Shown: in pieces, positions 1-64,000 of the stretch
How positions within the stretch are numbered: position 1 is the stretch's first letter
How the letters are laid out: each line of letters starts with the position of its first letter
NCBI GenBank assembly: GCA_036172245.1
Contig: JAYWIR010000073.1
Location: 124,001 to 188,000 of the forward strand
Direction: 5' to 3'
Source of the DNA: Raillietiella orientalis
Lineage: Eukaryota
DNA length: 64,000 nt
Program-made: the position numbers and the translations under genes
The notes under the pieces: model-generated
What the model saw: the letters and a program-made list of their open reading frames with translations, nothing else
What the model was told of the DNA's origin: nothing
The model's database searches: none

Positions 1-2174
1 CCAGAAGCTGCGCATCAGCACCAAAGGATGTCTGTCGTGTGTCTGAGACTATACCGACCATACCGACTCCAGTTCCAAATTTCGAACTCGGGTATCCCAG
101 ACGATCGAAATCCCGAAAGATCTTCGAACGGAACATATATGCTTATTATATATGTGGATACATAAATTTGCATGCAGACTGATGCATACAGTAACATGGA
201 AATGATGAAAAACAATATACATGCTTAATGACATATGGCATGATACGCATATTTATTTTCACGTACATGTTGATGAGAACCACACTGCTGCCAGTAAAAT
301 AATTTGCAACACACACCCACACACACACATCTTGGCATTCATAACCATGCAGATCATTAATACAATAAATAATGTCGCCATTATATGTCAATACGTATTA
401 CAAAGTAAAATGAATGGAGAGACGTATGTTCATTATATTAATACATGTAATAAACGTATACTTACATTGATTTTTTTTCACACGCACACGCACATCATAT
501 TATAGCTAAAATGCATGTATTCATGTTATTTCAATAATACATTTCAACCTATATGTCAATGTATACATGCACACATCTATTCGTGTGTGCATATACGTAT
601 ACATTCATACATACGTTTAGGCATAAATTCATATGTGCGTTACAATACATTATCAAAGTAATACTGCTACAATATGAGTATGATCTGCAATAAGTTCATC
701 ACGTTTATTGATACGTAGGTTCACAAATATAAATCGCAGAGATTACAGAAAATGAAATGCATGTTTGTTATACATATTGACATTTAACATCAATGATTCC
801 TATACGAACTTATCCAAGGACTGCCATGCATTGATAGGATGGATCACCGGCGTCGGTCTGCACTATACATACCGAGGATCACAAAAAAAAAAAAATAAGC
901 ACGCGCGTTTATTACGTACATAAATGCGTGACTGTACATGTAAGGAATATGCCCTGAACGAATCTGAGAATGCCGAATTTCGGACAGACAGCGGGAAGAG
1001 CGGCTGCAAATCGGGAACGGCAGGGGGGGGGGAGAAGGAAATCATGGAAGAAATTCAATGAGAAAAAAAAAAAAAAGGCAAGGAGGAACCCGCGCCACCC
1101 TTTTTTCCCTCCCCCCCCCCCCCCCCCTTTCCTTTCCTTTGCAGAACTGACGAAGTGGCACTTCCCCAGGAAATGACACTCGACGTTTTCGTCGGTTCGC
1201 TCCCTCGACGAGTTGGTACATCGTACGTCCACAAATTCCGCACTTGTACATTTCTTTCGTATGCATTTCTTATGTTCATGAATCTACATTAGTATGTGCA
1301 CATCAATTTATGATGCACACATTTTGAATTCTATTCGTTCAATAGTGACTATGAGTGAGAAAATAAAGTTGTATAATAATCCACAAATGAATATATACAT
1401 TAACGTACACAACGAGCACACAGATTTATTTTTTTCATCTCAAGAATACGTATCGACGCATGCATCAATCTACACCTCAACGTATGTACTAAGCACATGT
1501 ACATATATATATACTTAAAACTCAAACTTAAAACTATATATATATGGTTTTACGATCTTCCGGTACTTTGATGCTCACAGACATGAATGGTGCAGAAGCT
1601 GCGTATGCGATAGGATGGATTCGTCGTGTGTGAGGATCAAAGACACGATCGCAAGCTGTGCGATGTCATCGCGTTGTGACAGGCTGCGAGTTGCCTCGAG
1701 GGTCACCTCGGGTGCCCCGCAATCGTACAGAGTCGGGCCCTTCCACCCGTGTCGTGGAGCCTGGTGCGGCTCGCTTGGTCCTCAACTGCGAGGGTCGGCA
1801 AGCCGTACTCTCCTTGCGAGGACTGCGCTGAAGAGGAGTGACGAGACGCTGAAATGCGGGAGTGTCAGCCCGCTCGCTCAGGTCATCCTCCTGAATGGAG
1901 GACCAGGGAGCCTAGAGGGGGAAGGAGACGGATGGCCATCGACTTCCGCTGCGGAAATCTGGCTGTTGGATCCGCAGGCGTCCTGTAAGTTGCGTGCCAT
2001 GCACTTGTTCCTTCTGCCTTCTCCACGTGTGGAACCACGGAGGAAAGAAACTATGCAACCACTTGTGCAAGCTGCGTGGTCCAGGAGAAAGTAATTTTAT
2101 TGCACTGGTCATTTCCATGGCATAAACTCCGTGTGCCATGACACCGCGCGAGGGAGTCTCATGCAAGTCGGCAT

Positions 2175-2576
2175 CTATAAACCCATGTCTGACCGGAGCG
2201 CAAACGTCATTAACTTCCAGTACATCATCGCCATGTAAATGAGGTAGGCGTTGTCCTCGTAGTTCTTCTCTCGGTCGCCTACGCTCTGTAACAGAGCATC
2301 CACGAACTCGAACTCACAGAATTGAGTGGCTACGAGCAAGTCATACAAATCTCCGAAGGAACGGAATCCATGCCGCACGAGCAGTTGTCTCAACGGTGGG
2401 GTGACACCTGGGATGGTACCCACGTCATCACTCTGGTCTCCGTCACGTAAGAAATCCCAGAAGGCGACAGAAGAGAAGATGGCTTGGTTCTCTGGATTAC
2501 TGAGCGCTCTGTGTCGTATTCGGAAGATCCTATTTATGTCGGCGAATGCCATAGCAGCAACAGGAGAAACTGCCAT
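2175..2576 (-). CDS. Divergent barrier-to-autointegration factor (BAF/BANF)-like protein, 133 aa, single exon
   Basis: The segment SSVAFWDFL...VGTIPGV...L...L...GF...E..F...L....G aligns without gaps to human BAF residues ~3-68 as I recall them (matches at S4, D9, F10, V20, G21, G25, L30, L34, G38, F39, E56, F59, L63, G68). A W84 equivalent follows after a 4-aa insertion. The ORF is intact from ATG to stop. Confidence 0.65.
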   Translation of the reverse strand: MAVSPVAAMAFADINRIFRIRHRALSNPENQAIFSSVAFWDFLRDGDQSDDVGTIPGVTPPLRQLLVRHGFRSFGDLYDLLVATQFCEFEFVDALLQSVGDREKNYEDNAYLIYMAMMYWKLMTFALRSDMGL

Positions 2577-3399
2577 CGCTACGTCACTCGAAGAGGAAGA
2601 AATTCAGTTTTCGGGAGTTTTAGGGGGAGCGGCCAAACTGTGTGGGTATTCCAGGGGATTTGCAGGGGACTTCCAAGAAAGGGAGTAAAAGATGGGTGGT
2701 GGTGAAAGAGAAGTGTCGTTGTCTCGGAAACCACGTTTTTCTTCTCGATTGTTGTTTTTGTCTTTTTGTATATCATTTTTGCCTGCTTCTGTCTCCATAG
2801 CAGGAGGAGAAAGAAGCTTGCTCGCTTCCATTTCCCGGTGTCGCAGCCACCGCATCATTGGGAGCCACTCGGTGCTTCCGACAGTCACGCATTACGTTTC
2901 GGCCAAACTGTCGCAAAGAGGTCCGCGCGTTCGGCCGGCCGAAAGGAAGTTCTTTTTGGGGACGATGGAAAGGCTGCTTGCGTCTGCGCCGGCTGGAGGA
3001 CTGGAAGTCTTTTTTCTGGGGAAAGTGGGCGTGAGCCCACGAAGGGACGCTCGTTTTCGTTTGGCAGGAATGATGAGGTCCGATTTACCCTTATTGGCGC
3101 AAATTAGATCTGCCGGTGCCGCCGCAGATTAAAGCCGAGGTCCTCAATACGGAAAATTCCGAGTGTAGGAATCTCATAAGATCATGGAAAGTGAATATGT
3201 ACGCTTCCTATATATGTATATGTGCATGTGACGATATGTACAATTAATGAATGTATAACTGCGAAATTCCAAAAAATAGAAAATAAGAATTTCCACGTAT
3301 TTTTATTGACATCCTATTGCAAGACGATGTTGATGAAAAACGATCGTAAATAAAGGGAGGCATTTAATGCTCCGGTGGCCGTCGTTTAGTGATTCGAAG

Positions 3400-6300
3400 G
3401 ACTGTGGCTGCCCGTTCTGTGTCGCATGTGCTCCAGGAAAGACGCCAGGTCTCTTTGGCGATGAGTGGAACGGCGCCACGTGCAGCAGATAGGAAGGGAG
3501 TACGCCTCCCGCATCTCAAGCAAGGCTGAAAGCTACCCCGCGAACTCTTAGGGAGAAGAATCCGTGCACCGATTCCCTCTCTTCTTCCTTTGCGGCTTTG
3601 CTGCTTTCCCGCCCACTACTGCTCCTTTCGCCGTTTCCGTCTCCCCCCGCCCCTTCTTTTGTGGTCTTCTGCCTCCCGCGTGTCGGTTCTCCATGAATCT
3701 CGGAGTGCTGACTGGGGATCCGTGAGCTGCTCACGTCGTATTCCTCGCGACAGAAGCGCCCCGGAGCATCGGGTTTCTTGGTTTGGTCGCCACAGCCGTC
3801 TGGATGCCACTCCGTCCGGAGCATGGGAGGGGGTTCCGAAGCGACGAAGCTCGCGTGCGCGGTCGCGCCCTACCATCGAGGACCTATACCCCGCGGTGCA
3901 GGAGCGCTTCGTTCCTCATCCATGCCGGAAGGCCACTGCCCTCTCTTTCCGCGGTGATGCAATCGGAAACTCAGCTCTGAATGCGCAGTCATCTTGCGAG
4001 AGAAGCTGAGCTTCTCCAGAACAGCCATCCTCACTCCTTTTTCACTGGGGACAGCCGGTGCAATGGCTGCAGCAATCCTTGGCACTAGGTGCGCTCAGCA
4101 TGGTGGAAACGCAAGGGATATCGCAAGGGGGACCAAGTTCTGCAGCACTTAGGGTGCCGCGTTGCGTGCTATGTTCTGCTCCCGAAACGACGACTTCTGG
4201 TACACGGTGCACTTTGGAGCTCTGGGAAAAAAAGTCAGCAACGACCCCCAGCTGCCACCCCCCCCTTCTCCACCTTGCCAGACACTTCAACAACCAAGGG
4301 CTGATTTGCGGGAGACCGGAGCGCCTTGATCCAAGGTTGCCGAGTTTCCCCTTCTCTATCAGTCTACCAGAGCAGTGCAAGAAGTTTGTGCCCTCTGGCA
4401 GCTTCTGCTCATCATCTTGAGCCCGTGCAGAAGGGCGAATGATCCGGCGGAGCGAACCGGTCGTCAGAGACCTCCTCCTCGGTGGTTTGGAACTCGACGG
4501 CGAAGGAACATCCACAAGAAGGAGTCCACGGGAGGAAAGACAAGAAACGGTGGCAATCGTTGCCACAGACCATCCACCGGGACTCTCGAGAAAGTCTGCT
4601 ATCCCACCGGAGAGCTTCCGCGCTCGCCCATCGATCGGAAACAGGAGGCGATAAGAACGTTTCTCCTCCGGAAATCAGGAGGCTTCTGCGGACTCCACGG
4701 TATGCTTTCAATGCGTCCCGTCACTGGAGAATAGCGAAGAGTGCATCGGCCCATGTCTCTATCCACATTTCAAGCGGATGCTCCTTTAAGGGTCCGCCTT
4801 GAGGCTCCTCTTCTTTGGAGGCCCGCTGACATCCGTGGAATGTAAGTGCTTTCTTTGAGTCCTCAGGGAGCCCGTCTAACCGACCAGGAATCTCTTGGGC
4901 GGGAGCCCCACATCACATCAAGTAGGATGAAGCAGGCAATGGAGGATCATGTTTGATCATGTTTCTCTTAGGCTCCCTGAATTGCTGCAGTCCAAGGTAG
5001 CGATGAAGATGAACCATTGATTGCTCCGTCATCAGGAGTCCATGCCCTCGCTGGAAAATGCGACAGGAGGAAGTCGACCTTTCTTACCCTGCTCTCGACC
5101 TTTTGGCTGAGATCTGTCATTCCATCAAGAAGAAAAGTGGGGCAATGGATCGCTGGAGTGCAGAGCAACCGCAGTCGATCTTGCATTCCTCTCGAACCCT
5201 GGCGTCACAGCAGGCAGTAGACTCCCTTCTCGGGGAGGAACGCATTCCTCACCAACCGGGATCGCATCAGAGTACATCTTTGCAGACCTCCCCAACGCGC
5301 AAAGCACTTCCAGCTAAGTAACTGAATGGTGCCGTGCAGATGGTTACCTGTGCTGTGCGAAAGGAAGCTTCACGGTAGCAGCGTCGAGATGGACAGAGCG
5401 TTCGTCTGCACCTCGGTAGCGTTCAAAGGATTGCCCGAGGAGCGGGCACTGCTTGAGGAAGGCGCGCAAGCAGCTGAGACGTCACTGCAGCCAGCCGGTG
5501 CGCACCTCCTGCACAGCTCCTGGAGAAATCATTTCCACGCATGGTGGGCAATTCGGGAGGCTCATTTCCGGGCGATTTCGGTCGGTTTCGCGGGAAACTC
5601 GAGATCGCGGCACGTGCAGCGCAGGATGGCACGCGCGACCTCACACGCGTGGTACTCGGAGCAACACCACCGTATAAATGCAGCGGCTCGAACCACAGGG
5701 GCACAACAGAGAGCTGCATTTCCTCAGAGGTGAGCACCCCGTTCTTTTTGGGCAGCGCTGCTGAGCCCAGGCGCTCTTTATCGCATCTCCAATGTTGTCA
5801 CCCGTTTAGGTGACCGAATTGTCATTTGAGGGCATCCCAGCTGACCCCGCCATCTTGGCTCGCCGTTGTCGCCGAACCTCCTCCCTGTGCCGTAAGTCCC
5901 GTCCGCTCCTTCTCGAACTTCCTGTTCGTCTCTTTCCAGCTTCACTCAGCTCCGGGTGGAAGTGACCACTACCAACCACCATGTTCAAACAGAGTATGGC
6001 TTCGCTCCTTCTTGTACTGCTTGTTCTTGAGCTCCGTAAGTGCGGCGGTGGCAGGGCTTCCGACTGAGGCAAAGAGTGGAGCGCAAAGCGTGCCAGTGGT
6101 GCGGACGAAGGTTCTGGGAAGCTGTGCGAACGATCCTGGCGTGTCGATCGCCAGGATGGGAACATCCGCGTTGGTGGGGGCGCATTCCCACGTCGCGGTG
6201 CGAAGGCACGTCGCGGCAAGCCAGCCGCTTCCCGTTTCAGCGGAAGCGGCTCTCTTGCCACTACTGGGAGCGAGCCACTCTCAGTGGACATTTCTAGGTG

Positions 6301-7335
6301 TGGTTGATTGGAGACAACAACTGTGAATTTTTCAGTGATGGTCGCCAGGCAGATTGATTGCCAGAAGGACGACGACAAACCATATCGAAGAGGCAAACCG
6401 CATCAACTGAAGCACAAAAGCCATGGCTCGGCTCGCAATGAAGAGTAAGAAATCGGGGAAAAAACCACCATCCAAGAAGCCGTTTGTACGGCGCACGGTC
6501 AGCGCTTGCAGAGCGGCGCTCTAGGAGAGCACGCAGACGCACGGAGCGACCTCATGTGAAGACAAACGAGTGCCTCTGGAATTGCACGCTCCGTTGCTGC
6601 GCGACACGCGAGTTTCTGAGTTACGCCGGACTCCCTGAGCCGCTCCCAAGCGGCGTCCGTCCTAAGAGCTTCTTCCGCGTTTGCTCCGCAGAGTCCCGGT
6701 TTTGCGCCAGCGACCTTTCTGGCGGACTCAAGGAAGCTGCCCCTCTTTGCTGGCAAGGGAGTCGATCCATGAGCTCTCATGTGGAGGTTTGCCGCACCGA
6801 GTCGCACGTGGGGCATCTCTCTGACTCCTTCGCGGCGGTGTTTCTCTGTCGCAGCGCGTGGTCGCGTATCCCATGCCAAACGCTGCGGGCTTATCGAGCA
6901 GGTGGCGCTCCTTCGATTTGGACTTCCTTCTCGAGCGGCGAGCCTCTGCTCTCCCGAGAAGGACTTGTTCATCCCGATGCTGGGAACGGGAAGCGCACTG
7001 TGCGATCGGGCTGCCAATGTGTCAACGCTGCGTGGCAGAGGCTAGCAGTGTTCTCTGCCGGGACCTCGTTTCTCCTCAACCACCTTGGTGCTCGATCCGC
7101 ATCAACGTTCCGTTTTCAGGGAAGAACCGGATGCGGGAGAGGAAGATGGCAACGGAGATGTGTCGGAACGCATCCGGTGCACGAAAGACTCCGATTGCAG
7201 ATGGCCCTTCATGTGCATCCTGGAAGTTTGTCAACTATGAGGAGATGCCCTTGGTCTCGGAGCATCACGCTGTTGCCGCGCGAAGATTTAGAGCTCGGTC
7301 TGAGAGCGGACGTCTCTGAATAAAAGCAATGAGTT
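3400..7335 (+). mobile_element. Decayed L1/Tx1-type LINE (family D copy 1) with a near-complete but degenerate ORF2 (APE endonuclease, RT, zinc finger)
   Basis: Degenerate motifs in the expected order: WKRKG..VLL(P/Q)ET ~4100-4190; LLLGG ~4470; PIDR ~4630; SAH ~4745; ASLLLVLLVLE (LSPLLF-like) ~6000; GADE in place of YADD ~6100; FLGV ~6290; CQRC..E ~7020; AATAAA ~7320. Many stops and frameshifts. The 5' boundary is uncertain. Confidence 0.6.
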
Positions 7336-7349
7336 TGAGACTTTTGTTC

Positions 7350-9945
7350 GTTGAAGGCAGCGGAAGGGAAGCTGTCAGCGGGTGAAAGTCAGCAGCCTCT
7401 GGATGTGAGGGACGGGAGGCTGTTTCAAGCCATTCTTCTGGGTGCAGTAGGGAATACAAGGAAATTCCAGAATTTTCGACGCTGGCACCCTCTGGGTCTT
7501 GCTTCCCGGAGAGGGTGTACCGTTCGGCCTCCGGCTGCTCCTGCTCGCGGAGCACCGCCAGCAGGGTGCCAGCATCGCTGGCTGGAGGAGCGCACGAAGC
7601 GCGCTCTGAATGCCGAAAGCCTCTCTTCCCGGCAGCTTTGGTAGGGTTCGAGCACCGATGCCATCGTACGGGATTCAGTCGTCGCGTCCAACGCTACGGA
7701 GCACGCTTCCGAGCATTAGTAAGGTCCCCTGGCAACCTCAGGAACTCTGTTCCGCACGAGCGGTGGATTCGGTGTTCTCCCTCCAGCGTGGTGAGGGATC
7801 CCTCGAAAGGTCTGGATGTGCATTCCACGCTGCAAGGGACGCGCACCAGCTCTCCCACTCCTCCTGGAGCCGGACCGCTGCGCGCCAGCGCGTCCAACGG
7901 CGTCAAAAGGATGATAACGCTGAGGTGCTGCTGTAACCTCCAGCTGCCAGTGAGCATGAAAGAAATAGACGAGGACATCCTGGGGCATTTGGCCACGCCG
8001 GTAACTTCCCGCCCATTGAAGGATTGACCGCTTCCGAAGAGTCCCCGTTGAACCGGATTGCGTGTTTCAAGACCTCACCGAAAGCCGCATGCGGCGGGCT
8101 GACGCGGGTCTCGATCGCCCGCAGCGATCGACCAGCGCTATCATGTTCCAGGAGGAACCGCGGTCCGGCGAGGACTGCCCTCTTCCGCTGTCATCTGCTC
8201 TGCTTTTAAGCGGCTTCGACCTTCGACGACTCGGCGAGAGCACGCAGGTCTCCCGCGAGCGGGAAGAGAGAGCGCGTAGGTCCTGGAGTTCGACAGGACA
8301 CCGGTGCCCTGGGAACCTCATTTCGACCACAGGCATGGCAGTCCCAGGGGAACAAGACACCGAAAACCGGTAGCACGTCCATCCGCGTGAATCCCAGGGA
8401 ACAGTCTATGCGTTTCTCTCTAGCCCAAACAGCCCCGCGTTGGCGACTTTTCGGAAGACATTTCCTTGGCAACCACCCGTCCGGGGAAGCCGGCCTGACT
8501 ACGAATTCCGTCCTCAGCATCTTCCAACCGCTTCCTACAGCGTGATTACATCTTTTTGTTTTTCTACTCCCTCATCTCTAGAGCAAAACGACCGGCAATC
8601 CGGGATGTTGCCGTCGCGTGCAACAGAGATAACGTTCGCACCTCTTTGGGACTTCCACTCTCGGTTGCTACGGCTCGCAGAAGTGGTTTCCCGTTCGAGT
8701 GCTCTATCGGAGGTCACGCAGTGACCCTGAGCTGTGGCAACGCGCGCTCCTTCGCCTCCGCTCTCCTGAGAGGTTTCCTCATCTCTCCTTGGGTGCCTCC
8801 GATTCCTTCTTCGAGGCACCATGGTGACCGACAGTGAATGACTCTCCCTCCCCCTTGCTTAGTGCCATTCATTGGAGGAGGCGAAAAGAAAATACTTTGC
8901 TTGCAGCAGATGCAGACGCAGCGGCACCAAATTCCTTCCGGTATGAGGAGCCCGTCGATTTCCATGTCCTCCAGGTGTGCTTCCGCCGCCCGCTTGCTTG
9001 CATCTTTTCTAGGAGGGCGATCCGACGCTCCGCTCTCCACCGTTCCGCATATTTTGACCGTGAAAGCACTCCACGGCCGACTGACGCCTGAATTCTCTTC
9101 AGGTTGTCCGTCCGGCCTTCCTCAAGTCTTTGTGCGCCTCTCCCCGATCTCGGCCTGCATGACCACTTGAACAAACGACTCTTGCAGTCGTGGGGTCGGG
9201 TTCTAACCAAGCGGCTCTGTTTCTACGGTTCTTCTACTCTAGTAGTGCCTCCCATCTTTCTTAGCGGCTAGGCCAACGCCGAGATTTCCTGCCGAAGTGA
9301 ATGCGCTTTCTCTCTCAAAACGGAATCGGTCAACTCCGTCTCCCTACCGTTAACTCGACCTGCATGCAAATACAGCCAAACGCTACCACTCCGGTGAGTC
9401 GCCCCTGCGTTCTTGGTCAGGCGGGAGGGCCTCCGCAGACTGTTTTCCTCAGGTGACCCTACGCCTCCACCGCTCCTTTGGCATTGCATCAGGAGGCTGA
9501 CCAGTTTCACATTTCTTGAGCAAGGAAAACGCCCAGATTCGAGGCATAGATGCTGTCCACTGGAAGAGAGTCCCTGTTGTACTTCCTGGAACTGCAGCAC
9601 CTGGCCACGGGAATCTGTCGATACCTGGGCACGGGTGTGCGACGTATCGATCGGATGGAAAAATCTGCCTACTGTTCCGCACCTATGAACGGCCCCCTTG
9701 GGGAGGCGATGACCCATCCGAAACCGTGGACCCGCACATCCGGCACACCTTCGGCCATTGCGTTTTCTTCTCGGACGCTCAGCAGCGGCGGTTGAAAACA
9801 GGCAGGCAGTCTGGGAGGCCTCCTTTCCTTGAATGAAACGTCCAGGCATGCAAATAACATTCCCGTGTGTGCGTGTATGTGATGACTTATCTCTCGCATT
9901 GATAGTCATTAATGAGAGATACAATCAAAATAAAAAAAAAGAGAA
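7350..9945 (+). mobile_element. Decayed L1/Tx1-type LINE ORF2 fragment ending in an A-rich tail
   Basis: PVSMKEIDEDILGHL (RT N-terminal region) ~7950; LLLSGFDLRRLG (ISLLN.DYK-like) ~8200; QSGM ~8600; SLGLPL ~8645; LLW..IRRL...RCCPLEES..C zinc-finger remnant ~9470-9600; A-run at ~9927-9945. Confidence 0.5.
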
Positions 9946-10319
9946 ATTCAGACGATGGAAATCCTTTTAGTTCCTTTCTACCTTTTCTGTTTTCCTTTCA
10001 GCTTTTTCTGGTTCGCTGAGTACCTCAAAAACCCTCGCGCCCCTGACAGACACTCACGCAGCTCTTCAACGCTGCTCCATGCCCCCTGAGGCTGCATGGA
10101 ATTATTCAAGATAGGGGGTACCCCCGGGAGGGAGTCATCCTATAAATCCAGGAAGGGTACCGGAGAAGGGAGTTCAGTTCCTCTCACACCTGGGGAGGGA
10201 TTCCCGAGGGGAACATTCCTCCCTGGTTGTCTCCGAAGGGAACTCCGAAGAGAAATCTTCCCTTTCTTATTCTCTTAGGAGGGAACCCGCAAAGGATCCG
10301 CTATTAGGAATTTCTTCCT

Positions 10320-10815
10320 CGGAGGGTGAATCCGGACTGTCACAGGTGCGGGGAAAGGGAATCCCTGCCGCATTTTCTAGTTGACTATGTTGCCCTCCGA
10401 CCCCTACGGGAATGTTTCGGGACGGCCTTCGGTATCCCGGTTAGCACCCCCCAGGGCGTATTACGGCTCTACTTCGTGCGGGACGCCATCCAGTCCGCAG
10501 TTCGCTTCCTGAGGAGAGCTGCCAGATGGTCCCATCTGGGGATCATTCGGACGGTCCTTGCTGGCATCCTGGAACGGATGCAGACTCCCTCCAATTGAAA
10601 GTGATCCCTTCCCGACCCTCTCAAGTGTTTTCGCTTATTTTTATTTATTCTTCTTTTTTTGATTTTTGTTTTCTTCCATCCCCCCCCGCTGCCGAGGTGA
10701 GCCCGCCGGACTGCGTACCGGCAGGTCCACTGTTGAACTGGAAGTAGTGAGTCCTCGTACCACGAAAACTGCAAGTTTATTGAAATCAATGAACGCCCTG
10801 GCGTGACCGGGTGGA
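10320..10815 (+). mobile_element. L1/Tx1-type LINE family A, 3' fragment (zinc finger and 3' UTR)
   Basis: CHRCGERESLPHFLVD zinc finger. The downstream ORF end and 3' UTR are homologous to 25130-25720 and 28870-29460. Confidence 0.8.
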
Positions 10816-11399
10816 CAACTCTGGAGGGAACCCCCTGCAAGAGAACCGCTCCTGTTTCCTCCTCTTAAGAGAACCCCAAAGGGACGTTTCCGAAATGTCT
10901 CCGAAGGGCGGTCCCCGAAGGGAGTGGCACGCTTCTTTGCACAACCGGACGGGAATCCCCCACTTCTTGGTTCTGTTTCCTGGAAAGACCCCAGGGAATC
11001 GACTCCTAATCCCAGCCATTCGCAACCGGTGCCAGTGTACCTGAATGAATGCAGGCCAAACAGCGTCATCTCGCGGGAGGAACACGAACCCACGACTCAC
11101 CCCTCCATCTCTCGGCGTCGATCCTTTCCGAGTGTTTGAAACCACGACGCCTGGTGGGTGCCACGCGCGGAGACCTCAGCAGCCACGTGGCCTCTGATGC
11201 GGGCCACCAACCATTGATAAAAAAAATTTTTTTTTTTTGATCTTGCGCAAAGAAAGCAATCATCCTCTTCCGCCCTAGAAATTTCCATTTGTCGGTTGCT
11301 CGCTCCTCAGTTTGTCCGTTGCCCCATTGCTGCTTAATTTAGCTAGTGATAGAGATGGGGATGATTGATTTATAGGGGCTTGGAGTGGTAACTACAACC

Positions 11400-12592
11400 G
11401 TTCACCTCCTTTGCGAGCTTTTCCGCTCACCCCCATGTGACTTTTCCATGCCCTGTCCTTGGGTGCGTCGCCAGGCCTCAGCATCCAACGACGGCCACTG
11501 GCGTTGGAAAGGGCACGGCAGCCAAAAGTGGGTGGCAGCTACCGGTATTCCCCATGCTCCCGCATCCTGGAGATCCTCAGCTCCACTGGCAGGCGACGAC
11601 TCCACGAGCTGAGTACAGCGCTGTTCATCAGTCGTCGCGATGCTGGGAAGATTCGGATCCACTCTTCAGAAGATGCACAAAGTACGAAGAGCGGGATCAG
11701 CGACAAGGTTTCGTTCTTCGATTGAGCATTTTCCATCGTGCGAACCCCGTTAGCAGGTGCCTCATCCTCGGACGCATCCCACAAACGCAAGAAGAGCATT
11801 GGCAGACGAATAGTACGCTGACAAAGTGAAGATTTCGGCAATATGGATAATCTGGGAACGGCGAACGCCCGCACCGCAAGGGAAAGACGCCTCGTGCCTC
11901 CCAGGCTACCGCACTGGACAGCTATATTCTTCCATCGGAAAAGCGAGATGGTGACCGCGTGGCCAGACCAACCCGGGAGAGGACGAGAACGCTCCTCACG
12001 TGACTTTGGACGCAAGGAATTCCAATGCGTGTGAAGGAACGTGCACGGCGACGGCCTTGCAGCTGTGGCGAAGCACCGGAAGGCGTGCTTCCCTGACACC
12101 CGTCTTGCACCCATGCCGCCTTCGGTGGCAAATTCAGGCCAACACTGTCGGCCAGATGATCACCGCACTCGCACAGGAGAGGCGGCCCATGGGCACGCAT
12201 CGACACTTTGACGTCCCAGGAGACGATCTGTCACCCTGTAATTCGAAAGCTTCCTTCCCGCGGGAGACCCCTCCTGAGCATGCGCGAAACGACTCCAACT
12301 GGGGACACTGGGGCGTACGTCTGAAAGGGGATCCCTCCATGGAGTCGGGCGCACGCCCGAATCCATGGAGGGATCTCCCAGGCAGATCCAAAGTTGATTC
12401 ACCAGCAAACCAAGGCAACACAACGTTTCACCAATGTTCCAAACTTATAATTCAGAGCACACAGAGGTCAGTCCATCAGCAAAGGAAGGTGAACGCCGGT
12501 GAGCAAACTCCGAACAGCTCACGTCCCTTTCCAGAGTCCCTTTTTCCCCTTGTGCGAAACTTCCACTGGAATGAGGGCACTCCCAGGAACTG
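11400..12592 (-). mobile_element. Decayed L1-type LINE 3' portion abutting the aldo-keto reductase stop codon
   Basis: QFLGVP (RT domain 7-like) at ~12590, NVVLPW downstream, and a CSSCVCG..RHLL zinc-finger-like remnant at ~11790. Confidence 0.45.
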
Positions 12593-12605
12593 ACGCATCC
12601 CATCT

Positions 12606-15295
12606 TCAGTATTCATCTTGAAATGGAAAGTCAGGGTGCCCAGCGCAACTGCAAATTCAGAAAGTAATCCAAAGAGATGACACTGTCGTCCTTACAAGGA
12701 CCATGCTATGTATCGCTTGTTCCGATCCAGGCCGTTCAGAGCTGCCTTATCCTCTGCATCGAGCTCAAAATCAAAGATTGCAAAGTTCTCCTCAATGCGG
12801 TGTTTTGTGGAAGACTTGGGGATGGCAGCGATACCTCTTTCCACCTGTGACCACAAAGCAGTGAAGTTTTTCATTGCAGTGTGGACTTGCCAGAAACCGA
12901 AGCAGAATCTGAGCTGGTGTTTTCTTGTGTTTCTGGGCAATCGAAGTTACAGTTTCATTCCGAAGGACGTGGTCTTGATCCTCCACATGCTCTGGTTTTC
13001 CTGGACTTCCCAGTGGGGAGTATGCTGTCAACAGAATATTCTTGGACTGGCAGTACTCCTGCAGCTTGAACTGTGCCAAGTATGGGTGACACTCCACCTA
13101 CGACACATGGGTCCTCCTCACTTGGGATTGTATCTAGTTCTCACCTGATTCACGACAGGCTTCACGGTGCAAATGCTGAGGATGCGCTCTACTTGCCGCT
13201 TGTTGAAATTTGACACACCCAGTGAGCGCACCAATCCTTTCTGAGCACATTTTTCCAAGGCCTTCCATGTGTCCACATAATCGACATCACTACAAAGCAC
13301 TTGACCAGAACTGTCTTTAGGAACAAGGTCAGTTCCTTCCTAATCAACCTTTAAAGCAGCCTTCGTTTGTTAGCATACCTTGAAGCCCATAGGCCAGTGA
13401 ATAAGATATAAATCAAGATAATCTACTTTCAGATTATGTAGAGACTTTTCCAGTGCTGGGAGTACCAACTCTGGACGATGGAATGTGTTCCACAATTTGC
13501 TGGTGATGAAAAGATCATTTCTCTTGATGGTGCCATCCTTTATTTTTTCCTGTATAGCATCTCCAATTTCAGCTTCATTTTCATAGAAATAGGCACAGTC
13601 AATATGCCTATAGCCAACAGAGATGGCATGCTTGACGGCATCTTTCACATTGACAGTCTGAAATGGAAACCTTATTCAGGGCTTGCAATACCACATCAAG
13701 TACACTTGCTGCATGCATGGAATGAATCTGACATGCATCAGATTGGTCTGAATGGAACAGGTGACTTGGGTCAAAGCAGTGAAAAACAAGAAGTGATGAT
13801 CGGTAGTTATAAAGAACAATTTCCTTCGGGATAAAAATACATGCTGACTGTTTCCATTCCAACAGAAAACAACAGTTTCCTGTTGATCTGAAAACTATCG
13901 CATTTTTGTGTGTCCATCAAGGAAGAAATCATGTGATTTCTACAATGGAAATCTTTCCTTGCACTGAATAATATTATTCCTACTAGCAAACTCTTTCCAA
14001 GCTTGTTGAAACTCGAACATTTGTTGGCTACATCTTCAAATTAAGTGACAACAAGGTCATTGGTCTAAAGATGGCAAAATGTATCCCAAGAAAGAAGCTC
14101 ATTTACTGAAGAGTATTGTCAGCACCTTCACAGATCAATAGGATATGAAGTATGCCCTCAGTTGGATTCCATGTGCTTTCCATCTTGCTTTCCTGATTTC
14201 CTGATCACTGCAAAGTTAGCACTCCATTCACTATCTTGTAACATTTGTCTTTCCTTATCATGGTCTTACAAGTTTTTGACTTTGTCCTGTTTGAACACAG
14301 CATCCTTTCGATCTTGTGTTTGCTGATTTGTTCACTCTGTTTTTTCTTGCTGGTTTTTCTTGCAGTGAAGTGCTCCTTTCAGAACTCGGGCATTTTTTTT
14401 TTTGAAATTTCCAGGTGTATTTCATTTTTGCAGACCAATCTCTACCAATCTCTGTATTGGTTTGCACTCACCTTAATGCATTCAAGCCTAGGATTTCCTT
14501 TCAAGACTAAAGCGATTTTGACCTGCACTATGAAGTTGTGTGCTCTGTATGTGCACATGGCTGGTAACATAGTAACTGGCAACAGGAATCAACTGTGAAT
14601 CAACTGTTGGTGAGTTAACACAGAAACTCCCTAAATGAGCTGATGGAATGAATACACAAAACATTGGAACGATATTTTTCTCCCATCTGATTATCCATGA
14701 TTGTTCCCTAGTCGATCCAGCTTGTCATTTGATCACATGTTTCACATTTTCAACTTTTGCTCCCAGTTGTTAACCATAACTGGATCCCATACTTGCCTTG
14801 AAAAAATCTGGGCAAGGCTGTTACGAAACTTGGTTGGTCTTTATACGGGAACTTTGAAACTTTCATACTTGGTTCACATATTTGCAAATGACACTAGGAA
14901 CCTTGCTTCGGTAGAAGTAGACCAGTTATTCTCAACTTTTACAAAGAAACATTCTCATGCTGTTGCGTCCTTGCTTCACCTAAGGAGACAACGGCACAAG
15001 AAAGGCTGCTAGGATGCTGAGATGCACCCTGACTACACGTGCACGATAAGAATGATGGCTGCAGTGAACGCGCCGAAGACCACGAACCGCACCTCCGCCT
15101 TTGTGTCACATGTGCCCTGAAGAATTCATTGATTAGCAAAACATCAACGTGGTAAGCTCATCGCTGGGCTAAAGCGGAGTCATCGTTGTGCTTTGTAATA
15201 GCCAACGGCACAAAATTTACCTGATACGTGCCAATGCCGACGCTCGGCATCACATGGCCATCATTGAGATGGAGGCGAGCAACGGCCTTGGACAT
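12606..15295 (-). CDS. Aldo-keto reductase family 1 (aldose reductase-like), 6 exons, 315 aa
   Basis: Exons 15295-15221 ([25 protein letters not shown]), 13657-13379, 13339-13145, 13097-12891, 12844-12696, 12648-12606 total 948 nt in frame. Motifs: [21 protein letters not shown] (D/Y/K/H tetrad), GVSNF, NQVECHPY, AYSPLG, IPKS and C-terminal [10 protein letters not shown]. Intron 4 has a GC donor. Confidence 0.95.
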
Positions 15296-16789
15296 GGTCA
15301 ACCGTGTGTGCAGCAACTCTAACGGCTACGTAGAGATGGGAACCGAGACTCCAACAAGATAAGAAAGCACGTTATTTGCGTCGCTTTGCACTGGGAATCT
15401 TTCAACAAACGTTACTCACAGATCGAATTCGAACTCCGTTTCATGGCAATAAAAAAGCCCTAGTCAGTGGTACCACTGATGAACGGATCGAACAGCCAAA
15501 CCACCCACAGGGCTGCTTAGAGTGCGTCCAAAAAGCTCCAAAAGCTTCTTCGAAAAATTCGGTGGGAAGTCAAATTTCAGGGAAAATTCTGTTTTTGGTT
15601 TTTCCATTTGCCCAAGGACCCAGAGCGAGCCGACTTGTACTACTACGACTGAACGAGGAGGAATCCACCGGACACACCTAGGACTTCCACTTGCACGACA
15701 GATGGGGACTCAAACCAAGGAAATCATCGAATTCGAAATCCAGAATATTGCACCATCCCAAATATGTAATGTAACTTCCAATTTCAGGGTGAGTGCCCGA
15801 AATCCATAGTGCTCAATTTGCACATACAAAACAACATAAGCATTTAATTGAATTCGGTTTGAAATAGACGCAAAATATATCGATGACTCGTTATTTAATG
15901 AAGTATTTGTATACAACACTTTGCAAGTAACATAAAATTTAACGCAACATCTTTGAAAAAGAGATCAAGACTTTTATTTTCAGAGTACGACACCGGTATA
16001 AAATAGGAGAAACATATAAATATTCTATAGCACAGTAGGAATCATTGAAGACAGAATGGAAATGCGATTTGTCAAATTCTCAGATCATTAAGGAAAGAAG
16101 AGGAAATTAAATCGAATGAGGTTGATTTAAATTTTTAATGAGTGTAGTCACACACAAAATGCAATGAAAATTGTATAACAAGAAGCAGGGGCTCCAAGAT
16201 TCTTTAAACATAGACCAAAAGTTCGCCCACTTTCCCAATTCAGTTGATAAATGGAAATATTTCTGATTGTATTTTATAAAAAATCAGGTGCACTGAAACA
16301 GTGATTCCTTAATTTGCACCAACTTTTCCTTGCAATTTAGAAATTATTTGGCGGCCTGAATGCTCACAGAAGGCCAAATGCTGTCTACTGCATTTATTTC
16401 TGTCTACACTAAAATGCTGGTGTCTATTTCATATAAAAAACTTTCTCGTTGCAGATATATAGGAAATTCGTAATTTCATTGCAATAGAAGAACACCAACA
16501 TTAATTCTAATTTTAAAAAGCAACTGCCGACACACAGTGGGCACGTATTATGATGCTGAAGCTATTTATTTAGCTTTCCAATCTGTGAAGTTTAAAACGA
16601 CAATAAAACTTGTATTTGGAGTACTATGGTTTAATTCTTGCACTATGTGCAATTTTATAAAATTTACAGGTTTTTACCTATACAAGCTGAAACGCTCGGT
16701 CAGCGTTCAAGACATCTCCCAACATAAAATTTTGACATAAAGAGTAGAATAACTAGCTACTACGGGTTTCCTTTGCCTTTTTTTCCTGC

Positions 16790-17866
16790 CTGGCGAATTT
16801 CACGATGGTGCAGGAAACCTCCCACTTCACCGGTAGGCTGATGTCATCTGTTGCTCTGAGGGCGGACAGCGCTGCGGCGAGGGACTTGGCGGTCAGGGTT
16901 TAAAACTTCACCGCGTCCTGCATTAGCTCTCCTAGCAGTCGTGGTGGCAGATGTCGCAAGGGGCAAAGATATTAAGGGCACATTCTCTGGAACATGACCC
17001 AGGACTAAAGAGCCTCCTGCCGCCAAGCGTTAAGGTTTATTAGGAGGCAGCAGATCCACGAGTGACTTCCAGAAGTGAGGCGAGTTGCCTCAAGGAGAAG
17101 CTGAATCTCCGCATCAAGTAGTGGGTGTCGGGAACCAGAGAGAGCAGTACCTCTCTGCCGGCGCATCGCCGTAGGATGATGCGTGCAGGTGCCCACATCG
17201 GGGATGTCCACAGCTTGGCACACAGTACCGGAACTGCACTTGCAGCCCGATTCGCTCCAGCGGCCGGATGCCTAAGCCGGCATCCCGACGCGGAGCCGCC
17301 ACGTCCTTGAGGAGGATCCTGGACGTTGCAACTCCCCAGAGAGCGTTCCTTTGCAGGCATCGAGTCCGCTGCTCCTTTTCGTAGGGAAAGCGCAAGCAAA
17401 ATACGGGGGGAAGAGGAAGGGAGCCATATAAGTGTTCCAGATTACAGACCATTTAGGTAAGCCCTCTGCTTCGCCTCGTAAGTGAGCGCACAAACAAAAA
17501 GCAGGTGGCAGAGGAGAGGGACCACAAAGATGCTTCGAATCACAGACCGTTCCGGCAAGACGAACTTGCCGTGGAGGAACAGGCTGAGAACTAAGTCAGC
17601 CTTCTGAAGGCAGTTCGACCACCCTTCGGCAGCGCCGAAGACACCTCAACGGAACACATGGTACTTAAAGTACTTGTCCGTGAGAATCCCCAGGCGGATC
17701 CAGTCGGACTGCCCCTCCCACTTCACACCCGCACCTTTTTTTGTTGACTCCCGCTTCCCGACGAATCAGCTCGAAGAAATCCTCGGGGCTGGAAGTCGGG
17801 GTGGACTTGGGCAACAGGAGAAGCAGGTCGTCGGCATAAGCGATTACGGCCGGCGTTCCCGGGCTG
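16790..17866 (-). mobile_element. L1/Tx1-type LINE family B fragment (RT YADD through post-RT region)
   Basis: VIAYADDLLLL at ~17840, FKY, then RNALWG..RI.LKD.AAPRRDAGLGI, homologous to the 387-aa ORF at 34172-35335. Frameshifted. Confidence 0.8.
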
Positions 17867-17899
17867 GACTTTGTGATGTGGAATTTTTGTGAAGAATGA

Positions 17900-18560
17900 G
17901 GGGATCATGCCAGGAACAATGTTTCGAGGGGGATGGAACGGAGGATGGAGAAAGATGTTGTTTGTCTGTATTTTCATTTTTTTTTTGGTAATGCTGAATA
18001 GTGTGGGAGTGGATACGAGATGTACATTTGGAATTGCAAGGATCATTCTCAATACGAGAGTGATGTGAAGGTCCTCAAGAGTTGATTCTTTTTTCGCTTT
18101 CTGCATTTTTCAATAACGATTCCTATTTTCCCCAAGTTCCACAAGGGGTGGAGTAAATTTATTTTTCATATTTTGTCATTCACACTACAATCTCATTCAT
18201 TCATGTCACCATAACATTTCACATGACCTTTTTTAATAACGATTCCTATGGTGCCATTTCTGATATGGAGGGAGTACCAGAGAACACGGTTACTTATATA
18301 GATATTCATTGATGTCGCCTTTTGGTATTTAGTTTTCATGGTTACTATAACGACTTCAAAAAAAAGATAATTCCGATAAAGGTGAGGAAAGGGTTAAGGA
18401 TGGAAACCATAAAGTTGGCAAGAGAGTTTCTTTGTAAAATTACCAATGCATGGAGTTCTTTTCCAAATTCCTAAGGCTCACATGGTCTGTTTCTTATGGT
18501 TCCGTGATAATTCTTCGGGTCTTACGATAAAATAAGGTGGTTGTATAATAGATATATGGA
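17900..18560 (-). mobile_element. Possible highly decayed APE endonuclease fragment of an AT-rich LINE
   Basis: Weak motifs in plausible order: RIIT, LVILQ, and IGIVI(K/E)K twice. Confidence 0.25.
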
Positions 18561-18891
18561 GTTACAAGATTTGCTTGAAGTGGATGAGGATGGTAGGTGG
18601 TGTCTTTAGAGGATTGATTTGTTTCCGGAAATTGGGTCAAAATGTAACTCCTGCTTATTCCCCGATTTTCCATATGAGAGTAATCATAGCTGGAAGAGTA
18701 ATGGAACGAAAAATGGTGTTAAGGTGTTGTGTTAAGAGTAGCTCCCGGTTATGCACAGTCCGGTTTATTTTCTCTTAGAAGGCTGACGTAGGAGTGATTA
18801 GGAAGGAGATCAATATATTTGAGGAGTGGGACAAGATGGGATCTCGGAGATTTGGGAGATTAACCACGGTTTCGTGTTTTATGCAACACTA

Positions 18892-21120
18892 CCACATCGC
18901 GTCAAGTGGGATGAAGAAGGCGAGAAGGGATCACTTTGGTTGCGGACTCCCTGAATTGCAGTCCAAGGTCGCAGTGAAGGTGGACCATTGGTTGCAGAAG
19001 TCCATGCCCTCACTGGAAAATGAGCCAAACAGGGAGTCAACCCTACCGACCCTGCCCCCTAAGGACCTCTCATTCGATCGAGGAGAGAAGTGGAGCAGTG
19101 CTTCGCAAGAGTGCAGAGAAAAAGTGCAGTCGGTCTTGTGGCCTCAGCGCAGTCTGCTCGAACCCTGACGTCACAGCAGGCAGCAGACTCCGTTCTCGAG
19201 GAGGAAATCATCCTGCGCCATCGGAAATCGCTTCAAAGGGCATCTTTGCATACCTTAAGACCGCCAGCAGCAGAGCGACTGTGTGGATCCGTGCTGATCA
19301 CCTGTGCTGCGCTGAAGGAAGCCCCACTGGAGCAACCCGGGATGGACAGAGCGTTTGCCCGCGCCTCTGTCGCGTTCGAAGGATTGCCCGAAGAGAGGGC
19401 ACGGCTTGAGGTCGTCCTCGGGGCAAAGAGCGGGGCTTAAAGCGTGCCAGTAGTCGATGAAAGGCTATCGGCCAGCCAAGACGTCACTGCCTGCACAGAT
19501 CCCGGCGAAATCGTTTCCACGCACGGTGGGCAATTCGAGAGCCTCATTTCCGGGTGATTTCGGTTCGTTTCGCGAGAAACTTGAGACCGCTTGCATGGGA
19601 AGTGCAGAGAATCGCTCGACGCGCTGACATTCGGAGCAGCCCAAACCTATAAATGTTGCAACCAGAACCTGGATACGCTTTCGATCAGCGAACTTGTACT
19701 CATCAGGAGGTGGTGGTGTGCAGCATTGGTGAGGGACCCACAAGTAGCTGATCTTCATCTGGAGCGAGTTTCCTTTTTTTGCGCTGCTGGAGTGAGGTGT
19801 CTGAGCGGACTTACGAGAGCAGGAGCTTTTCATTGCATTTCCAATGTCCTCGCCCGTTTAGGTGACCGAATTGTCATTTGAGGGCATCCCAGCTGACCCT
19901 GCCATCTTGGCTTGCCGTTGTTGCCAAACCTCCTGCCGGTGCCGTAAGTCCCATTCGCTCCTTCTCGAGCTTCCTGTTCGTCTCTTTCCAGCTTTACTCA
20001 GCTCCGCGTGGAAGTGACCACTACCGACCACCATGTTCAAACAGAGTATGGCTTCGCTCCTTCTTGTACTGCTTGTTCTTGAGCTCCGTAAGTGCGGCGG
20101 TGGCAGGGCTTCCGACTGAGGCAAAGAGGGGAGCGCAAAGCGTACCAGTGGTGCAGACGAAGGCTTTGGGAAGCTGTGCGAACGATCCTGGCGTGTCGAT
20201 CGCCAGGATGGGAACATCCGCGTTGGTGGGGGCGCATTCCCCCGTCGCGGTGCGAAGGCACGTCGCGGCAAGCCAGCCGCTTTCGGTTTCAGTGTGCGAT
20301 GAAAGCGGAAGCGGCTCACCTGCAGCTGCTAAGAGCTAATGGGAGCTACTTTAAGTGGACGATTCCTGACATGGTTGAATGAAATGAAAAACTGCGAATT
20401 TTCCAGTGATGTTGGCTAAGCGGACTCATTGCCAGGACGAAGATTCTCTAGAAGATACAAGCTACAAAGCCGATCATGTTCCTGCTGGTCCTGCTGACGA
20501 TGGAGAGTAAGGAAGAGGGGGAAAACACACCATTTAAGAAGCCTTTTGTCCGGTGCATGGTCAGCGCGCTGCGCAGTTCCGCGTGCCCTCCTGGAGCGGT
20601 TGCAACGCGGCGCTCCAGGAGGTTGGCGTTTCTCTGTCGCAGAGCATGGTCGCGCATCCCACGCCAAACGCTGCAAGCGCATCCGGCAGGTGGAGCTTCT
20701 TCGATTTGGACTTCCCCCTCGAGCGGCGAGCCTCTGCTCTCCCGAGAAGGACTTGTTCATCCCGATGCTGGGAACGGGAAGCGCACCGTGCGATCGGGCT
20801 GCCAATGTCTCAACGCTGCGTGGCAGAGGCTAGCAGTGTTCTCTGCCGGGACCTCGTTTCTCCTCAACCACCTTGGTGCTCGATCCGCATCAACGTTCCG
20901 TTTTCAGGGAAGAACCAGTGACGGGGGATGAGCTGAAGAACAGTGGAGATGAGTCGGAGCGCATTCGATGCAAAAGAAACTCCGATTGTTTTTGGCCCAT
21001 GAAATGCAAAGATGGCCATTGTAAGTTTTTCAAAAGTGAAGATCGACTACGCTGACTCCAGAACAAGCACCACTGCGATTCTGCAGGAATAGTTGAATAA
21101 AATCAAAGAGTTGAGAACTT
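18892..21120 (+). mobile_element. LINE family D copy 2 (5'-truncated, with an internal deletion)
   Basis: Direct DNA homology to 4907-7335, with blocks about 95% identical. It lacks roughly 6550-6835 of copy 1 and ends at the homologous AATAAA. Confidence 0.75.
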
Positions 21121-22269
21121 CTCTGACTTTCGTTTGTAGGAGACAGCAGAAAAGCGTTGGAAACTGGAACGCAGGAACCGATCAACAAAGCTTTGATAAC
21201 CGATTGCGTTGCTACCCTTGCAAGTAAACCAAACTCCTGTGAGAGTAACCAGCATTGGGGAACTCTCTTTCGACAAAATGGTGCATTCCTCTCTGCGCCT
21301 CCTCGAGCAGCTGTCGAGCTGGACTGCAATCACTCCGGGTGTTGCACTTTCACCGTCCAGTGCGCCAGAATGGCTCCGGGAGCAGACTAAGCATCTTCCA
21401 ATCCTCTTCCATCTCTCTACTTTGCTTCACAGACGCAGACTTCAGACTCTTTCTTTCCTAAAGAAGGTGGTCAGCGACGTGTCAGGCACTGCAGACGGGC
21501 ATGCCTGAAATCCAAAAAAGCACCATCCGATTGGAGAAGGCGTCCCATGGAAGCGTCATGTCACGTCACGCCGAAATGTCGCAGCATCGCGAAGCGTCGA
21601 GCTCTGAAATTCCTCTTCCAGAGATGAAGTGGCGATCGAAAGTTGAATAGCATCTTCTGTGCGCTTCTACGTTCGAAAATATCTCTGCACTGAGAGATAT
21701 GCTAAATTACCCTGCTCCCTGACCAGAGTCCGCTTCTCCCTCGGCTGGACCGTCCGCCCACGATCCTCAAAGGTCGCTCCTTCTGAGCTCCGTCGACTTG
21801 GGCTTATAATCGCCCACGTAGTTTTCCACTGCAAATGAAGAGCTATCGACCGAAGCAGCAAAGGTGCAACTTCTTGGTCGAAGTTTCCGGGATGGAAGGC
21901 AACGTCGATCAACTCGCAATAGGCGGTGAAGAAGGCTGTCACCCTGCCTAATTCCTCGGCACACCGCACATGTGGCGACTAATATTTACTATGAGAGAAG
22001 AAATAGTTATTAACACGACGTACTATAGCAGGTACAAGTGCTGCAGCATTAGGATAAAATTCCAAGGCTCTCCAAGAGCATCAGAAGATGCTTCGACCTT
22101 ACACAGACGAGTGCTTTTGGCGGATTCACAGCAATCGCAAGAGCACCCTGTCCCTCCGTCTGGCTACGAGTATTCTTCCTCAAGCTCTTCCGAAAGATCT
22201 TTTTCCTAAGAGTTTCTTACTCACATCACGAAAGGGGGACAAAGGGATCGCGATAGCACATGAATTGTC

Positions 22270-23440
22270 CCTTCTAGTGCGTTATCCATTTCGGGGGGTA
22301 ACACGGCCACAGAAAAAGACGGCTGGAAGCCCGGCGACAAAAGCGGGCAAAAGCGGCGGCGCGCCGCCGAAAAACACGCCACAGCCAGCCGCAGCCTCCC
22401 CAACGCAAGTTTTTCTCCTTTCCGACTTGCGGAGGGGAGAATTCATTTACCTTAACACTTTGACAATGGCTTCTCACTTTCAGTATTCACTCTTTTTCTC
22501 ACTTTTCTGACTGTTCTAGAATCCTTTGCAAGATATGACAGTACATCCAAGTTGCAATCCCTCTACAGCTTCTGATTCCATTTTTTCTTTCTAGGAGTCC
22601 TATCAATATTTCCATAGCAGACACCTGGCTCATTCCTGTCCGTATTTTGGCCCTCATCACGATGCTCTTGATAAAGAGGGCGATGGTAGTGCGGACCATC
22701 ATGATGTATGTGGAACGTTGACGTCCCCTTCGAGCACCCCAGCGAGAATTTCCATCTTGCGCAACGACTGCAAGTCTATCACCTGCTTTAGACTAGACCA
22801 GTCTTGGCGCAGAGACGGGCAGGTGAGTACGTGAAGTTGAGTTTCTCTGGTTCCACAGGCATTGCACTTCTCCTCCTGCAGATTTCCGGTCCAGTGTTTG
22901 GTCCTAGTGCCGCTCAGGATGCCACCGTGATAAAACATCAGCAGCTCATTCTGAGTGCCGGATGGTAAGTCGCTCGACCAGACCGTGGTTCCAACCGCCA
23001 GCGGTTCCACTTGGCGGCATTCGCATCGGTTGGCGGCCGCAGACACAAAGTCGTCGTCGTCTGGTTCCTTCATTCTTGCTTCTCGAATGTTTTTCCTGGT
23101 TATCAGGCGCCAGCAGCTGGATTCCTGATTGGTCCAAACCTCTCCATATTTGTAGGTGAATCTTCCCACTATCTCCTTAGATAGCCGATACACCAGCATT
23201 TTTTAGCAATTACCACTTAATACGAACTGCTCGCAGTCCTTTATGGTGATCCTTGACTTCTCGAATGTCCACTTCCTGGTGTCCGAAGGGACGTGCAAAA
23301 TCCACGGGATAATCCTAACTAGCTCGCTTTAACAAATTTCTTTAATTCTAAGCACTATTTTGAGGTGATGGGTGTTCACCAGTGCCTGTTTCCGTATCCA
23401 AGTGGGGTCAATGTTTCTCCACTGACCTTGTTTGCCAATT
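22270..23440 (-). mobile_element. L1/Tx1-type LINE family C, 3' fragment
   Basis: ORF 22699-23199 contains the CNACGTRETQLHVLTC zinc finger and is homologous to 63185-63712 (VGR.T.KY.E.WT.QESSCWRLITR). Confidence 0.75.
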
Positions 23441-23494
23441 AGGGCGGACAACAGGCCTCTCGAATTGTTGACCAACTGAGAATAGGCTCCTTCT

Positions 23495-24625
23495 CACTCG
23501 AGTGCGCCGGAGCGTTTATTGCTAAACTATCCAGGAACAGGATTCCCGGACAAAGGACACAGAGGAAACGAAGGGGGGGATCCCCGACACGCAGATCGGA
23601 ACACCGAAAGTCCGGAACGGGAGGCAGGGGACCACAAATACACATATAAAAAAGAGAAATAAAGATATGGGCAGGGTAGGGGACAAGGATCCTTGGTTTG
23701 GCCGTTCCTTTCCTTCAAAACCGGCTATGGATGCCGGTAATCTCGCTCCTAACGTCCCCTGGAAGATAGGCCCACTCGGCAGCCAACGTCTCGCTGGCTA
23801 TTCCGGTGGTCTGTCGACGAATCGCCTGCTTCTCCAGCTCTCGGTGAACCTTGTCGATGGCGCGGGTGCAACAGACTGTTGCGATGACAGCACCTAGAGA
23901 CAGGCCACCTGGCGTGAAGAAGCGGCGCATCAAGTCTCTTGCGGTGTCCCCTTGGTGCAGGAGACCTGATGCCAGCCTCCGCCACAGTCCTTGGAGGGCA
24001 GAGCAGGTGCGGGAGCGTTTCCACTTCCCCGCACCGTTTACGGTTCGGGCAGACAACTCCCCTGGAAACACGGTTCGTCCGCTGGCTGGAGTGAAAACCC
24101 CAATGCACCAGCATCATGACTTCCTGCATCCAAGAAAGGGGGAAGACAGAAGTGTTCAAACAGGAGGAAGGGACCACCAGTTCTTCGCGGGGCACACTCA
24201 AATGTTCGCTCCACCGAAGGAGTCCCTTCGCGATGTTGCGAGGCGTGGCGGCGTCTGCCAGCTCTCAAGTCCTCCAGCCGCCTATGGGGTCGGGCTGCTC
24301 CTGCGATGGTGCAGTCGACCTCCTACTTCGCCGGTAGGCAGCTGTCATCAGCTTGCCCTGAGGGCTGACAGAGCGTCGGCGAGGGGCGTGACGGCAAGGC
24401 GAGTCCACTTCTCCTGGCTGTTCCAGACCTCATCCACCGTACAGTACGGAGAGAGGTTGGCGCAACGGAGTTCCAAGAGGGTAACATCCTGTTGCTTCGC
24501 ACAGGCATGCAACGACTCCTGCCGCCAGGCGTCGAAATTCGTTGGGCGGCAGGAGATCCATGCGTGGGCTACCAGGAGCAGGGAAAGAGGTTTCAAAGGG
24601 AAACCGAAGCTTCTCGTGGGGCGCA
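23495..24625 (-). mobile_element. LINE family B 3' end (inside left inverted-repeat arm; mirrored at ~39100-40230, plus)
   Basis: FGFPLKPLSLLL..HAWISCRPTNFDAWRQE and C..CGEVETLPHLL, homologous to 34172-35335. Ends in AATAAA plus stem-loop. Confidence 0.85.
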
Positions 24626-25720
24626 CTCCTCCGCATGGCCGGAGGAGACCGCTGGCACGTGGGCGAAGATTAATGAGAGGAACCACGAGACGTGGAACTG
24701 CCTGCGAGTCGGCATCTACGCCCGCCGCACTCTGCGTGAAATTCTTGAATTTCCAGCGAGTTGCACGTGGGCGGAAGGGACACCCCTTGCTACGGCGATG
24801 CCCTTCCTCCAGAGGGCGCTTCACAACAGCCGGAAGCCGAGGTGGCAAGTGTACTGCCGTATCGCAGGCAGAGAGAAGATGATGAGCGGCTGGACCATGG
24901 GAGAGGTGACAGACGCTACGACCCCTAGTGCCCAGCCGAGTGGATTAAAAAGACGGGGCGAGCTGCTCGGCATCCGGTCGGATGACCTAAAGTGGCCCCC
25001 GGTTCTAATTGGATCCAGGATTGTTCCCTTGAAGTGGCAAGAGTCGGCGATTCTGTGGCTGCATTGGGGTCTACCCTGCAACGCGCGCCGCTTCCACTGG
25101 ACGCGGGGAAGAGTATATCCTGCGTGTGCCAGGTGTGGGGAGCGGGAGTCCCTCCCCCACCTCCTAGTTGACTGCCCTGTCCCTCCGGATTCTTTGGGAT
25201 CGTCTTGGAACGACCCTCGGGATACCGGTTGGTGGCAACCCAAGAGACGTTTACAGTCTTCTCTTCGTGCGGGACGCCCTCAGTCCAGCCGCAGCCTTGG
25301 CAGCACTTTGCTGCATCCGTGGTATTATGGCGGCCTGGAGTGATGCCGAAGATGAAGATTGCAACGTGACGGACGTCCTCCAGTATGCTGTTCGCTTCCT
25401 GCAGAGAGCTACCCGATGGCCCCAGCTGGGAAGAATGAAGAAGGACCTCGAGGGCATCCTGCAAAGGATAGGCCCTCCCCGTACTGGAATGTGATCCCTT
25501 CCCGCCCCTCCAAACTCTTTTTGTTTTGTTTTTTCTCAATTTTATTTTATTTTTGTTTTCTCCCTCATCCCCTTCCACTGCCGAGGAGAGTCACACCGGG
25601 CTGCGTCCCGGTGTCCCGGCAGGTCCGCTATTGCGTGGCCGTTAGTAAGGCCTTCTACCACGTTCTGTACTGACCGATGAAGAGTTTTTTTAATAAACGT
25701 CCCGGTGTACCCGGGTGGTA
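24626..25720 (+). mobile_element. LINE family A 3' end nested antisense in family B (mirrored at ~38005-39099, minus)
   Basis: LHWGLPCNARRFHW..CARCGERESLPHLLVDC zinc finger, followed by a T-rich and structured 3' UTR and AATAAA plus stem-loop. Confidence 0.85.
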
Positions 25721-26102
25721 TCTCCGGCAGGAGGAACCTGCCCAGGTGGAACGGGCTTAAAACACTCGTAGCCTTCCAAAGGCAGTCCGACCACGCTTCC
25801 ACTGGGCTGATGCTCCCCAGAGGGACGCCTAAGTACTTGAAAGGCGTAGCGGTCGGGATCCCCAGGCGGATCCAGTCGGACTGCCCCTCCCACGCCGCAC
25901 CAACTGGAGCGACCAAGCTCTTGCTCCTGTTTACGCTCATGCCCGCTCCCCGGCGAATCAGCTCGAAGAAATCCTCGAGACTGGGCGCCGGGGTGGACAT
26001 GAGTAAGAGGAGAAGCAGGTCATCGGCATAGACCGCCACGGACGGCGTACTTGGACCAGAGCTCGGCAAGTTGGCCAGCGTCAGCCTATCGCCAGGACGT
26101 GT
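25721..26102 (-). mobile_element. LINE family B RT fragment (mirrored at 37623-38004, plus)
   Basis: VAVYADDLLLL, GMSVNRSKS and FKYLGVPLG, which are canonical RT domains 5-7. Confidence 0.9.
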
Positions 26103-28631
26103 CTCCGTGTCGCTCCCGTAGGTGACAATTGAATTGTAAAGTTCCTGTAATCTTCTCCAAGCATTTACGTTTATATTGTATTTCGTGTATCTTACAGATT
26201 TATATTACTTGTTCACAAGGAATCGTGGTGATACAGTGATTATTGTGGTAAACGAATGGGCGCTTCTTTGGCCGTCCGCAGCTGGTGTAGTTTAACTAGA
26301 AAGCTGTTGATTGGCCAAGGTAAGACTTATTCCCATGTTCTTTTTGAACTTAATATTTTGTAAGAACTATTCAATCTTTTCTAAAGCCTTTTTTTTTTGC
26401 CACTGCGTCGTCAGCAAAATTATCAGTGCAACGCGTGAATTGATTCACAATAGATACTGTCGCATAGCATCCCAGGATCTCAACTCTTAGTGTCGAGCTT
26501 CAATTCCCAATACAAGCAACAACTAGCACTTTCTGCGCTTTCTGGAATAATGTGTAAACCGAAATTTCTGGTCAATCAGATAATTTTTCTTTTTATTTGC
26601 AATACTGGATTTTAAAAATAGCGGCGCGACCATGTGGCGCCGTATGGCAAACTCTTACCGCGCGTAATGAAGTTGGAGTTGCGGCTGTAACCCCAACGCC
26701 GTGCTCGCATGCACTCCTGTACCTTCGTTCGCGCTCGTTTGTGGAAAATTCCCCGTTACTCTGGTTACATGAGAGCAACCACTCCTTGAAACCATGGAAG
26801 TTCAAAAACGAACTTTGGAACCCGCCTTTTTAGACGCCGACCGTGGTTTATTCGTTTGCATTTCGCTTCCACGTCCTTGCCCATTCCTGACTGTAAATCC
26901 GCATCCTCAGCCGAAGAAAGGCACAATGGTTCACGTAACCTGAAGCATCATCTGACACGTAAACATGGTGTAACTCCCCAAAGCTCCACTCGCTTTTGTA
27001 ACCAATGCGATGTTACTGCGGACCTGTCCCACTGTTCCCCCGACTCTCATGAATGTACCCACTCAATTCGAAATGTGGGGCTTCCTCGTCCCCCCCAAAA
27101 GCTTAAATATCCGTGCTCGTCCTGTGGATCCAGATTCGACCGTAAAAGCCATCTCTGGACGCACAAGCGGACAACACATGGCACATCAAGAACCAAGAAA
27201 TGGTTACTACACGAAGTCTTCGACGAAGAACGTGGCACTAGTAACGTAACAACATAGGAACACCCGATCGAAAACCAATCAGCGACTGTGTACCGAAACA
27301 TCAACCACACACCAACTACGGATCAACGCGATTCCTGAACGTCAACCTGACAACAATGTGATTCCCGAACCACAACTTGTAATAACTCCTGGACTGCAGG
27401 AAGCAATGGCTGTTTTCCTGCAACACAAAGACTTATTCCAACCTTTGCCTGCCGAAATTCTCTCATTGACTGATTCTTCCATCTATGTGCAACTGGAAAC
27501 AGATCACAATGCGCAATCACTCCTGGATCCCCGTCCTCTTCATCACCGACATTTGCTGATGTCGTGGAAAATCAGCCTCGCGTGATGCTCACGAAAATTC
27601 AAGCCCTAATGCGTCTTCTCAACGCTCCCCACCCATCACTCAAACCTCCTTCACCATAAGCGGCAGTACATCTCCCATTAAAGTGCGATCCCTCAGAAAG
27701 ATTCCTGTGGCGGCTCAAAGATCCCTGTTGAGAATTCAGCCACAATACATAGCACCACACAAACAATTTCCGTTCCAATACTTGACAGAAAAGACAGCCC
27801 TCCACCTCTCACCTCTCAGCCATTACATACTGCTGCTTCCTTGTCCCCTAAATCTATACAGCGCAACGGACCATCTCGAAAATACCACCACAATCCAATT
27901 CCACCTAGATTCCGAGGATCTTATCGTCAATATGTAAAAACCCCACCTCTTGATCGCGCCCTTGCTACCTCTATTGTGTCCTCACCCCCACTTCCCGATC
28001 TACTACCCCCCCCACTCACGGACATTCCATATCCGCCTATAGCCAACAACGATGTTGCTCTTACATCTAACAACGTCCTTTTATTGCGATTTCCCGTATT
28101 CCGTAGCCCAAGCTTCATAATATTTTCCTCTCCCTGGCGAACACAAACTCTCGATGCCAGCAACACGCTTCGGTCTCTCAAACGCCACTTAACCACTGCA
28201 CAAAAGCTACCTTTTCTCAAACACAAGTTGCACTGTAGGAAATACAACTCAGATGTCTCCTATCATACACACCACCACCCATGGTTTAAACACATCGCTC
28301 CGCCGCAGCTTCCTGTGGCACTCCCTTCTTCCCAATGTAGCATTCCCAACTGTAAAGACACCTTTTCCTCAATGGGTGGATTACACAATCATACTCGATG
28401 GCACAGGCAACTGCAAAATCAACGCAAGAAACCACTTCCTACACGAACCCTTTACACCTACAGCCCTAGAAATGACGGATCACTTACCCACAGCAAACTG
28501 TTTTGACAGCCCCTGAACATCCAAGAGTGCAATCACACTCCCCTGTTTCCCGAACCTCACAACAGGATGCGCCACTCGTACATCTAACTCACCTATATCC
28601 TCTGCGCTCATCCGTCGAACCCGCATCGAAT

Positions 28632-29567
28632 AACCCTTAAGTACAACAGTTACTGCCAAATTTTCAGCATATACTACACAAAAACACACATTCTGTGCTC
28701 AGCACTTACATGCCGAGTCTCACATCCCGATGGATGAGCTGAAGTGACCCCCAGTGTTGAAGGAATCTAGGATGCTGCCCTTAAGTGGCAAGAGTCGGAG
28801 TTGCGACTGTTGCACTGGGGGTTACCCTGCAACGCACCCCGCTTCCAGTGGACCAGGGGAGCTGTGGATCCTGCGTGTGCCAGGTGTGGGGAGTGGGAAT
28901 CGCTCTCCCATCTCATCGTTGATTGTGCTGCCCTCCGACCCCTTTGGGAACGGCTTGGGACGACCCTCAGGCTTCCTATGGGCAGCGCGCCCAGAGACGT
29001 TTTCCGGCTCCTCTTCGTGCGGGACGCCCTGCAGCCAGCCGCAGCCCTCGCAGCACTATGCTGCGTTCGAGGCATCGTGGAGGCCTGGAGCGATGCCCAC
29101 AGCGGAGAGCAAGATTGGAACGAGAGGGACGTCATCCAGCCTGCAGTATGAAGCATACATGCAGAGAGCTGCTGGATGGCCCCAACTGGGACCAATGCGG
29201 ATGGACCTCGAGGGTTTCCTTCGAAGGATGGGCCCTCCTTGCAGTGAATTGTGATCTCTCCCCTGCCCTCCAAACTCTTTTTATTTCTTAATTTTTTTAT
29301 TTTTCTTCTTGTTTTTCCCCGTTCCCTTTCACTGCCGAGGAGAGTCACGCCGGGCTGCGTCCCGGCATGTCCGGTGTTGTGGGGTCGTTAGTGGGGCCTT
29401 GTACCACGTAGTCTGTTGACCAAGAATGAGTTTAAATAAACCTCCCGGCGTATCCGGATGGCAACATCGAGAAACCCTTAAGTACAACAGTTATTGCGAA
29501 TCTTTCGGCATATACTACACAGAAACACACATTCTGTGCTCAGCACTTACACCCCTAGTCTCACATC
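28632..29567 (+). repeat. ~95-bp direct repeat pair (28632-28726 and 29473-29567) flanking the family A insertion
   Basis: aacccttaagtacaacagtta...agtctcacatc is present on both sides, with about 9 mismatches. Confidence 0.9.
28727..29464 (+). mobile_element. LINE family A 3' fragment inserted into the NeSL/Utopia-like element
   Basis: LLHWGLPCNAPRFQW..CARCGEWESLSHLIVDC plus the family A 3' UTR, flanked by ~95-bp direct repeats. Confidence 0.9.
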
Positions 29568-32500
29568 TCTCGTAACAACCAAAATCTAACGATAATTGGC
29601 AAAGTACCATTGACATCCTCAACAAAGTCTTAAATACGATGACTTCTACATTCAACATACGCCCCTTCAACCCTTCTAGAAGACCCACTGCTTCCTGCAA
29701 TGCTTTTCGCCTAACCTCACCAATGCATCTCCAAACCTTGTATTGACGCAACAGAAAGCGAGCCATCCGCACTCTTCTGCACCCCAATCTCATCCAATTC
29801 AACGGCTCTCTATCGACAGTTGAAACCATGTTTAGTGAGAAATTCTCATCAAAGAATGCTAATACCGAAATTCTTCAGAAAAGCTCTTCAACTCTAGCAT
29901 CTTGGGAAGTTAATTGCACAAACATTACCCCTCCGGAAGTTGTGTTCACATTACCGAACGCTCAGGACACTTCCCCTGGAAATGATGGAATGCCCTACTC
30001 TTTCCTTTTGAAAGCTGATCCAGACGGATCTTGTCTTGCTGTCCTTTACAATATTTGTATCCACCGGTTGCGAATCCCTAAAGACTGCAAGAGTTCACGT
30101 ACAGTTCTAATACCCAGATGCGGAGCATCTGATTCCACGGACGTAGCACAATTTCGTCGCATCTCCATCTCCAAAATTGGCAAACTGTTATGCAAAATCC
30201 TCGCGAAACGGTGGTCAACGTGGATCCTCAACAATGGAATCCTTGGACATCATCAGAAGGAATTTCTTCCTTAGTGTTTTAGAACAAAACTTTGTCTTGA
30301 GCACTCTAGTCGAGCGCTCCCGGGTCCACCACAAGGACATTGCCACCGCGTGGATAGATTTTGAGGACACGTTCTCCACCATCCCCCACCAGCTCATCCT
30401 AGACAAGTTGACCATACTAGGGGCTGGTCATCAATTTCATGGTATCATATCCGAAATGCATTCGGAATCTACAACAATTTTAACCTCGGAAGGACCTACC
30501 TACCCAATTCCAATTCTCTCCTGAGTACTCCAAGTGTGCCCTTTGGGTGGTGTATTATTTAACATCGCGCTCGAACCCTTTATCAAAATTCTGAAGCACC
30601 ACCATTCTTCTATAATTCCACTTGCATATGCAGACGATATTGCGCTCATAGCAAGCTCCGTAGATGAGCAACATTTTGCCATCACCACACTTGCAAATGC
30701 AAGCCGTGCTGCAAACTCACAAATCAACCCCAACCAATGCGGCTCGTAGCATTACGTACCCTCCTCACCGCATGTTTAAAATACATCGCTGTCTGTGAAT
30801 GGTACACCAATTTTGTCCCTTTCCCTCCAAGAAACATATAACTATCTAGGAAAACCGGTTGGTTTTGACCCCCTCATGTATTATGGAAGCGTAGATACGT
30901 TCATTACGCGCTTCAAAATTATTGCAGACTCCTCGTTAGTTCCATGGCAGAAACTCGAGGCAATTAAATCCTTTTTCCTGCCATCTTTAGTACACGACTT
31001 ACGCCTCGGTACAAAACCCATATCGTCTTGGGCCAAGATCGACAAAGTAATACGAAATGCGTTCAAGCAAGCTATTCTTCCCCTTACTCAAGGCTCATTC
31101 AATGAATACCTTTACGGGAGTATCCGTGATGGATGCCTTGGGATAATGCTCCGCGTCTAAGAAGCACGAACCATGATAGCTGACTGCCTTTAAGCTCTTC
31201 ACATGCCCGGATCCCATGTGACCGATCTTGCCTTCTCTACCCTTGCCGATGCTGTACGTAGAAAGGCTCACGCCCCACCCGACCTACTCCTGTTTGCACG
31301 ATACCTCAATGGATGCTCTTCGTCCCCCTTAGACCGCCCAAGTGGTGATGCCTGCACGATGTGGTCCGCATTACGGGATGCAATGAAGCATCTATCCATA
31401 ACGTGGAACTTCGAGGATAATAATGTGACGCTCTCCTTGTCCTTTCCAGAGCACAAAAACCCCAAAATTCTATCGTTTCCGCAACGTACACGAGTAGCAC
31501 AAACGATACGTGCTCACTTTAGAGAGCAAAAAGGATTATCACTTTAAGCCAAGCCAGAGCAAGGTAAGACAATGGAATGTGTATCCCTTCACCAAGCCTC
31601 CATGTCATTCCTACCTACCCTCATGTGATGGATTCCGATTTGCAGACTGGCGTTTCATACACCGTGCCTGCCTAAACCAATTATTTCTTAACGGAAATCG
31701 AAAAACACGTGGTGACTTTGAACAATGCCGAAAATGTGGCTACGTAAAAGATACATTGGCCCATGTTCTGCGTAATTGTCCAATCCGACTTGAAACAGCG
31801 ATCACTCGAAGAAATGACTTTGCTGTCGACACACTGTACAAGATTCTCTCCCTTCGATGGCCCGTTGGTCAGAAAGATCGCCGGGTCGATGTGCTGAACT
31901 CCACTTTCCGCTCCGACATTTTCCTACAAAATGCGTCTACAGCTGTGATAATTGACGTTGTGGTCTCTTTTCAAAATTGTGCATTATCTCTGCAGCATGC
32001 TCGAGAAGGCAAAATCCGTAAATATGCGGAGATCGAAGCGGCACTTAGGCAACAGGGCCTGTGCACCAACAACCAAGCCTTTGCGAATGGAGCGCTATGC
32101 TCACGTGATCCCGAAAAGGACAAACTGAAAATTGCTCGGCATCCTTCACAGAACAATCACCTCGATCTCCCGACATCTATGCACCCAACTTATAAAATTC
32201 TCCAGGGACATATTCATCAATCACATCTCTAGGCCCAACCCTCCTGATTATCCAAAGGAAAACCTTGAAGGAAGTCTGCACCATGAGAACCTGGACCAAG
32301 CACACACAGAGTCATGTTCTGTATCTCGAGAGGAAACACAAATCCTCTCCTATCCCAGCATAGATCCTCGAGCAGACGACAACGTTTTCAACGGTCCCAC
32401 TACGTCTCCAATAGTAAGAGCTATCCAGGTACCAACGTCCCTCTAAAGGCGACAAGATACAAAAGACAAATTGAAATGTTCCCCATTAACAACTACGTAC

Positions 32501-32899
32501 TCAAAGACACTTCAAACCCCTGTGAAACGGAGATTCGCAAATTCGTAGTAAACACTGACCTTTATATAGGACAAAAATGTAACAAAATGTGTCGCAATAA
32601 AAACCCCAGCACTAACTCAAAGAAGATGCTGAAAAGCAGAGGGCTTAAGCTGTCTGCTGCCCCGCCGTATGCGGACGCCGTACACTTGGCAGCCGCTGAA
32701 AGAGATACAGCATAACGCTTGGTGCCAGAAGGAGCGCAAGTAGATGATAAGGTGCGTCGGGAGGCCTAGGCGTCCCAGAAGCTCCAGAAGGAGGTCCTCG
32801 TTTATGCAGTCGGACGCCTTGTTTGTCCGGAGTGGACGCGTTTTCTTGGTATTCCTTGGTGCCGAAAACCCTCTGCTTAAAGCGAAGTGTTCTGTAGTT

Positions 32900-33960
32900 C
32901 GGTGGTCGCTCAGGCAGCAATGCCTGACACGACCACCAGTGAGTGCCAGGGGGCGACTGCAACGTCACCCCCAGAGGCGATGGAGGTGGGGCATCCGCCA
33001 CCACAGAATCGGTCCCTGCTGCAGCGCAGGCGTGGAGCGCCGTCGTAGTGGTGCCTACGCATGCAGCCGCGGCGGAATTGAAAGCCTACGTGGAGGAGGG
33101 GTACAACCCCTCACTTCTCTACAAGGTAGGAAATTTGTCTTCTGCTGAGACTGCGCGCGACTTTTCAAAGGCGATGCGCACTCACAACGTTGAAGAGAAA
33201 GAACTCTGCGCGATGACCCCCCGCAGCGGGGGCAGTACGTCGAGGTGATCTGCAAACAGGCAAACAGAACGTCTGCTCAAAACCCCCGTCGGGATGGAGA
33301 AACGCAGGCTTCTTCCCATAACAGTGGACCGCAGAATGGTGGTCCACCTGTTAGGTGTTACAGCGCGGATGCATAGGGAAACCGTACGCGCCGCGTTGCA
33401 ACAATACGGAACGGTGTACGCCCAATGGTCCAAGCCTAGTCTCTTTGTGTACTATACTGTACTACAGTGCGGCCTCTCGGCTGCACGCATCACCGTCCGA
33501 GAGGGCTGTTCTTTTCCCCACAAACTGGTGGTCGCCTCCGAAACTATCGACCCATGGTATGTGGGGAAGCACAAATAATACGGCTTCTGCAATACGTTGG
33601 GAAATCTGAAAAAGCGATGCCTCAACGTGCAGTGCCAGGTTTGCGGGACAACGAACCACACATGGGACGTGTGTCCACAAGCAGCAATGCGGGTGGTGTG
33701 CGTAAGGATCGCCAAAAACCGTGCCAGGCAGCTGCAAAAAAAGTAGGCGGCAAAAGCTTCTGCGAAAGCTGAGCTACCCGCGCCGAAGGTCCAGGCCGCA
33801 CCCGGAACCCCGGTGAACAACTTCGAAAAAGTCGAGAAGAACGGCCACGAGCCTGGATGGCAGCTGGCAACAACCAAAGAAAGCAAGGACTGAAGACAAG
33901 AGAAAACACTCGCGTACCGCAGCAAAATGCAGCTGTGCAGCGAGATAAAAGATTGCAGCG
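32900..33960 (+). mobile_element. L1/Tx1-type ORF1 (gag-like) remnant
   Basis: RRM-like VVHLLGV....RETVRAALQQYGTV followed by zinc-knuckle remnants FCNTLGN...C and CQVCGTTNHTWDVC. Contains a frameshift and stops. Confidence 0.7.
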
Positions 33961-33965
33961 TTGTC

Positions 33966-35355
33966 ATTTGTCACCCGGTTGCGCCGGGATGTTTATTTCA
34001 AATCGTCTGGGAAAAGTGTTCCCAGGCAAGTGGAACAGAAGATGGGGAGGAGGGTTTCCGACACGCAGGCCGGGCACACTGAGAGTTCGGTACGGCAGGG
34101 TAGGGACAATAAATAAATAAATATAGTGGGAGGCTGGGGATAGGGGTCTGTAGTTCCATCCGTTCTTAGTCTCAGAACCGGCGGCGAATGCCGCCGATCT
34201 CCGTCCTCACTTCTTCGTGGAAATGTGGCCACCCGGCAGCCCTTTGCAGGTTGCAGGCTGCGGTGTCGGGGACCGATGTTGGGGCTGCTCGCAGCTGCAA
34301 TACGTGGCGGGCCCTGACAACGGCGCGGACGCAGCAGATGATTACGACGATCGCTTCAAAAGAAAGACCGCCACGCGTGTAGGAGCGGCGCATCCAATCC
34401 AGTGCGGTGTGTCCGGGGTGCAGGAGCGCTGAAGACAGTCGCCGCCACAGTTCCTGGAGGGCACCGCATTCAAACAGCAAATGCGGAAGCGATTCCACCG
34501 CTCCGCATTTGGCACAGTTCGGGGACGCAACTCCCCCGGGAACCAGGTGCACGCGCTGGGTGGAGTACAAACCCCAATGCACCAGCAGAAAAGCGTCCTG
34601 TTTCCACCGAAGGGGGAAGACAGTCGCGTCCAAACACGCAGAAGGGACCACAAGTTCATCGGTGGGCACCCCGAGGAGCTCACTCCACCGGAGAAGCCCC
34701 TTTGCAAGAATGCGAGGTGTGGCAGCGTCTGCCACTTCGCAAGTCCGCCAGCCGCCCAGCAGTCGGGTTTCGCCTGCGATTTCGCAAGTGACCTCCCACC
34801 TCGCCGGCAGGTCACTGTCATCTCGCACCATCAGCGCACACAGTGCTTCGGCGAGTGGCGTAGCGGCTAGGCGTGTCCACTGGACCTGGTCTTCCAGCAC
34901 CTCCCCCACTGGACAGTATGGGGAAAGTTTCACGCAACGGAGTTCCAGACGAGACACATCCTGTTGCGCTGCCCAGGACGATAAGGCTTCCTGCCTCCAG
35001 GCGTTGAAGTTCGTCGGCCGGCAGGAGATCCACGCATGCTTTCCCAGAAGCGAGGCGAGCTGCTTCAGAGGGAAGCCGAATCCTCTCTGGGCGCACTCCG
35101 TGCGCAGGTGCAACGAACGCAGTCCGTCGCCACCAGTGCAGCGCCGCAGCAGCAGCCGCGCTGGAGCACACCAGGGAGTAGTCCAAAGCTGGGCGCAAAG
35201 TGCCAGCATGCGGAACTGCACTAGCAGTCCGATCCGCTCCAGCGTCAGGATGCCCAATCCTGCATCCCGCCGAGGAGCCGCCAAGTCCTTGAGGCGGATC
35301 CTGGACCTCGCCGGTCCCCACAAGGCGTTTCGCAACAGGCGTTGCGCCCGACGCT
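33966..35355 (-). mobile_element. LINE family B 3' fragment with an uninterrupted 387-codon frame
   Basis: ORF 34172-35335 runs from RRDAGLGI to the CAKCGAVESLPHLLFEC zinc finger. The 3' UTR ends in AATAAA plus stem-loop at 33972-33997. Confidence 0.88.
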
Positions 35356-37622
35356 TAGCCGAGTAGGGAGGGGGAGGTAGTTGGAGAGGCTGGATAGCCG
35401 AGAAGGGTCCGATTGGGTGGTGGTGCAGCTAAACAGTGTCTAGAAGATCGATGGAGTCCAGGTGGTACTGGATTGAGATGATATTTTGAAGGTCTTTTGT
35501 GCTGTCGCGATGTGGAAGGTGAAGAAGAGGTGTGTGGTATATGCAAAGTGAGAGGTGGGAAGCAGTTGTTTTGTTTGTGGGTCGCTGGAAAATTTTGTTC
35601 TGTGGAGCTATCTACGGTGTGGAGCGCTCGCCACAGGTGAAGCTTCGCATGGTGTTTCGATCGAATCGGGGATCTCGTCGAGGGATCGCACTTCGGTGGA
35701 ATATTTTTCGCGTAAGGAGTTGCGGAAGCACGGATGCAACCGCTGAGGGATAGCTTCTCGAAGGACACGAATTGTTCTAAGGCGAATATAAGGTGAATTT
35801 GGGGCAGTAATAGGATACTTTGTAGTTTTCTCTAGATGAAGAAAGGATACTGTAGCTTGTAGGAGACACAGAAAGGCACGGCTCAACGGAAGAGTTTGTC
35901 TCAGGATTAGATTGAGCAGGATTAATTGGGAAATGAGTAAATGCCTTCTTAAGTTTTTCCATTCGAATAGGGGAAGAGCGGGCACTAGAACGTGCAGGAA
36001 GTTGTCTTGTTATTGAGGATTTCCTGCAGGCTGAACACGATTTCTGTTCCAAGCTCGGGAGAAAGTTTTGAAAACTTTTCCTATGCATTACTCGGGGCTG
36101 GCGTTTTAAGATGTCTGCATATGAGGGAAGAGATAACGGAGCTTTCAGTGTGGAAGACGGGGTACTATCACTAGGGGTAACTGTTGAACGGAGTTTCCTG
36201 GTCATCGGATGAATATCCTGTTTGTTCTCTATCTTCGAAGTAGCGTCATCGTGGGAGCATGCAGAGAATTAGGCAGAAAGTTTGCTTCGAATTTCCAGAG
36301 GGATAGGCTGAAACGAATCTTCATTATCCAGAAATATTTTCACAGCTTCCTCAGGAGAAGGAGGCGATGGATTCGCAGCGTGCGTCGCAGGCGTTAAAAG
36401 AGGTTGTTCGAGGATGTCGCTCGAGGTCATACAGGAGGCTATTTGCGGAGATTGGGGGAAGTGTGAGTCTTCTAGGGATTTTAGTGGGATATCGTCTCCC
36501 AGCTGTTCAAAAAACTCTGAATGACTTGGGCCGGCTTCCTCATCAAGAAGTTCAAACTCAGATAGTTTCTTAAATTTTGATGTGCCATGCACACTTTGGT
36601 TGTACTTCACGCGAAAAGCTTTGCGGTCGAAGCTAGAGGAACAGAACGCACAGGGAAACTTCAACTTTTTCAAGGGAAGCGGAAGTTCCAATGTTCGAGT
36701 GGATTGAGTGCACTTATGGGAAGCAGGAGAATATTTCAGAAGGTCGGCAGGAAAGTTGCATTCATTACAAAAGCAAAAAGTACTTTGGGGGGCTACACTA
36801 TGGATGCGTGAGATATGGTGTTTCAGGCTTCTGGAGCGATTGTACGTTTCTTCAGCTGAGGAAGCAAACTTGCATCCCTCAACTGGATATGGGTATGGTC
36901 GTGGGAGGGAAACACACAGATATAGGCATCTGCTGGAGTCTAAGAAAGTGGACTTGGAAGACGGTTTTAAACTTTCCATGCTGAACATGTCATGAGGCAA
37001 ACAAAATTATATCGGACAAAAGGTCAATGGACATCCTTAAGAATTACTGCGAAACCTTCAGAAGTACAGGCGCCATCGTGAGCGCCATGGGCATGGTAAA
37101 AAAAAAAAAAAAAGAAAGTTTTCCAAATACGAGAGACAGAGAGTGAATACTTTTCTATACACGAGCAGTCGATAAGCGCAATACAGGAACGCTGTCACGT
37201 GCCTAGCGCGAAGTGCGTGTGGGCTACAAGCATGCCAAGTGGGCGCTCCGCCATCTTGGAAAATATCAATGCTTGCAATACAATTGTACGTAAAATCACG
37301 TTTCAATCACAATATTGCAAAGCATCAAATGTTTTAAAAATTAGCGCAAAGCTAGCATTAATCAAATCTATGCAATGTCTTGACAGCGACAAAGCAAAAT
37401 CTCTTACCTTGGCCAACCAACAGCGCTCTAGTTAAACCGTAGCAGCTGCGGGCGACCAGAGGAAAATCCGTATTTTGGAAAACAACTAAACTATCACACC
37501 AATTTTATGAACACCCAGCTAGAGTACGTATATAGGTATTACAAAAAAAGAAATAATCCCACATCGTGGCAAGAACAATTTCCAACACTACATGAACTTT
37601 TACACGCCCGAGCTACGATCAA
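35356..37622 (-). mobile_element. Second, diverged NeSL/Utopia-like element, 5' part only
   Basis: ORF 36269-37000 is homologous to the 26794-27250 zinc-finger region (FLD..R.L..C.SLPRP; ASSAEE..N.SR.LKHH; KLK.PC..C.S.FDRK). KYHLNPVPP matches KYHHNPIPP at ~27880. The upstream non-coding region is also homologous. Confidence 0.8.
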
Positions 37623-40206
37623 ACACGTCCTGGCGATAGGCTGACGCTGGCCAACCTGCCGAGCTCTGGTCCAAGTACGCCGTCCGTGGCGGCCTATGCC
37701 GATGACCTGCTTCTCCTCTTACTCATGTCCACCCCGGCGCCCAGTCTCGAGGATTTCTTCGAGCTGATTCGCCGGGGAGCGGGCATGAGCGTAAACAGGA
37801 GCAAGAGCTTGGTCGCTCCAGTTGGTGCGGCGTGGGAGGGGCAGTCCGACTGGATCCGCCTGGGGATCCCGACCGCTACGCCTTTCAAGTACTTAGGCGT
37901 CCCTCTGGGGAGCATCAGCCCAGTGGAAGCGTGGTCGGACTGCCTTTGGAAGGCTACGAGTGTTTTAAGCCCGTTCCACCTGGGCAGGTTCCTCCTGCCG
38001 GAGATACCACCCGGGTACACCGGGACGTTTATTAAAAAAACTCTTCATCGGTCAGTACAGAACGTGGTAGAAGGCCTTACTAACGGCCACGCAATAGCGG
38101 ACCTGCCGGGACACCGGGACGCAGCCCGGTGTGACTCTCCTCGGCAGTGGAAGGGGATGAGGGAGAAAACAAAAATAAAATAAAATTGAGAAAAAACAAA
38201 ACAAAAAGAGTTTGGAGGGGCGGGAAGGGATCACATTCCAGTACGGGGAGGGCCTATCCTTTGCAGGATGCCCTCGAGGTCCTTCTTCATTCTTCCCAGC
38301 TGGGGCCATCGGGTAGCTCTCTGCAGGAAGCGAACAGCATACTGGATGACGTCCGTCACGTTGCAATCTTCATCTTCGGCATCACTCCAGGCCGCCATAA
38401 TACCACGGATGCAGCAAAGTGCTGCCAAGGCTGCGGCTGGACTGAGGGCGTCCCGCACGAAGAGAAGACTGTAAACGTCTCTTGGGTTGCCACCAACCGG
38501 TATCCCGAGGGTCGTTCCAAGACGATCCCAAAGAATCCGGAGGGACAGGGCAGTCAACTAGGAGGTGGGGGAGGGACTCCCGCTCCCCACACCTGGCACA
38601 CGCAGGATATACTCTTCCCCGCGTCCAGTGGAAGCGGCGCGCGTTGCAGGGTAGACCCCAATGCAGCCACAGAATCGCCGACTCTTGCCACTTCAAGGGA
38701 ACAATCCTGGATCCAATTAGAACCGGGGGCCACTTTAGGTCATCCGACCGGATGCCGAGCAGCTCGCCCCGTCTTTTTAATCCACTCGGCTGGGCACTAG
38801 GGGTCGTAGCGTCTGTCACCTCTCCCATGGTCCAGCCGCTCATCATCTTCTCTCTGCCTGCGATACGGCAGTACACTTGCCACCTCGGCTTCCGGCTGTT
38901 GTGAAGCGCCCTCTGGAGGAAGGGCATCGCCGTAGCAAGGGGTGTCCCTTCCGCCCACGTGCAACTCGCTGGAAATTCAAGAATTTCACGCAGAGTGCGG
39001 CGGGCGTAGATGCCGACTCGCAGGCAGTTCCACGTCTCGTGGTTCCTCTCATTAATCTTCGCCCACGTGCCAGCGGTCTCCTCCGGCCATGCGGAGGAGT
39101 GCGCCCCACGAGAAGCTTCGGTTTCCCTTTGAAACCTCTTTCCCTGCTCCTGGTAGCCCACGCATGGATCTCCTGCCGCCCAACGAATTTCGACGCCTGG
39201 CGGCAGGAGTCGTTGCATGCCTGTGCGAAGCAACAGGATGTTACCCTCTTGGAACTCCGTTGCGCCAACCTCTCTCCGTACTGTACGGTGGATGAGGTCT
39301 GGAACAGCCAGGAGAAGTGGACTCGCCTTGCCGTCACGCCCCTCGCCGACGCTCTGTCAGCCCTCAGGGCAAGCTGATGACAGCTGCCTACCGGCGAAGT
39401 AGGAGGTCGACTGCACCATCGCAGGAGCAGCCCGACCCCATAGGCGGCTGGAGGACTTGAGAGCTGGCAGACGCCGCCACGCCTCGCAACATCGCGAAGG
39501 GACTCCTTCGGTGGAGCGAACATTTGAGTGTGCCCCGCGAAGAACTGGTGGTCCCTTCCTCCTGTTTGAACACTTCTGTCTTCCCCCTTTCTTGGATGCA
39601 GGAAGTCATGATGCTGGTGCATTGGGGTTTTCACTCCAGCCAGCGGACGAACCGTGTTTCCAGGGGAGTTGTCTGCCCGAACCGTAAACGGTGCGGGGAA
39701 GTGGAAACGCTCCCGCACCTGCTCTGCCCTCCAAGGACTGTGGCGGAGGCTGGCATCAGGTCTCCTGCACCAAGGGGACACCGCAAGAGACTTGATGCGC
39801 CGCTTCTTCACGCCAGGTGGCCTGTCTCTAGGTGCTGTCATCGCAACAGTCTGTTGCACCCGCGCCATCGACAAGGTTCACCGAGAGCTGGAGAAGCAGG
39901 CGATTCGTCGACAGACCACCGGAATAGCCAGCGAGACGTTGGCTGCCGAGTGGGCCTATCTTCCAGGGGACGTTAGGAGCGAGATTACCGGCATCCATAG
40001 CCGGTTTTGAAGGAAAGGAACGGCCAAACCAAGGATCCTTGTCCCCTACCCTGCCCATATCTTTATTTCTCTTTTTTATATGTGTATTTGTGGTCCCCTG
40101 CCTCCCGTTCCGGACTTTCGGTGTTCCGATCTGCGTGTCGGGGATCCCCCCCTTCGTTTCCTCTGTGTCCTTTGTCCGGGAATCCTGTTCCTGGATAGTT
40201 TAGCAA
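37623..40206. repeat. Right arm of the 2584-bp near-perfect inverted repeat
   Basis: Reverse complement of 23519-26102. Confidence 0.97.
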
Positions 40207-40235
40207 CAAACGCCCTGGTGCACCCGGGTGAGAAA

Positions 40236-43200
40236 CAACCGACCCCCCGCGATCGTCTCGATCTCCTGGACGTCTGCCGCGGTGATCACGTGGATCTCCT
40301 GCAGCAGGGCCAGGTCGAACTTACGCAGGGTGTCGGCTGTAGGGTGGTCCTCGGTTCGAGGCAGCCGTCCATCCCAAGGGAAATCCGACGCTCTCCTCCT
40401 CGACTGCTGTCACGTGAGAGGTCGATCCCGTATGATAGCGCCGCCCCGTAGGACTGGACGGGTAGTGAAGGGGAGAGGACGAGAGGAGGCGGACTGCTCC
40501 CTGACGCCCTCTGCGAGTTTCCTTAGAAACGCCGGGAATGCACTGCTGTTTCTCTCGGCAGGATGGTTGGAACACTCCCGATCCCGAGTAGCAGGAACGA
40601 AAATCACGTGATGTTCTCCTGCCATTCGTTCTTCCCGACCGGCTGAAGGAGGAGCAGTTCAAGCCTTTTAAATGCGGTCTCATGACCGCTGCGGCGCCGG
40701 CGGCCTCGTCTCTGCCTCTCTTTCTCAGTCTGTCCCGACGCTTGAGGGCGAAGACCACCTCCGCCAGCACTCAACCCTCTCGTGCGGTCACGAAGACGAC
40801 GGCGGCGGCGCGAGCTCACGGAGGCAGATTCTCCGGGATGCAACGGAAAGTGGTGTCCCTCCCACCCGCGGACCTCGCCCCTTGTCTCAAAGTAAGAGCG
40901 AAGCCAGTGGCACCTCCAGCCGCTGCACGCACGCACCCCTCCCCGCACCATCAGCGCGACCTCGAAGGTGGTCACCACTCCCGCTGCAGGCTGCTGCTAT
41001 CAAGGCGCATGGCCTCGATCACCCCGTCTCACCCGCCGCCGGCCTAGCGAGCTCTCGGGCGGCCAGTGCTCAGGGGCTTTCGCACGTCTTCTGACTGGTC
41101 ACCTCTGATGCACCCTTCCGCTGCGGGAACGACTCAGTGGTCTCCTGCGGTGATGCGCCTTAGCAGCAACTTTCTCTTCCAGAGCCAAGACGACTTCTTA
41201 TTGGACTGCAAGCGCTCCATGGAAATCCTCGCGTGCCCAGGACGCCTCCGGGCGCTGAAGATGCCCGAGTATTAAGTGGCCACCAGGCGCACCACGGAAC
41301 ACCCTCCCGAACTTCGTCTTCACCTCCCCGCCGTAGCGTGACCGGCCACCGGGCGTGCCTGAGCGCGGTCGGCGGCCTCCCGGAGGGGTGCGGCTGAGAT
41401 TAGAGGCACACATCCTGGAAGAGGAGCCACCGCCTCGGACGAGACATCGACGTGTAGGGTGCAGTCACGGGAAGAAACGTGGACAGAAACGAAAAGAGAA
41501 AAAAGGGGAGGGAGGAAGGGCGAGGGGGGAATGGAGGAAGCCTTTGTGAGATTTTCGATCCTGTTCTCCCGTCTTCCGGGAATGGAGAGCGGGAGGGGGG
41601 GAGGGTAGACCTTAAAAGGTCAGCTGCGGAACAGAGTGCGAATGGACGCGAAAGTGTCCGCAAGGATGCCAGTCCGCGAGAGCGGAGAACGCGGTGGCTG
41701 GAAGGCGAGATAAATGATGGTGCCCTGGATGGGATGGAGAGGGTGAGCAAACCATTCGCTGGAGCTGGGTGGAGTTGACAGGGTGAGCAAACCGTGCGGT
41801 GGGATCAAAGGAGGATGAGTACTGGTTGCGAGGAGGGGCGTGAACTGCAGGAGCGGACCGTCATCGAGCCGGATTTGCGCGGGAGGACGTCTAGGCCCGC
41901 AAATGCAGACAGCCTCAGGGCCCGAAACGACTCTGACCTCAGCTCCCCTCCTTCGAAAACCGCTCCGACTAACACAGAGTAGTCCAACCGCCCTCGCACC
42001 CCGAAAATAAGGGTGGACTGCCATCCACTCTGAGCTGCACTCCTAGTGGGGTTTTTAGGGAAGCGACTGGGAGTGGCTTCCCTGAAAACTTGAACGAGCA
42101 CGGATGAGAGCCTCGTCCTTCTGCTTGAACTTCCGGTGACCTCCTCCTTTCTTGCCAAGGGCTTCCTCACGGTTCATGGAGAGGTCTCAGCCTCCACGGT
42201 CACTGACCAATGCATCAATTATCACAGAGATAGGTTCATAGAGATGATATTTACAAAATATATTATTTTCAAGGTTAACAGCTACAATAATACAGATAAA
42301 GAAGGGAGTCTCTTCCTCGCCTTCCACTCTTCCTTCCTGGTCATCGAAGTTGCGTTACGAGGGATGCCACAGTAGGTTGCGCTCATCGGACGTCCCGTAG
42401 GCTGCATTTCGGCGGCGTCTTCCCTTCCGCCCAAGAGCTGCTCCTCTTCAGAAGGTTGTCGCAGGATTGGAGCGTCATCCGCCCGTCGTCCGAGCCGACG
42501 TGTCCATCCGATGGGTGTCGCGGGAGCTGCCTCTTTTATCGTCATACATCTGTGGGATATACCACTTAACGGAGGACTGCTCGCTTCGTTGCCGGGGTCA
42601 CACATTCCCAAGGGTCCAACGACGACGGCCAGCATTTCTGCATCGACTCCTTTCCTGGGCTGCTGGTCCTCACGATCCTGGTACTTGGATACTCTCTGCT
42701 TCCCGACGATGCTGACGGCTCCTACCCCATCTTCAAAGGGGAGAAAAAGCGTGCAGCATCACCATCCTGTTGCCCTTTTGCAGTACCAGATCTCGCCTCC
42801 AGGCTGAATGAAGCCCAGGAGCGCGCTGATTCTCAAACGCCACTTTCCATGTTGCTGCTGCTACGGAAGGTGGCTGCTGTTTTGATCTCGTCCACAGTCG
42901 TGTCTTTCCGTGCCACGTGCAGATGAGAGTGGCTCGTGCAGTGATCCGTGTCACGTAAGGCAACACAGGTCGCCTCCCAGGCCACAACGGAGGAAACAGC
43001 TTCCCTCCTTCTGGCAGCTCTTCTTATGAGGAGCAGACTTAGCCTTGCGGCGTGGATGAAGCTGCAGTCCGCAACCTGGTGGTCGCCGTCTGTAAGAAAA
43101 CAGCTCGAAGCTCCGGTTCAGCGCACGTCTTCCCCTCGGTCCAGGTGTTCCTTTACCGGGAGTCTCCATGCCTCCTCGTGTTGTGCAGCAGCTCTTACGA

Positions 43201-43440
43201 AGGAAGAAAAGTTACTTCTCCTCATGCTGAAATCAACAATCATCCCGCCGATTCGAGTTGTCGGTTCTTTTTCGCGAAGCTCCTCCGAACTGCTCGCTTT
43301 TTCGCACGTCGGATTTCCCGCCACTCCAAAACGCCCGCGTCGTTTTTCATGGCTCCTTTCAATTCGCCACGCCGCACATCCCATTTTCCGGTCATTTGCA
43401 GCACTCAGCGAACGAAGCCACCTCGGTAAATGATGGATCA
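40236..43440 (-). mobile_element. Decayed 5' portion(s) of L1/Tx1-type LINE (ORF1-like region and APE endonuclease start)
   Basis: KFDLALLQEIHV (APE D..LQETH motif) at ~40290-40325, and a weak ORF1-like LHVARKDTTVDEIK at ~42900. GC-rich and broken by stops; probably more than one fragment. Confidence 0.45.
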
Positions 43441-45259
43441 CAGCTTCCGGATTTCTCTCGCTCGAGATTTTAAACTAGACTCCTTTCCGATGAGCGTACT
43501 GCATGGCATCACGTGTTTGCTTGAGGAAGGAGGACTCAAGTTAGGCAATTCCCTCCTAAACCCGTTTGTGACTAGATGACAGGAGAAACCATCAGCACGT
43601 TCCCAGTCTGCCTCACGGAATCCGAAACAAAATCAGCAAAATTTCCGCAACAAGAGTCTTCAGTGAAGCAAATAGGAAGGGAACAGATGGGAGGCCGACT
43701 ACTGTGGCCACTGGCCAATGCAAGCAGGCTCCGGTCCGCGATACACGCTTGTTTATTTTCTCATGCGAGCATCCTATCACCATCGTGTCTTGTATTAATT
43801 GGTAACATTGCCCGCGAATATGAGGATCCGTGTCCACGATGGTAAATAGCCAACCATGATATGTTTTGGATGATGTGGCCGCATCCGTACCTGATGCATG
43901 GGGAAAAACATAGGGGTAGCGAATCATCAGAGTAGGCAACAGTCGTTCTTCGATTCTCTGAAAAAAAAAAAATGGTTATAATTTCTCGAAACGAAAGCAG
44001 TCAACATTCTTCGGTCCCTGGATCGTAAACACACATCGGTAGCCAACCATTTACATGATAGAGACAAGACTATCTTTGTAATCTCAGCATTCCCATTGCT
44101 ATAGCAGTAAATGTCATCCAGTTCCAGAATTTGCCTTCTCCAGTAATAGAGTGGCTCTTCTTGAGTTTTCCGTACAATAAACACATCCGAAAAAGAAAAC
44201 AACTTCCAGAATAGCTTAGTCGAATCCATCGACTTGTAACCTTCATACAAAGCTTGTCACTCTGCTGTTTCTTCTTCCAATCGGTTTCGAAACGCTGTTA
44301 GGAGTCGAAAATTTCCGCTCCTCAATTCAAATCAAAAGGGACGAGGGCTGTTCGCAGCATCTGGAGAACGAAAGGTAATGAGAAGGAAGACGTAGAAAAA
44401 TTGACGTAAAAAGAAAACTTGTGACGATAATTTGATTGGTGGTCTCTTTCACTGCTCTTCCCTTATATTCTGTGGATTCGCTGCGTCCACGAGGAAAGTA
44501 TGAGCATTTCTGCTGATACTTGTGGGTATTTGACAGTTCATATTCTTCGAAATTGATCGGTTCCAAAGAATAAGCTAATTATTCATAGATTTTGGCGGAA
44601 GACTAGGAGCACCTTGCATAAATTTATTGAATGTTTGCAAAGATACATATATAAAGGCAATAAAAATTTAAATCATTATTTTGATAGGAAGCATAAATTG
44701 CGTAAGCATAAGCATAAATCATAACATAAATTTATCAATTTGTATTCGCCACCATAATTAAAGATGTCACGCTAACAAAATAGATAGTCGGAGAACCAGT
44801 TTCCCAATAATCTTAACTGTAACTTTCATTAATTTTATATGAAATGTTATGCAAAATCATTTTGATTTCTCCAAAAACAAAAAGACAAAACACTGTAGCG
44901 TTTATTTTTTTGTTGAAATGACAGAGATTTTAGCAACTTGATTTTGAAAGGAAATTTTCCTTCTGCATAATTTGAGATTCTCTAATTATCTTTAAAATTC
45001 CGTATCCTTATATTATTGTGGGAATGAGCTATTATGCGACAGTCAAAATTGTATTCGTAATTAAATAAATGTTATGTTTAAGGTTTGGTAGTTCCCATAA
45101 ATACCAACCATCTTATAGTACTGGCAAAGAGCGCAAGGGAGCGAATTTGGTGTCTGTTAGCGGCATGTTTATGGTAAAAGGGACTAATTATGTTTATTTC
45201 ATTCAATTTTGTGAAAACCTATAGTTTCTGTTTTAGTGTTTACTAATATTTGGTGCACA

Positions 45260-52461
<7,202 letters not shown>

Positions 52462-52815
52462 ATTACGCCTCCACCACAGCACAAAATATCATGGCATAGG
52501 TCTCTGGAGCACGTTATTATATTTTACATTCGCGTTCTCTAAAGGCCTATGGAACAGCAAAATAGAGCTCATCTAAAGTTCAGACTGTTACATCACGTGG
52601 CGCTCCGAAAGTGTTTAAAAACAGATTTTCTGTTGTTGCATGAATGCATAATGGATACGAGACTGTGCCCTCAGTTGTCAAGGAAGCAGCCATGTTTGAT
52701 GCCATATGCCATTTGTAGAACAGGATTGTACCATGATAGTGATCCACAAGTGATGACTGAATCAGTGTTAAGAATTCTTCAGTTTTCTCCACTTTTTCAG
52801 TATCTGCTCTATTGA

Positions 52816-52825
52816 AATAAATAAA
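52816..52825 (+). promoter_or_regulatory. Probable DHX15 polyadenylation signal (overlapping AATAAA pair)
   Basis: AATAAATAAA about 355 nt downstream of the stop codon. Confidence 0.55.
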
Positions 52826-55800
52826 AACTCTTGGTAAACCCAGAGTCTAAGCCTTTGGTTTAGACTTGAATCACACTCAACTACATTCCCCTTGCATCAT
52901 TTCACAGTAAGTTAGGAGCCTTCTTGAAAAACGGATCCCAAGACATCCAAGCAGAGGTGCTGCTTATTGGGCTTCCATTTTATGAGCAATCCTTCTGGGC
53001 ATGTGATGCCCCAAAGTGACTTCATGTTACTGTGTGGCAGTACGTACATGTCTGGGTCCTTTTGATTCTTGCTGTGTTATAAATCATTTTTGTTGTGATT
53101 GTCTTTTCTGAAGAGCATTTTCTCGACTCAGCCGCCCTGTTCCCTTGAGAACGTCCGTGTTTCCCTTGACCAGTGCTATGTGTTTTAGTAACGGTGCAGT
53201 GCAGTTTTTCGTTTCGATTGCATGTGCCGAGGGCGTTTCCTATTTTCTTGTCACCACAAGGGGATTATAATTCGAGTGCTTGTTTTCTCCGTTCCCCATT
53301 ACGTGCCACCGAGCGTGGTGACTTATTGAAAACAGCAAGCTTTCTGCCTGATTACGTGTGCAAGCAGCGATGTGTGATCGCGTGGTGCACGCGGGTGTTC
53401 TGCGGAAGACATGGCGTGTTGATGAACATGTGTTGCCGTCCCTTCCCACCCCCCACCCCCCCATCAACCGTATCTGAGGTGTTGGATGGTGTGCGATCCG
53501 TCACATACGCGTGTTCCATCCGGAGATCTCGTGTTGAAAGTTCTGTCGCGCGCCTCGTTGTTCACATTTGATCTCCGTTTGGTACAGCGGGAGCCGTGAT
53601 GTGGCTGCACAGCTCCCCCGCCCAAGGTCTCAATTTGCTTTGGTCTGTGTGTGCCGTGCTCTGCGTGAATTGGCGCCGCTGCGTGTTCCTCGCCTTCGGC
53701 CGCACCTTCAACAAAGTCCCTGAAGCGGCAAGTATTTCCGTGAGTACCTTCTGTACAGTGCAAGTTCTCCATCTGTGCTCTGTACAGTTTTCGAAACTTG
53801 GAACTTTACGCCGTTTCCCCCTTTTCCTGCGTTTGCCGTGAAGCTCTCCTAAATTGAGGGCCACAGGGCAAGTCCGCTTTCGCAGTCTCCAAGCTGGAGT
53901 GCTCTTCGCCGTTTCTCCAAGGGAGCAAAGAGTACTTTCCACGATTTTCAGTGGAGCGCCAATTCATCATCTCGGACCCTTCCCTTTGGGGGATCTGTGG
54001 ACGGACAAAGAGCAATTTTTCAATAAAGTTGAAATCATTGAAAGATCCTCTGCAACTCCTCTTTGTTTGCGAGTCTTCGGAACTCATCCTAACATGTAGG
54101 TAGAGTCACTGCATAGCAACCTTATCTACCCATCCTTAACTACCTGGAAACCTTTGCACGCGTTCTTTTGCTCGTTCTGGGATGATATGATTCTTACTTC
54201 GCATCCTGTTCAAAAGTGGAAATATTTGCAAGAAATTCAACGTGCCTTCCGTAAAATGATCGCATGTATGCAAAATGAGATCCTGCTCCGCTTCAACGAA
54301 GGTGTGCAAACAGATTGTCGTTGGGTGATACCGAGCGGTGTGCACCCTGCGGCCCACGGAGCCTTCGGGAGGGCAGCAAGATTTTCCGAGGTTGGTGAAA
54401 CGCGCCAAAGCGTTCCTGGAAACTCCAGGAAGAGGTGATCGTGTTCGTCGGTATGGATGGCAGTCCGATGTCCCCGAAACGGAAGGTTGGCTTCGCGGTC
54501 GAGCACTTCGCGCAGACACCCCTTGCCGTTCCTTGCAAACGCAGGGTCAACCCCACACCCCTTTCCAGCGAAACAGCTCGCTCGGCTGCCACGTCGCCGC
54601 CTTCCCAGCAAGACCCCGGTCCAGCCGCCCTTGCAACGCGTGCGGCAGTCGGCGGACGCAATCCGGGAAGGAACGGAATGGGGGGGGGGGCGGGTCGGGA
54701 GCCCGCGGAGGAATCTGGATGCGGCTGCGAAGATTTCCTGCTCCGTTCTCGGACCGGCCCACCAATGGCTCCTCCGGGATTCCCGGCGCCGGCTGAGCCC
54801 ACTCGACCGCCCCCGCGGCAGCACGGGAAGCGTTGCCCGCCCCACGGTCTGCCCACGCGGTGCGGCAATCTCTCGGACGCGCGTTCCGCATCGGCCGCAG
54901 CCGTAGAAACGAACCTTCCGTCCTTCCGCTCGAACGTTGCGCGTTCGCGCAGGCGCCGCCGCCGGCAGGGGTGCCACAAGCACCGAATGCGAATTGGGAT
55001 TCGGCTTCTTGCGGTTGCGCGGGGAAAGCGTGGCAGCCCTCGGGGGGGCGGCGGGTGAACCTTTGCTGTCCGGAAAGCAATCGCGCTCGAGTCGAGGTCG
55101 GCTTGAGGAAAACGCGCTGTGGATAAAAAAAAAAGGCGACGCTCCTGCAGATCGGGATCGGCCGAGAAAAACAGCTGATCCCTCCGAGGGTTGCACGGGA
55201 CATTCCGGCGCCTTCTCTTCCCTCCCGTTTCGCGACGTGCTTCGCGGATGCGGTGGCTGTGCAACAGGAGAAGCTTTTCCTTCTGGTTTCCTCTGGTCCC
55301 ACCCCCGCTACTGACAACCTGGAAAAGAGAGCTGCCCAGCGGTTGCACCGGAAGAGCCGGAGAGGCGCTTTAATGTAATGTAAAACGAAAACCAAATAAA
55401 AAAATTGGCTGTTAAAAACTTTGAATGTAAGCAGTTCGAGCGCCTTTGTGTGAAACGGTGATACCCCTCTCGTTTCTGTGCCGAGCAGCAGTCCGTTTCC
55501 TTGCGCAGCGCATGGCAGAAAACCATGAGAGCCAAATGTAAAGCATCGTGTTGAAGACACAGCTGTCTGTTGGTTGCTGCTGTTGTCTTTTGAGACGTGC
55601 GTTTTCGGATTAGGGTGGAAAATTTTTTATGGATGCTTGCTGATGGCATTTCGACCTTCCATCTGGCTAATGGGGAAGACTGGAGGCAGAGGTACCGACT
55701 TTAAGGTTTCAAGGCCGCCTGGATGATTCTGGTCGGAGAATGAAATGTCAACAGCTCGCAGTATTTTATATCCGGCCTTGCAAACCCCTCTGCCCCTGGA

Positions 55801-55874
55801 ATGAAACGAACAGATGGAAACTGCGGCGAGGGGACTCTGTAATCCGCCTTCTTTCTTCCTCCCGGAGGCGGTTG

Positions 55875-58162
55875 TCATGGAGACGGCATGCACTTCAGGA
55901 TGTCGAAGGCGTCCTTCTCGAGCTGTTCCCGGTAGCGGGGATGGGCGATGCGGATCATCTCGTACGCCCTCTGCCTGAGGTTCTTGCCGTAGAGGTGGGC
56001 GATCCCGTGCTCCGTCACCACGTAGTGCACGTGGGCGCGTGTGCTCACCACGCCGACGCCTGATGCGAGGGGCGTCGGTTCTCGGAGCCGCTCCCTTCAT
56101 CACACCCTTGACTTACCTTCCCTGATCTGTTTTACGATCCTCGACTTCCCCCTGGCAGTGGACGGCATTGCCAGGATCGGGAGGCCGGACTCGCTCAAGG
56201 CCGCGCCGGACAAAAAGTCCACTTGACCTCCGAACCCGGAGAAGAGCTTTCCGTCGACGCTGTCGGCCACCACCTGCCCACTGAGGTCGATCTCGACGCA
56301 CGAGTTGATCGCGGTCACCCGGGGGTTGCGCGCAATGACGGCAGGGTTGTTGACGAAGGCGCAATCGTACATCACTGGGGGGATGAGGAATATCGGTGGG
56401 CATTCCCTCCTTCCTCCCCCCCTCTCTCTCACCAAAGAGGGGGTTGTCGTGCAGGAAGCTGTATAGCTTCCCGCCTCCGAAGGCAAAGCTGCCTACGACG
56501 CGGCCCCTTTCCACGGCCTTCTTGCTGTTCGTCACGTTTCCTTCCTCGATGAGGTCCACCATCCCCTCTGTCAGCATCTCCGAGTGGATGCCCAGGTTGC
56601 GATGCTCCTTCAGGCTACGGAGGACGACGTCTGGGATGGTGCCGATGCCTGCGGGAAAGAGGGAGGAAGGGAGGGTGCTCCGTTCTCTGTTTGTCGTTGT
56701 CGTCGCTGCCTTGGCGTTCCTACCTCTCTTCCTCTCCCTGCCTCGCAGCCGCCCTCTCCCCCCCCCTCCAGGAAAATGAACGCCCCGGGGCAAGCGGGCG
56801 CTCGATGCCTTCCCCTTCTCTTCCTCCCAATCTCCCACATCCTCCCGCAGCCACCCCACTCACCCAGCTGCAGAGTCGCGCCTTCCTGCACGAGCTCTTC
56901 GGCGATCATCCGGCCGATGGTGACGTCCACCGCGGTGGACTGCCTGGCTGGAAGTTCCACCAGTGGCCTGTCCGCCTCCACAAGGGCGTCCAGGTGCGAC
57001 ACGTGCACCACGGAGTCGCCGAACGTACGCGGCATACGCCTGTTGGAGAGTCCTGGGAGAGGGGAGGAAAGGGAGCAGGAGGGGAGCAGCGCATTGTGAG
57101 CCTGTGACGGCAGGGCCTACCTATGACGTGCTTGGATGCCGCTAGCGCCGCCGCGGTCACTTCGACGCACGTCCCGAGGCTGCAGAACCCGTGCTCGTCT
57201 GGAGGAGACACCTGAGGGAGGAAGGGAGAAGAGGTCCACCCTCTAATCGATGGACTCGCGGAGGTCACCTCACGCACCGTCACCAGGCACACGTCCGGCT
57301 GCACGATGCCCCGCGAGAAGAGGGCGGAATTCTGGTGCAGGAAGCACGGTACGTAGTCCCCCTTGCCTTCCTGGACCACCTGGCGGCACGCGGAACCGAT
57401 GAAGAAGTTGTTGGTCCGGATGAACTCTGGAGAAGTAGGAAAGGAGGCTGCACAGTCAGCGAGGTCGCCGAGGTCGCTGCCGGTGGGGGAGGGGAGGAGG
57501 ATGGTCTCACACCGTGCCTTGGTACTGGGGCTGCGCCGGCTCGCCTTCCCCGGTCAGCAGGATGTGGCACAAGGTCACTCCCTGCAAGCGATCCTCTTTG
57601 GCGCGCTCCGCCATTGCCGTCACTAGCTCCAAGGGCGTCGCCGACAGGCCATGAGTGTAGACCACATCCCCTGTGGGCGTGCGGAGCTCTTTGGCGACCA
57701 GAAGGGGGGGATATCCCGACCTACCTGATTTCAGGACCCTCAAAGCCTCCTCGGCGGACAAGACGGGAGGCCTCCGGGGCAGGACGTGGGTCAGCTGCCG
57801 GGAGTACCCGAAGAAATTCCTCCGATGACTCGCACCGAGGAAGGCGCCAACGCCCTGGAGGACGGCTGACAGCTTGCAAGCGACCGTTAGGTTCTGCAAC
57901 AGCGTTAAGGATAGGAAGTGGAAGAGAGGGACTCCAGGGTGGTCTCTTAGGGGGAGTGGAGGGAACGCGCGCGAAGGCACCTCCAAGAAGAGGGAGGCCG
58001 GAGAGCGGCGCCCGGAGGCATACCTTCTTTAGGGGGTGCAGGTGCACGTCGGTCGAGCGCCTTCCTCCCGGCCGGGCTGGGAAAGGCCGCCGCTCCCACG
58101 TCCCCTCTCCCGGCTCCCCGTCCCGCCTTCCTGCCTTCCACCTGGAGACCACTGCTCCCCAT
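55875..58162 (-). CDS. Family I CoA-transferase (acetyl-CoA hydrolase / 4-hydroxybutyrate CoA-transferase / ASCT-like), probably mitochondrial
   Basis: Exons: tentative 58162-58142, then 57893-57725, 57670 to ~57514, ~57425-57278, 57211-57121, 57052-56864, 56648-56433, 56374-56117, 56059-55875. Motifs VSPPDEHGFCSLG, MPRTFGD, GATLQLGIG, LGIHSEM (catalytic Glu), EIDLSGQV, SGFGGQVDF, VVTEHGIA and IAHP. The start exon and the third donor/acceptor pair are uncertain. Confidence 0.92.
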
Positions 58163-59161
58163 CGCAGAGGAGCAGCTTGATGGCTACCCGTAGGAGGAGA
58201 AACAGGAAGGCGAAGACGAACGGTTTCCCGAATCCCCGCCTCCATCTGTTGCAATGCCACTCTTCCTCTGCCCCCCCTCCCTTCCCTCTCTGAGCTCTCT
58301 CCGGTCCCGGCTGCATGACACGACAGATGGGGATGCTCTCTCTCCCCCTTCTCCCCCACCTTCCAGGTGGCGAAGGACACTCCCTGAACTGTTAGCCATC
58401 CCCTTCAGCTGCCGCTTCTTTTGGGTGCCTAGGCGTAGAAGGTCGATATGACCGCTGACCTTGACCTTGACTCTCGAGAGCTGGGGAATGAAAACTTCGC
58501 GCTTCGGATACGACCCGCAGTGCCCTCGAGCGGTCACAGCTCGTGTTTCCGTATCCCTGGAGAGCCGAAAGACCGGAGAGCGGGAACGCCGGGCGGCTGG
58601 AAGCGCTCCAGACGTTCGTGCCACGTGCAGGTCAACCTCCCCGTGGCCACGCCACCTGGAGCGAAACGAACCGACGATAGGACGCCCAAGGAAGCACAAT
58701 ATCAGAACAATTATTAATGCAATAAGATATGTAATGAGAGGGAACAAAGTTGAAGCGTCTTTGGGCGAGGCATCTTGGGACGCCCTTCAGGAAATAGTCG
58801 CTGGTTTGATCAGCCCCTAGATCAGGTCAGTGTATACCCTCAGGTGCCTTCCCTACACTTTTGGCGCTCGGCCAGCCGGCCGCGGGCGTCCTGGATCGTC
58901 GGTAATTCTCACTCGGGAGAAATGAAAGGCGGTAACCGTCTCCTGGGGAACCAGAGGACGCGACACGTTCAAGGCAGCTTGCTCCTGACCGCCGCCCCGC
59001 GGCCAGCCTTCCTGCACACTGAAGCTGGAAGTCGCTCCTCTTCGGTCCGCACCGGTGGCCGTGCCCTAAGCCGGGCGGGAGGCGAGAGTCGCCGGTATCC
59101 TTCGGGGGACGCGGGAGGACACCTCCGCGACCCCTGCCCCTGGCCGCGGTTCCTCCTCTCT

Positions 59162-59212
59162 CTCGCATGCGAGTAGCGGCCACCGTGCTCGGGCGCGTGA
59201 CGTCACCGGAAG
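59162..59212. promoter_or_regulatory. CpG-rich promoter-like motif cluster (CRE palindrome plus ETS site)
   Basis: CTCGCATGCGAG palindrome, then GTGACGTCAC overlapping CCGGAAG. A second GACGTCACTTCCG composite lies at 60203-60215. Confidence 0.4.
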
Positions 59213-61684
59213 CAAAGCGCTGCCATTCCCCGGCAGGCGGGAGCGCGCGCCCCGTGGCGGCTGACCGGGTCAGAAGGGAGGGAGGGCATCTCTGCGTCGC
59301 GTTCCTCCGGGTCTTCCACCCGAGGAGCATTCCGACGATGGGAGAGTCAGCCGTCGCCCCTTCTCCGCCCCCGACGTCCTGCGGGGCGCGCCCAGACTCC
59401 GGCTTCCCCGCGGCTTCGCTTCCGGAGGACCCCTGGGTGTCCCAGGCCTCGAACCCCGAGGCAAGGGAGCGTCCGCAAGCAGCAACGGCCAAAGATGCTG
59501 CGGAAGAGTCGGACCGTTCTGTTCTCAAAGATGCCTTCTGATACCAGAAGGCACCGCCGCCGGTGAGAAGCGCGCGCTAGAGCAATTCTACAAACACTAA
59601 GAGAAGTCCCGCAGGCGAAGTGTGGTCAACCCACGCTCCGTCGTGGTCAGCGACTGCGCCTCCTTGAGGAGGCCTCCGGGATCCCATGGTTCCTCATCCT
59701 CGGAAAACGGGAAACATATGAGCAGCGCGACGAGAACAGTCCGGAGAAGGGAGAGCGGGAACGAGCAAACAGCAAACCACAACGGAGAGCTCGCCGCCTC
59801 GCTGTTCGCTTCACGTTTGACGGCGGTCCGCAGAAGAAGAGGAAGAGGGAGAAACCCTGGAAGCGGCAGAGGGCTTGTGCTGCGTAGTCGCACGGATGGG
59901 TCGCGAGCTTTGGTCGCCAAAGAATTTCTCCCGGGGCCCGAGCGGCCGGCTGGAACAGCAAACCTGCTTCTGCCTGCGGGCGCAAAGGCAAAACAAACGC
60001 AGCGCACGTCTCCGCTCCGCGCAAGAAACGGACGAGACGCGGTCCACGCGCGAGCGCGCCCACGGCAAAAATGGAAAGCGAAGCGCGAAGGGGAGAGGGA
60101 AGGGGCGCTCTCCTGAGAATTGCAACACGCGGAGGAGAATTATGCCGGGACTGGAAATTATGCAAGTGGCCGAAACGGGAGCGGTAAGCCTGCGACCGCC
60201 GCGACGTCACTTCCGCTGCTCCGGCATAATTTCCTGCGAGCAACTTGAAAGACACGCCGACTGCAAGCACCAGAAAAAGGCAGGCAAAAGATTTGCAGCG
60301 TCATCCCGCCATCTTCCGGTCTCTCGTTCACGGGCAAACCATCAGCCACAAATGCTCGACTTGTCGCGGAGGGGGCCTTCTGCTACTTGGTGGTGACATC
60401 CTAAATGAACCCCCACGTAAACACTGACTTCTTTTCTTCCTTTGCCCCGCGTTGATCATAAGGTGGTAAGCGTCGGTGGTGTCGTGGTCAGTGATAAGAG
60501 TGACATCTTGCAGCTCTTGCAAAGAGATTGTTTATACGTTGCTTATTTCTTTGCTGCATCCTGAGCGTGCAAGGTCCCCTCCTCGCTTCCTCGCTGAACA
60601 GCTTAGCAACACTCGGGTGAGTCCCGCTGACTTTGAGGAAGAAAGGCCAGGGGTCCTTGGATCCTTGCGAAGGGTTCCTTGCTGACCCGCAAGCCCTGTC
60701 CGAACGAAAGTCATTCCTGCGCCAACGGACGGCTTCTACACGTTCTTTCCGGTCTCTCCGGGGCTGTGGACTTTCTCGAACGCGGATCTGCCCCCGGTGG
60801 TTCACAGACTTTTGCCACGTCGGGATGCACGCGCAGAGGGAAAGCCCGCCCGGGTTCGGAAGCTGGGTTCTCCTCCGGGAGCTCGGTCTCCAGAGAGGTG
60901 TTTGCAAAGGCGGTCACGAGTTGGCGCGTTGTAATTTGCCCGCGACTCCCAACATTTGCACTTACTTTCAGAATCATGGTTCTCGAGACCTGCTTTGAAT
61001 TCAAGAACTGATGGCTGATGTGGTTCACCTGGCAACGGTAGCCTTTACTCTGTCAGAATCCACGTAAATACTTTACAGCGTCGGCCGCCCTTCCGTTCAC
61101 CATGCTTATGAAATCGCCTTCCTCCGATAATTGTGCCTTCGCAAGCTCAAGGAATTGATTTCAGATCTGCAACAAGCAAAGCGTGCGGTCAGTCAGATGG
61201 GGAGGGGGGGAGGGTATTAAATTTGAAATGCCACACGGAAAACAAGTTTACATGCGCCCGACAAAAAAAAAAAAAAAGGAAAGAGAGGAAAATCCGATGA
61301 TCGCCCTGGGAGACTGCAAAACGACGCAGCCGCCGCAAACCGACGTAAGCGATCCGCCGAGTTGGGAGAAGAGAAAACCTCAACTGCTGGACGTCCGCGG
61401 TCGTCAGCGACGTCCTCCGCAGCGACCGCTTGAAAGGTGAGGAAGGTGATAATCGGCGGGATCGCAATGATTGGCAGAAGAGGAGCTTCGCAACGGAGAG
61501 ATAAACGGATCGCAGTAAACACAAATCGCGTGCTCTTGAGCAGAACCAGCGGCAACCGCCATTTTTGCTTGTGGTGCCCTCCCACCACTCACCTATTGCT
61601 GCTGCTGTGCTGGGTTCTTTTCTTTTCTTTTTTCTTTTTTTTGGTTGGAGTGTGCATTCTTGGACTTGCATTTTTTTTTAAAAA

Positions 61685-61723
61685 AACAACAACAACAACA
61701 ACAACAGCAGCAGCGGCAGCAAC
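61685..61723 (+). repeat. Compound (AAC)n/(CAG)n microsatellite
   Basis: aacaacaacaacaacaacaacagcagcagcggcagcaac. Confidence 0.9.
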
Positions 61724-62819
61724 GTCAAAGTAAATACTTTGGAATTCAAAAGCGAAAACAAAGCCACACCCTGGAAACTTTCTATTCGTACGGAAGCGAA
61801 GACATCTGCGAGCAAACGCTGGCCAACGGCAGGAGAGGATGGCGGCGCTCTTGGCCACGTTCGGGTGTTCTCGCACGTGGCCAGGAGGCCCCACCACTTC
61901 GTGTGGAACGCAAGAAACGAGGGCTGCCCATTTTGCTGGAAAATCGCTACCGCCTTTCTTTTCCCGAGGAGCGCGAAAGCCACGGGGTGGAAGTCGCATT
62001 CTGGGCTTCTGCCAAACATGCGAAAAAGAAGGAAAGGAGGAGGAAAAAAGCACAGCAAAGCCACCGCCATCGTTTATCCTTTTTGCCCTTCGAAACGGGC
62101 AGCAATGCTCTCTGGGCTCACGTGGGTTCTTGCCGGTAGTCGCACTGCCGAATTAACTCCGCAGCCGCCCTAACTGGGGAAAATCGCACCGAGCAATCAT
62201 ATCGAGCTGCCGTTTCCTGCGGAGCCTCGCCTCGCCCTGTGATTCCTCATAAAGAAAAGCAACATACGTGTACTCCTGGGCAGGAACCCACCTCTGATCG
62301 AGCGAGTGCACCCCTCGAGCAGCGAAGCCGCCTCCAGAAGCTCGACTGGCGGCGGCGGTCGGTTCCACTTGCTGGTGACGCCTGCTGCGGAGCGGGGGGG
62401 AGGGGATGTCGCCCTGGGCTGCTCCGAACTGTGACTGCCGAGCCCACGTTCCACGGACGCAGCGTCGGAAGTGCCCGTCGATGCTGCTGCAACCGCGGCA
62501 CGGAGTCGGAAGACTTGGCAGCTTTTCGAAGACGGGAAATCGCAGAAGCAGTCGGATGTCTCCTTTTCTTGGCTGCGAGGGCTGCCTCGGCAACTCGGCA
62601 ACTGAAGACCGCGGCAAGTTCTTCCCCCCCGTCCCCTCCCCCCTTCTCCCCCCCGAAAAAGGAAAAGGTGAACGAGAGAGAGAAAGAAACGAAAGCTTCG
62701 CATCAGTGTCAAGTTGAGTGCGGCGAGGGAGGAGGGAGGGGCAAACCTCGCCGTGGTCAGCAAATTTATGGCAGCGGATTTCGTAATTTGGCCCGTTAGC
62801 AGGATTTCACTCGCTGTTT

Positions 62820-63180
62820 ATTCACCAGAAAGGCTCGCAGCCCGTGAAATAATAAACTTCGCGAACCCAAGTTGATGACGGAATTAATCGTGGCGAGTCG
62901 GAATGAGTACCGTACGTCGGAATGCCTTCGCGGCTAAATTTCGCTTTCCTTCTTTTCCTGAGGGACTCGCGAACGCCACAGTGTCGATCGCCCTCCTCCT
63001 CACTGCCCACCCTCCCTGATTCCGCCTTTCTCTCGCGGTCGGGACCGGGATGAACTCTGCGGAGCGATCCGTGGATCTCCTGGACGGGCAACAAATCCTG
63101 AATCTTGCCACCAAATGATACAAGCAGCCTTATGGGCACGCAGAGCTTCCTGGCAGCTGCAAAAACAACTCGAGAGGCCT
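62820..63180 (-). mobile_element. Decayed LINE RT fragment (a related fragment lies at ~63720-64000)
   Basis: AEFIP, AKAF and HQLGF..FI motifs. The DNA gaacccaagttgatga recurs at ~62863 and ~63842. Confidence 0.45.
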
Positions 63181-63184
63181 AATC

Positions 63185-63712
63185 CCTGCCCCAATAGGCA
63201 AAACACGGAAAGTGGGGAAGCATCACTTGGAAAAGAAAGCAGGCACTGGTGAACGCCCACCAACACGAACTAGTGCCAAGGAGTAAAGAAATTTGGGAAG
63301 ACCAACTAGCCATGGTCATCCCATACTTCCTGTGCATCCCTCGGGAAACCAAGCAGTGGATATTCCAGAGGCCAAGGATGACCATGCGACCGGCGACCTC
63401 CAGAAGATGCGACGGTTTTGGGAAGATGGTTGGAAGATTAACCCACAAGTATCGAGAGCTCTGGACAGATCAGGAATCCAGCTGCTGGCGCCTGATCACC
63501 AGAGCAAGCATCCGAGAAGCTGTGACGGAGAATCCGGACGAGGACGACTCTCTGCCTGCAGCCGTCAGCCGCTACGGATGCCGCCAGGAGAACCCGTTGG
63601 CGGATGGAACCACGGTCAGGACGAGCGACTAACCACCCGACACTCAGCATGACCTCCTGATGTTTTATTGCGGAAGGATCCTGGGCGGCGCGAGGACAGA
63701 GCACGGGTCAGG
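63185..63712 (+). mobile_element. LINE family C fragment
   Basis: Homologous at DNA and protein level to ~22900-23400 on the minus strand. Confidence 0.75.
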
Positions 63713-64000
63713 TACCGCCGAGATGCCTTCGTGGCTGAACTTCGCTGTTCTTCTTTTCCACACTGCTCACCCTCACAGCGACCCTTTCTTGGCTGCCACG
63801 GACCGCAGGCCCCCTGTTTCTCCCGTTCAGGAGGGAATCATGAACCCAAGTTGATGATGGAATTGATAATGGTCCAGGAAGAGTCTGAAAAGCTTCTCCT
63901 TGGAATCGATGCTTTTCGGTGGTGCATAACGAGACTTTTACTCTTCACCGAGCGCTGCCCCCGTTCAAAACTGCATCGCGCGCATTCTTCGCTGAGACTT

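Follow-up and report, generated by a model that had tools for sequence, protein, structure and literature searches.

The conserved block that occurs twice in the window, a 64,000-nucleotide stretch of Raillietiella orientalis DNA (contig JAYWIR010000073.1, positions 124,001 to 188,000), is best read as part of an R2-like element, namely the 3' end of its first exon, and not as a spliced-leader (SL) gene. It probably comprises the end of this exon and a donor for cis splicing, in a site-specific RLE retrotransposon that has its own putative polymerase II module. An element-borne 5' exon and intron had been one of the options in the earlier note, and this option is supported by one genomic copy in which the donor is joined to a downstream AG (L017/L037), by conservation of the donor, and by the layout of sister families. 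From sequence we infer promoter activity and normal splicing.

Conserved blocks in the window

The block pair lies where it was first described, at 26276–26325 on the forward strand (GT at 26320–26321) and at 37451–37402 on the reverse strand (GT at 37407–37406), and the two can be aligned over 60 nt at 83% (E 1.7e-10). With as many as three mismatches allowed, the core pattern matches the window exactly twice, at these blocks, against a chance mean of 0.05. By itself the shorter donor pattern does not exceed chance, as 15 of 100 shuffles reach two matches. Stronger conservation than in the surrounding DNA was also found in a comparison of six family-A with seven family-B copies, where identity is 82% within the block but falls to 44% over the preceding 155 nt and to 22% in the sequence that follows, gaps counted. 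The distance of 400–470 nt reported between the donor and the zinc-finger ORF agrees with the 474 and 428 nt measured to the first ATG (26794 and 36979). The genome contains at least 28 copies of the block, search counts being lower bounds; about 7 of these 28 loci are near-identical duplicates, and the copy L125, whose 5' end is absent, was left out of the counts. Each of the 28 is located at the 5' end of a retrotransposon, some 220 nt into the element. Twenty loci of more distant relatives searched with the block gave no match (best E 0.026).

An SL-exon origin of the block, by capture or by targeting, in an organism that trans-splices is very improbable. The block does end in AG|GT with a strong donor, and a hairpin is possible beside it; trans-splicing is described in copepods and amphipods (PMC6053224), and NeSL-1 is described as inserting in SL1 genes (PMC7650587). 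However, the 19 pattern matches and the 21 and 26 BLAST matches listed are all in element 5' ends, none of the listed matches being tandem or stand-alone. The element begins about 220 nt upstream of the block and is inserted in the RT gene of a LINE, not in an SL gene. A GGTTT leader start is present in 1 of the 28 genomic copies, the reverse-strand copy of the window. The earlier observation that no Sm site is conserved was borne out, as RAU4-6GR occurs within 130 nt downstream in 3/28 copies, all near-copies of each other, although divergent Sm sites exist (PMC6053224). In an SL RNA gene a short exon should form the transcript 5' end and the donor should be located within stem-loop I of a three-stem fold. 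Here the GT is present but the element extends some 200 nt upstream of the 31-mer ending in CCAAG, the hairpin ends 3 nt before the donor and leaves it outside, and the 130 nt from GTTT (132-nt folds) fold no better than shuffles (z 0.47 and 0.19). The joined copy L017/L037 retains 200 nt upstream of the 31-mer, and the sister families keep the donor with different exons. An Rfam scan of the window returned chance-level matches only, with no SL RNA and no ribozyme; a search of the genome with the Rfam SL1 model gave no match, and neither did its control. The finding lends no support to trans-splicing in this organism.

Element class and insertion site

Copy A (26092–32603, forward strand) is a decayed full-length RLE non-LTR retrotransposon of family A, inserted antisense in the RT gene of a host LINE. 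Its 5' flank (25722–26091, reverse strand) encodes host ORF2 residues 662–783, the YADD half (81% in tblastn with the intact host ORF2), and terminates at the target half-site in the junction alignment, while the 3' flank (32604–32820, reverse strand) encodes residues 585–658, the half from KAFD to QGDS. The broken ORF (26794–32232) has C2H2 zinc fingers (zf-C2H2, E 6e-4), an RT (RVT_1, E 3.6e-7), a CCHC motif and a restriction-like endonuclease. Copy B (35372–37633, reverse strand) consists of the 5' 2.2 kb of a family-B element, 88% identical to a full-length B copy; its 3' part is missing and the breakpoint joins LINE ORF2 sequence. The copy B 5' flank (37634–38003, forward strand) again encodes host residues 662–783 and is part of a 99.7% inverted duplicate of the copy A flank. 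Through this inverted duplication, the two 5' flanks of the window are not independent. Twelve other ORFs of the window had no match in Pfam.

The elements are R2-like (probably Utopia/NeSL-related) site-specific RLE non-LTR retrotransposons of two long-diverged families, A and B. The RT is followed by CCHC and a PD-(D/E)xK-type endonuclease (RVT_1 and a P-D..D..K pattern in the translations), and the C-terminal part of a family copy matches R2 structures at residues 999–1136 (E 1.2e-7), which corresponds to the RLE domain. A constant 3' end with variable 5' truncation at a specific site, as expected of an RLE non-LTR element, was also found. The Myb domain of the R2 clade had no match in an intact relative (Pfam and comparison with the R2 N-terminus), the target is not the canonical 28S site, and the flanks are LINE RT halves and neither a U2 snRNA gene, as in Utopia, nor an SL gene, as in NeSL. 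The best protein matches are from arthropods, at 35–40%. In a tree of the post-RT region, the LINE-targeting clade (100/100) is nested among 28S-associated families; this radiation is positioned beside a U2-flanked element and arthropod proteins, with only 88/82 for the neighbouring branch and an imperfect outgroup.

The U2-flanked element on that neighbouring branch is from the same genome. As described for the Utopia/NeSL clade (PMC4640811), one ORF encodes zinc fingers at its N-terminus and then RT, CCHC and RLE, and insertion is sequence-specific without target duplication. However, the targets given in that source are U2, SL, 28S and tRNA genes and microsatellites, whereas here LINE coding sequence is used, in antisense. 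NeSL-1 is described as co-transcribed with SL1 (PMC7650587), while the present elements contain a DPE-like motif and a donor of their own. With R2 (PDB 9nl3, 9dou, 8gh6) they share RT and RLE homology and a small target deletion. In contrast, R2 is inserted in 28S and is described as ribozyme-cut from a polymerase I transcript (PMC13580325); no Rfam ribozyme match was found in the window.

An abundant L1/Tx1-type LINE is the target, and insertion is antisense, at one position that lies between its QGDS and YADD codons. This host has an ORF1 with zinc knuckles and a 1203-aa ORF2 with Exo_endo_phos and RVT_1 domains. The LINE target is found at 27/28 5' ends and at 21/23 3' ends (15/16 and 6/7 in two sets), the other two 3' ends being off-site. 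Among 13 variously 5'-truncated copies, 7 adjoin the same half-site and 6 lack the 5' half-site, one of these at a contig start. Empty sites are contiguous in all 28 hosts listed, and family A, family B and empty sites all occur in both major host subfamilies. About 1 nt of the target is lost on insertion and nothing is duplicated. We also considered the flank as a fixed part of the element and rejected this, because truncated copies adjoin the same half-site and the flanks track the host subfamilies. A short RNA-carried portion of the flank could conceivably belong to the element; the last 25 nt are 0.87 identical among filled sites, against 0.62–0.80 further up, with 0.84 in empty sites.

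The use of another mobile element as target, partly in opposite orientation, resembles the transposon-targeting LINEs of the Tx1 clade. Those described in PMC4494074 include Tx1 in Tx1D, Tx1-Mar in Mariner-N4_AMi, Tx1-9_AMi in Harbinger, and Tx1-8_Crp and Tx1-4_AMi in LTR elements. These LINEs are APE-type and their targets in that source are DNA transposons or LTR elements, whereas the present element belongs to the RLE type and interrupts a LINE RT within its catalytic region, at one nucleotide.

Promoter-like motif, donor and putative splicing

Both window copies carry a DPE-like motif at the 5' terminus, GGACGTGT at 26095–26102 in copy A (8/8 against the consensus of PMC1636488) and its counterpart at 37623–37630 on the reverse strand in copy B. 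The motif is perfect in 21 of 28 LINE-site copies and in all 13 copies of a 28S family, with a background frequency of 2.6e-4 per position. An initiator-like A is found at the DPE distance of about +28/+29, within hand-counted matches of 5/8 (LINE target, a weak match) and 6/8 (28S). The promoter-motif option of the earlier note, which was silent on the DPE, stands only in part: a DPE-like motif is located at the element 5' end, but inverted CCAAT (8/28 genomic copies) and the E-box CAGCTG (16/28) are poorly conserved.

Further downstream, the conserved 3' end of putative exon 1 (26270–26319 in copy A), which can fold into a 19-pair hairpin, is followed by the donor AAG|GTAAGA (26320–26325), 7 nt of which are complementary to the 5' end of the genome's U1; in copy B, exon end and donor span 37402–37457 on the reverse strand. 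The donor GT is retained in 27/28 copies, about 220 nt from the element 5' end. The same arrangement is seen in sister families that lie antisense in 28S rDNA: a DPE-like motif at the 5' terminus is followed after about 200–230 nt by an AAG|GTAAGA donor, and the exon sequence is unrelated to that of the LINE-site families. In the 28S family the spacing from DPE to donor is 227–229 nt in 13/13 copies, which were retrieved with a pattern containing neither DPE nor donor. Three more diverged relatives have both DPE and donor and a fourth has the donor; the relative C19 has no donor ahead of the ORF.

The putative 5'-UTR intron of copy A (26320–26793) contains 7 upstream ATGs and, near 26616, a second block conserved between A and B, which we take to be a YY1-like site plus CACGTG. 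The candidate acceptor of copy B, a pyrimidine run ending in TTCAG|C one base ahead of the ATG at 36979, lies at 36977–37005 (reverse strand). Among nine family-B copies listed, AG|(C/T)ATG is present in six, AG is kept with loss of the ATG in two, and AG is lost in one; no clear acceptor was seen in family A or in the 28S family. No copy was found without the presumed pre-ATG intron.

In L017/L037, CCAAG is joined to the sequence that follows TATTTTTAG in intact copies, with the entire upstream exon and flank retained, so that donor and internal AG are directly connected, which would be expected of a spliced retrocopy. The position homologous to this acceptor is 29826–29835 in copy A, deep within the ORF. 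The first joined base is G, and it is T in the 6 family-B copies listed. Such spliced-looking copies number only 1/28, and 8 other internal deletions all lack GT-AG ends. The deletion in L125 ends 3–6 nt from the same AG, by microhomology, and the spot may thus be deletion-prone. A genomic copy with a 5'-UTR donor joined to an ORF-internal acceptor recalls the SpIREs of human L1 (PMC5860796), the difference being that here there is one case only, in an RLE element.

It is unlikely that the block is conserved as DNA, with transcription-factor sites that belong to an internal promoter or enhancer. In that case the donor match would be a by-product, and the joined copy would have arisen by a DNA deletion or be a rare dead end. 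There is a precedent in human L1, where a donor is located in a RUNX3 site (PMC5860796). The block also contains several palindromes, family A has no conserved acceptor, joined copies are as rare as stated above, and the intron module occurs in flipped orientation, which suggests DNA-level control. Nevertheless, the sister families retain no more than AAG|GTAAGA and its spacing from the 5' end, and not the sequence upstream, and the poor conservation of CCAAT and CAGCTG also argues against this view.

Somewhat less likely still is that the block is an RNA hairpin bound by an element protein, a 5' recognition element, with the terminal RGWCGTGT acting as an integration signal and not as a promoter. 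The 19-pair hairpin has 85.6% of cells paired and a z of -3.3 in copy A, but in copy B z reaches only -1.7, the covariation does not exceed that of shuffles (27/500; paired cells 53/500), and RNAalifold gives no consensus pair. The 5'-terminal 140 nt of the element fold no better than shuffles. An RNA hairpin is compatible with the first-exon and donor reading.

Two known arrangements resemble the one found here. Penelope is described with a 5' intron and a DPE, in which a conserved leader donor is present and the intron is retained in genomic copies (PMC2377424), and RGWCGTKY near the 5' end is shared with Doc, F, G, I and jockey as well as Penelope (PMC1636488, PMC2377424). These belong to other retroelement classes, and their motif is positioned at about +29 inside the element. 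In the present families it lies at +1 to +4 of element-specific sequence, which means that the start site would have to fall in target-like sequence.

Proposed mechanism and implications

In the preferred reading, with an exon end and a cis donor in an element that has its own module, a putative polymerase II module would be needed since antisense insertion excludes riding on the target transcript. The element would be transcribed by RNA polymerase II, with the DPE setting the start 24–27 nt upstream, within target-like sequence. The RNA would thereby carry a short target-homologous 5' end that could allow precise 5' joining. R2 RNAs are described as typically retaining about 28 nt of upstream target (PMC13580325), the length predicted here from DPE spacing. 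Splicing at the donor would remove 7–10 upstream ATGs to give the message, whereas new copies would usually be made from unspliced RNA; U1 could also play a part by binding without splicing.

More tentatively, these elements may represent an R2-like lineage freed from the promoter of its target by a terminal DPE, a 200–230-nt exon and a conserved donor. With the start in target-derived sequence, correct insertion would complete the promoter and the transcript would bear its own 5' homology arm. Antisense targeting of 28S would have been followed by a natural switch to an abundant LINE RT gene, giving a site-specific parasite that breaks its host element.

In descriptions of site-specific RLE retrotransposons these elements are passengers of the RNA genes that they target. 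Here two long-diverged families occupy one nucleotide of a LINE RT gene and relatives are antisense in 28S, so that a single genome offers a natural series in which an R2-like endonuclease has been retargeted. Both targets are known to the base, and target switching and the joining of 5' ends can thus be tested directly, a matter of relevance to R2-based gene insertion. The common layout of DPE, exon and donor may explain in concrete terms how such elements can be expressed when they are not co-transcribed.

Conserved block and element families

The block lies at 26276-26325 (+) and 37451-37402 (-), where the earlier note had placed it, and its core pattern has no further match in the window (2 matches against 0.05 expected). 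Genome searches gave at least 21 matches with the block and at least 26 with the leader of the minus copy; combined, these amount to at least 28 block-carrying loci, of which about 7 are near-identical duplicates. The loci form two families, A and B, with one copy of each in the window; both encode zinc fingers and RT, and their C-terminal domain matches the R2 endonuclease. Conservation of the block is real and, as first described, far exceeds that of the surroundings: identity between the families is 82% in the block (86% within families) against 44% upstream. The donor position has GT in 27 of 28 copies; CAGCTG occurs in 16 and inverted CCAAT in 8 of the 28.

Insertion into the LINE RT gene

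Copy A (26092-32603) splits ORF2 of a LINE on the opposite strand, with residues 585-658 on one side and 662-783 on the other, so that the insertion point falls between QGDS (641) and YADD (681). This host has a zinc-knuckle ORF1, a 1203-aa APE-RT ORF2 and young copies 98.7% alike (150 of 4103 candidates from the genome search were scored). Empty target sites read GTCAGCCTGTACG-C-CCTCAGCACC. The upstream half-site adjoins 27/28 full-length 5' ends, and the downstream half-site follows 15/16 3' ends located via the 3' UTR and 6/7 located otherwise, the off-site ends being in stretches L070 and L137. Seven of 13 5'-truncated copies, with differing break points, adjoin the same upstream half-site (six assigned by score, L127 by eye); five have other sequence there and one begins at a contig end. 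Each of the two main host subfamilies has sites filled by A, sites filled by B and empty sites. The elements have inserted repeatedly at this specific sequence, deleting about one base and creating no target duplication.

APE-type LINE families have two further fixed antisense insertion sites in the same RT gene, one 41 nt upstream of the target site (L113-L115, L122) and one at the KAFD codons (L123, L127, window about 32820); the L127 insertion has a duplication of about 26 bp. Copy A itself contains, within window 28624-29567, a LINE 3' fragment (28723-29461) flanked by a 103-nt direct duplication (89%). A 2.6-kb inverted duplicate (23491-26115 and 37610-40234, 99.7%) ends in the GGACGTGT motif common to both families, and the first bases of copy A are of family-B type, which points to gene conversion or an inversion of recent date, or else to an artefact of the assembly. 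An AT-rich stretch (44000-53000, 29-45% GC) in the otherwise GC-rich LINE island has two strong minus-strand donor matches, at 45465 and 47568.

Spliced leader or element-borne exon

Spliced-leader genes are multicopy, have their junction in stem-loop I and usually carry an Sm site (PMC6053224). The proposal of a captured or targeted leader exon finds no support in copy locations, leader start, Sm-like site or fold. The exon-core pattern matched at least 19 places in the genome (reversed control, 0), and a spliced-leader gene was rejected because every match falls among the at least 28 element loci; none stands alone. The GGTTT start that the earlier note gave for nematode leaders is present in 1/28 copies, and an Sm-like site in 3/28. 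The 132 nt from GTTT fold no better than shuffles. The single good hairpin of the block ends 3 nt before the donor, and covariation of its pairs is no greater than in shuffles.

In stretches L017/L037, CCAAG is joined directly to coding sequence close to the RT; intact copies have TATTTTTAG in front of that sequence. In the joined copy 3.1 kb are absent, while it retains the upstream 200 nt together with its 5' flank and 3' junction. None of eight other internal deletions examined has GT-AG ends (840-nt gaps in this comparison are an insertion in the reference), and by a rough estimate the chance that one of nine random deletions begins within one base of the donor is about 1 in 200. The first base after the join is G, against T in family-B copies, and the L125 break point lies 3-6 nt from the same AG. 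Human L1 also yields copies with donor joined to acceptor (PMC5860796). The block donor, as judged from this copy, can be used in cis, and the earlier idea of an element-borne 5' exon and intron gains from a donor joined to an internal AG, although in a single case. The main rival is that the donor sequence is kept as a transcription-factor site; the human L1 donor is conserved because it lies inside a RUNX3 site (same source).

Sister families in 28S rDNA

Relatives identified by protein search and in 30 fetched genome stretches (six without any 5' end) include families inserted antisense in 28S rDNA. All 13 28S-family copies matched by the exon-end pattern have a GT donor right behind the exon end and, where the element begins, RGWCGTKY at a distance of 227-229 nt upstream; in exon sequence they bear no relation to the block. 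Three more diverged relatives have both features and a fourth the donor; in relative C19 neither was seen. LINE-targeting copies carry a perfect RGWCGTKY in 21/28 cases, 193-227 nt ahead of the donor (background 2.6e-4 per position). At sequence level, the sister families settle the predicted 5' architecture of the LINE-targeting elements. RGWCGTKY is the downstream promoter element (DPE) that Doc, F, G, I and jockey carry at about +29 to +36 (PMC1636488); Penelope has it too and retains a 5' intron with conserved donor (PMC2377424).

In a 50-row tree the LINE-targeting clade (100/100) falls within a genome-specific radiation (100/99) whose 28S-associated members occupy two separate branches. 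With targets assigned for 36 of the 50 rows, a change of target from 28S to LINE is suggested only.

The presumed intron contains a module of a YY1-like AAGATGGCGG and CACGTG at window 26616 (+) and 37257 (-), found also in relatives C72 and C83; its orientation is opposite in LINE-targeting and 28S families. Stretch L134 (G000:C81:71500-81499) holds two nested 28S-associated RLE elements with open frames of 1249 and 924 aa, the outer one with a 1.9-kb presumed intron containing several CGCCATCT repeats. L136 (G000:C12:870500-880499), closely related and likewise equipped with DPE and donor, has CRE-, GC-box- and CCAAT-like motifs on its 5' side instead of 28S or LINE sequence. Several 'U2' matches in L181 and L177 consist of the 3' half of U2 preceded by the A-rich end of an element, which makes them Utopia-type insertions.

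Proposed expression mechanism

R2 and NeSL-1 ride on the transcripts of their targets (PMC7650587). Families A and B and the 28S relatives cannot, because their antisense insertion rules out co-transcription. For them we propose a putative polymerase II transcription unit. Counted by hand, the position of the motif is +28 relative to the A of CCATTC (28S target) and +29 relative to the A of GGCAGGTT (LINE target), a spacing from which the first 24-27 nt of the RNA would be predicted to be target-like. About 28 nt of upstream target are typically retained in R2 RNAs for the 5' joining step (PMC13580325), and the stretch predicted here would serve the same step. There are signs that it may travel with the element: two particular bases, the same in each case, set 12 of the 13 28S-family flanks apart from the L134/L174 form, and a one-base deletion is common to three B copies that lie in different host subfamilies; a uniformity test gave a weak signal. 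With 7 (family A) or 10 (family B) ATGs in the presumed intron, and TTCAG one base ahead of the family-B start codon, splicing from the donor would free translation of the ORF. No clear acceptor was seen in family A, and no copy lacking the presumed pre-ATG intron was found. The promoter activity, the start site and splicing as a regular event are putative.

Targeting of transposons has been described for APE-type Tx1 elements (PMC4494074). A literature search of mainly open papers, PMC5035012 among them, gave no RLE element that targets a LINE gene or carries such a 5' module. The spliced leader is without support; we regard these elements as a new variant among RLE retrotransposons.
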